This document shows positions 1-64,000 of a DNA stretch of 64,000 nt, in pieces. The notes below the pieces were generated by a model. That model did no database searches. It was not told where the DNA came from and worked only from the letters and a program-made list of their open reading frames with translations. Within the stretch, counting starts at the first letter, position 1; each line of letters starts with the position of its first letter. This DNA is from Octopus vulgaris (taxonomy: Eukaryota). Where the stretch lies: contig OX597818.1 in the NCBI GenBank assembly GCA_951406725.2, positions 49,662,001-49,726,000 of the forward strand, in the 5' to 3' direction. The translations under genes and the position numbers were made by a program.

Positions 1-275
1 GTTGCATAGTCTATGGAACCAAGATAGAGGAAGATCATCCATACATATCACATGTCCTTATCAACACTGCCTTCTTTCTTCTACACATCTGATTCCTCTT
101 ATTCTCAGTTTTTCACTCAGTACCCATGTACTAATTCTTATATACACATTCACATTGCACATCCTATGGAGCATGCTCGCTTCATTTCTTTCCAGTCTTA
201 AGTCCTTTGCGATTGCTACCATGCAGCATTGCAGTTCTAACTCAAGCCTCATACAATCTGCCCTTTACTTTTAGG
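1..275 (-). mobile_element. RTE-like LINE fragment (post-RT region), decayed
   Basis: Minus-strand peptide RLERNEASMLHRMCNV...LSEKLRIRGIRC is homologous to 43508-43705 (RLERNEASMLYWMCNV...LRERLGTKSIRC). Confidence 0.75.
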
Positions 276-574
276 GAAAAAATTAAGAGTGTGAGGGAAG
301 ATGTTTAGAGACAGGAAAGATATGACTGTAACAAGTGATGGTGAGAGAAAAAGGAGTGGTTGGGAGGGGGTATGGTAGACATGTTAGAGCATGGAGAGTA
401 TGCAAATAGGCACAGGAGGGAGAGTAGAAGGGCCTGAAGTGGTTGATGATCATGGGTGGTGGGATGGAAGTCTATTGGAAAGATGAATTACAGGAGCATT
501 TTGACCAAGGACAGACTCTGTGTGCATGGCAGGGGGAAGCATGATCGTAAAGGATATACTTGTATGTAGGGATG

Positions 575-1610
575 GCCACAATTTTATTTAGCTTGATGTG
601 TCTTCACAAGCACTGTAAATTGGCAGAGGTCTCGGTTCCTTGTCATCACCTCTGTGCAGCTCATCATCTGAAGGTCATTTCTCACCACTTTGTCTCAACT
701 CATCCTGGGTTTACTCCTTTCAAAGGTTCTCCCCATAATTTGAGATCAGCACTTCTTTATGCAGCTGTCCCCATCCGTATATATCACATGATCATACCAG
801 CACAATCTTTTCTCTTGCACACTACATCTAATGCCACTTATACCCAATTTTTCTCTTAACTCATTTACACTCTGTAATGTCAGTGTGCACATACATTCAC
901 ACTGACATTGCCCATCCAGTGGAGCATGCTGGCCTCATTTCTTTCAAGCCTTCATATGTCACTGCCATGTTAGCACAGCTGTTCATATACAGGTACCATA
1001 CAATCTGCCCTTCACTCTGAAGGAGAGGCCTTTGTTACCAACAAAGGTAATAACTCTCTGAACTTTGCCTAGCCTGTCCTTATTCTAATAGCTACACTTA
1101 GAGCATTTTCCTTCACTGCTAACTTAGCTAATTAGGTAATAAAAACTATCTACTATTTCTAAGGACTTCCCTCTAGGAATTTGAGTAAGTTTATTTTCTG
1201 TATATTCTTAATGTTTATTGTACCTGCACACCTACCACACACACAGACTACTTTCTCTGTTAACCTTCCTGTGATACTGCTATGCTGATTACATGCTTGT
1301 ACTGGGTACTCTACAGAATTTCTACCTACACTTTTTCAACGTATTGAGCAGGGCCATCTTCCTGAAGGGATTTGTAATTTGTCTGTTATCTTACTTATGA
1401 GGGCTTTTGGATATGGTTAAATTAACTTTAAGGCCCTTTAGTTCCAGACCTTGCTTCCAAACCTGAAATTTTCTCTTCTTGTTCTTGTAGGGATTCAGCT
1501 ATAAAAACAAGGTCATAGGCATAGAGGAACTCTCAAGGGCAGCCCGTCTTAAATTCCACTAGAGGGCCATGATAAACAAAAGGGTTCTTTAGTGAACTCC
1601 TACTTGTACA
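575..1610 (-). mobile_element. RTE-like LINE reverse transcriptase fragment, decayed
   Basis: Collinear with 43360-44400; degenerate catalytic motif EFLYAYDLV near 1506-1532 on the minus strand; many stops and frameshifts. Confidence 0.75.
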
Positions 1611-1627
1611 CTATACATGTGTGTGTG

Positions 1628-2050
1628 TAGGAGTGGCTGTGTAGTAAGTAGCTTGCTTACCAACCACATGGTTCCGGGTTCAGTCCCACTGCATGGCACC
1701 TAGGGCAAGTGTCTTCTACTGTAGCCTCAGGCTGGCCAAAGCCTTGTGAGTGGATTTGGTTAATAGAAATGAGTTGCGACGTCACAGGTGCCAAGCTGTA
1801 TCGGCCTTTGCTTTTCTCTTGGATAACACTGGTGGCATGGAGAGGGGAGGCTTGTATGCATGGGCAACGGCTGGTCTTCCATAAACAACCTTGCCCGGAC
1901 TTGTGCCCTGGAGTGTAACTTTGCAGGTGCAATCCCATGGTCATTCATGACTGAAGGGGGTCTCAATATATATATATGCATGTATATATATTTTAAATAA
2001 GTCCTGGGGGCAATTTCCTTGACTAAAGGCAGTGCTCCAGCATGGCCGCT
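1628..2050 (+). mobile_element. SINE family A head (1628-1760) + unrelated repeat segment (1761-1964) + family A tail remnant (1996-2050)
   Basis: Head taggagtggctgtgtagtaag...ggttcagtccc matches other A copies; tail aataagtcctgggg...ctccagcatggcc. Confidence 0.7.
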
Positions 2051-2565
2051 GTCATCCACCATTCTTCACATCCAACCCCCAACCTTACCCAATTTCAACA
2101 GTTGTCACATTTCTATACCTTCCCTACTTGTCACCCCTCGACACCCGTTCCTCATTATATTTATCCCCCTAACCCATATCCCTACTCTTACCATCTCTCA
2201 CTCTCTCATACTCTCTTGCGACCTCTACCCACTCATACTGTCCCCACTTTCCGGCTATTCACCTGGTACCTGGAGGATCCACCCCAACATCCCATCACCT
2301 TAGATTGCAAGAGTGTATGGGAAAGTGAGAGATGATTAGAGATAGGGAATAGCTGAGAGACTGAATACTCAGGAGAATAAGTGTTGAGGGATGATAAGGG
2401 TGATGGTGGGTGGGGATAAAGGAGAGGAGTGACTAATAGAGCAGAAATGGGAAGGGGGGGTAAAGAGTAGCAGAATAGTCCTAATGATACATACTATATA
2501 AATATACAAAAATATAGATATATAATAAAATATGTATAATATAATATATGATATACATATAGATA

Positions 2566-3100
<535 letters not shown>

Positions 3101-3119
3101 TATCCTTTCTCATTTTCTC

Positions 3120-3280
3120 CTTTTACTTGTTTCAGCCATTTGACTGTGGCCATGCTGGAAGGGTTTTAGTCAAACAAAACCCTTGAAGGATTTTAGTCAA
3201 ACAAATCAACCCCAGAACTTATTTTGGTATCTTTTGCTGAACCGCTAAGTTATAGTGACGTAAATACACTAACACCTGTT
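3120..3280 (-). mobile_element. SINE family A 3' fragment
   Basis: cttttacttgtttcagccatttgactgtggccatgctgg is the reverse complement of the family A tail. Confidence 0.8.
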
Positions 3281-3330
3281 GTATGTATACATGTATGTAT
3301 AAATGTGTGAGTGTGTGCATATGTGTATGC

Positions 3331-3363
<33 letters not shown>

Positions 3364-4041
3364 TTAACAACAACAATAATAATAATAGCTGTGCTTCCTC
3401 CTGTACACACACTCACACACAACTGTGTATACATACATACAAATATTTTGCTAAAATATGTATTTGCATAGATTATCAGTTTCAAAATTTTTAATTCAAA
3501 CCTGACTTTCTACTTTTTTCTTTTGAAGGGTTTGTCCTGACAAAATGTTTTAAATAACCTATATATACATGTATATATATATATGCATTTGTGTGTATGT
3601 GTATATTTGTTTGTAAATGTGTGTATATATGTGTGTGTGTGTGTGTGTGTATTTTCTTTGACCTATATTAGTGGAGAATATACACAAAGTGTAATGTCTT
3701 TGTAAGTATGAATCTGAAGTGGTTGAGAACTTAAGTCAACAAATGAACGTTACTTAATGGAAGTAGTTGAAAGAGTCACTGAAATAATAACTTACAACAG
3801 TTAACTGTCTTAGAAGTAGGGAAGACTTACAGAGACCTATCAGGAACCGTTAAAAACCATTTCCTATCTGTTAGTGCTATTTTAACAGAATGTATTCCTA
3901 TGCAATTTATTATTCACCTTGTGTAGATACTTGCATGTCACGCATTCTTTTTAATATGAATTGAATCATAATAAGATTTATGGTTTTATCCTTCATAGTT
4001 TTTTGTAAAGCATATTATTAGTTAATGTATTTTATTATATT

Positions 4042-4434
4042 CTAGCAGTATCGCCCGGTGTTGCTTGGGTTTGTTTCGACCCTTTAGAATTGGAATTTTT
4101 GAAATGCGAATATTTTGCATTATGTAGCTTGTTATTCTCTTTAAGTGAACATTTTTCTGGTTGAAATACACTGAAAAATGGTGACACAGCAGTCAAAAAA
4201 TCGTAAAAAATAGAGATTTTTATAGAAAAAAAGCTCCTTTTTATGTAAATAATTTTTGGTCTTAACATGGTCCGATTTGAATTTTTTCTTCTACAGAAAG
4301 AAGAGCAAGCCTTCTTCTATCATACTCTCAATTTTGGTCAACTTGCACTGCAGGGTCTCGGAGGAGATAGTGTTAGTTGAAGGCTACCAAACCTGCCACA
4401 CACACACAGACAACTTCAGCTTTATATATATAGA
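4042..4434 (-). mobile_element. Non-autonomous Helitron (family H1)
   Basis: Minus strand starts TCTATATATATAAAG and ends with hairpin cccaagcaacaccggg followed by ...ctgCTAG; no TSD; second copy at 36608. Confidence 0.85.
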
Positions 4435-4439
4435 TTATA

Positions 4440-4660
4440 TAAGGCAGCAAGCTAGCAGAACTGCTATTGTGCCAGACAAAAATGCCCAGTGACATTTCTT
4501 CAAGATATATCTTCTGAGTTAAAATCTTGCCTAGGTTGACTTTGCCTTTCATCATTTTGAGGTCAAGAGGATAAGTACAAGTTGAGTACTGGGATCATTG
4601 TAATTGACTGACCCTTATCCCCACTAAAAATTGATGACCTTGTATCATAATTTGGAATTA
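4440..4660 (+). mobile_element. SINE family C, degenerate
   Basis: ggcagcaagctagcagaa...ttctgagttaaaat...gactttgcctttcatc matches the 52028 and 37815 copies. Confidence 0.65.
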
Positions 4661-5306
4661 TCATATCTATGTCATGAATCAAAGCTTTTTGGAAAGCGTT
4701 GAGAGAAATGATGCTGAATTTAACTTGCTTCTACCTGAATTAGCTTTGTTGTTGAATTCAGGGCTCATAATTCCTCCACCTATTAGTGATATATTCTTCA
4801 CCTTTAAATATAGTCTTCACACTTCCATCATGGTCTCGTTTGCATTGGATTATGTGTACCTACTAGCTAAGTCACTCGGCTATGGTCTCCATCCATCTCT
4901 CATCTCTTGACTGCAAGGCTTCCTGTCAGACTCTACCGTTATAATTATGTGCTACTGTGTCCTACACATTATCAATTCTACTGTACCCAAAGATTCAAGT
5001 TGTGTTTCTGTCATTCTGTCTTCTCAATATTAACGTTTCACTCCTTAACCTTTCACACTCAAGTGTCTTTGACATGCAACATATGCACTTCACACCAGAT
5101 ATACACTTACGTGGACAATGATCTTGAGTACACTCTCCAGTGGGGGTGGACATGATAACCTAGTATAATTTAAGAGCACAAACACATAGTCACAACCTAC
5201 ATCAAGGAAACAGATTTGTTCTTCACCTTCTCTGCTAATGAACAACATGCAACAAAATCTTTCAATGTTGCCCCAAATACTAGGCCTTACAATCTGATTG
5301 CCTTTT

Positions 5307-5935
5307 ATAATAATGAAATTACTTTATACAGTGCCCAGGTGCACCACAACTTGTCAAAAGTGCATATAAAGCATATGCAGTAATGTACAAATGTCTGGAA
5401 AGTAAACAGTGTATGAGTCAGATACATGCTTGCGTGTGTATGGAGGGGAGAAAATCAGGTGTAGTGTTGGTGAATCTCAGGAAGCATGGAAGTTTTGAAG
5501 GATGCAGTGCTCCGACAACTAACAACTGATGCCGGCAGTTTGTTCCATACTTCAGCAACTCTTAGTGTGAAAAAATGTTTTCTGAAAGTCGTGGGAGCTG
5601 TGCTGTTTTCTGACTTTGTAAACATGTCCACAGGTGTTAGACGGGTGGAGTTTGAAAAGGTGCTCAGAGTTATTGTTTGTAAGATGGTTAATAATTTTAT
5701 GGGTGTCTGCCAAGTCAGCTGCCAGACATCGGAGTTTCAATGTGTCCATGCCCAGGGAGGTAAGGCGTTCAGAATATGGCAAATGCCTGATGGAGGGTAT
5801 TCTCTTGGTTGCACGTCGCTGAACGACTTCCAGACGATTAATATCCTGGGCAAAATAGGGGTTCCAGACCGGTGATGCAAATTCCAGGTGAGGCTGCACC
5901 ATTGCTATATAAAGCCACAGATAGATAGCCGGAGT
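5307..5935 (-). mobile_element. CR1-like LINE 3' end (RT C-terminus + 3' UTR)
   Basis: PHLEFASPVWNPY..DINRLEVVQRRATKRIP..LPYSERL and WNKLPASVV are typical CR1-group C-terminal motifs. Confidence 0.85.
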
Positions 5936-6892
5936 ACTCTCACTCTGTCTTCCCTTCAAGATCTTACACTAAACACTTCACACAATCCTTGTTTTCTAGA
6001 ATAGTTGCTCTCTAAAATTCCTTTTCTGTTCTTTGTTTTTCATGCAAACATTGGTCTTACAAATATTCATGCTGAGCATTAACCACATCAATCTCCTTGT
6101 CTAAGACAATCTAGGAAAGTTATAAGCATTGTCTCATTTCACTGGAATAACTTGTTAAAAAAAGGAGTCTTAAGAACTGCTCCTCCCTCCTTGACTAAAT
6201 AGTAGCAAAGAAATGAATTACAAAGCTAAACTGTTACTTCCAACATCTGAAATGTAATGGCGGTACTTGTAAAAAACACCAACCTACTTTATTACCTTAA
6301 GTCTCTTCTCTTTCTTTGTGATCATCAGTATGGTTCCTTTAGAGCTATATTTACCACATACCTGCTTCTTTGCATCATATACCATTAGTCCCTTGTCTTT
6401 GAGAACTTGAGGGCAACACTACTCCATTCAAAGTAAAGTGTTGCACTCCTCAACAAAGCCTTTACTCTTGTCTAACACAAAAGCATCCTAGCTAATTTTT
6501 CAACTTAAACATACCATGTCTCTCAGTTTTTAAAAATTGGTTTTCCAGTCAGACTACCTCATAGCAGTATATGTTAAAGTAACTCTCTCTGTCCTTCATT
6601 CTATCAATTTTGATATCTATCAGGGGCTTCAGTTATGTCCCCAATACTCTTAAACATATTTTCACTGTCACCTCTAACACATGCTTTTATTTAGATCACA
6701 TCACTTTTCATTTCTCCTCAACTTTCTACACATTAGTTTTGCCCACATGCAACAAGGACACTTCACTCTACCACAAACAGAGGGATCAAAACCATCTTTG
6801 AACGAAGACAAGGCAAATATGTCATACATACAAACATACATTATGTCCATCCATCCATCCATCCATCCATACGCACATACATATATACATAC

Positions 6893-7356
6893 ATGATGAT
6901 GGCCGTCCACTCGTGACTGAGGAAGACCATTGCCGACCTTCAGGAACATTGTGCGCTCTAGGACTAACTTATATTTTGCATTTGTGGCTCCGTTGGTGGC
7001 TAATGAGCCCTGCTCTTGACAAGCATACACGACTGAAAACATTGCAGACCAAGCTTTCCCCATTCACTATACGAGCCATGCGCTTTCGCGCAGCTCACTT
7101 AAGTTCTTCATGATGGATACATGCTCTCTCAAAAGTGTCGATCCCCTCCTTAACCTTAGAATGAAGGATAGAAGGATTCCTAAGTAGATGCTCTATGGAG
7201 AACTTGTGAATGGAAGGAGACTCCGGCAGAAACCAAGGCTGCAATTTAAGGACTGTGTCAAGTCCTCATTAAAGGCCTGTGATATGCAGGACACTGACTG
7301 GGAGAACAATGCCTGTCATCGCCACACATGGAGGAAGCAGGTTAAGGAGGGGATTG

Positions 7357-7359
<3 letters not shown>
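6893..7359. mobile_element. RTE (BovB-like) LINE 3' end with 5' inversion
   Basis: 7158-7359 (+) encodes RMKDRRIPK*MLYGEL..KPRLQFKDCVK..KEGID; 7156-6893 (-) continues KEGIDTFERA..C..C.SRAGLISHQRSH to a (cat)n tail. Confidence 0.8.
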
Positions 7360-7384
<25 letters not shown>

Positions 7385-7387
<3 letters not shown>

Positions 7388-7570
7388 GTGGTTTCCAATT
7401 CAGATACAACACCAGCAATTTTAAGAGTAAGGGTTGGTTGATACCATTAACTTGGGGGATGAAAGGCAAAGTTAATCTCCACAGGATTTTGAATTCAGAA
7501 TATAAAAGAACTTGAAGAAATGCCACTGGTTATTTTCTCCAAAGTTCTTCTGATTCTGCCAGCTCACTGT
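7385..7570 (-). mobile_element. SINE family C, degenerate
   Basis: gatgaaaggcaaagtt...ggattttgaattcagaa...ttctgccagctcactg. Confidence 0.6.
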
Positions 7571-7574
7571 CTTT

Positions 7575-7609
<35 letters not shown>

Positions 7610-7628
7610 TGCATGCTCACACACACAC

Positions 7629-7668
<40 letters not shown>

Positions 7669-8380
7669 CAATTGTTAGTGACAGAAGCAAGATTAATACC
7701 ACCTTGACCTTTGACATGAATGTCTTGTTAGAACATCAAATACTGCATCATTAGCCTTGAGAGATCCTCTCGTATAGGTGCTTGATGCACAAACACACAC
7801 AAATAGATCATACCAGGCAATAATCATTTGTCGTGGGCACCAGGATTCCCATATCACATGATTTCATTCTACTGGAACTCATCAGTGGGGGGCATCCAGC
7901 TACCACATGCCAGTCAGATTTTGCTGCTATGATACAAAGAATATCAGCATCTTTCCAGACGCTGATGTCACAAATAGCCGGCAGGCTTATTAGAAATTAA
8001 TTATCAGCAATGAAACCACTATTAATACCAAAAGGTCACGTTCATATCCAGCTTAACATGAATGTCTTGCTAGAACACCAGATGACCGGGATCCAATTGG
8101 AGGGAAGCAAGAAAGGCCGGCTGTAAAATTTATGAGTATGGTCCCTCCATTTGCATCTAAGTAATAAAACAAGAGTTGAGAGTAGAAAGAGAACTGTATC
8201 AGAACAACTGTTAAGAACATTTTTTAATTACATTATTTACATTCAACGGATATTTGTCCTCTTCCTGTTTGTTGTTAACACAATGTTTCGGCTGATATAC
8301 TCTCCAGCCTTCTTCGGGTGTCTTGGGGAAATTTTGAACCTGGGTTCTCATTCCTAAGGTATTTTTCGATGTTGTTGTTG

Positions 8381-8429
<49 letters not shown>

Positions 8430-8520
8430 TATTGTTATTGTTCAGGTCACTGCTTGGAGTCGAACTCGGAATCTTGGGGTTAGTAGCCTGCACTCTTAAC
8501 CACTACGCCATATCCCCACA

Positions 8521-8591
8521 GCATATGGCGTAGTGGTTAAGAGCGCTGGCTACTAACCCCAAGATTCTGAGTTCGATCCCAGGTAGCGACC
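8521..8591 (+). ncRNA. tRNA-like SINE head (anticodon loop CT-ACT-AA), mirrored at 8445-8514
   Basis: A box TGGCGTAGTGG, B box GAGTTCGATCC; no good acceptor stem, so a SINE head rather than a functional tRNA. Confidence 0.7.
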
Positions 8592-8609
8592 TGAATAATA
8601 ATAATGATG

Positions 8610-8655
<46 letters not shown>

Positions 8656-8730
8656 TATTATAATGATAATAACAGCAACAACATCGAAAAATACCTGAGG
8701 AATGAGAACCCAAGTTGAAAATTTCCCCAA

Positions 8731-8776
8731 GACACCCGAAGAAGGCTGGAGGATATATCAGCAGAAACATTGTGTT
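8731..8776 (+). ncRNA. Degenerate minimal type-I hammerhead motif (mirror copy 8277-8322)
   Basis: gacac-CCGAAGA-a-ggctg...cagc(c/a)-GAAAC-ATT-gtgtt; stems I and II present, core U4 replaced by C. Confidence 0.55.
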
Positions 8777-9845
8777 AACAACAAACAAGATGAGGACAAA
8801 TATCCATCAAATGTAAATAATGTAAATAATGTACATAATTCCTCATCTCTTAAATTTAGAACTGAACTGTTAAGAAGTCATTCCAAATGACACCACTGAC
8901 ACCCTATAACCTCCTCATCCTCTCCTTCCTTCCTTCCTTCCTCTCCTTCCTTCCTTCATTCATTCCTCACTAAATGCCCAACTATTAACATTTTAAATCC
9001 CAATATCTATTCTTCTTTACTAAATGCCCAACTATCAACATTTTATATCCAAGTATGATTACACCGAATGAGAATTTTCCTATTCTATAAACAGTGGAAG
9101 TAGCTTGCAGTCTCAGTTCCTTTATAATGCATATCTTTACCTGTTCTATGCAAACTATACAGACTTTCCCATAACATGAGCATCAATACAACATGAATAT
9201 CTATCTACAATGCATTACATTTCTGTCAATACAGACTCACCACAAACTCCTGCACAACTACGCAATAGTCTTCAGATCCAACATTTCCAAGGTAATAACA
9301 AGAATTATCAATGAATTTGTCCCAAACCATCTTGAATCTCAGCATGCAATAATAGAAGTCTTCAAAGCAGTATCTCCTATTCAACTTTCAACCCTGCTAT
9401 TTCATGATATTTCCAAGGCTAAAAACACCCACACCACTTTACTTTACCAATAATCAATACAACCCCTCTAAGGTTTATGACAATCGGTTCACCTATAAAG
9501 GAGAAAATGTTTTATATTTCATGAAAAAAAAAGCATATCGTCTCTGTCTTTCATGACCAGCTTCCATATGGATATCAACAGCAATAGTTTAAAACAGAAA
9601 TTCTATCTTACTTTCTAAATAAGAAACCTTTGTTGTTTATTTTGCTGGAAACTAAATATATTGAGTGAAAAGTCCTGTTCTTGTTGTCGTCTCTGTCCAC
9701 AATGCTACTTGGGTTTCAGTATACCCCAGTTACTCAGCGACCCCTTGACCCTGTATAAATTTCTGTTGCATAATATAATTTGTAGCTACATATACACAGA
9801 TGATGTGTTGGAACAGCTGTAGTCTATTGAAGTGAATGTACACTT

Positions 9846-10031
9846 TTTTTATTTGTTTCAGCCATTTGACTGTGGCCATGCTGGAGCGCCACCTTTAGTC
9901 GAGCAAATCGACCCCAGGACTTATTCTTTGTAAGCCTAGTACTTATTCTATCGGTCTCTTTTGCGAGGATGTAAACACACCAGCATCGGTTGTCAAGCAA
10001 TCTTGGGGGGACAAACACAGACACACAAACG

Positions 10032-10075
<44 letters not shown>

Positions 10076-10260
10076 CACACACAAACACATATATACGACA
10101 GGCTTCTTTCAGTTTCCGTCTACCAAATCCACTCACAAGGCTTTGGTCGGCCCAAGGCTATAGTAGAAGACACTTGCCCGAGGTGTCACGCAATGGGACT
10201 GAACCCAGAACCATGTGGTTCGTAAGCAAGCTACTTACCACACAGCCACTCCTACGCCTA
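9846..10260 (-). mobile_element. SINE family A
   Basis: Reverse complement of the 2566-3100 element. Confidence 0.9.
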
Positions 10261-10487
10261 TTGTAGTAAATATTTCCTGCAAATCAATGGTGGGTTAAAA
10301 TTCAATGTTGAAGCTAAGTGGTAGGATTTGAACTCAGTCATTAATTAACAAAAATTTATTACTGCTCAGTGCATTACCATCTGTGCTACCCTTACAGACC
10401 TGATAATAATATCACAATAAATTGTATTAAGATAATAGTGATAAAAGTGGTTTCAAATATTGGCATGAGGCCAGTTATTTTAGTGAG

Positions 10488-10864
10488 TTTACTTGCTTCA
10501 GTCATTTGACTGTGGCCATGCTGGAGCACCACCTTTAGTCGAGCAAACTGACCCCAGGACTTATTCTTTGTAAGCCTAGTACTTATTCTATTGGTCTCTT
10601 TTGCCAAACCGCTAAGTTACAAGGATGTAAACACATCAGGATGCACGATATTGGAGGGACAAACGCAGACACACAAACATATACACATACACGTACATAT
10701 ATATACATATACATATATACGACGGGCTTCTTTCAGTTTCTGTCAACCAAATCTACTCACAAGGCTTTGGTCGGCCCGAGGCTATAGTAGAAGACACTTG
10801 CCCAAAGTGCCACACAGTGGGAATGAACCAGGAACCATGTGGTTGGTAAGCCACTCCTATGCCT
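10488..10864 (-). mobile_element. SINE family A
   Basis: Reverse complement of the family A sequence with small deletions. Confidence 0.85.
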
Positions 10865-11529
10865 AGTTAGTTGCATGATAATATATTGTATGATCTAAGT
10901 TAGCTTGTTTTTTAAATAACTCAGGATTGAAGTTAAACAAGGTTTTGTATTATATATTTGAGAGGTTTAATAAAGTTTAAAGATTAGTTATTATTAATAA
11001 TATTTATGCAGCCTCTTGTAAGAAGCAAATTAATTTTATAAACGTTTCCCCCATACAGCATAGCAAACAAGTTTGCTCATTCTTAAACTATCTCAATGCT
11101 TCTCCATTCTACATTCAAGATTTTTTAAAAATTTAACTCATTGAAGGTATTGAACCTTGAACGATACCCAAATACACGCTAGTTCAAATTCTTTATTCAT
11201 ATCTGAAATAGTCTGGTTCCTTTAATAATGGACACTCTAAACAACATTTAGGAAAAAAATTATTCCCGTTGACAAATCTTTTCTTACATACCACTGTTTC
11301 AGTTTTATAATCTTCAAGCATCTCTCCGCTACTACTAGAATGAACTTCAACAGTACTAATTCTATCCTACTGCACTTTAAATTTATTGCTTCTTGTCATC
11401 AATATCATGTTTCTTATCAGTCTCTCAGTTTTCCAGTATTTATCTGAAGTAGTTGGCAATCCATCAGAATTTGGGCATAAGTGAGACAATTCCCATTGCA
11501 GCTATTTTGGTGTGTATGGTTACGCCATT

Positions 11530-11744
11530 ATAGTTCAACTCCAGGTCAACTCTGACCAAGCAGACCTATGATCAATGATGTTCCAACCATGACCATCCCA
11601 TACCATCTTTTCTTTTTTTTTCAGACACAGCATGTCTAGCACTACATATCTAGTGAATCTTTCAGTTTTAAAGATAATAAAGCAGAGTTTGAGAGAGATG
11701 TACTGCTATTTCTAATAGGTCGAGTGACCTACTAGAAGCTCCCT
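11530..11744. repeat. Old dispersed repeat (also ~16715-16900, 24430-24715, 48455-48650, 49915-50010)
   Basis: Shared motifs ccaggtcaactctga..agacctatgatc and tttgagagagat..gctatttcta..aggtcgagtgacc. Confidence 0.5.
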
Positions 11745-12152
11745 TACTCTTTTACTTGTTTCAGTCATTTGATTGTGGCCATGCTGGAGCACCACCTTGA
11801 GTCGAGCAAATCGACTCCTGGACTAATTCTTTGTAAGCCTAGTACTTATTCTATCGGTCTCTTTTGCTGAACCGCTAAGTTACGGAGATGTAAACACACC
11901 AGTATCGGTTGTCAAGCGATGTTGGGGGGGGGGACAAACAGACACACAAACATATACACACACATACATATATATATATACATATATACGACCAGCTTCT
12001 TTCAATTTCCCTCTACCAAATCCACTTACAAAGCTTTGGTCGGCCCGAGGCTACAGCAGAAGACACTTGCCCAAGGTGCCATGCAGTGGGACTGAACCCG
12101 GAATCATGTGGTCGGTATGTAAGCTACTTACCACACAGCTACTCCTACGCCT
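11745..12152 (-). mobile_element. SINE family A
   Basis: Full-length reverse-complement copy. Confidence 0.9.
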
Positions 12153-12753
12153 AGTTCCCTTGCTGGTTATTATATTTGGTTGTTTTGTAGTTCACCGAAA
12201 TCCAAAGGGAAATTATTGATTTTATAGTAGATTTCTAATGTATCTTTATATTGATGAACAACTGGACATGGAGGTGAAGGGTTCATGATGGTCAGACTAG
12301 CCCTCTGTCATAAACTTGCATGTCTGCATGGTACTTTTTCAATATTTATATATTTCTCTCTGTCAATGGTCTTTAAATGAATTATATATCAATATGTTGT
12401 GTGGGAAGGAAATGTTTGGAATATTTGGAAATGGTTGGAATATTAATTTATTTATGCTTTGTGAAAATGATTTGTCTAGTGCTAATACCACAATAAGGTG
12501 TACCCAGTGAACTCTGTGAAGCATGGAGCTGAGAAGTCCCTTTAGTCTTGTCAAAGACATGACAACCTCTCTAGTGTTGGTGTCATGAAAACAATGCAGT
12601 ACCCTCTGTAAAGTGGTAGGTATTAGGAGGGATATCCAGCCTTAGAAACCAAGTCAAAAAATTAAACTTGGTTCTCTGACTTACTTAGAAGAACAGCAAC
12701 ATGCTGTTCAACTTGCGCCAGCAAGGAAAACAGATGTAAAACAATGACGACAA

Positions 12754-12756
12754 TGC

Positions 12757-12797
<41 letters not shown>

Positions 12798-12804
12798 ATG
12801 ACAG

Positions 12805-12856
<52 letters not shown>

Positions 12857-12935
12857 GGTGGTGGTGGTGGTGGTGGTGATGGTGATGGCGATGATGATGA
12901 TGATGATGACGATGATGACAGTGATGGAATTGATG
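12754..12935. repeat. Compound trinucleotide microsatellite (CTG)n(ATG)n(GTG)n(ATG)n
   Basis: Seen directly; it produces the poly-H, poly-Q and poly-M ORFs. Confidence 0.95.
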
Positions 12936-13477
12936 GTAGCTGTCACTTAGTTGACAGCAGTGACAGACGACAACAAAAATATTGAGCACTCAATCCGGAT
13001 TTATATACTTTATGACATATTTAATGCATTGTTTCTGAACAGTAATATGGTTAATAAGATTATAATTTTCCAAACTATTGCACTCACCTTTAGAGATGTA
13101 AATTTTGTTCTCTTCTTATAGTTATGTTTAATGCTTGTTGTGACAAGCAAATATCACCAAAAAATACTTTGTGTGTCAATCTATCAAAGAAAGGCTGAAA
13201 AGTTAAAATGATTTCAGAATGAACCAGCCATGTGCTTCTCAGAAGACATGTAAAGATAAGCTCTGAAATGAACAGGTCAGCTCTAGCAAGCTCAAGCAAG
13301 TCTACCCTAATTGAGCAAGTCAGCTCTGGTTGAGCAAGTCAGCTCTGGTCAAAGCACAAATGATCAAAAATTTCTTGAAGAAATATAAAACTCAATTAAA
13401 ATCTTATTAACGTGTCAGAACAACATTAACATATGCTCTTGCTATCAAGGGATTTCATGTTGCAACATTTGACAAGA

Positions 13478-13708
13478 TTAACCCTTTCATTACCAACCCT
13501 GTTGAAACCGGCTCTGGCTCTGTAGTACAAATGTCTTGTTTTCATAAGTGTTGAATTAAAATCTTCCACCAAACCTTAGTCACAATTTATGTTTCCTAAC
13601 TCTCGCTTGAATGATAACTAAGTTATTTTACTAAATTCTTTGTTATATTTAAAGTAATTGAAAGAAACGCAGAGCATCTCAAAATAAATACAGTAACGAA
13701 AGGATTAA
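13478..13708. mobile_element. piggyBac-type MITE
   Basis: TTAA-CCCTTTCATTAC...GTAACGAAAGGA-TTAA; second copy at 60585. Confidence 0.85.
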
Positions 13709-14054
13709 AGATAATTGTATCAAGAAACTACTAATTCTCAAAAAAAGGAGTCCTCAGTGAAGAAAATCATAAACCAGCAAAGTTAGCCATAAATCTTAAC
13801 AAAAGATAATTAATGAAAGACGAGGGACCAATGCTGAATAAAGAGCTAAGATTCCTCACAACAGTTCAAAGAGACTCCCTATACATATGAACCTCAAACA
13901 AAGTGCCAGCAAAAGTACTTTAAAAAGTTAGTAGTGAATGAATTAGATGGAAAGCTTGAAATACATTGAAGAACCCAAAGTCTCCTATGTCAAAAATCTT
14001 TAAAAATGGAACAATACCATCAACAGAATGACAAGCATCATTTTTGTAAGAGTT

Positions 14055-14290
14055 GTGTATATATATATGTGTGTGTGTATATGTTTGTGTGTATGTATTT
14101 GTTCCCCCAACATCGCTTGACAACCGATGCTGGTGTGTTTACATCCCCGTAACTTAGCAGTTCGGCAAAAGAGATTGATAGAATAAGTACTAGGCTTACA
14201 AAGAATAAGTCCTGGGGTCGATTTGCTTGACTAAAGGTGGTGCTCCAGCATGGCTGCAGTCACTTGACTGAAACAAGTAAAAGAGTGAAA
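14055..14290 (+). mobile_element. SINE family A 3' half
   Basis: Runs from the microsatellite to the gtaaaagag tail. Confidence 0.85.
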
Positions 14291-14309
14291 GTGTATTAGT
14301 AATTGTTGT

Positions 14310-14536
14310 GTTAATATTAGTTTAAATTTTGGCACAAGGCCAGCAATTTGGGGGCGGTGGTGGGGAGAAAAGTCAATTGCATCAACCCCAGTGCACAACT
14401 GGTACTTATTTTATTAAGTCCAAAAGAATGAAGGGTAAAGTTGACTTGGCAGGATTTGAACTCAGAACATAAAGCCAGATGAAATACAGCTAAGCATTTT
14501 GCCAGGCATGCTAACGGTTCTACCAGTTCACTGCCT
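14310..14536 (-). mobile_element. SINE family C
   Basis: accccagtgcacaactggtacttattttat...gatttgaactcagaac. Confidence 0.7.
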
Positions 14537-14579
14537 TAATTGTTGTTTTAGTATTGGTTTCAAATTTTGTGACAACATA

Positions 14580-15253
14580 TAGGCGCAGGAGTGGCTATGT
14601 GGTAAGTAGCTTGTTTACCAACCACATGGTTCCGGGTTCAGTCCCACTGCGTGGCACCTTGGGCAATTGTCTTCTACTATAGCCTCGGGGCGACCAAAGC
14701 CTTGTGAGTGGATTTGGTAGACAGAAACTGAAAGAAGCCTGTCGTATATATGTATATATGTATATGCGTGTGTGTGTTTGTTCCCCCTAACATCGCTTGT
14801 CAACCGATGCTAGTGTGTTTATGTCTCTGTTACTTAGCGGTTCGGCAAAAAAGACTGATAGAATAAGTGGTAAGTAGCTTGTTTACCAACCACATGGTTC
14901 CGGGTTCAGTCCCACTGCGTGGCACCTTGGGCAAGTGTCTTATACTATAGCTCAGGCCGACCAAAGCCTTGTGAGTGGATTTGTAGATGGAAACTGAAAG
15001 AAGCCCGTCGTATATATGTATATGCATGTGTGTGTTTGTGTGTCTGTGTTTGTTCCCCCTAACATCGCTTGACAACCGATGCTGGTGTGTTTATGTCTCC
15101 GTTACTTAGCGGTTCGGCAAAAAAGACCGATAGAATAAGTACTGGGCTTACAAAAGAATAAGTCCCGGGGTATTCGTAATTGTTGCTCGATTAAAGGCTG
15201 TGCTCCAGCATGGCTGCAGTCAAATGACTGTAACAAGTAAAAGAGTAAAGAGA
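14580..15253 (+). mobile_element. Tandem dimer of SINE family A
   Basis: First unit stops at gaataagt (~14868) and the sequence restarts at gtggtaagtagctt. Confidence 0.85.
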
Positions 15254-15269
15254 GTAACATCAGCATGTT

Positions 15270-15663
15270 TGGGGTAGGGGTTAAATCAATTACATTCAAC
15301 TCCAGAAACCAATTGGTACTTATTTTATCAACCCCGAAAGGATGTGAGGCAAAGTTAACCCCAGCAGAATTTGAACTCAGAACAAAGTTGGAAGAGATAC
15401 AGCTAAGCATTTTGTCCAGCATCGTAATGATTCTGCCGGTTCATCACCTTATAAGTGATGTGTTGATGTTACTTATTTATTTATTGCCCACAAGGGGATA
15501 AACATAGAGGGGGCAACCAACAACAGACAAAGGTATTAAGTCAATTATATCAACCCCTGTGCGTAACTGGTACTTCATTTATCGGCCCTGAAAGAATGAA
15601 AGGCAAAGTTGACCTCGGCGGGATTTGAACTCAGAACGTAATGTTTCTGCCAGCTTGCCGCCT
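15270..15663 (-). mobile_element. Two adjacent SINE family C copies
   Basis: Repeated aactggtactt...aaggcaaagtt...atttgaactcagaac. Confidence 0.7.
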
Positions 15664-15804
15664 TTAACATCAACATGTGTTGATGTTACTGTTGATAACA
15701 TGCAGTAGATTGGCAGGGTCAGTAGAGAGGTGGACCTAATTTGCAGTATTTACTTACATCCCTCTACATTCTGAGTTCAATTCCCACTAGGGTTAAATTT
15801 GTTA

Positions 15805-16295
15805 TCGAAATCGAAATTAAATTCGATGACTGGCATCTGTGCTAGTGGAGTCCTAAGAACACCATCCAGGTGTGATCGTTGCCAGAGCAACTGACTGGCT
15901 TCCATGCCAGTGGCATGTAAAAAGCACCATTTGAGCGTGATCATTACCAGCGTCGCCTTACTGGCACTTATACCAGTGGCACATGAAAAAACATTCGAGC
16001 GAGGTCATTGCCAGCGCTGCTGGACTGGCTCCTGTGCAGGTGACACGTAAAAACACCATTTGAGCATGGCCGTTGCCAGTACTGCCTGACTGGCCCTCGT
16101 ACCAGTGGCTCATAAAAGCACCCACTACACTCTCGGAGTGGTTGGCGTTAGGAAGGTCATCCAGCTGTAGAAACTCTGCCAGATCAGATTGGAGTCTGGT
16201 GCAGCCATCTGGTTCACCAGTCCTCAGTCAAATCAAATCGTCCAACCCATGCCAGCATGGAAAGCAGACGTTAAATGATGATGATAATGAGGAGG

Positions 16296-16336
<41 letters not shown>
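15805..16336 (+). mobile_element. Family B retroelement (RTE-type 3' tail, (GAT)n end)
   Basis: aaaagcacccactacactctcggagtggttggcgttaggaagg...ccaacccatgccagcatggaaagc...gatgatgat. Confidence 0.85.
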
Positions 16337-17416
16337 CCTACTAGAGTTGATAAAATAAGTAGTCTTCAGAAATTGAGGTAGATCTAATCAACCATGCTCC
16401 TTCCACAACTTTTATGGCCTTGTGGACTAAGTTAAAACCAATATTGTTGCTGGTTTCACTGCTGTTGATGATGTTTTCTGTTGTCATTCTTCAGAAACAA
16501 TAATTCTCATTGACACTTAAGTTACCTTCAAGAATATCTAATAATATATTTCTTAATCTTCCATTTTCTTCCTACGTAACTTATTATAGATGTCACCAGA
16601 AGTAACATGATGAAAATTGTGTCTCGTGGAAACAATTTTCTTCATCTGTATCCAACTTATTTTAAAAGTTATGTTGAGAAACGCATAATGATATTATATC
16701 AATCAACTTGACATAATGAGGAAACCTCTAAGTGGTTGCTTGACCTGCAAGAAACTACAGCCAAATTTTCCTCAAATATTACCTTACCATCTTCAAAAAT
16801 GGATGTAGTAATACATCTTCAGGATGTAGTAAATACTGAATATAATATTCCAGAAAAGAGAGGATGTCATAGAAAGCTAGTTGAGAAATGTCTACTTGAC
16901 ACACAGAAATAATTCTCACATATGTGAACACTATCAGAGACTAACAATGACTTTAAATCTGTCTAAAGCAAGCTTTAAACACCTAGAAAATCAGTGGCTT
17001 ATAAAATCTCCAAGATACTCTTACAAATATTCCCAAACAGCTACATTTACAAATAACCTGGGAAAATATCCAAATTTACTGGGAAAATACCATTAACACT
17101 GCTTTAGCAACACTGACCAAAACAGGGAATGCCTTTATGATCTCCCTTCCCAACATCACAGGTCTGCATAGAATGCATTTAAAAATAAAAACTTTTCACG
17201 AACAAACTTTGTGACTCTGGCACAAAAGTATAAGAATTCTGTAATACAACACAAATGGTACTAAAAATACCTTTATGAAACGAAAATCACTCATCAAGTA
17301 ATAATTTAGGAAGTATTTTTACTGCCAGAACACAGAATTTCCATCATTCTAAATTATTCTCAAATCAGACTAGAAAGGCCTTTTACAATAGAGGGCCCTT
17401 TCACAATAAAAATTTG

Positions 17417-17834
17417 TAGGCGTAAGAATGGCTGTGTAGTAAGTAGCTTGCTTACCAACCACATGGTTCCAGGTTTAGTCCCACTGCGTGGCACCTTGGG
17501 CAAGTGTCTTCTACTATATCCTCAGGCTGACCAAAGCTTTGTGAGTGGATTTGGTAGACAGAAACTGAAAGAAGCCCATCATATATATGTATATATATGT
17601 GTATGTGTGTGTATATGTTTGTGAATCTGTGTTTGTGCCCCCCTCCCAATATCGCTTGACAACCAATACTGGTGTGTTTACGTCCCTGTAACTTAGCGGT
17701 TCGGCAAAAGAGACTGATAGAATAAGTACTAGGCTTACAAAGAATTAGTCCTTGGGTCGATTTGCTTGACTAAAGGCGGTGCTCCAGCATGGCCACAGTC
17801 AAATGACTGAAACAAGTAAAAGAGTAAAAGAGTA
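17417..17834 (+). mobile_element. SINE family A
   Basis: Full-length copy. Confidence 0.9.
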
Positions 17835-18160
17835 TTCAATAAACATATATTTCAAGTCACATTAGCAGGCTAATGAAAGACAATACTTCAAAAGAAATAA
17901 ACCAGTAACACAAAGTAAAAATATAAACCAGTAACACAAAGCGCATTAATATAACAAACATACCACCAATATTTACCAACTGCTCCACTAGATTACATAC
18001 TCTCACTAACACTTTGATACATACACTATCATGAATGAAGACATCAACATACATGACACCTACTGCCTTTCAAATAGCATTGACAGGAGACAGATGATGT
18101 AATATCATTGCAACTCAACTTCTTTTATATCAGATAATAATAATAATGATGATAATAATA

Positions 18161-18829
18161 ACCACACCTTGAAATGAGAGATAAAAATAATCACTGAGAA
18201 ATGAGCCCATAAAACACATCTGATAAAGGCAAAGACTGACAAAGCTCAGACAGCATATACAGGAAGGAGACGAAAGTATCAATCAATTTTTGAGTAAGTG
18301 CAGTATACTAGCACAAAAAGAGTATAAGTGCAGGCATGACTTCATAGGTAAAAGAGTGCATTGGCAAGTTAGCTGAGTATATAGCTTTAAAACAAGAGAA
18401 AAATGGTATGGACACAAATCAAAGGTTGCAATAGAAAATGAAAATTACAAGATCTTTGGGAATTTCCCTATGGAACTGACCATACTATTCAGATATGATT
18501 ACAGAGGACAAAATAAAACAAACAGTGTAAGATCATAGATTTTGCAGTTCCCTATGATACCAAAGAAATTGAAAAAAATTGAGGAATATCATGATCTTGC
18601 CAGAGAGCTGAGGAGGGTGTGGAAGACCAGGACAACAATTATTCCTGTACTTGGCACAACACCCAAAAGACTGAAAGAGATTGGAATTGAAACTTGCATT
18701 GTTGACCTGGACAAAAGTACCAATTATATTCTGTAAGAATACTAAGGATGATTCTTGAGATTTTGAAGTGAATTGTTGTCACCAAACATCAAGATAAAAT
18801 ACCTGCTAACAGAATTATCTTGCATTAGT
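18161..18829 (+). mobile_element. R4/Dong-like LINE 3' fragment (restriction-like endonuclease region)
   Basis: Frameshifted peptides CSILAQKEYKCRHD, KWYGH, ENENYKI, KIIDFAVPYD, KIEEYHDLARELRRVWK..IIPVLG; (TAA)n on both sides. Confidence 0.75.
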
Positions 18830-19696
18830 ATAATAATAATAATAAAGGAAAACAGCTTAGGCAGATAACATAATACTAACATATTTACACCTTTCTCCAA
18901 ATACTGCTGTACAATAACATTAACCCTACATAAACCACCTGTAAACCTGGTTCAGCAACAACACACTTAAGATAGTAACTACTAAAGAGAACATAAGACA
19001 CAACCAACCCTGACACTCAATAATATAGACATACCACCCACGTACACCCAAAAGACAAAATACAAGATGTTACATATAACATATAACATATAACAACATT
19101 TAAAACACAAAAAAGAAAGCAAAATGACACACAGACACTCTTAAGGCAAGCACAAGGTACCATATTTTACCCAGCAAAAAGAAATAATAATAATAGTGTA
19201 AAAACAATTCATTAGATCCATTATGGACTATTTCAGTCCTGTCTGGACTTTGACTCATCACAAAAAACCATGATAAACTATTAAACTATAAAGAACACAA
19301 AACACTGCACAAAACAGATTGAATATGAATCACACCTATTGACTAGCCACACAATAAAATATTAAAAAGAAAAAGCAATCTGGCCGTGTAAAGAACACAG
19401 CTTGTTGCCCCAACAAGCTCCAGCTCTCTCTGTCTCTGTTATTACATGAAAAAAGGTAAAAGAAATCCTCTAAAAACCCACATATATATACAATACTCCA
19501 GAGTACTACTATACTAGAATCTTAAAAATCACTATTTCTCTCATTCAGCTCAGGTAAAAAATTGCAACATCATTTTACCTCATTATTCTCATTAGTCCCA
19601 AATAGTGTGTTGAGATGCACACCATTATCAGTAATGAAGAGGAAGAGCAACTGTCATGTATAAAGTTCACCTTAAATAATAATATTAATAATAATA

Positions 19697-20119
19697 ATAA
19701 TGAAATTATTGTGTTTAGTGCTCAGGTGTGCTACAACTCATTAAAGGTGCACAGAATTATGTGCAAATGTCAGGTAAGTGAACAATGTATGAGTCATGAT
19801 ATACATATGTGCATGCGAATGGAGGGGAAGATATCAGGTGTAGTGTTGGTAAATTTCAGGAAGCATGGAAGTTTTAAAGGATGCAATATCTCGGCAACTA
19901 ACAACTGATGCAGGTAGTTTGTTCCATGCTTCAGTAACTCTGAGTGTGAAAAAATGTTTCTGAAGGTCATGGGAGTTGTGCTGTTTTCTGACTTTATAGG
20001 CATTCCCATGTGTGTTAGACACATGAGGCTCAAAAAGATGTTTAAGGTGGTTGTTGGCATGATGGTTAATAATTTTGTGGATGTTTACCAAGTCAGTTGC
20101 CAGATGTCAGAGCTTCAAT
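19697..20119 (-). mobile_element. CR1-like LINE 3' end (same family as 5307)
   Basis: HKIINH..THGNAYKVRKQH..FFTLRVTEAWNKLPASVVSC. Confidence 0.85.
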
Positions 20120-20395
20120 GTCGTTTAACGTCTGCTTTCCATGCTAGCATGGGTTGGACGATTTGACTGAGGACTGGCAAACCAGATGGCTGCACCAGGC
20201 TCCAATCTTGATTTTGCAGAGTTTCTACAGCTGGATGCCCTTCATAATACCAACCACTCTGAGAGTGTAGTGGGTGCTTTTACGTGCCACCGGCATGAGG
20301 GCTAGTCAGGCGGTACTGGCAACGGTCATGGAAAATCATGTTTTTTTTTTACGTGTCACCTGCACACCAGCACAAGTGCCACTAAGGCAAAGCTG
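20120..20395 (-). mobile_element. Family B retroelement
   Basis: tcgtttaacgtctgctttccatgctagcatgggttggacg...tgtagtgggtgctttt. Confidence 0.85.
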
Positions 20396-20897
20396 GTGTA
20401 AGGCGAAGCTAATTTGGGAAGACAAAAGCTCCTTGTTATTAGAGCTTATAATTCATTAAAATTGTCTACTCCTTAAACAGTAACTTTATTGGGAACTGAT
20501 GAAAAAATATTTTGGAGCCATGATTTAAAACATTTATTCATCAGTACATTGCTTTCTGTTATTGTTTCACTAGATCCAGACAGTTTCTTAGGGACACGTT
20601 GGTGCACCACAATCAAAAGAAACACAAACTGACATATATATTCAAAATAAAAGTTTCAAATACCAGTAAGTTATGACAAATCTCACTCATAAAGAACAAG
20701 TTGGAAGTATGTACTTAAATAAATAATGTTTTCAATATTATGGAAGTTACACAGATTGACTATCAACATGCTACTGTCACAAATTATTTATCTAAACTTC
20801 TATTTATTTAGAATAAAGTTATTTTGCTCCGTTTCATTTCACTACCACACCATACCATAGCAGTTAGTTTCTTCCATTCCAAACATTATTCATTTCT

Positions 20898-21082
20898 CTT
20901 TTGCTTGTTTCAGTCATTTGACTGTGGCCATGCTGGATTTATTCTTTGTAAGCCTAGTACTTATTCTATCGGTCTCTTTTGCCGAACCACTAAGTTACAG
21001 GGACGTAAACATACCAGCATCGGTTGTCAAGCAATGTTGGGGGACAAACACAGACACACAAACACATACAAACAAACACACG

Positions 21083-21152
<70 letters not shown>

Positions 21153-21640
21153 TGTATATATACATATATGTATATATTTATATATACATATATTTATATA
21201 TACATATATTTATATATACATATATATATATCTATATCTATATATATATATAGTTAATCCAAACATGAAAACACAAAGAGAAAACACAACACGAGGATGT
21301 GGAACAAGTATAGTGTTATTGGACGCTCAGGAAAGGAAAGAAAGAAGGAGGATTTAACGTTTCAAGCGGAGCTCTTCATCAGAAACATAGGAAAAGGAAA
21401 GATCCAAGGAAGGGAAGACGGAGGAAAAAAAAAAATCGCCAACGTTACACATGTTGTCACATTTTATACATATATACAATGGGCTTCTTTCAGTTTCCGT
21501 CTACCAAATCCACTCACAAGGCTTTGGTTGACCCAAGGCTATAGTAGAAGACATTTGCCCGAGGTACCATGCAGTGGGACTGAACCCGGAACCATCTGGT
21601 TCGTAAGCAAGCTACTTACCACACAGCCACTCCTACGCCT
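20898..21640 (-). mobile_element. SINE family A containing a nested PLE-type repeat
   Basis: Both SINE halves are present; the insert 21251-21466 lies inside the TA tract. Confidence 0.85.
21353..21385 (-). ncRNA. Minimal type-I hammerhead motif in PLE-type repeat 21251-21466
   Basis: Minus strand ttt-CTGATGA-a-gagc-tcc-gctt-GAAAC-GTT-aaa; palindromic AACGTT stem III. Confidence 0.65.
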
Positions 21641-22681
21641 ATTCATTTCTCTTTTCTCTCTTCAAGAATAGAGGTTACAGAAAATTTCACACTTTTAATT
21701 CAATTGTCTTCTTACAAGTTCACTTCACAAAGTTCATATTTACTGGACTACAAACACAAACGACTTCTTTTGTTTATTATAAAAGTTTCTACATTGGTTT
21801 TTTTATAAATAGATTTTAAGCAGAAAGAGTCCAACAGAGGCCGTCAGGTATGGTATCAACAATACAGTTACAGTTACTATGGGCAAACATTAAATGTAGG
21901 TCATAGATTTTAATTTAAGATAATCAATTAAAAATATTTATTGATCAACTTATTGTTCAACATTCAATATATATTTGCCCACTGATTGAACAGCTGTTCA
22001 TGATTTATGTTGATGTTGAGAGCCTGTTATACAAGTTGTAAGTGATCTAATGGCACTGACATACATTTCATGATGGGGTTGCGGTTCCATCTGTTGTACC
22101 ATTGTCCGTTGAGAAAGCTAGTTAAAGCATGAGTGGCAGTCAGAATACTGAAGTATTCACAGAACATAGTTCTAATTTTGGGGTTGTAACACTGACCCAG
22201 CATTATGTTTGATGTGTGTGTGTGTGTTTGTGTGTGTGGTAAGTGAATAAGTATGTATGGATTAAGTATGAGAGTGGGAAGAGAAAGAAAAGAAAATGTT
22301 TAGCGAAAGAATAAATTAGGGGGTAGACTTTTAGTTTTGAATTTGTCTTTTGTCTTGAAATGGTAGATTGCGTCATTTCCACATTCTGTGCTTTTATGTG
22401 TAAGAAAAACAAAGCTCATTCACACATGCGCATGCACACACACATACATCTTATCTTTTTACTTCTTTCAGTCATTGGACTGAAAAATCTTAGTGAAGCA
22501 ACTGGTACTCATTCTATTGATGTCATTTGCTGAATTGGTAAATTATGAGGACATAAACAAACCAACACTGGTTGTCAAGTGGTGATAGAGACAAAGACAT
22601 ACACACACACATATCTATCTATCTATCTAGCTATCTAGCTATCTAGCTATCTATATATATGTATGTATATATATATATATA

Positions 22682-22918
22682 TAAGACAAATAAGGAAAAT
22701 ATATATATGTCTTTATGAGTTAGAGGTTAAGAAACCATCTAATGAATATTAAATATTCAATATACTACTGGATATGTACCTCTGTATTTTTAACCAAGTG
22801 CTTACTATTGCATTTGAATACTAGGTATGGGTGGGGGTAAATTGGAAATTTACCCAGGATTTATAAAGCAAACAAGAAAAGGGAGAGGATATCCTCTCCG
22901 TTTTCTTATTTGCCCTAT
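22682..22918. mobile_element. Short element with imperfect terminal inverted repeats inside (TA)n
   Basis: taagacaaataaggaaa ... ttttcttatttgcccta, flanked by TA runs. Confidence 0.45.
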
Positions 22919-22921
22919 ATA

Positions 22922-22973
<52 letters not shown>

Positions 22974-22976
22974 CAC

Positions 22977-23009
<33 letters not shown>

Positions 23010-23734
23010 CATATATATACATATATATATATGTATGTATGTATATATATATATATCATCATCATCATTTAACATCCATGTTCCATGCTAGCAAGGGTGG
23101 AATGGTACCACAAGAGCCAGCCAGGCCGAAGCCTGCACCAGATTTCTGTGATTGTTATGGCAGGATTTTTACAATGCAATAGTTGTGGTAGAGTGTGTAA
23201 GAGGTTTTCTACACAGAGCTTCTAGAACTCAGTTTCGCCGATATGAGTGAGTCTTCTCAAGAACTTCATATCACTAGACATCTCGGGCCATGGTCATTTC
23301 CTCCATGAGGTCCAACTTCCTGAGATCAGTCCTTACCACTTCATCCCATGCCTTATCCCATATATTATCAGAACTGACCTGTGTCTATTACAGCAATGAC
23401 ACATTAAATCTTTTATTACACCAAACAGACACTATTACTACTTATACATCAATTGTTCTATCAAGAGAAGTTTACAAAAGCTTCCCTATATTCTATGTAG
23501 AAGTCTCTACAGGAACATCCATACCCTTTATCTAAAGGTCTGTGTGGTCTCATTACATATGAATCATATATCAGTCTAACTAGTGGTATCACATAAGAGT
23601 AATCAGTGTGGTATACAAATTTTCTATCTTGTAAGACAGGTATAAATGTCATAAGATATGTCTCAAAAGATTGTTCCCAATGTACTGACTTGAGAGTGTG
23701 GCATCATATGTACACCTTTCAAAAATACATTAAG

Positions 23735-23830
23735 GAGGCTTCTGCAATAAGAGCAAGATTATCAGCATATAGCAGTTCCCATAGGCACCCAGTTCTGAAT
23801 TCCTCTATTATGGCCTGGAAACCTGCCAGA
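23735..23830 (-). mobile_element. RTE-like RT fragment
   Basis: QAIIEEFRTGCLWELLYADNLALIAEA. Confidence 0.7.
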
Positions 23831-24896
23831 AGTGGCAATGAAACTCCACAGTGTAGCAATGGGGATGAGGCATACAGTCACCTCCAACACAAGTGTAAGT
23901 GCCAAAGGGTGCAACATTTCTTCTTGCTTATTTTACCTGCTAATTAAGGTGAGAACACCAAAATTGTCTTTGCTGTGAAACAGAAAATACCCTTGCTACT
24001 CCACTGTCCAAATCACACCCTATCGTCAAAAATAAAATAGAAAATTTTTGATTATATAATCTTTGATATATCATGTCTAAAAAAAATATGTGATGGTTGC
24101 AATTGTAATGGTTGTAACCATAGGTCAGCTGGATCAGCTCAATCAGGGTACACATAGAACTAAGGAACAAACTGTGGATAAAGAAGCATAAGGAATCACC
24201 AGAAAGTAACAGAAGTCTTTGATATAATTATAGACATGCAGTATAGGAAGGTTTCAGATGTTATTTTGATTTCAAAAACAGCAAAACCTCGACTTCAACA
24301 AACACAGAATAGGTAAAACGTGACAATTGAAATTTTACAACACCAATAGCTTCATGCTTGACCTTTTGCATCCATTGGTCAATTGCAAGGTAGTGTCAAG
24401 CTGTACCAAGAACTACCAATACCTAAATGGGCCAATGAGGGAATTTTTACTTGGTTGCTTAACTTGCTATGGATAGCAGCGAAATCTCCTTCAGTCCTTC
24501 AGATCACACCTCATCATTTTGAAAAGAGAAAGAACATATTAGATAATGCAAAGTAGAATGATGGGGGTGGATTCTGATAAAATTAGTGTTAGCCTTCGCT
24601 ACTGATATGATAATCTAATCATAGATACTAATAAAAAGACATGATTTGCACAGGTAGAATGTCTATGATCAGAGGACTAATTGGTCAGAGTTGACCTGGG
24701 ATTAAACAACAATCAATAGCTGATATATATTAAAAACAATGCACAAGAATATATATGTATGTGATGGTAGTCCGTCATAGCCTGAGAAAGAGGGTTCTGC
24801 AATTTTTTGCAGAACAACCTGCTCAAATGATTTGTTTATAGTGGTCAGATGTTTGTGCAGCACTTCAACTCACTCCTGCCATCAAATCGACATTAC

Positions 24897-25298
24897 TTAC
24901 TCTTTTACTTGTTTCAGTCATTTGACTGTGGCCATGCTGGAGCACCGCCTTTAGTCGAGCAAATCGACCCCAGGACTTATTCTTTGTAAGCCTAGTACTT
25001 ATTCTATCAGTCTTATTTGCTGAGCTGCTAAGTTACGAAGACATAGACATACCAGCATCAGTTGTCAAGGGATGTGGGAGGGACAAACACAGACACATAA
25101 ACACGCACACACATATATATACAAATACATATATATATGACGGGCTTCTTTCAGTTTCCGTCTACCAAATTCAATCACAAGGCTTTGGTTGGCCCGAGGC
25201 TATAGTAGAAGACACTTGCCCAAGGTGCCATGCAGTGGGACTGAACCCGGAACCATGTGGTTCGTAAGCAAGCTACTTACCACACAGCCACTCCTGTG
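24897..25298 (-). mobile_element. SINE family A, apparently inserted into an older tRNA-SINE (24780-25463)
   Basis: Full A copy; tRNA-like head of the host element at 25400-25463. Confidence 0.8.
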
Positions 25299-25474
25299 CT
25301 TACTTGTACGAATGTATGGTGTATCGCACGTCAGATGTCAACGTGATCACAGAGCAACATGAGATGAAGTGTTTTGCTCAAGAACACAATGCCCCTCCCA
25401 GACCAGTAATTGAAACCACAATCATGCAATTGTGAGTGCAACAGCCTAACCACTAGGCCATGCATATAACATCA

Positions 25475-25748
25475 GTGCCATCAGACTGGCTCTTGTGCAG
25501 GTGGCACGTAAAAAGCACCATTTGAGCTTTTGGTTGATGTTAGTACCACCTGACTGGCCCTCGTACCAGTGGCACATAAAAGCACCCACCTCACTCTCGG
25601 AGTGGTTGGTGTTAGGAAGGGCATCCAGCTGTAGAAACTTTGCCAGATTAGACTGGAGCCTAGTGCAGCTTTCTGGCTTGCCACCCCTCAGTCAAACCGT
25701 TCAACCCATGCCAGCATGGAAAGCTGATGTTAAATGATGATGATTATG

Positions 25749-25750
<2 letters not shown>
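25475..25750 (+). mobile_element. Family B retroelement
   Basis: Family B tail with (GAT)n. Confidence 0.85.
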
Positions 25751-25790
<40 letters not shown>

Positions 25791-25906
25791 CCCGGGGTTA
25801 TAAATAGAGAAGTGGATTTAGAGTGGTTTGTAAGTATTTGACATCTATTTGTGCATAATGGTGCTGGCATTTTAGTGCCCTTAATTATAATTATAATTTT
25901 ATAATT

Positions 25907-26147
25907 ATCATCATCATCATCATCATCATCATTTAGCGTCCGTTTTCCATGCTAGCATGGGTTGGACGGTTCAACTGGGGTCTGGGGAGCCCGAAGGCTG
26001 CACCAGGCCAGTCAGATCTGGCAGTGTTTCTACAGCTGGATGCCCTTCCTAACGCCAACCACTCCGAGAGTGTAGTGGGTGATTTTATGTGCCACCGACA
26101 CAGGTGCCAGACGAGGCTGGCGAACGGCCACGCTCGGATGGTGTTTT
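25907..26147 (-). mobile_element. Family B retroelement
   Basis: (CAT)n followed by tttagcgtccgttttccatgctagc. Confidence 0.85.
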
Positions 26148-26244
26148 TAACTTAAAAATTAATTTTACCAATATGGTCATTTTTTATATGCTAGCCACCG
26201 ATATAATCATTTTAATGATTATATCCTCAATTCATATATATACC

Positions 26245-26554
26245 ACCATGATCACCGTGACCGACCAGGCTATCAGATGTTACTAAACATCGCTGGTCAC
26301 AATGCACTTCACATTGTTTTAGCCTTCAAAGGACGCCACCCCGCTGGCTAAGCGAGCAGGCCAACAGAAGAAAGAGTGAGAGAAAGTTGTGGCGAAAGAG
26401 TACAGCAGGGATCGCCACCACCCCCTGCCAGAGCCTTGTGGAGCTTTAGGTGTTTTCGTTCAATAAACACTCATAACGCCTGGTCTGGGAATCGAAACCG
26501 TGATCCTACGACCACGAGTCCGCTGCCCTAACCATTGGGCCATTGCGCCTCCAT
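26245..26554 (-). mobile_element. tRNA-derived SINE family D, tail type 1
   Basis: Head ggaggcgcaatggcccaatggttagggcagcggactcg..ggtttcgattccc; core aaaacacctaaagctccac..ccctgctgtactctttcgccacaac. Confidence 0.85.
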
Positions 26555-26598
26555 TCATATATATATATTTGAGAGTAAAATAGTGGAACAGCTACATT

Positions 26599-27059
26599 TT
26601 AAAAATCATAATAAAGATAAGTATGTAATATTAGCACTATTGTATCAATAAATACATAAATAAAGTACAGCTATGATTATTAAAAAAATGTTTAAAAGTT
26701 CTTATGATTAATTTGTGCATATACTTCCTCTTAAAATGAAATCTGAAGTTGATAAGCATCGTTGGGAAAGTGAATGAAGAAAATGCTGTTTGAATTGAAT
26801 GAGGAAAATGTTGTTTAAAAAATTACTGGTATTCCTATATCCATGTTGGTATAAATTCAACGTGATTCTCTGATGAGTGGATATACTTCCCAACAAGGCT
26901 TATCAACTTTAGATTTCATTTTAAGAGGAAGTACATTCATGAAATGATTGTAAGAAATTTTAAGCATTTTAAAACTTTTTAATAATCATAGCTGTATTTT
27001 ATTTATTTATTAATACAATATTGCTAGTATTATATACTTATCTTTATTATGATTTTTAA
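26599..27059. mobile_element. Fold-back PLE-type remnant with ~170-bp inverted arms
   Basis: 26599-26771 is the reverse complement of ~26884-27059. Confidence 0.75.
26866..26956 (+). ncRNA. Type-I hammerhead motif with long stem II
   Basis: ttct-CTGATGA-gtggatatacttcc...ggaagtacattcat-GAAA-tgatt-GTA-agaa. Confidence 0.7.
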
Positions 27060-27232
27060 GATATGACTATGATATGTAATAAATAATCACTCTAATATAT
27101 AATCACTCTCATTAATCTCTATATATCTTTTAAGATTTTAGACATATTTCATACTAGGGCACGTATTTGAAATCCAGTACACCTTGTTTTCAAAGGACAT
27201 ATTCATTTAACTATATATATATATATATATAT

Positions 27233-27274
<42 letters not shown>

Positions 27275-27660
27275 AAAAAGCAAAAGACGAAACCAGTTGG
27301 TGTAGACAAGAGTGGGTAAAGTAAGGGTGGGGTGTGGGTTAGGTTGAGGGTGGGGAGTAGAGGTGGGGTAGGTGGGAGTGGGCATAAGGGATGGGATGGA
27401 TAGGGAAGTAGGAGTGAAGGAGGGTAGGAGTGAAGAGAAGTAGGAGGTAGAGCAAGAGAAGAGAGGTGGGTGAAAGGAAGTTGGTGTGAGAGGAAGAGAG
27501 GAGAGGGGAGGAGGGTTAGATGAAGAGAAGAGGAGAGTTGAGCCCATGTGGCACAAAGGAGTAAAGAGAGAAGATTAAATACATATATATTGTTTGTAGA
27601 AAAACATAAATTCAGAGAAAAAGCACACTCTAAGATGTAGAGCAGTTAATATGATATACA

Positions 27661-27800
27661 GTGTATTATCAGACCCCAAACCTTTTGGCCTAAGATCTCA
27701 TCAAAATATGCAGGGAGAAATGCTTTACTAAAGATAGACATTTCCTCCTCCATATTTTGATGAGGTCTTAGGCCAACAGGTTTGGGGTCTGATGATGCGC
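27661..27800. repeat. ~60-bp-arm inverted repeat
   Basis: atcagaccccaaaccttttggcctaagatctcatcaaaatatg versus catattttgatgaggtcttaggccaacaggtttggggtctgat. Confidence 0.85.
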
Positions 27801-28084
27801 AGTAAGGCCAAAACCCTTATGGATGAAAAACCCAGGGAAACTCCATAAACCAGCCTCCCCCACACCATCATTCACACACCTACACATACACACACCCACA
27901 TGTCAAGGTCACCAGCCCCAATCCACACCCACACACATGCACACCTTTGATTTGGGATCACCACTACTTTATTATCTCCCCTTCTTCCGAGCTCTCCTGC
28001 CTGACCACCTCTGTCCGATCATCACCATGATCAACTGCTAGTCACTAAAACTTTTTTATTCTCTTTCTATTTATTTTCTCGTGT

Positions 28085-28123
28085 TCTTTTCTGTTGAAGA
28101 GCATAGGCTCGAAACGTAAAAGA
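28085..28123 (+). ncRNA. Minimal hammerhead-like motif (variant core CUGUUGA) in PLE-type repeat 28040-28211
   Basis: tctttt-CTGTTGA-a-gagc-atag-gctc-GAAAC-GTA-aaaga. Confidence 0.55.
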
Positions 28124-28208
28124 CTTTCTCACCTTCCCGAGCATTAAACTCATACACCTGTTTGTTGTTCATACACCTGTCTTTGTCTTTTGGTTTTTTG
28201 TAAATTCC

Positions 28209-28282
<74 letters not shown>

Positions 28283-28315
28283 ATATGTATATATATATAT
28301 GTATAAATATATATG

Positions 28316-28374
<59 letters not shown>

Positions 28375-28784
28375 ACATGGTATATGATACATTATAACTG
28401 AAAGACTCATAATTCCAGTACTCTGAGTTATACATTTCCAATCATTCAGCTGGAAATCTTAGCCAATTTTACCTTGAAATATCTGTTGTTTGAATATATT
28501 ATGAAATATTATATGAAAGTTATGAAGAAAATGTTTATCTTTATATTCTTTCTTTTCTTTTAAAAAAACCCCCGAAACTTTTGCACGTGTCACTCACTAA
28601 GCTTTTTTAAAAAAGAACTTTGAGGTAAATGTGAAATTTGATTAGTGTCTGCTGTTGCCATCTGTGGTTGTTTTCAGTCTCAGTGGCTGAGAGAAATAGA
28701 GTTCGGTAAGAAATTGAAGAGGGGGAGAAACTTCCCTTAAGGGGAGAGAATCACTGAGAGAGAGAGAATTAATTTATTTTCATA

Positions 28785-29205
28785 TAGGTGCAGGAGTGGC
28801 TGTGTGGTAAGTAGCTTGCTTACCAACCACATGGTTCCAGGTTCAATCCCTCTGTGTGGCACTTTGGGCAAGTGTCTTCTACTATAGCCTTGAGCCAACC
28901 AAAGCCTTGTGAGTGGATTTGGTAGACAGAAACTGAAAGAAGCCCGTCGTATATATGTATATATATATGTATATATATGTGTGTATGTGTTTGTGTGTCT
29001 GTGTTTGTCCCCCACCCCCAACATCACTTGACAACCAATGCTGCTGTGTTTATGTTCCCGTAACTTAGTGGTTCAGCCAAATAGACTGATAGAATAAGTA
29101 CTAGGCTTACAAAGAATAAGTCCTGGGGTCAATTTGCTCGACTAAAGGCTGTGCTCCAGCATGGCCACATTCAAATGACTGAAACAAGTAAAAGAGTAAA
29201 GAGAG
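28785..29205 (+). mobile_element. SINE family A
   Basis: Full-length copy. Confidence 0.9.
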
Positions 29206-29669
29206 AGTATATACTTTTATTATGTGATTAGATATAATTCCTTCTGATTTTTATGTTTTGGTTGTCCTAGTAGCTACAAGCAGATACAGATAAATTTATT
29301 TCGCCCTAATTGTGGGGTTTGTCAATGTACAACAGCTTGGGATAAAACTTCATGGCCATTTAAACCATTCTCTTTTTAATTTTCATATAATGTTTCAAAA
29401 TATATAATACAGAGTACTGGATTTATGAGCTTTTCAATTGTAATGCACAAAAGAGATTTAAATATATATTTATATATATGCATTCATGCATACATACACG
29501 CATATATACATGCATGTATACATACATACCTACATACAGACAGACAAAACATTTGGGACAAAGACTTACTGTAGTGTTTGCATACCATGTTTAAGAAATA
29601 AGCTCAAAATTTATTAGCTTTTTTTAATGAGTTATAGTAGTTTTTATAACACCTCATACCTTAAAGAAC

Positions 29670-29707
<38 letters not shown>

Positions 29708-30030
29708 CACACACACGTTCTCTCTGTCCTTCTCTCACTTTTGACACGCACGCATGCACACATGTAATTATGTATGTATGTACGTATGTATGTATGTATG
29801 TATGTATGTATGTATGTATGCATATATGTATGCATGTATGTATGCATGTATCCGTGTATGTATGTGCATGTATATATGTATGTGTACATAAATTTACACA
29901 CATACACACACGTACATATGCATATTATATGCATATATAGAGTAAGTAAATGAATCTTAATCAGCATCAATGAGTTAAATTTATAAATATTCCAGTTATT
30001 CAATCAACTGAACTACCTATTATCAATATA

Positions 30031-30408
30031 TAGGTGCAGGAGTGGCTGTGTGGTAAGAAGCTTGCTTACCAACCACATGGTTCCGGGTTCAGTCCCACTG
30101 CGTTGCACCTTGGGCAAGTGTCTTCTACTATAGCCTTGGGCCAACCAAAGCCTTGTGAGTGGATTTGGTAGATGGAAATTGAAAGAAGCCTGTCGTATAT
30201 GTGTGTGTGTGTTTGTCCCCCCACCATCGCTTGACAACTGATGTTGGCATGTTCTTGTCCCTGTAACTTAGCAGTTCGGCAAAAAGGGACTGATAGAATA
30301 AGTACCAGGCTTACAAAAAATAAGTCCTGGGGGCGATTTGCTCAACTAAAGATGGTGCTCCAGCATGGCCACAGTCAAATGACTGAAACAAATAAAAGAA
30401 TAAAAGAA
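30031..30408 (+). mobile_element. SINE family A
   Basis: Full length, short microsatellite. Confidence 0.9.
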
Positions 30409-30769
30409 TCATTAAAAGTGGCTGAGTTTTTCAATATACACTGGTACCTTTAACATGAATCTCATGTAGGAACATGTTACAGAAGGCTGACTTTGTCCAT
30501 CTCATGGATTTCTACTCAATTTTGCCCTACCATCTGCCCAGTGTTTCACCCAAGGATCAGTTGACTTGATGCTCTTGGAAAAGAAACTTTCCCTACATAC
30601 TATGCAGGTCAATGAAACCTAGAACTCATGAGTGCAAAATGGATTTAACCACTTGGCCAAGTCTATGTTAGAGACACAAAGATACACATGGTGAAGTAAT
30701 TTAATTTAATGACTAAGGTATACTGATAAGTAGGTGCTGATTATTTATTTAATCACTTATAATTCAAAC

Positions 30770-31196
30770 TCTCTTTACTCTTTAATCTTTTACTTGTTTC
30801 AGTCATTTGACTGTGGCTATGCTAGAGCACTGCCTTTAAGTTGAGCAAATCAACCTTATTCTTTGTAAGCCTAGAACTTACTCTTTGTATACCTAGTACT
30901 TATTCTATCGGTCTCTTTTGCTGAACCACTAACTTACGTAAACACACCAGTATTGGTTGTCAAGTGCTGTTGGGGGAACAAACACAGACACACAAAGATA
31001 TACACACACACATACATATATATACATATACATATATACAACAGGCTTCTTTCAGTTTCTGTCTACCAAATCCACTCACAAAGCTTTGGTCGACCTGAGG
31101 CTATAGAAGAAGACACTTGCCCAAGGTGCCATGCAGTGGGACTGAACCTAGAACCATGTGATTCGTAAGCAAGCTACTTACCACACAGCCATTCCT
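30770..31196 (-). mobile_element. SINE family A
   Basis: Full-length reverse-complement copy. Confidence 0.9.
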
Positions 31197-31519
31197 AAAC
31201 TATTTATAAACAGAAGAGAATTTTTTGCTCTTTTAATTGGTGTAAGTTTAAATGTGAAAATTTTAAATTAGCTTAATACAATTACTGGCAGTATCAATAA
31301 CACTACAAAAACAAATGTTACTTAATTTTAAAACATTTAACACTTTTTTCTAAAAGCAAAATGGAGAACAGAAGAATGCAATCACATGGTACTAATACTT
31401 GGTTCAGTAGCTCAAAATCATATTATATCTACAAAGCATTGATTCTATAAGTTTCATGATCACAATCTGATATTTCCTCTTATTTTATTTTTGTTCTTAT
31501 ATTTTTTTTTGGATTTCCT

Positions 31520-32450
31520 TTATTTAGTACTCATGGCAATCTTCTTCCAAAAGTTTTCTATCAGGTTTAAATCCAGGGATTGAGCTGGCCACTGCATCAA
31601 TTCGATTTCTTGCGTTTGATGAATTCTTTCATTGTTCTTGTGGTATGATTCACGTTGGAGTCGTACAGAAACAAAAATCTATAACCAACCCAAACAACTC
31701 TTAGAAACATATATGGAAGCATTGTCTTTTTTAAATTCTCTAGTTTGGCTGTAGTATTTATGATGCCTTTGATTGAACCATGTTGCAGACATGCCACCAA
31801 AATTATGATCTTGTTACCATCCTAAACCAGTAGATTCATACACCCTTGATAAAATACTTCTCTTGACCAATTCTGGACATACACTGAGCTGCAGAGTCAA
31901 ACCAATCAGATTTTGAGCCATCTCACAAAAGGCTGATGACATCCAATTATTATGTTCCTAAGCAAAACTTTTTTGACAAAAATGTGATGGATGGAAGCTC
32001 TCTGTCGGTTACGACGACGAGGGTTCCAGTTGATCCGATCAACGGAACAGCCTGCTCATGAAATTAACATGTAAGTGGCTGAGCACTCCACAGACACGTG
32101 CACCCTTAACGTAGTTCTCAGGGATATTCAGCGTGACACAGAGAGTGACAAGGCCGGCCCTTTGAAATACAGGTACAACAGAAACAGGAAGTAAGAGTGA
32201 GAGAAAGTTGTGGTGAAAGAGTACAGCAGGGATCACCACCATCCCCTGCCAGAGCCTCGTGGAACTTTTAGGTGTTTTCGCTCAATAAACACTCACAACG
32301 CCCGGTCTGGGAATCGAAACCGCGATCCTACGACCGCGAGTCTGCTGCCCTAACCCCTGGGCCATTGCGCCTCCTTGACAAAAATGTACATTTGTTTTAC
32401 ACATAACATGTTTGACAAGCCCAAACTACTTCAGTCAAATTCTAATTGTT
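31520..32450 (-). pseudogene. Highly decayed Tc1-like transposase remnant, split by a SINE
   Basis: Minus strand WPAQSLDLNLIE (~31556-31591) and FLYDSNVNH resemble the Tc1 WPxxSPDLNPIE and QDNAxxH motifs. Confidence 0.5.
31986..32374 (-). mobile_element. SINE family D, tail type 2, 13-bp TSD
   Basis: ttgacaaaaatgt at 31973-31985 and 32375-32387. Confidence 0.9.
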
Positions 32451-33771
32451 ATGACACAAATCCATGAACAGTATTTCCGTCGAACATTGTTTAAAATGTC
32501 AATTACAATCATTTTACTGTTCTTCATCAACAAGCTAAATATATCTGTCCATACTTTTAGTACTTTTTCATAATTGCTCTTATTGAGGATGGTCAGGATA
32601 ATGCCCAGATTCATTGAAGATGTCCACAGCATGGGGAGTAACTTAATTGGGCATCCAGATCTGGTAGCTTATTCAGTTGGACAATACTCTAATGACAAAT
32701 TATTTTCATTTAACCATCACTACAGATCATACAATGATAATGACACTGCTCCTAGTTTATGATACAGACTATCTATTTCAACACGATATAAACTATCTAT
32801 TTCAACACAATCTTAATTCAAATCTTCCATGAAAATTTTGTACTAATTTATATTCCAAACATCAACTTGGAATAGTTATTTTTTAAAATTCTTTCAAAAT
32901 CAAACAGTTATTGATAAATTTTAGAATGCACAATATTAAGATTAAAATACTCTTTTTCTAAAATGTTATTAAAGTATTTGTGGGTTTTAATTTATAACTT
33001 GTTTTTGTGACATTTTTTAATACAACAAATTATTGCTTTTCATTAATTAAAATGTTCATGTTTAAACTTATGTCATTTAAAAGAATAATAAAGCAATATC
33101 TCTGTTTATTCATATTTAGTTTAAGTCATAAAGGATTAAATAAATGGAAATAATTTTAGTTTAATCCTCTGTGTACCTCTTTGTCTTTAAATTAAATAAT
33201 TCCAGTGTACATCTACACATAAACACACATGCATGTATGCAGACATGCACACACATACACACACACACACACATACACTCTCATGTACATATATATATTT
33301 TCATCATCAGCATTTAACATCCACTTTGTCATACATGTGTGGGTCAGAAGGAAATTCTTGTGGCAAATGTTCTACAATCAGACGCCCTTCCTGTTGCCAA
33401 CTTTCATGTCATGTCAAGACAAGAGCATATATGCACACATGCTCACACACATACACACACACACACTTCCAATACATAAGTGTACATACATATATACATA
33501 CATAAATGTACATACATACATACATACATACATATATACATACATAAATGTACATACATACATACATACATACATACATACATACATACATTTCAGTTTC
33601 TGGTATCCAAATCCAAACACTAGCCATTGGTTGGCACATGGTTATGGTAGAAGACACTTGCCCAAGGTGTCATACAATGGGGCTGAATCATAGACTGTAC
33701 AGTTGGGAAACAAACTCCTTAACCATGCAGCCATGCCTGAACCTACACCACACATGCGCATACTATATATA

Positions 33772-35028
33772 TACACAGACATGACAGACGTAAATAGACA
33801 CCCCATAAAACATCGTTTTATGTTTATTCTAACTTGTAAAGGTTTATATTTTTTTATTATTAATTGACATTTTTATGTTTCAGGTTCTATATGTGACTGT
33901 TTAATCATGACATGTACAAAAGAAGTCTTGGAACTGTCTGAATTTCAAAAAAGCCATATTGTTGGTCAATCTGAAGGTGGACATAGTCAGTGTAAAATCA
34001 CAGAAAATCTTGGGATCCCACTTTCTACAGTTAATAGAGTGATTGTGCAATTTACCAGAGAGGGGAAGGTGTCCACATCACGTTGACCAGGGCTCTCTGA
34101 CAGGACCCTTCTCTTTGTTAAGAGAAGTGTGGAGGATAATCCTCATTGCAAGACCCCTGACATAGCAGAAGATATTGATGCCAGTCTAAGAACAGCTGTC
34201 AGGTATCTCCACAAACTTGGTTACAATGGTAGAGCAGCAAGATGGAAGCCATTTCTTTGACCAGCCAATATCAAGCAGAGAAAAGATTGGGCCAGTGAGA
34301 TGCTGGAGAGGCTACTAGTATTTTGGGACAGTGTCATATTCTCTGATGAGTCCAGATTTGCTCTGTTTTCTGACAGTGGTCGAGTGTATGTCTGGAGATT
34401 CTGTGATCAAGAATTTGACATGAAAAGATTGCAGCCAACAATGAAACATGGCAGCTATTCTGTGATGGTCTAGGGAGCAATTTGGAGCAATGGTCAATCA
34501 GAGCTGGTGGAGTGTGAGGGATACATAAACTCAGATAAATACATGTCCATATTGCAGAAAGGACTCCCTCCAATCTTCTCCAATGGTAAAATGATTAAAG
34601 AAAACTTTATTTATGGAAGATGGGGCTCCTTGTCACATGGCTAAAATGACCCAAGATTTGTTGGGTGAGAATGGCATGGAAAACCTTCCATGACCAAGCC
34701 AGTCGCCAGATATGAACCCTATTGAACACCTCTGGGGCATAATGGACAGGACACTTCATAAAAAGAACAAGAAAGCTACTTCAAAGCCAAATCTTTTGAG
34801 ATTACTGCATGAAACTTGGCAAGAAATTCCTCAAGAGAATATTTGTCATCTGATCATTAACATGCCTAATAGAGTCCTTGCATTGAAAAACGCAATGCAA
34901 GAGGCATGTCTAATAAATATAAATATTCACATCATAACAATTAATAAATAATTTGAATGTATAATTTCAGATTGAAATAAATATTAATGATTATAAGGGT
35001 GTCTATTTACTTCTAACATGTCTGTGTA
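33772..35028 (+). mobile_element. Tc1 (DD34E) DNA transposon, full length, inactivated transposase ~33907-34915
   Basis: TA-flanked TIRs cacagacatg..aga(c/a)gtaaatagacaccc; motifs ELSEFQK, WDSVIFSDESRF, EDGAPCH-(34 aa)-SPDMNPIEHLW; in-frame stops. Confidence 0.9.
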
Positions 35029-35049
35029 TATATTTATGTGTACGTGTGT

Positions 35050-35232
<183 letters not shown>

Positions 35233-35235
35233 GAT

Positions 35236-35557
35236 TACTGGCACTCTGTCAGTTATGATAATGAGGGTTCAAGTTGATCTGATCAATGGAACAGCTTGCT
35301 CATGAAATTAATATGCAAATAGCTGAGCACTCCACAAGCACGCGTGCCCTTGACATAGTTCTCAGGGAGATTCAGTGTGACATAGAGTGTGACAAGGCTG
35401 ACCCTTTGAAATACAGGTATTAGTCATTTTTGTCAGCTGAGTGGATGGAGCAACCTGAAATAAAGTGTCTTGCTCAAGGACATAAAATTTTGCTAGGAAT
35501 TGAACTCACAACCTGACAACCATGAGCCAAATGCCCTAACCACTAAGTCACATGCCT
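35236..35557 (-). mobile_element. tRNA-derived SINE family E with the same tail as the 31986 copy
   Basis: Different head and core (gtccttgagcaagacactttatttca..ccactcagctg); tail cctgtatttcaaaggg..gaaccctc. Confidence 0.75.
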
Positions 35558-35580
35558 ATATATAAATATATATATATATA

Positions 35581-35750
35581 GATAGAAATGGTAAGACAAC
35601 AAAAGAATGAAAGAGACCTCAATATTATGTAAATAGAGGAATTTATCTGTAAATATATGCGACAATTATTCAGTAGCCGTGATAAAATTCCAAGTTTCAG
35701 ATGTCGGGGCGGAAGACCACACCACCATCCCTTCAGTTATCCGGCCATCG
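35581..35750 (-). mobile_element. PLE-type repeat with HHR-like motif (35681-35741); family also at 40960-41133, 42565-42640, 63365-63466
   Basis: gataa-CTGAAGG-gatg...catct-GAAAC-ttggaat-t-ttatc. Confidence 0.6.
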
Positions 35751-35789
<39 letters not shown>

Positions 35790-35790
<1 letters not shown>

Positions 35791-35965
35791 TATCGTCCTG
35801 AGTCGTGACGATAGAGTTGGCCTTCCGCATTGGTTCGCGGCGTTCAAGTCCCCTGTGACTGAGACCGATCTTGCGCAAGGCGTCTTCTGCTATAGCCCCT
35901 TCCGCACGCAATGCCTTGTGAGTGGATTTGGTAGACGGAAACTGAAAGAAGCCTGTCGTATATAT

Positions 35966-36005
<40 letters not shown>

Positions 36006-36208
36006 TTGGTGTCATGTTTGCACCCACTACATTGCTTGACAACCGATGCTGGTTGGCGTTACGGAAGGGCATCACTTAGCAGTTAAAAGAGACCAGATAA
36101 TAAGTACTGGGCCTTGACAAAGAATAAGTCCAGGTCTGCTCGACTAAAGGCGGTGCCCAGCATGAACCAGTCAAATGACTGAAACAATAAAAGAGTAAAA
36201 GAGGAAAA
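35790..36208 (+). mobile_element. SINE family A, indel-rich
   Basis: Recognisable core gccttgtgagtggatttggtagacgg with scrambled head and tail. Confidence 0.7.
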
Positions 36209-36209
36209 G

Positions 36210-36243
<34 letters not shown>

Positions 36244-36607
36244 TGACACTCTTCTTTCAGCTCCCAGCCACTAAATTCACTCGAAGGCTTTAGTCATCCC
36301 AGGGCAATAATAAAAAAATACTTTCCCTAGGTGTGATGCAGTAAAACTCATACTGAAATCTCATGATTTGGAAGCAAACTTCTTAGCCAGAAACCTGCAC
36401 CTAAACTGTGCATGTGCTTATCCAGGCCTGCATCAGCAGACCCACTGAGATTGTGTTAATGTTAGAGAATTTTAAATTACAAAATTAACTTTTATAAAAT
36501 TGGAGTGTATTAAGTGAATGATATTATGAATCCTCAATTTCAAAGTCAAAAGTAAATATTAAAGTGAATTCTTAAGATTGTGAAAATAAACATATATTTA
36601 TTGTAAA

Positions 36608-36997
36608 CTAGCAGTATCGTCCGGTGTTGCTCAGGTTTGTTTCGACCCTTTAGAATTGGAATTTTTGAAAAGTAAAAGTTTTGCATTATGTAGCTTGTTA
36701 TTCTTTTTAAGTGAACATTTTTCTGGTTGAAATACACAGAAAAATGGCGACACAGCAGTCAAAAAATCGTAAAAAATAGGGATTTTCATCGAAAAAAAGC
36801 ACCTTTTTGATGTAAATAATTTTTGGTCTTAACATGGTCTGATTTGAATTTTTTCTTCTATGGAAGGAAGAGCAAGCCTTCTTCTATCATACTCTCAATT
36901 TTAGTCAACTTGTGCCACAGGGTCTCGTAGGAGATAGTGTTAGTTGAAGGCTACCAAACCTGCCATACACAGACAACTTCAGTTTTATATATAAAGA
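36608..36997 (-). mobile_element. Non-autonomous Helitron (family H1)
   Basis: Near-identical to 4042-4434; a|ctagcag end. Confidence 0.85.
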
Positions 36998-37814
36998 GAG
37001 AGTAGAAAATTTATGAGACATTCATTGTTACTTCTATGCTGAAAATGAAGAACAACTTGACTACATCTGCTGAACTTTCTTAAATATTGGTTATATATAG
37101 GTCATGCATGTAACCTATCAAAAATAATAATTTAAATTTTTTACTATGAAAATCAAGATAATTTTGGATTGAATATAAACCATTTAGTTTTTTAGTTTTT
37201 TAATGATTAACCTCAGCATTCAAACATAAGAAATGTTTTGAAAATATTACATGAAAAGATATCAGTGTATCATATGTCATGGTTGTCCTTATTGTTAGTG
37301 GAGCTGGTGAGAACACTGCTTTAGTTAAAGCTATGACATGGCAGTAAATGATCATATGAATGGGAGTGACTAGCTGTATAGCGTGCTGTAGTCTGGCTTG
37401 AGATCACAGTGAAGAAATCTGTCGTGTTGTTTAAAGCACAGTGTGACATTCAATGCACATTGCATGTACCTGCTCAGTGCTATGTAATATATATTTTATA
37501 TATTTCGATGTCTTTGAAGTGGATGTAATAGAAATGATAAAATGTGGCATAATAGCGAAATACTGTGATATAGTGGTAGTTAAAGCAGAAAAGTGGGCGT
37601 TAGAATAATGATGATGATGATGATGATGATATTAGAGAGAATTTAGAATTGTGTGGGTGCAGGCTTGGTTGTGTTGTCGAGACATTTGATTCTTAGCCAC
37701 GTGGTTTTGCATTCATTCCCACTGCATGACACGTTAAGCAAGTAACTTGTACTCTTGCTCTGGGCCAACCAAACCCAGGAACTGAAATAAGTCTGATTTA
37801 TACAACATGTATAT

Positions 37815-38187
37815 ATTTATTTCTTTACTACCCACAAGGCGCTAAACACAGAGAGGACAAACAAGGTCAGACAAACGGATTAAGTCGATTATATCGACCC
37901 CAGTGCATAACTGGTACTTATTTAATCGACAACGAAAGGATCAAAGTAGACCTCGGCGGAATTTGAACTCAGACTGTAACGGCAGATGACATACCTATTT
38001 CTTTACTACCCACAAGGGACTAAACACAGAGGGGACAACAGATTAAGTCGATTACATTGACCCCAGTGCGTAACTGGTACTTATTTAATCAACCCCAAAA
38101 GGATGAAAGGCAAAGTAGACCTCGGCGGAATTTGAACTCAGAACGTAACGGCAGACGAAAAACCGCTAAGCATTTCACCCAGCGTGC
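37815..38187 (-). mobile_element. SINE family C tandem dimer
   Basis: tatttctttactacccacaagg...atttgaactcaga occurs twice. Confidence 0.85.
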
Positions 38188-38513
38188 TTGCCACTTGTAT
38201 ATATACATGTATATATCATCATCATTGTCATCAATGTTATCATTATTTTAATGGCCAGTCTTCCATGCTTTCGTGGGTTTGGACAAGGTTTATTGAGGCA
38301 GATTTTCTATGACTGGATGCCCTTCCTGTCACCAACCTTTATCTGTTTTTTAAGCAGAGTAATATTTTCATATGACCAGACATGTCTTCACAGAACATTG
38401 GAAATTAATGACACTGCTTGTATGATAGAGACAGACAACTGTTTGCAACTATCACATGATGTCAAGGAGACACAAATGTGCATACACATATATACATACA
38501 TTAATATATAATA

Positions 38514-39025
<512 letters not shown>

Positions 39026-39284
39026 ATACGCATATTTACATATATGTATCTTTTATTTTTTTTAATTGTGTCAGGCATTAGACTGCGGCCATACTGGGGC
39101 ACTGTTTTGGTACTTATTCTATCTGTCTCTTTTTGTTGAAATGCTAAGTTATAGGAATCTAAAGACAACCAACACCAGTTTTCACATGGGGGTGGGAGAC
39201 AAGCACTGACACAAAGCCACACACAGGTGCGCACGTGCATGCACACGCACACACAAACACACACACACACATGTATACTCTTCC

Positions 39285-39620
39285 TCTTTATTCTTTTACT
39301 TGTTTCAGTTATTTGACTGTGGCCATGCTGGAGCACTGCTTTTAGTCAAGCAAATCGACCCCAGGATTTATTCTTTGTAAGCCTAGTACTTATTCTATCG
39401 GTCTCTTTTGCCGAACCGCTAAGTTACAGGGACGTAAACACACCGCCATTGGTTGTCAAGCGATGTTGGGGGGACAAACACAGACACACAAACATATACA
39501 CATACACATACATACATATATATGTACATATATACGCCGGGCTTCTTTCAGTTTCCGTCGACCAAATCCACTCACAAGGCATTGGTCGGCCCGAGGCTAT
39601 AGTAGAAGACACTTGGCCAA
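39285..39620 (-). mobile_element. SINE family A, 5' truncated (older partial copy at 39055-39230)
   Basis: Reverse complement from the tail to gacacttg. Confidence 0.85.
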
Positions 39621-39789
39621 GTTTGTTATTTTCTGTCATATGTAGTAGGGCCATCCTAACAATATTATAAGCCCCTGGGCAAAGCAATGCACTGGAACCA
39701 CTACATACACAGCACAGTATACATAAAAAAAAAGTAAAGTTATCATCATGAGTCATACTGACTCATAAGGGCGGGTTCCCTGGCCCTTA

Positions 39790-39930
39790 TTTTTGCCAGC
39801 TGAGTGGACTGGAGCTATGTGAAATGAAGTGTTTTGCTTAAGAACACGATGTATCACTCAGTCTGGGATTTGAAACCTCAATCTTATAATCATGAGTCCA
39901 ACACCTTAACCACTGAGCCACGTGCCTCCA
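39790..39930 (-). mobile_element. SINE family E head and core
   Basis: tttttgccagctgagtggactggagc...ttaaccactgagccacgtgcctcca. Confidence 0.7.
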
Positions 39931-40014
39931 CAGGATACAGAGGTTAGTATTGAACCCCTAATGTGCCTATGTATTAAAATGACACGTCATAGGTTCCATC
40001 TCTTTCTCTTTCTC

Positions 40015-40402
40015 TTTTACCTCTTTTACTTGTTTCAGTCATTTGACTGTGGCCATGCTGGAGCACCGCCTTTAGTCGAGCAAATCGACCCCGGGACTTA
40101 TTCTTTGTAAGCCCAGTACTTATTCTATCGGTCTCTTTTGCCGAACCGCTAAGTGATGGGGACATAAACACACCAGCATCGGTTGTCAAACAATGCTAGG
40201 GAGACAAACACAGACACACAAACACATACACACACATACATATATATATATATATACATATATACAACAGGCTTCTTTCACTTTCCGTCTACCAAATCCA
40301 CTCACAAGGCATTGGTCGGCCCGGGGCTATAGCAGAAGACACTTGCCCAAGATGCCACGCAGTGGGACTGAACCCGGAACCATGTGGTTGGTTAGCAAGC
40401 TA
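40015..40402 (-). mobile_element. SINE family A
   Basis: Reverse-complement copy. Confidence 0.9.
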
Positions 40403-41131
40403 CATATTTTGTTGAATATCTTATGCATTTGTGTGATGATTTTTTTTTGCTGTGTTTTTGTTGTGGTGGATGTAGTTATCGTTTAACCTTAATCAATGAA
40501 AAACAAAGAGATCTGTGATTCACCATTTAAGTATGTTAATTAATGTTTGAACATGTGGTTGAGAAGCAGACTTCTTAACCGCATTCTCACACCTGCTCCA
40601 CATGTATGTATGTATGTCTGTTTGTGTGTGTGTGTGTGTCTGTGTCTATGTATGGATGTCTGTCTGTATATGTGTATGTGTATATTTATGTGTGTGTGTG
40701 TATGTATGTATGCATGCAAGTATGCAAGTGTATGTATATTTGACTGTGTGTGTGTTTGTGTATCTCTTTGTCTCAGCGTCCCACACAAAACTTTTCACTA
40801 TTGATGGAATAACTAAATAGCGGTTTGTCTCTAAATTATATATATATATTATATATATTCCTCCCTAAGCAGATATGTTTTCATGAAAGATTGGAAATGA
40901 AGGATATCACATGCATAACAGTGATTCTCATTTACATTTATCACACGATGTCAAGGCAAGAGATGGCCAGATAACCAAAGAGATGGTTTTGTGGATTTCC
41001 ACCTCAGCATCCGAAACTCAGAGTTTTATCTTGGCTATTGAATAATTGTCACATATTATTTTACAGATAAATTTCCTCTATTTACATAATATTGAGGTCT
41101 CTTTCTTTCTTTTGTTATCTTACCGTTTTTA

Positions 41132-41183
<52 letters not shown>

Positions 41184-41464
41184 ATATATAATATATTGTG
41201 AATTGTGAAAGTTGTCATAGTTATCATCACCATCATCATTATCATCATTTTTAATATCCACTTTTCCGTGCTTGCATGAGTCAGATGGAATTTGTTGGTG
41301 ATTCTCATTTACATTTATCACATATGTCAAGGCAAGGAAACAGTAACACACACATACACATCCATACATGTGTGTGGTACTCTCTTCAGTAAGAGATTGA
41401 TATCATTTAATGCACACATTATAAACACATGAGTATAAGCATGCATTATAGCTCGTATATTTAT

Positions 41465-41848
41465 ATTCTTTTATTTGTTTCAGTCATTTGACTGTGGCCA
41501 TGCTGGAGCACTGCCTTTAGTCGAGCAAATCGACCCCAGGACTTATTCTTTGTAAGCCTAGTACTTTATTCTATCGGTCTCTCTTGCTGAACCGCTAAGT
41601 GATTGGGACATAAACACACCAGGATCGGTTGTCAAATGATGTTGGGCAGACAAACACAGACACACAGACACACAAACATATATATATATACGAAAGGCTT
41701 CTTTCAGTTTCCATCTACCAATCCACTCACAAGGCTTTGGTCAGCCTGAGGCTATAGTAGAAGACACTTGCCCAAGGTGCCATGCAGTGGGACTGAACCC
41801 AGAACCATGTGGTTGGTAAGCAAGCTACTTAACACACAGCCACTCCTG
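41465..41848 (-). mobile_element. SINE family A
   Basis: Reverse-complement copy. Confidence 0.9.
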
Positions 41849-41931
41849 TCTAATATAAATTATATATACACATATATGTTTGAAAATGGAGAGATTCAAT
41901 GGGTATAAATTAATCTATTAATTATTTAACA

Positions 41932-42029
41932 TTGCCTACAATTGTTTCACTTCACCCCCAATTTAAATTACAAAACATATAATATAAGTTTGCATTTTGA
42001 GTACCCTGGGTGGAAGGTCTTCAGGGAAA
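41932..42029 (-). ncRNA. Type-I hammerhead-like motif with long stem II
   Basis: ttcc-CTGAAGA-ccttccaccc...ggggtgaagt-GAAAC-AATT-GTA-ggcaa. Confidence 0.55.
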
Positions 42030-42509
42030 AATGGACATTACAGAATTTACATTTTGATCAGTTGAAATACTCCAACAGACTAAGCAGATGAAAGAGTGTT
42101 TTGTGTGTGTGTGTATTAAATTTTTTATTTAAATACAATAATAATAATGAATTAAAGTATATAAGAATAAAGATAAAGGATAAAAATAAAAATTAATTAT
42201 AAATAATGAAATATTATCTTAGTAATGAAAAAATAAAAATGAAATAAAAGTTACTTTGTCCATGGTCCACTTTGGTTTTATATGAGTGTATGTTCGTGTG
42301 TTTATATGTGTGCTTGGATGTTTATATACATGTATTTACTGCCTAAGTTAATTTATGTGTACATATGTGTGAATGTGTGTCGGCATAATGTTACTGAGTA
42401 CAAGGATGGACATTATTGTTTATGCATGAGAGTGTGTGTGTGTGTGTGTTTATAGATTCTTATTACTTAAGTTGTTTTATTAGTGCATAAGTGTGTATGT
42501 ATATATGTA

Positions 42510-42563
<54 letters not shown>

Positions 42564-42798
42564 ATAAGATAACAAAAGAAAGAAAGAGACCTCAATATTA
42601 TGTAAATAGAGGAAATTTATCTATACAATATGTTACATTACACATAAATGCGAAGTGGAAACACCAGGTTATCTGGCTATTTGAAAAATGACGTTTTCAA
42701 ATACTAACCGAAGGAAATATCTTGACAGGGGTATAGAATATTGGGAAACAAGGTGGAAAAAATTGCTCAAATACCAGGGGTAGAATATTATATGCTTT

Positions 42799-42879
42799 AA
42801 AGCAGCAGAAATTCAACAAAAGCTGTTACTCGGAGTTTCACACTCCGAGTAACAGCTTTTGTTGAATTTCTGCTGCTTT
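42799..42879. repeat. Perfect 38-bp inverted repeat with 5-nt loop
   Basis: aaagcagcagaaattcaacaaaagctgttactcggagt-ttcac-reverse complement. Confidence 0.95.
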
Positions 42880-42896
42880 TAAATAAAGTATATATA

Positions 42897-44705
42897 TCAT
42901 CATCATCATCATCATCATTTGTCATACATCATACATCCATTGTCCATACTAGCATGGGTTGGATGGTTTGGTCAGGGTTGGCAAACTGGAAGACTGCACC
43001 AGACTCCAGTCTGATTTGGTATGGTCTTCTATGGCTGGATGCTCTTCCTAATGCCAACCACTCTGAAAGTGTAATGGGTGCTTTTACATGCCACCAGCAT
43101 GGGTGCCATTTATGTGACACCAGTATCTGCCATGACTGCAATTTTGCTTGGCATGATGGGTCTTCTGCTCAAGCACATCATAATGCCTGAGGCCCAATGC
43201 TCAAAAGGAACTCAGCCACTTTGCCTCCATGACACCCAACAGTCGAAAGGAACTCAACCACTTTACCTCCATGAGGCTCAACGCTTGAAAGGTACTCTTT
43301 ACGTGCTAGTGGCATGGATGCCAGTTACATGAAATCAGCAGCAGCATCCATGACCAGGATTTCACTTGGCTTGACAGGTCTTCTCAAGCACAGCATATTG
43401 CCAAATGTTTTGGTCACTAGTCATTGCCCCTGTGATGCTCAAAGTTCGAAGATCATGCTTCACCACTTCATCCCATGTCTTCCTGGGTCTACCTCCAAAG
43501 TTAGAGATCAGCACTTCTTTACACAGTTGTCCTCATCTATATGCATCACATGACCAAACCAGTGCAGTTGCCTCTCTTGCACACCACATCTGATGCTTTT
43601 TGTGCCTAACCTTTCTCTCAAGATGCTTACACTCTGTCGAACATGCATGCTGACATTGCACATCCAGTAAAGCATACTGGCTTCATTTCTTTCAAGCCTA
43701 CACATGCCCTAGACTGTCACAACCCATGTTTCACTGCCATGTAGCATAGCTGTTCATTCACAGGCATCATACAATCTTCCTTTCACTCTGAGAGAGAGGC
43801 CCTTTGTTGCCAGCAGAGGTAGGAGCTCTCCAAACTTTGCCCAGTTTAATCTTATTCCCACAGCTACACTCTCAGAGTATCCACCTCCGCTACTAACTTG
43901 GTCACCTAGATAACTGAAGCTATCTACTACCTCTAGCTTACCCATCTGGCAGTTGATGGGGTCTACTTTCTGTACATTTTTGGTATTTATTGTATTTGTG
44001 CATCTGCCACACACAAAAGCTATTTTCCCTGCTAACTTTCCTCTGATATTGCTGCACCTCTTATGTGTTCCAAAGATTACATTGGGTACATCTTATGGAG
44101 TTTCTACCTATGCCTTTCCGCAGATTGAGCAGAGCCATCTACCTGAAGGGATTTGTGATTTGTCTGCCTTCCCACTTACTAAGACTTTGGCTTTTGCTAG
44201 GTTAACTCTAAGGCCCTTTGATTCTAGATCTTGCTTCCATACTTAATACTTCTCTAATTCTGGTAGTGATTCAGCAATAAGAGCAAGATCATCAGCATAG
44301 AGGAGCTCCTCTGTTATTGCCTGGAGAACTTTGATGAACAAGAGGGAGCTGAGTATCGATCCTTGGTGAACCCCTACATGTACCCTGAATTCTTTGCTAT
44401 ACTCATTGCCAACCCTCATCTTACTGGTAGCATCCTGTAAATGGCTTGTACAGTTCTCACCAACTACTCATCTATCCCTAGTTTCTGCATTGACCACCAG
44501 ATAAGGGATTGGGGGATACTGTGAAAGGCTTTCTCCAAGTCAACAAAGGCCAAGTACAGAGGTTTGTCTTTGGCTATGTATTTCTCCTGCAGCTGCCTTA
44601 CCAGAAATATAGCTTCAGTGGTGCTTCTCCCTGGCACAAAACCAGACTGCATCTCATCTCTCTCTGTAACTTTCATCACCTGATCCAATAATTTGATATA
44701 TCTGT
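42897..44705 (-). mobile_element. RTE-like LINE, 5' truncated: RT fragments, 3' UTR and (GAT)n tail
   Basis: QSGFVPGRSTTEAIFLVRQLQEKY..AFVDLEKAF, GVHQGS, ELLYADDLALIAE, LEVVDSFSYLG, HWFGHV. Confidence 0.9.
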
Positions 44706-46171
44706 AATTGTATATATATGAACTAATGGAAACAAGAAGAGGCTGAATTATTTAATAACTGACAACTCCTACCAAGTAATTGTTGGTGAATAAGACCATC
44801 ACCAGTTTCCTCAGATTCTAGATTTTACTCAACTTCTGTCATAATTATTATACAGAATACCCACATTTTTAGTTGTAAATGCTCTTGTAGTATATTTCTA
44901 GGCCAGCCCTGATCTAGAAGATCTATGGTCACATATGTTACAACCATGAGTATCTCAACTGAAGCCTTTAAGACTATATTAGATAGTGTGTTCTTTCATT
45001 TTTAAGGGTATGATTTGAGTAGGCTTAGCTATCATTTTTAGGAAATAAGCATCCACATCAGGGCTCCCTTTTTGGTATATATATATCTGATGTAATTGTC
45101 TGCTTTTCAAGAGCCTGCATTTCCACAGTCCATCATGAAGTGTTTGTAGAGCTGCCTCTGGTAATTTTGATATCATTAGTCTAGAATATCATGTACATAT
45201 TTTACAAATAGCCCGGGTGTCACTGGTCTAAGGTGTCACATGTCTACTGAGCAGAAGGTTAGAATGTCAGGCATGTAATACTTCAGAAGCATGGCTGGTG
45301 GTGCACACCCTAATTATTCTTATGTTTGGCAATCTGATATTTAGGATATTGTTATTAGCATTTTTATGCATTACATTATTGGTAAAATACCTTAACACTC
45401 TGTTTGCCTTGAAAAAGAAACTCCATATCAAATTAAGTAATTATCTCCTTATAACCATAAGTATTTTGTTGGGTCTCAAATAGAATTGTACTTTAACGGA
45501 ATGTCTCATCAACAATTGCAAAGCTGACATTCATCGACTCACTAACACAACACTTAGCAATAGAATAAATTAGAAAATAAAGTGAAATATTTCAATTTGT
45601 GTTAAGAAATTGTTAGTAACAGCAGACAACTGACTATGCCTACCCTTGGTACTTGCTTACATTTAAGTGCACTAAGCCATTGACAGTTAAGTATCTTTGC
45701 CTGTAACACACTACTATGGTAGTGAGAGGATATGAATCATCAGCAATCAACCAGATGTGTGTATTTAGCATTTTATGTAATGGGGTGAAACTTAGATTTT
45801 TATGAAGTTACAAACTTAAAAGAGAAGGGTTCCTACACTTCTTTTCAATACTCCTCCCTGATTTTTACTTGTATTAAAATGTTGAAACTTAAATTCAAAA
45901 TTTTAGACTGAAATGTCATTACTACATGACAGATAATATAATATTAAGTTTTGATATATAAAAATTTGTCTTTTGTTAAGCTTTACTTTATTTCATTAAA
46001 ACTCTCGTAATTCTAGAAGATACATGTGTATCAACCATTTAAAAAACATGAAAATCATTAACTTCATTTAAACATTTGTTATTTTGTGTGAAAATTTTCA
46101 TTTATTATTTTGTGTGAAAATTTTCATTGTACTAACAGCAATCTGGTTATTGGTGTGAAATCATTAAATGT

Positions 46172-46400
46172 TTAAGTCTTTAGCATTCAGATTACTCTGT
46201 CAAATGTAATACTTATTTATTCACATTGTTCTGAATTAATTATGCACTATTTCTTAGCTTTGAGATTTCAATGATCTGATTGTTTATTTTTAGAATGACA
46301 TTGTAGGGTAGGTGTGAGAGGCAAGACCTGGCTGGATTGAACATAAAACTGGTATAATATTTGGGGCCAGATATGGCTGGTTTAAATGCTAAAAGGTTAA
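46172..46400. mobile_element. piggyBac-type MITE (second family)
   Basis: TTAA..ctttagcatt...aatgctaaaagg-TTAA. Confidence 0.75.
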
Positions 46401-46451
46401 GTGAAGTTAACTGTCTTTGTATATTTTTGAATGGCTAATATGTATCTTCTA

Positions 46452-46761
46452 GTGGGGACACAATGGCGCAGTGGTTAAGGCAGCGGACTCGCGGTTGGAG
46501 GATCGTGGTTTCGACTCCCAGACGGGGCATTGTGTGTGTTTATTGAATGAAAACACCTAAAAGCTTCACGAGGCTCCGGCAGGGGGTGGTGGTGACCCCT
46601 GTTGTACTCTTTTGCCACAACTTTCTCTCACTCTCTCTTCCTGTTTCTTGAGTAATGCTGTGATGGACTGGTGTCCCGTTCAGCTAGGGGGAACACATGT
46701 GCCACAGAAACTGGGAAACCGGGCCCATGAGCCTGGATAGGCTTGAAAAGGGCAACATTTT
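46452..46761 (+). mobile_element. SINE family D, tail type 3, 16-bp TSD
   Basis: taatatgtatcttcta at 46436-46451 and 46762-46777. Confidence 0.9.
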
Positions 46762-47865
46762 TAATATGTATCTTCTACACTGTGATTGTTTGATCTTAGA
46801 TCAAATCACATGCCAGTCAAGTGCATTTCTGAAAGCTCATAATTCTTGATTTTGTTGAAACTTAAAGATGTAAGGCTGAATTTATTCTTGTTAGAAATAT
46901 GGTCGCAAAAGGTTTAAATTAACGTTAAGGTTCAAATAACCATGTAAGTATTAAAACAGATCTATTTTGAGGGGGTTTTCTGCTAAAAATACACTATATT
47001 AATAAAGCATTACTTTTTGAAACCGTTTGATTGTTTAAAAGATTCCAACCCACAATTATATGTTGTTGTTTTTTTGTTGTTGTTTTTTCTTTCTTTTTTT
47101 ATTTTACTCATAGCATCATCACAGACAGCTTTGTTAGTTCTTTTTCTTTTTTTCTTTTTTGAAGAACAAGCAACATATTCTTGGTGGCTAAGAAAGAAAA
47201 ATAAATGAATAAATAACTTTAAAAAACAGGCCATTCATTGAAATATAGGATGAGGTTAAACCAGAAGAATAAACCTCGAGTTAAATATATTATATGTTCA
47301 TCACATATTAAATTCACATTAAGGATTTGTAAATAAGATCTTATTTGATACTGGTTTCTTTTTAGTTTTTTTTTTTCCCTTTCTTACTCTGTGTTTTAAA
47401 ATTTAATTTTCATAAATTGAATATAGAAATATAGACACTAACAATGTACCGACAGAATGCTGAAGTAATTATGTTTTTTACGAAGTGTTGGTGGCAGTGG
47501 GGATAGTGGTGGTAGTGATGGTATTGGTTGGGGTGGTAGTAATGATATTGGTAGTTATGTGGAGGAGTGGAGATTCTCATCCTGATTTTGTTTGTATTTT
47601 TGTATAAAGAACAAATAAGTATTATATTAACAGGAGTATGTAAAACAATTAAACACTCAGCTCATTATCAAATTAAATCACAATTGCAACCTTGTCTGGG
47701 CTCTTCTTTTCTAAAAAGGAATGAAAATAATAATAATGATAAATAAGTAAAATGTGAAATATTCCTAACGGTAAAATAATGAGATTGCCTTTAATTGATG
47801 GTTATTTGATAAGGCTTCATTTAGTATTCAGTTCTACAGGTTAGAGTGAGTGTCAGAGTTCAATG

Positions 47866-48436
47866 TATTGGGTTGTCTGGAAAGTTTGTGCCGATTTATA
47901 GTAGCTTACTTTTTGACTTATTTTAGAACATGGTTGAGTCCATAAAATAGGATTTGACTACACCTCCATTTAGAGCACAGTTTAAGCTATCTTTTCATGG
48001 AAGAAGGTTTATGTTCCTATAACCTGTGTTAATTCTGTAACCCTTTAAAATGGAAGATAAGAAAGTTCATTTTCGGCACTTGATGCTTTGGGAACCAGAC
48101 AAAAATTGCTGCAGCTCGGCTGGGATGTGTTACCCCACCCTCCATATTCACCAGATATTGCTCCTTCGGATTTCCACTTCTTCAAGTCTCTACAGAATAG
48201 TCTTAATGGTAAAAATTTCAATTCCTTGGATGACGCAAAAAGATACCTTGATGAATTTTTTGCCATAAAAACCACCTCAATTCTGAGAAGAGGGTATTTT
48301 CAAGTTAAAGGAAAGATGGAGACGCATTGTGCAACAAAATGGCTCATATTTGGTTGATTAAAAATGTAATAGCAAATATTTATTGACCCTTTTCTTTCCT
48401 TTAAAAATGGGCACGAACTTTCCGGACAACCCAATA
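47866..48436 (+). mobile_element. Internally deleted mariner transposon
   Basis: TA-ttgggttgtctggaaagtttgtgcc...ggcacgaactttccggacaacccaa-TA; MEDKKVHFRHLML jumps to LGWDVLPHPPYSPDIAPSDFHFF. Confidence 0.92.
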
Positions 48437-48974
48437 TCTTTAGGATTTACATTTATTGTTGTTGTTTAGCTCCAGGACAACCCTAATTGATATATGCATT
48501 CCTGCTGTAACTATCCATTTGACTTAGGGGTATATAGGACTACGGTTTCCAATGTCGTCCTTTGATTCTTTAAGATGATAGAGTGCAATCTGAGAGAAAT
48601 TTGGTTGCTTTTTCTGACAAATAGAATGAATATACAGGAAATCCTCATTTATCATAATGTATAAATAAATGTATTAATAAATAAATAAATCATCATCACC
48701 ATCATCTTCATCACCATCATCATCATCATCATTATCATTTAACATCCATTTCCCAAGCTGGTATGAGTTGGAGTGTTCAGCAGCTGACAAACTGGAGGGA
48801 GAAACCAGCCTCCACTTGTCTGTATGTATAAATAAATAAATAAATAAATGAGAGTTATAATCAGGCTTGCTGATTGGCTGTCATCCAACACAATCAGCTT
48901 AGGGGTCCCTATTGTTTACTGGTCAAGATTTTTACCTCACAAATGTTCCAGACCTTTAATCTTTATATATATAT

Positions 48975-49007
<33 letters not shown>

Positions 49008-49019
49008 TACGTACATACA

Positions 49020-49300
49020 TCTATTATATAAAATCCATTCTGTCTGTCTGTGTGTCTTCTAGGATCTCGGGTATCCTCCATCCGATTGTGCTCAAATTTG
49101 ATATATAGATACTGATGGTATCAGGGCATGTATAAGTCTTGAGAAAATTACAAAAATCGATTCCAGGTGAGAATGTGATCGATAAAGCCGTGGGAACGTG
49201 CATTTGTACGCACAAGCAGATCAGCTGTTGCGATCGACAGTACGCATATGCGAAAAAAATGCACGTGCAGTTTGCACAAAAAAAAAGCCAGCTGGCTTGA
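49020..49300 (+). mobile_element. Helitron-like 5' fragment
   Basis: a|TCTATTATATAAAA followed by ctgtctgtctgtgtg, resembling the other Helitron 5' ends here; no 3' CTAG found. Confidence 0.5.
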
Positions 49301-49569
49301 AATAATGCCACAAAATGAAGTATATCTAAGAGACCAAAAAAGTAAGATGCAAAAGAGTTATTTTCTTCAAACTTGACATGAAGGAAGGAAAGACTATTTG
49401 GTTTCTCAAGAATGGTATATATGTAAGATTCCAATATACCATTCTGCCTAAAAAATGGATCTACAACTTCAATATCCCTACATATCTTACATTTATTTTC
49501 TTTCCTCCACCTCACTCTCTATTTTGTATCACATCTAAACTAACTATGACTTAACCATCCTCTCACACC

Positions 49570-49621
49570 GTCTCCGATGAAGAGATATAATTAATAAATA
49601 TCCTGGAAACAGCTGTAAGAC
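49570..49621 (+). ncRNA. Minimal type-I hammerhead motif (one core mutation)
   Basis: gtct-CCGATGA-a-gagatat...atatcctg-GAAAC-AGCT-GTA-agac. Confidence 0.65.
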
Positions 49622-49707
49622 CTTATATCTATAAATGTTCTAATATCTACACAGCCTTGGTTTTTTTTATCTCATTACACAAAAAATTCTTTTATATATA
49701 TATATAT

Positions 49708-49890
49708 ACCCGCGTGAGCGGAAAAGACCACCCGGAAGACCTCCACGACGGTGGAGTTGCGATTTCAGGAGGACAATTGGGATCACGTGGATGAGAAAGG
49801 CGCGATCCAGAGAGGAGTGGACAGCGTGCTGTGACCAGCGGTGTCAAATGGACTCCTGACGGACTGGTCGGTCAAGGTGATCAAGGTGAT
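49708..49890 (+). mobile_element. CpG-rich RTE-like LINE extreme 3' end inside (TA)n
   Basis: PRERKRPPGRPPRRW..WMRKARSREEW..*; tail ggtcaaggtgatcaaggtgat. Confidence 0.75.
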
Positions 49891-50359
49891 ATATATATAT
49901 ATATATATATATTTTAAAGATATATTTATTTTAAAGATGTTCAAATTTGATGGAGATTTTGCTACTATTTCTAGCAGATTGTGTGACTATGAAGACATTC
50001 CTTTGTTGACTTTTTTTCAAAGGTCAGCTATACTGATATGTATCAAACATCTGTATATCTCTCCTCTAAAATAAAATAAAAATCAATATTACAGTGGTTT
50101 ACATGTTTTATTACTATAATGGTATTTACAATATAAATGAAATTTAATCATTCGGATGAAGCCTGTATGCATTTTGTTAGTTGCATTTCTTTAGATAATA
50201 TAATCATTATTTATTTAACTTTATCTTAGCAGGGATCAGTAACAAAATATTTTAATCTTTAAGCAAGAGAAATAAATTTTACTCTAGTAAATGGTTGAAA
50301 AATTCATATAATTATCTGCATACAATCCCTTAATTATATATATATATATATTTAATTAT

Positions 50360-50930
50360 AAAAAGCTTACAAAAATCTTCAACACATATAATGCATAATA
50401 TTTTCATCAACATTAAGACCTTAAAAAAGTTTCCATCAAATATTAGGCTTATAAAATCTACCACAAAGAACAAGACCTATAAAAGTATTCATCTGATGTA
50501 AGATCTTTGAAAGTTTACATCAAGCCCCAGACCCTAAAAAAAAATATTCAATAAATATGAAACTCATACATATATGTGGCCAGTGGAGGAAGGTTTTACA
50601 GATTCATACAAGCTCCCTATTTAGATATAAATGTATAGATATTATATGTCTACACTTATGTACAAACAAAAATTAGATGGCTAATGCTGGATCCATTTTA
50701 ATGATTGAGAAAACCCTTGGTAGAAATCCTGGCAACTCCCATTCTATGAAAGTGTCCTTGAATCATAAAACCTACTAAAATGTTCAACATTAAAACCTAC
50801 AAAAATTTATTAAAACTTTTTAGGAACTCTAAGACTTGCCAAAGTTTTTTCCAAACATAAGACTTATAAACATTTTCCTTAAACATAGGACCAATGTTTT
50901 GATCAAACATAAAACCAATAAAAGTGATCA
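50360..50930. repeat. Degenerate ~28-bp tandem array (left part)
   Basis: Units like catcaaatataagacctataaaagtttt. Confidence 0.65.
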
Positions 50931-50969
50931 TCTATCTATCTATATCAATAAAACTCAAAATGTCTGTAT

Positions 50970-51028
<59 letters not shown>

Positions 51029-51712
51029 CTTTTTATGCGTTTCCACATTTTTCATCTGATTTTGATGTAATTTTTTTTATTAAATGGCAAATTTACCCAG
51101 GCAGGTCACTGCTGCATTACCGATGCCTAGAGATACCCACTTCTAGGAGAAAGATCGTTAGAACTGAAGGGACCTCTTTCCACTTTGCAAAAAAGGCAAA
51201 AGTTGTACGTGAGAAAAGTTTTTACAGGAACGTCCGATTTTTATAATTTTGATGTCAAAAGGACCGTCATGTTGCGACATTTCAGACAAATATTTTGGCA
51301 CTGCCTTGAAGCCTCTGATTCCCAAGAAAATTGCAAAAAAATTAGAAAAAAATGGATGTTTTTGCATCAGTAGAAAACTTTTTACTGGCAAGTCCAATTT
51401 CCTTGGTTTTATGGCTAAAAAAACACCATATAATGGCGGTTCTATCAAATATCTGTTCTTTGTCCAAAGGCATCCCTGTGCAACAAAAAAAACATGAAAA
51501 ACTGTGAAAAAAATTTTTATACACTTTTTCCCCTTTAAATCTTCAAAAACTTCTCACTGCTTTAGTGGATTGCATTCAAACTTTACACATTATTTACTCA
51601 TCCTAAGGATAATGTTAGGAGACTCTGATTTGCACAGAATTCAGCCATGTATGACCAACAATTGCGAAAAACAGAGTAGAAAAATGGTTTTTTGCTCTTA
51701 AACCCCTCATTT

Positions 51713-52699
51713 TTGACTGACAACTTATCGGGTGACTTCTCCAAGCAACTTCTCACCGTTGGTGATGGCACAGCTCCCTCTGATGCAGCTGGAGAGATGG
51801 CTACCTCACACGTAGGCACACCTGTGGAGACTGTGGACGACTTTACGACCACTGTTTTTCCTGATCTGCACATAAACTACCAAAACCTGAATTGACTGTG
51901 TGAAAGAGCCATATTAGCTCCCAAAAACACATTTGTTACGAAACTCAATGAAGACCTACTGCAAAGCCTTCCTGGAAACCTTCACACCTACAAGTCTGTG
52001 GACACAGTTGTGGACCAAGAAGAGGCCGACGAGCTGGCAGAAACATTATGATCTGAGTTCAAATTCCGCCGAGGTCGACGTTGCCTTTCAACCTTTCGGG
52101 GTCAATAAATAAAGTACCAGTTACACACTGGAGTTGATGTAATCGACTTAATCCTTTTGTCTGTTCTTGTTTGTCCCCTCTATGTTTAGCCCCTTGTGGG
52201 CAATAAAGAAATATGAAGAGGCCATTAATTTTTCCACAGAATTCCTCAATTCCTTGGACCCTTCTGGACAACTGCTTCATCTGCTGCACCTCAAAATTGG
52301 AGCTCCAGTCATACTGCTGAGGAACCTGGAGCCACCATGTCTGGGCAATGGAGCACGGTTAGTGGTAAAAAATATGCTGCTTCATGTTAATGAAGCAACC
52401 ATTCTTACAGGTTGTGGCATCGGAGACGTCTTTATATCCAGGATACCTCTTACTCCATCAGATAAGCAATGCCCCTGTCCCTTGTGTCAACTTCAGTTCC
52501 CTCTTCGACTTTGCTTTGCTATGTCCATCAACAAGTTTCAAGGCCAAACACTAACAACAACAGGCCTCCGTTTAGGTCAACCATGCTTCTCACATGGCCA
52601 ATTATACATCGGATGCTCAAGAGTTGGATGCAAAAAAACCTTTATGTGTTTGCCCTGAAAGCCAAAGCGAAAAATGCCATCTACCATGAGGTACTGTAG
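51713..52699 (+). pseudogene. Helitron RepHel PIF1-type helicase C-terminal fragment
   Basis: [68 protein letters not shown]; stop, frameshift and SINE insertion. Confidence 0.92.
52028..52214 (+). mobile_element. SINE family C inserted in the helicase, 9-bp TSD
   Basis: gaagaggcc at 52019-52027 and 52215-52223. Confidence 0.9.
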
Positions 52700-52789
52700 G
52701 CTGTCCAACATGCCACAGCTTTCCTGCCAAACTAGTTTATGGTGAGTACTATTACTGCCATTCTTTCAAAATTACCTGTTATTAAGTCT

Positions 52790-53143
52790 GAGCAGCCAAC
52801 TGGCTTCCATACCCGTGGAACATAAAAGGGTACCATTTGAGCTTGATCATTACCAACGTCACTTCACTAGCACCTGTGCCGGTGGCACGTATAAAAAGAT
52901 TCGAGCGAGGTCATTGCCAGTACCACCTGACTGCCCCCCCCCCCCCCCGTGCAGGTGGCATGTAAAAAACACCCACTACACTCTCGGAGTGGTTGGCGTT
53001 AGGAAGGGCATCCAGCTGTAGAAACTCTGCCAGATCAAGATTGGAGCCTGGTGCCGCCATCTGGTTGCCAGCCCTCAGTCAAAACCGTCCAACCCATGTT
53101 AGCATGGAAAACGGACGTTAAATGATGATGATGATGATGATGA
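52790..53143 (+). mobile_element. Family B retroelement nested in the Helitron
   Basis: Family B tail with (GAT)n. Confidence 0.85.
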
Positions 53144-53576
53144 CTACAGCTTCTCAATCTCCTTGCAGATGGCTTGAGTTTCGGCATCACTGGAGACACT
53201 GCTTTTAATGTAAACGAAAAGAGACGTTCATACCTGTGAACAGTTAACAATCTTTTTCAGGACTATTGTGAGAGCAATAACATGGCCCTTTTCAGGGCCA
53301 CTTTACATTCAATTGTTGCACCCCCTGTGATGTTCTTGTGGCTTCTCCAAGATTTTTCACCCTGTTGTTACTACTTTATTTATGGTCTATGGGGAAAATC
53401 ACTTCTTCCTCAATGTCAATGTTTGCAACTTAATGCAAAAAATATTCAAAGAGATGTACAATGAAAAAAATGGTAGAACCTATTAGGACTATTGCCAACT
53501 ATTTAATACCCGAGCAATGCTGGGTACTCCTGCTAGCCAAATGTAAAACTTTTAAATGTTTGCATCAAATACATGA

Positions 53577-53926
53577 TCTGTTATAGCTTCCATCGATTAC
53601 AAGACTTATATGAATTCCCATTAAATATAGGACCTATAATAGTTCTTATCAGAAGCTAAAATACAAAATATTTTAGCTTCTTCCGATGACGAAGACCTGT
53701 TATATTTCCATCAATTACAAGACTCATATGAATTCCCATCAAATGTAGAGCCTTTAAAAGTTCTCATCAGAAGCTAAAATATAAAATATTTTAGCTTCTT
53801 CCAATGACGAAGACCTCTTATAGTTTCCATCAATTACAAGACTTATAAATTCACATTAAATATAGAACCTATAAAAGTTCTCATCAGAAGCTAAAATATA
53901 AAATATTTTAGCTTCTTCCGATGACG
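53577..53926. repeat. Three ~118-bp tandem units, each with a 13-14 bp hairpin
   Basis: Units start ~53581, 53700 and 53818; agaagctaaaatat-aaa-atattttagcttct. Confidence 0.9.
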
Positions 53927-54663
53927 GAATGTCAAATATAGAACAAGGAGAAAACACTGTTGCTTAATGTACTTAAGCTGTAGTGTTTTCTCTAAGGATT
54001 GTCTCATTAGTAATTTGTGTTTCCTTATTCTTATTCCTATGACACTCCTTGCATACTAAGTGAGCACTAACTCATCTGCTTACTCTGATCACTAAAACAC
54101 ATATCTATATATATATATAAATACTATGTGTAATCATGAAATATATTGTAATCTAACCAGACTCTATAATATATTCACGGTAATAACTTTAACTGTATAT
54201 CTAAATACACAACTAACATGCTTCGGTTTCCACTGTCGTGGCATACAAGCTAGCTGCCGATGCAACTAGGTTGGAATGCAAGTCTAGATTGTCTAATATT
54301 CTCATGAATGGGTATTGGACCTAATTTAATTTACACATGTATGGCTTGGCCATTGTCATGAGTAAATGATGAAATGACAGCACAAATTTAGATCTTTTGT
54401 TTCAACACTGTTTATACACGTCTTCTATGGTATTAAGGAATGTTATTCTAGTTACTCCCACACAGGGATACTATAACACTATTAACATTCAATTTACTTG
54501 TATATCAATGGATTTCTGTTATTGTAACACCATCGACAATTATTTGACCCTGTTGCATGCAGAAAATAAAAATCAAGTTATTTTAATCAACTGATGAAAA
54601 GTCTGAAGTTTCTAGTTTAAAAATTTATTCAGATTCACTCAACCAATGTGTTTATAACTGCAT

Positions 54664-54798
<135 letters not shown>

Positions 54799-54802
54799 TT
54801 AT

Positions 54803-54932
54803 ATTTAAAAGCAGCAGAAATATAACATATTTTTTATATTTCTGCTGCTTTTAAATAAAGCATATTACTCTACCTCTGGTATTTGAGTACTCTTTCTTCC
54901 ACCTTGTTTCACATTTATGTGTTTACTCCGGC
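54803..54932. mobile_element. Fold-back remnant (23-bp arms, 54803-54856) of the same family as 42740-42890
   Basis: atttaaaagcagcagaaatataa..ttatatttctgctgcttttaaat followed by ctggtatttgag..ccaccttgtttc. Confidence 0.75.
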
Positions 54933-54955
54933 ATATATATATATATATATATATA

Positions 54956-55173
54956 TTCTTTTACTTGTTTCAGTCATTTGACTGCATCCATGCTGGAGCA
55001 TTGCCTTTAGTCAAACAAATCGACCCCAGGACTTATTTTTGTAAGCTTAGTACTTATTCTATTGGTTTCTTTTGCCAACCCGCTAACTTACAGGGATGTA
55101 AACACACCAACATCAGTTGTCAAGCGATGTTGGAGGTGGGGGGGGGGGCAAACACAAACACACAAATACATAC

Positions 55174-55219
<46 letters not shown>

Positions 55220-55230
55220 CAGGCTTCTGT
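54956..55230 (-). mobile_element. SINE family A 3' part
   Basis: Reverse-complement copy. Confidence 0.85.
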
Positions 55231-55864
55231 CGTATATATATATATATTATATGGTTTCTATGGCTTTAACTAGTATTTAATAAGGGAGCAACTGAGGTTA
55301 AAGAACATGTCAGCTATATACTGATTTAATTAAATTTTTATCTCTTTCTTAAATGGCTCTACCCTCCTGATCTTAGTATTTATAAGGGCCTTTATATAAA
55401 TAACCCTTCTAAACAAGTACCACTAAGAAACTACAAATATCATGTAGGGAGTAACAATAATAACTTCTTAAACCTATAATATAACCCCTAGTTTTAAAAA
55501 ATGATTAGTGTAAAATATGATTCTTCCATAACTTAAATATTCCTTTAGCCGATACCAGACATCAGTCTTTTATTGATATTAGCTAAATAAGTAAATATGT
55601 AATTTTTTGTCTAATATATTTTGAATTATTTTACTTTTTCTAAAAAATCTTCTCTATTGGTGTTAATAAGCTACATATACTTTACCATACTATTAGTAAT
55701 TAATTACCATACTATAGTAATTTTATTTCCTTTTCTATGGTGTTCTGCTCTACTTGATTATTTTATTTTATTTCTTTATTATTTTATAATTAGCCTTTAT
55801 TTATTTATAAAATTAATCTCATTTTTGTATCTCTATAAATTCATACTTCGCTTATATAAAACTA

Positions 55865-56566
55865 CTAGCAGCATAGCCCGGCGTTGCCCAGGTATGTAAG
55901 AAACTTTGTCGATAAGCAATGCCCTTTACCTTTTTACCCTTTTTTGTACTCATTGAACCGTTATTTTAAAAAATATCGCTGAAAAATCGGTTTGCTATGT
56001 GTGCCACATATGATGTAATTAACTGATTTTTTCCAGTAATAACATATCCTATTGGAATCAAAAGGGCCATATAGCTCCTTGGAGCAGACATGATGCTCGC
56101 TGTGAATTTCAAAAAAAAATTCCTGCCAATTTGTTAAAGATATTGTCGAATATATGTCATCTTGAATTTGAATGCGATTTCCCAAAATGGCATGATTTTA
56201 TCGATTTTTTCTGATGGTAAGGTATTGCATAGAAAACTAACGTCAGAATTAAGTTCCTTAGGGTAACATTAAGTTTCACCATGAGCTTGGTGAAAATCTA
56301 TTGCAAGTTGCGAAAACTACAACGGAAAATGTGTTGCATATGATAAGCTTAGATTCTCGACCCCATGTCGAATTTATCGATTTTTTTAAGAACTGGGGGA
56401 ACTTTTCAAAATTTTCGCTGTTTAAGTTTTGATTTATGACATTGGGCTATGTGTGTGTCAAGTTTCATCAGAATCGGTTGAAAGCCGTGTTCAGGATGAG
56501 GGTACAACCTGACAGACACACAGACAAACACACAGACAGACAAACTGCCTTTTATATATAGAGAGA
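55865..56566 (-). mobile_element. Non-autonomous Helitron (family H2)
   Basis: Minus strand a|TCTCTCTATATATAAAAGGCAG ... cctgggcaacgccgggctatgctgCTAG|t. Confidence 0.85.
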
Positions 56567-56667
56567 TACTGGTATATTCACTACTTATTAAAAAATACTG
56601 CTTAGATTATAATTCTATTAATATATAATTAGCTTGTTCCTTTACCTCAATACTCCTCTATTAATAC

Positions 56668-57552
56668 CATCATCATCATCATCATCATCATTTAACGTCC
56701 GCTTTCCATGCTAGCATGGGTTGGACGGTTCAACTGGGGTCTGGGGAGCCCGAAAGCTGCACCAGTCCAGTCAGATCTGGCAGTGTTTCTACAGCTGGAT
56801 GCCCTTCCTAACGCCAACCACTCCGAGAGTGTAGTGGGTGATTTTATGTGCCACCGACACAGGTGCCAGACGAGGCTGGCAAACGGCCACGCTCGGATGG
56901 TGTTTTTTATGTGCCACCGACACAGGTGCCAGACGAGGCTGGCAGACGGCCACACTCGGATGGTGTTTTTATGTGCCACCGACACAGGTGCCAGATGAGG
57001 CTGGCAAACGGCCACGATCGGATGGTGCTTGTTACGTGCCCACAGCACAGAGGCCAGTCGATGCGGTACTGGCTACGGCCACGTTCGGATGGTTTTCTTG
57101 TGTGCCACGTGCCACCGGCACTGGTACCACAAAGATACAAATTCCATTGATGTTCATCTATTTTGATTTGTTTTGATTTTCACTTGCCTCAACAGGTCTT
57201 CACAAGTGTCACAAGAAGGAAGGTATGCACAGGTGGACTGACTACGTCCCAGGTAGGGGCCATGGGTTATGGCCTGACTAGTCTTGCCGGGTCTTCGGAT
57301 GGTGTTTTTATGTGCCACCGACACAGGTGCTAGATGAGGCTGGCGAACGGCCACGATCGGATGGTGTTTGATGTGCCCACCGCACTGACTACAGCACTGA
57401 TGGATTTCTTGTGTGCCACAGGCACTGGTACCACAAGATACAAATTCCATTGATGTTCATCTATTTTGTCTATTTTGATTTGATTTGATTTTCACTTGCC
57501 TCAACCGGTCTTCACAAGTGTCACAAGAAGGAAGGTATGCACAGGTGGACTA
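56668..57552 (-). mobile_element. Family B retroelement with internal ~60-bp tandem repeats and a duplicated block
   Basis: atgtgccaccgacacaggtgc(c/t)aga..ggccac..tcggatggtg occurs four times. Confidence 0.85.
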
Positions 57553-58375
57553 TACCAATTAACCAATATTCACAGATGTCATCTGATGAGTCAGTATTTA
57601 AGTGTACGATATGTATAAATTTTAAACTATTTCTGGATAATTTCTTTTCCTCCCTCCATTGTGGTAAAAGTTTTGGTATATACTCAAAAGTATTCATAAA
57701 TTTCTATCCTTTTGTTATAATATTCTTCTTAATAATCCTTTGAATAACCCTAAACTTTAACTGTATACAATATAGCAACATTGTTTAAAATATTTAACTA
57801 TAGTACTACATGATAAAACTTCCCCTGTTTCATTATCAATGGTCTGTGCTAGTGGGTGACCCCCTTAATTATCAGCTAACATCATGTTTTAAGTTTACCT
57901 TTACCAAACCTCATGATATTGCTTCTAATAAATCTTGATTTTTATGACTATATCAACTATGATGACTGTCTGCTCCCTCAGCCCTACCCCTAACAGATAC
58001 TGCCCTCTGTTCTCTCAGCCTTAGATATACAAGAGATTTGTTAAACTTGTCTATAAATTAAAACTGACCCCATAAAAACAAAAAAATCAGTGACAAGCAG
58101 AGTCTGTAACAATGTATATCTTCTTGAAAATTCAGTAACTTCTAAACTGGAGTGAGACAGCATGTTCTTTGTCTATCTCCTTAACTTCTTGGAGATTTTA
58201 GGCATAATTATACTAATGTGTCCATCTGTTCTAATTTAATTGAATTCTATGTCTTTATGCAGCTGAAGATTGCTCTACATTTTAAATTGATGTAATGATT
58301 GCATTGTTCAATTAAATGGCGTTACATGAAATGATCGTACTGCATTATCTCTGGATATCCTTGTTGCTTATTGTG

Positions 58376-58377
<2 letters not shown>

Positions 58378-58436
<59 letters not shown>

Positions 58437-58451
58437 TGTGTGTGCGTGTGT
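58378..58451. repeat. (TG)n microsatellite
   Basis: Seen directly. Confidence 0.95.
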
Positions 58452-58458
58452 ATGTATA

Positions 58459-59344
58459 TATTGGGTCATGCCATAAATAATGCATTTTTTTTAATTGCAT
58501 GAACTAAAAGACGGATGGGGATGGTATAAACTACTTGCATCAACTTGCTTTAAAAGCAGGTAGTAATTTTACTTCATGCTTATTCTTAGTGCAAATTTTG
58601 AAGTGTGCAGTTCGATTTTAACAGTTATTTTTTCAAAGCTATTATGGAAGTGACAAAAGAGCATGTTTGGCATATTTTTCTTTATGAGTTCGATAAAGGC
58701 AACACTACAATGGGAAGTGTGATGAATATTGATGCAGTATATGGTGATTGGACAATAAGCGTAAGCCAGTGTCAACAGTGGTTCCAGAAATTCCAAGCTG
58801 GAAACTACAGCCTAGAAAATGAGCCTCATCCTGTAAGATCTGTACAGCTCGACAAGGATGTCCTGCAAACCCTGGTGGAACAAAATCCCATCGTAACTGT
58901 TGAGGAACTAGCAGAGAAGCTTGGATTTGGTCATTCAACCATTTATTGACACCTGCACTAGAGGAAAAATCACCATCTTTGGTTTCAAGACAAAAGATGT
59001 TCTTCCATCAGGATAATGCTCGGTCACATACAGCAAGGATGATATTCCAAAACTGCAGCAGTTTGAATGGGAAAAGGTTGCCCACCCACCATATTCACTG
59101 GACATTGCCCCATCTGGTTATCATTTATTCCAGTCTTCAAAATCATATGAATTCTGTGGATGAGGTCAGAACAGTATTGGGATTAACAAGTGAATTTTGG
59201 AAGTCTTGAAAGCCTTGCAGATAGATGGAAGAGCATTGTAGAAAATGAAGGAGAATATATTTTAGATTAAAAAATAACTCTATATTAATTTTGAAAAATA
59301 AATGAAATATAAAAAAAACGCATTATTTATGAGATGACCCAATA
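58459..59344 (+). mobile_element. Internally deleted mariner transposon (second family)
   Basis: TA-ttgggtcatgccataaataatgc...gcattatttatgagatgacccaa-TA; MEVTKEHVWHIFLYEF, CQQWFQKF, FHQDNARSH, HPPYSLDIAPS. Confidence 0.9.
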
Positions 59345-59364
59345 TATATATATATATATATATA

Positions 59365-59681
59365 TCCGCTCGAAACGTTAAATCTTCTTTCTTTCTTTCC
59401 TTTCCTGAGCGTCCAATGATACTATACTTGTTCCATGTCCTCGCGTTGTTGTGTTTTCTCTTTGTGTTTTCATGTTTAGATTAACATTCAATATGTGACC
59501 GCATATGTATCATCGGCGATTTTTTTTTCCTCCGTCTTTCCTTCCTTGGATCTTTCCTTTTCCGCTTGAAACGTTAAATCCTCCTTCTTTCTTTCTTTTC
59601 CTGAGCGTCCAATAACACTATACTTGTTCCACGTCCTCGCATTGTTGTGTTTTCTCTTTGTGTTTTCATGTTTGGATTAAC
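59365..59681 (+). mobile_element. Partial tandem of the PLE-type repeat seen at 21251
   Basis: Two head-to-tail units ending (t/g)gattaac, flanked by (TA)n. Confidence 0.8.
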
Positions 59682-59720
59682 TATATATATATATATAAGT
59701 ATATATATATACACATATAT

Positions 59721-59914
59721 ATATATTATTTATATAATAATATATGCTCCATTTTGAGCGACTAAACCTAAACAATTGACTGAAAAAAAATGAGCTGAAC
59801 CACTGGGAATTGAACACAATATCAATTCTCAGTGGTTCAGGTCATCTTCTTTCAATCAATTGTTTAGATTCAGTTACTCTAAATGGAGCATATATTATCA
59901 TATAAATAATATAT
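59721..59914. repeat. ~90-bp-arm fold-back
   Basis: atatatgctccatttt..aaacaattga..tgaaccactgggaattga versus tcaattctcagtggttca..tcaattgttt..aaatggagcatatat. Confidence 0.85.
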
Positions 59915-60009
59915 AATTGTAGTTATTATTAAAAGGACCGATGTGTGTCACTTTTTTCTGTAATTTACAGTCTTCAGGTTTGTTTACAAATTTATAAATA
60001 TATATATAA

Positions 60010-60236
60010 CCGATCATGGCCGCTGCCAGACTCCCCTGGCACCTGTGCCGGTGGCACGTAAAAAGCACCCACTACACTCACGGAGTGGTTGGCGTTAGGA
60101 AGGGCATCCAGCTGTAGAAACTCTGCCAGATCAGACTGGAGCCTGGTGCAGCCTCCTGGCTTCCCAGACCCCAGTCGAACCGTCCAACCCATGCTAGCAC
60201 GGAAAACGGACGTTAAATGATGATGATGATGATGAT
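60010..60236 (+). mobile_element. Family B retroelement
   Basis: Family B tail. Confidence 0.85.
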
Positions 60237-60584
60237 ATATATATACATTAAGACCAATTTTACCAATTGGTTTTACACTGGGTATTAAACTGGGTGCTAG
60301 ATAACTGTATGGTAACGTAATACTGTGTGCTCATCAGATCTGGTATGTATGAAAAATATATAGCAACAGTTCTCCATTATAGGAAGCGAAAAAAACTACA
60401 TCCGGTTTGTGTGTTCTGTGAAAAAAGATGAAATGAAGTGAATATGGGTTATATCAAGAATTATGTCCCCTGGCCCCAAATGTCCCCAAGATGTAAGCCT
60501 ACAAGAGTTTTCTGAAAGTGCGAATAGGGGTTAAGATTGGAATGTGTGTAGGGGTAAGTGTTATGATTCACACCTCCCTTTTCC

Positions 60585-60815
60585 TTAACCCTTTCGTTAC
60601 CAACCTGGCTGAAACCGGCTCTGGCTCTGTAGTACAAATGTCTTGTTTTCATAAGTTCTGAATGAAAATCTTCCACCAAACCTTAGTCACAATTTATGTT
60701 CCTAACACTAGCTGAATAATAACTACAGTTATTTTACTAAATTCTTTGTTATATTTAAAGTTAATTGAAAGAAACACAGAGCATCTCAAAATAAATACAG
60801 TAATGAAGGGGTTAA
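60585..60815. mobile_element. piggyBac-type MITE (same family as 13478)
   Basis: TTAA-CCCTTTCGTTAC...GTAATGAAGGGG-TTAA. Confidence 0.88.
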
Positions 60816-60834
60816 ACCTAGAAATTTGTGTGAG

Positions 60835-60883
60835 AGCCACTGATGAGTGATAATGTAAACACAAAATCACTGGTGATATGGCT
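60835..60883 (+). ncRNA. Type-I hammerhead motif, copy 1 of a 160-bp direct repeat (60831-60990)
   Basis: agcca-CTGATGA-gtg...cac-AAAA-tcac-tg-gtga-TA-tggct. Confidence 0.65.
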
Positions 60884-61089
60884 ATGCCCGGTGCTTAGGG
60901 AGCCTGCCTCCCTTGTCAATAAATAAGATGGTGTGTTTTTGTGGCTACGAGTTGATTTGACTCTTATTTCTAGCAATACTGGTGCTGAATAGTGCCCTCA
61001 GTTACTTTAGTGACATATATATTATTGCCTTTTGGTTGAAAAATTTCTAACAAGCCACCCTTGTTATTTATAATTTACACCTTTAATTT

Positions 61090-61311
61090 TTTTTTACTTT
61101 TTACTTGTTTCAGTCATTTGAGTGTGGCCATGCTGGAGCACCGCCTTTAGTCGAGCAAATCAACCCCAGGACTTATTCTTTGTAAGCCTAGTACTTATTC
61201 TATCAGTCTCTTTTGCCAAACTGCTAAGTTACGGAAATCTAAACACACCAGCATCGGTTGTCAAGTGATGTTGGGGGGACAAACGCAGACACACAAACAT
61301 ATACACACACA

Positions 61312-61357
<46 letters not shown>

Positions 61358-61526
61358 TATACGACAGGCTTCTTTCAGTTTCCGCCTACCAAATCCACTC
61401 ACAAGGCTTTGGTCAGCCTGAGGCTATAGTAGAAGACACTTGCCCAAGGTGCCATGCAGTGGGACTGAACCCGGAACCATGTGGTTGGTAAACAAGCTAC
61501 TTACCACATAGCCACTCCTACGCCTA
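61090..61526 (-). mobile_element. SINE family A
   Basis: Full-length reverse-complement copy. Confidence 0.9.
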
Positions 61527-61604
61527 TTTCTGAAATCAACATATTTCTATGGTGATCATGTATGCTGACAAGGTGAGTTGAGTTTAACCCAAGGCATCAA
61601 TGAG

Positions 61605-61653
61605 AGCCACTGATGAGCTTTAATGTAAACATGAAACTACTGGTGATTTGGCT
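61605..61653 (+). ncRNA. Type-I hammerhead motif, copy 2 (repeat 61601-61758)
   Basis: agcca-CTGATGA-gcttta..taaacat-GAAA-ctactggtga-TT-tggct. Confidence 0.6.
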
Positions 61654-61757
61654 ATGCCTAGTGCTTAGGGAGCCTGCCTCCCTCGTCAGTAAATAAGATG
61701 GTGCATTATTGGGGCTATGAGTTGTTTTGACTCTTATTTCTAGCAATACTAGTGCTA

Positions 61758-62385
61758 TACAGGGTGCATAAGGTATATTAGAGGACGTACCTTTTTTGGG
61801 TCATTGCTGCATTTTTTGCTTACTCAGTATAATCTTTATTTCAGAAAATAATAATGGCAGACCCTCAGATAACTCAAGAAATGAAGAGGCATTCTGTTAT
61901 TGTGGTTATAAAGGCTGAGCATAGAGATTTAGAAATATCTTGATTTTTAAAGTTGCCAGATCTTTTGTCTACAAAGTTTGTAAGGAGTTAGAGACTGAAG
62001 ATAGAAACGTATCACCAGTATCAAAGCATAAAAAAGCATTCTAAATGCTCTGAAATCATCAGAACACTTGAATTTATCCAGCAAGTTCAACAGACCATTG
62101 ATTACAATCCCAGAAAGTCCATGAGGTCAATTGTAAAAGATCTCCATTTGACAGAAGGAACAGTCAGAAATGTTGTTCATGAAGACATCAGATATAAGTC
62201 TTATATGATGAGGAAAGGTCAATTTGTCAGAAAAAGCAAAAGAAAATCACTACATCAGATCTAAAAAGCTTTTAAACAAACTGAAAAATCCAGCAGAGGA
62301 AGATTTGATTTGATTTTTCTCAAACAAGAAAAACTTTGACCAAGATCAAAAAATTAATAGAACTGACAGATGGTTATGTGTAGAC
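61758..62385 (+). mobile_element. maT/DD37D-like Tc1-mariner transposon, 5' half, decayed
   Basis: TA-CAGGGTG start; KRHSVIV..LKVARSFVYKV..NPRKSMRSIVKDL..TVRNVVHEDIRYKSY..FFSNKKNF..DRWL. Confidence 0.75.
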
Positions 62386-62560
62386 AGCCAATGCTAGTGT
62401 GTTTATGCCCCCATAACTTAGCGCTTCAGCAAAAGAGATGAATAGAATAAGTACTGGGCTTACAAAGAATAAGTCCTGGGGTTGATTTCTTCGACTAAAA
62501 CCCCTTTAAGATGGTGCTACAGCATGACCACAGTCAAATGACTGAAACGAGTAAAAGAAT
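62386..62560 (+). mobile_element. SINE family A 3' part
   Basis: Tail sequence. Confidence 0.8.
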
Positions 62561-62574
62561 ATATATATATATGT

Positions 62575-62862
62575 TACTGGCACTTGTGCCAGTGTGCAGG
62601 CGACACGTAAAATTACAAAAAAAACCCGATTTTTTGTGGCCATTGCCAGTACCGCCTGACTGGCCCTCGTGCCAGAGTCACGTAAAAGCACCCACTACAC
62701 TCTCAGAGTGGTTGGCATTAGGAAGGGCATCCAGCTGTAGAAACTCTGCCAGATCAAGATTGGAGCCTGGTGCAGCCATCTGGTTCACCAGTCCTCAGTC
62801 AAAATCGTCCAACCCATGCTAGCATGGAAAGCGGACGTTAAACGATGATGATGATGATGATG
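62575..62862 (+). mobile_element. Family B retroelement
   Basis: Family B tail with (GAT)n. Confidence 0.85.
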
Positions 62863-62933
62863 TATATATGTATATACATATAAGAAATTAAATGAAGAAC
62901 AAAGGAATAAGAAACTATGCCATGAACTTCATT

Positions 62934-63013
62934 AGCTCACAGCTGTTTCTGTCATACAATCTAATGCACTCATAGTTGAGTGCTTGTGCATCACCCAGAC
63001 AGTCATTGGAGCT
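62934..63013 (-). ncRNA. Decayed hammerhead-like motif
   Basis: agct-CCAATGA-ctgtc...gaca-GAAAC-AGCT-GTG-agct. Confidence 0.4.
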
Positions 63014-63231
63014 TTGAAAATGAAGTGCTATTTTATTTGAGAAATCATTTACATTTCTATATATATGAAGCTTTAGGGTGGTACACAACCCTATAAGTAC
63101 CTTGCATCTTATAGTAGAAACAGGTGTATGCCAATGAAGTTGATGACAATTTTTTATTCCCTGTCATTTATATAACTTATTACTGCTCTGTACTCAAATG
63201 ATATTATCTTTCTGAAACATAAGCATACTGG

Positions 63232-63322
63232 TGGAGGCACACGGCCTAGTGGTTAGAGTAGCAGACTTGCAGCTGAGGGATCACAGGTTCGAATCTCAGA
63301 CCGGGTGATACGTGTGTTTATG
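63232..63322 (+). mobile_element. tRNA-derived SINE head (family D-like)
   Basis: ggaggcacacggcctagtggttag..ggttcgaatctcagaccggg. Confidence 0.7.
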
Positions 63323-63366
63323 CTCCAAGCATAACGGTCATTTTCATAGCATATTTTGATTGCTTT

Positions 63367-63427
63367 GATAACTGAAGAGATGCTGGTGCAGATTTCCGCC
63401 CTGACATCTGAAACTCAGAGTTTTATC
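63367..63427 (+). ncRNA. Type-I hammerhead motif in a PLE-type repeat
   Basis: gataa-CTGAAGA-gatg...catct-GAAACTC-a-GAG-TT-ttatc. Confidence 0.65.
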
Positions 63428-63627
63428 ATGGCAAGCGAATAATTGTCACATATTATATTACAAATATATATATATATATATTTACAAAATAAATATAAGA
63501 TTATAATATATTATAAAATATTATAATAATCCAGGTTTCTCGGAGCACTAGGCCACTTGGTGTAGAATAGATATACTATTAAATTAGTATCTAATTCTCT
63601 CACCCTTATTAATTAATTATATATATA

Positions 63628-63659
<32 letters not shown>

Positions 63660-63858
63660 TTCCCTGTAAATTTGGATTTATTCCCTAATATTTATTATTA
63701 TTATATATATATATATATATGTAATATGTGCACATTATCAACCTCTCATATTGACCATTATTTGTACCATTGCCTTTTCCATACATTACTCTCTTCCACC
63801 ACACTTTTAGCATTCAACACCTTCCAGCATTATCATACACACATAGTATACACAGACA

Positions 63859-63897
<39 letters not shown>

Positions 63898-64000
63898 CTG
63901 GTACAGGCATGGTTGTGTGGTAAGAAGCTCCATACTTAAGCTCCATGCAGCTCTGGCAGAAGGTAACGACAAACTTCTGCTGATTCTTTCGCCACAATTT

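Follow-up and report, generated by a model that had tools for sequence, protein, structure and literature searches.

A head-to-head retroelement insertion in Octopus vulgaris, probably combining a tRNA-derived promoter with the terminal region of a Penelope-like element

Introduction

The insertions of Penelope-like elements (PLEs) carry a characteristic signature, namely an optional 30-40-bp tail at one of the ends, a 5' copy in inverted orientation and a target-site duplication (TSD) of 8-10 bp (PMC8557442 and PMC3846280, both available in part, as are all sources marked "part" below). In vitro, the tail corresponds to the distance between two internal start sites of reverse transcription (RT); the two strands of the target are both nicked and extended by the PLE protein, which favours AT-rich DNA and can dispense with cleavage by the hammerhead (PMC11167929). 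The minimal hammerhead ribozymes of PLEs have an extra base after A9, a G10.1-C11.1 pair and a palindromic 15.2-16.2 segment, and they act as dimers (PMC4209133, part). The origin of the inverted and tailed insertions is still unresolved (PMC8557442, part; PMC11167929).

The unit described here occupies positions 8206-8876 of the window, the whole 64-kb stretch of Octopus vulgaris DNA that was analysed. It resembles the endonuclease-bearing (EN+) PLEs of the Penelope/Poseidon kind in a terminal region that contains a type I hammerhead of the minimal form and in a 30-40-bp optional tail at one end, and likewise in its head-to-head inverted copy, a TSD of about 8-12 bp and an AT-rich target (PMC3846280, part; PMC8557442, part; PMC11167929). 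Unlike them it has no ORF: a head with tRNA-type A and B boxes and an (AAT)n linker replace the RT-EN ORF and promoter, and both arms reach the 5' end.

Elements that unite a Pol III promoter with a hammerhead in a SINE-like form are already in print, as are non-autonomous elements derived from PLEs. The former are represented by Sm-alpha and Sj-alpha of Schistosoma, where, as in our unit, a tRNA-related Pol III promoter is followed by a type I hammerhead at very high copy number (PMC6765202, PMC2770079, PMC8490949; part). These are, however, described as tandem repeats that cleavage releases and whose hammerhead is canonical and active; the available portions of these sources name no PLE partner. 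The order of promoter and hammerhead is the same, but our element is dispersed and not tandem, its hammerhead is minimal and internal, and it shows PLE-specific ends and inversion. The latter are represented by the animal non-LTR retrozymes (PMC7229834; bioRxiv 10.64898/2026.07.22.740005; part), argued to be non-autonomous PLE derivatives (bioRxiv 10.64898/2026.07.22.740005, part), and by MRC1, a non-autonomous Chlamys element (PMC8557442, part). Both are, like the unit, non-autonomous and related to the PLE pseudo-LTR (pLTR), with PLE enzymes proposed to act in trans. Retrozymes form head-to-tail tandems, with a hammerhead in each unit, that make circRNA, whereas the unit is inverted and tandems occur in its sister pLTR family only; a Pol III or tRNA head is not described for retrozymes or MRC1 in the available text.

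The tRNA SINEs, including OK, OR1 and OR2 of octopus (PMC4758252, PMC4824008; part), share with the unit an A/B-box head, a length of 100-700 nt and a cis-acting end borrowed from an autonomous partner; their partner is a LINE, whereas the cis-end of the unit is a PLE pLTR. OR1 and OR2 are cited there as CORE-SINEs, and compared by description only, the head of the unit instead runs straight into (AAT)n. TRIMp3 also has a Pol III head, but its partner is an LTR element (PMC10886601, part). No description of a tRNA-headed, PLE-tailed SINE was found in the literature searched; Repbase, Dfam and most subscription papers lay outside that search, so the family may already have an entry that labels it as a SINE or as Penelope. 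The interest lies in the family, most probably a Pol III-headed passenger of PLEs, and not in the single palindrome.

Organisation of the inverted unit

The unit consists of two arms placed head to head, both of which have the layout that was originally predicted: a tRNA-like head, (AAT)n and a hammerhead-shaped tail, reading outward. The original prediction described a near-perfect fold-back of about 650 bp around a 9-nt loop. The fold-back and the loop (8514-8522, with a self-complementary 4-mer on either side) were borne out, but the arms are about 90% and not nearly perfectly complementary (91% for 8224-8396 with 8657-8829, and 89% for 8384-8513 with 8523-8652), and the ends are asymmetric: 8834-8864 is present on the right arm only and 8218-8229 on the left side only. 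The arms differ at 20 of the 219 positions compared (9/74 in the head, 11/145 in the tail) and also in the length of the linker. The whole unit is predicted to fold into a hairpin of about 300 bp (-417 kcal/mol, z -45 against 20 shuffles). No further copy of head or tail was detected in the 64-kb window outside the unit.

The 12-bp direct repeat that had been reported around the whole unit is exact, its copies lying at 8206-8217 and 8865-8876 (both on the + strand), and a 12-mer repeated near both ends was met in 0.145% of 20,000 random 650-nt spans of the same window. The right copy of this TSD starts one base past the main 3' end of the family described below. Between the left copy and the short 3' end of the left arm stands an A/T-rich filler of 12 nt (8218-8229). 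With indels of 2 nt permitted, the TSD is possibly several nucleotides longer at either of its ends, and the left flank (8192-8219) holds a degenerate tandem copy, 13-14 nt long, of the TSD motif.

tRNA-derived heads and AAT linkers

The left head extends over 8440-8517 (- strand; A box 8500-8510, B box 8457-8465) and the right head over 8519-8593 (+ strand; A box 8526-8536, B box 8571-8579). Since tRNA position 1 falls at about 8517 and 8519, respectively, both arms are essentially full-length at their 5' end. The heads are followed by an (AAT)n/(AAC)n linker at 8370-8442 (- strand) in the left arm and an (AAT)n linker at 8594-8679 (+ strand) in the right arm. A search pattern for an A box and a B box with tRNA spacing is found twice in the 64 kb, once per arm, and in none of 100 Markov-simulated windows. 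The motif of the 3' half of the head matched 28 viral contigs, in 21 of which ARAGORN calls a tRNA at that place (12 Arg and 5 Met). When 19 of these 21 tRNAs were aligned to the heads, two with odd long calls being left out, the alignments were nearly gap-free with at most 50 identities in 74 positions; the 5' 43 nt of the head, which lie outside the search motif, aligned better than shuffles (p<0.05) in 31 of the 38 comparisons. The boxes and the nearly gap-free alignment support the tRNA-type head of the original prediction.

The same prediction had recommended an Rfam scan for the hammerhead; at E<=10 it gave neither a hammerhead nor a tRNA match in the unit, only sub-threshold hairpin matches. 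ARAGORN called no tRNA there and the heads show no cloverleaf fold (z 0.1-0.2). Missed tRNA calls and the lack of a cloverleaf are as expected of a decayed SINE head. The sense strand of either arm is free of a T4 run, which is not significant (P 0.59). Searches for translated copies of the head yielded 665 candidates, none of them significant, and a second such search yielded none.

Measured against the definition of a SINE, the element has a tRNA-derived 5' head with A and B boxes, is about 340 nt long, non-coding and interspersed, and is high-copy as judged by its tail. A 3' tail shared with a LINE, or a poly(A) or tandem-repeat terminus, is not seen: the element ends at two fixed 3' sites, a judgement made from the ends and not by comparison with a LINE library.

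Tail and hammerhead

The pLTR-type tails lie at 8230-8376 (- strand) in the left arm and at 8680-8833 (+ strand) in the right arm, where an extension of 31 nt (8834-8864, + strand) follows, corresponding to the optional tail of PLEs. Aligned to the right arm, the left tail stops without extension at the short 3' end of the family. Both tails contain a minimal type I hammerhead. In the left arm (8277-8322, - strand) the 5-bp helix I and helix II are intact, position 4 carries U4C and the helix III palindrome is broken; in the right arm (8731-8776, + strand; predicted cut after 8771) the family majority restores U4 (8737), the closing pair of helix II (8763) and the ACGU palindrome (8769). Helices I (5 bp) and II of the hammerhead form the minimum-energy fold of both arms (z -2.8 left, -1.3 right).

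The depth-weighted majority of the family has T at 8737 (95-99%), G at 8769 (73-85%), C at 8763 (72-86%) and T at 8740 (55-66%). Its core is CUGANGA/GAAACGU with an extra base after A9, a G10.1-C11.1 pair and a palindromic helix III (15.2-16.2), in agreement with the minimal hammerheads of PLEs (PMC4209133, part). A family consensus without CUGANGA/GAAA had been named as grounds for abandoning the prediction; it was checked, and the majority has both. The non-canonical core bases noticed originally are indeed shared by both arms, but they are minority letters and not the state of the family. Since the majority is canonical, the odd bases are specific to the copy at 8206-8876, where they are decay or subfamily letters. 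The hammerhead of this copy is degenerate, inherited pLTR baggage, of which the insertion was probably independent.

Some further features of the tail are recorded here. An ATG-initiated frame at 8702-8863 (+ strand) stays open for 54 codons through hammerhead and tail, as happens in 0.7% of shuffles; as the start of a PLE ORF it was rejected, having no long relative and matching only gene calls on copies of the repeat. A second ATG at about 8829 opens another frame across the tail, possibly a relic of the start of the partner's ORF. A 9-bp helix (8788-8796 with 8840-8848) joins the body and the optional tail and is a candidate stem-loop for the start of RT; the fold as a whole is not significant (z -1.05).

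A high-copy family with two 3' ends

The region 8655-9400 was aligned against four sequencing runs, X4 (organism A), X8 (organism D), X10 (organism E) and X15 (presumed RNA), and 27,633, 15,275, 27,585 and 3,059 contigs, respectively, could be aligned. In X4 the summed depth, which is not a copy number, reaches millions over the tail against 51 on the unique flank, where a single main contig provides the coverage. It is clear that in three organisms the tail is a repeat of high copy number. Its best translated match is a UniRef gene call of Octopus bimaculoides, which settles the host group. The exact patterns of the family were absent from metagenome contigs, viral contigs and GTDB; nine and two bacterial GTDB pattern matches were treated as chance.

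Position 8864, one base before the right TSD copy, gives the strongest loose-end signal in each of the four runs (336 contigs in X4, 239 in X8, 273 in X10, 17 in X15), and the flanks beyond this position are diverse and AT-rich. A second cluster of 3' ends lies at 8824-8833, 31-40 nt before 8864, with the loose-end signal at 8824 and 8830 being due in part to a 9-nt duplication in the right arm, and it is within this short cluster that the left arm stops. Both 3' ends recur among translated copies, where about 22 matches are of the family type by a crude sorting on motifs, five of them long. The original prediction would have fallen with a tail matching the 3' end of a LINE or the terminal inverted repeat (TIR) of a DNA transposon; in its behaviour the 3' end resembles the pLTR of a PLE, with two fixed ends that are separated by 31-40 nt, and not a LINE tail or a TIR. 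Among the best-supported loose ends listed, none marks a dominant 5' end at the hammerhead cut (8772).

Upstream of the tail the family contigs run into AAT repeats. The best-supported loose ends at 8671-8680 are rich in AAT or AAC in X4, X8 and X15, and one weak loose-end consensus in X8 reaches the motif at the end of the head. These AAT-rich ends and the one X8 consensus weakly link head and tail beyond 8206-8876. We consider it probable that the unit arose by a single insertion of a non-autonomous retroelement that Octopus carries at high copy number and that is built of a tRNA-derived Pol III promoter, (AAT)n and the pLTR end of an endonuclease-bearing PLE.

The most serious alternative, though an unlikely one, is that the abundant family consists of solo or truncated pLTRs (a non-autonomous PLE or a retrozyme-like monomer), and that the head belongs to a separate tRNA SINE or pseudogene whose (AAT)n tail once received a pLTR. 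On this view the composite moved only rarely, for instance as a read-through passenger, and Pol III had no sustained part. The read alignment covered the tail only and depth is higher at its 3' end, the PLE endonuclease has a preference for ATT sites (PMC11167929), pLTRs suffice for the trans-mobilisation of unrelated passenger DNA (PMC3846280, part), the sister pLTR family has a different upstream region and the searches with the head were empty, all of which suits this alternative. Nevertheless, a 5' junction within a few nucleotides of tRNA position 1 would be rare by random read-through truncation, and the AAT/AAC-rich loose ends of X4, X8 and X15, one of them reaching the head-end motif, also speak for the composite as the mobile element.

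In each of the four runs, summed contig depth rises 2-4-fold from the 5' side of the hammerhead to its 3' side (8780-8854); this step may reflect a large number of copies without a head, the presence of related families or biased mapping caused by the mutations of the right arm. The sister pLTR family (proteins P0003-P0088), about 55% identical in translation, has two 3' ends and inverted junctions of its own, and it forms retrozyme-like head-to-tail tandems of about 42 codons. A contig of X15 covers the unique right flank (8987-9183, depth 5) and may derive from pre-mRNA or DNA.

Relation to Penelope-like elements

The features of a PLE derivative found here are the minimal type I hammerhead in the family majority, the optional tail at one end and the head-to-head inversion with a TSD. 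A hammerhead-type pattern detected 32 metagenome loci, and in 12 of these, from about four families, a PLE-type ORF on the same strand ends 105-306 nt upstream. Helix I, which is not part of the pattern, pairs in 10 of the 17 distinct metagenome motifs, against 1.9 with shuffled partners; a U at the cut site is found in PLE-linked loci as well. Pfam, run on 41 of the 66 ORFs of the metagenome loci, found GIY-YIG in four, one of them above the cut-off. The tail has no BLASTN match to the metagenome PLE loci and has the motif alone in common with them; thus the class of the motif is established, not the partner. An autonomous PLE with this pLTR did not come to light: the 87 phmmer matches include no long PLE protein, and a search of longer proteins gave none. 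The original proposal of a Pol III SINE mobilised by a PLE is supported as regards the tRNA-type head and the PLE-type tail, whereas the protein and metagenome searches brought up no autonomous partner.

One of the metagenome loci, L037, has an apparently intact PLE-type ORF of 824 codons (274-2745, - strand) with a C-terminal GIY-YIG below the cut-off. It gave no Pfam RVT_1 and no PDB match; by its motifs it is a putative RT. Another, L027, is a tandem of ORF, pLTR and ORF.

One insertion event

Compared with the family majority, the two arms share four letters (8718, 8737, 8740, 8769) and have six and five private letters in 145 nt. The product of the frequencies of the shared letters in X4 is about 0.001, provided that the letters are independent, an assumption that would fail in the case of a subfamily or of gene conversion from one arm to the other. 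As these minority letters are present in both arms, one source template is indicated, and the private letters fit a subsequent drift of about 4% per arm. As a rough inference on the calibration of PMC13282606 (part), this drift may have taken a time of the order of 10 million years. Insertion as one piece, as had been suggested, is supported by the single TSD around both arms and by the shared rare letters. An empty site did not come to light, the contigs of X8 and X10 leaving 8880-8979 uncovered.

Junctions at which an antisense copy is followed by a sense copy occur in 6 of the 89 proteins. Two are of the family type (P0008, P0079), and since they invert at other junction points, inversion recurs in the family. 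The palindrome is best read as a by-product of PLE insertion, ordinary behaviour for these elements. The notion of a designed unit with divergent promoters was consequently given up, the palindrome being a standard outcome of PLE insertion in the available parts of PMC3846280 and PMC8557442.

It is improbable that two copies of a LINE-mobilised tRNA SINE were inserted independently back to back, the direct repeat and the hammerhead shape being incidental. The distance between the arms (about 8-12%), the great abundance of the family and the degenerate 13-14-nt tandem copy of the TSD motif in the left flank are compatible with such a history; yet one TSD encloses both arms and none lies at the junction, the frequency product of the shared rare letters is low if the arms were independent, and a canonical majority hammerhead together with two fixed 3' ends lacking poly(A) or a tandem-repeat terminus is PLE-like. 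A foldback or MITE-type DNA transposon with the arms as long TIRs is still less credible: long inverted arms with a TSD would suit it, but the 31-nt extension makes the ends asymmetric where symmetric TIRs are expected, the family has 3' ends at two sites with diverse AT-rich flanks, and the inversion points vary (P0008). Finally, an assembly or long-read fold-back artefact, which would accord with there being no centre-crossing contig among the evidence, can practically be dismissed given the differences between the arms in sequence and linker length, the TSD, the seven runs (of 20 sharing part of the region) that hold at least half of the sampled words, and an X4 contig running from 8837 into the right flank, with 28 letters on the element side, below the 31-letter bridging rule.

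Proposed mechanism and significance

Returning to the PLE-derived retroelement, we propose that Pol III would transcribe an RNA of about 340 nt, comprising head, linker and pLTR, from the head, and that a RT/GIY-YIG protein of a PLE, supplied in trans, would bind the pLTR part of this RNA. The protein would place nicks 12 bp apart in the two strands of an AT-rich target, and RT would have an internal start at either of two sites separated by 31-40 nt. If both nicks are primed, with the long start used for the right arm and the short start for the left, the two cDNAs could join at their heads. Alternatively, one cDNA might fold back and prime itself at the junction 4-mer, giving the same product; fold-back self-priming has been proposed for PLE inversions (PMC3846280, part). 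The family itself probably arose by insertion of a pLTR into the (AAT)n tract behind a tRNA-derived sequence. The promoters would diverge merely as a consequence of the inversion, and a long dsRNA would be made only on putative read-through.

A short high-copy passenger with a defined putative Pol III start and the two 3' ends of a PLE makes the question of PLE insertion testable from genome data: double priming predicts pairs of a long and a short arm with both ends at the nicks, whereas fold-back predicts palindromic microhomology at the junction. If the proposed reading is true, the partner classes of SINEs would extend to PLEs, which are not usually listed as SINE drivers, a place could be found for some of the 893 families that O. 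vulgaris has under the heading "unclassified SINE" (PMC13282606, part), and Sm-alpha would be open to re-reading as PLE-dependent.

We advance more tentatively, rating it at somewhat below an even chance, a broader proposal: that there is a third class of Pol III-driven non-autonomous retroelement, a PLE-driven tRNA SINE with thousands of copies or more across Octopus species, in which double-ended priming from the two RT start sites of the PLE is routine. Were this the case, it would complete the set of LINE with SINE, LTR element with TRIMp3 and PLE with tRNA SINE, provide a minimal natural substrate of 340 nt, document PLE integration junctions in vivo on a very large scale, and mean that octopus genomes are seeded with ready-made dsRNA hairpins of 300 bp.

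Other repeats in the window

A second, unrelated family of the PLE pLTR type is present in the window at 21241-21470 (- strand) and 59365-59693 (+ strand), with a canonical minimal hammerhead at 21351-21382 (- strand) and a (TA)n end; one copy lies inside the dominant SINE and two more form a partial tandem. ORF remnants near 5552, 52152 and 58602 resemble, by their motifs, an RT, a helicase and a mariner-type transposase. A different repeat of about 450 nt with a (TA)n/(CA)n middle has many copies on both strands, for example at 9842-10262, 14042-14289 and 28785-29200.
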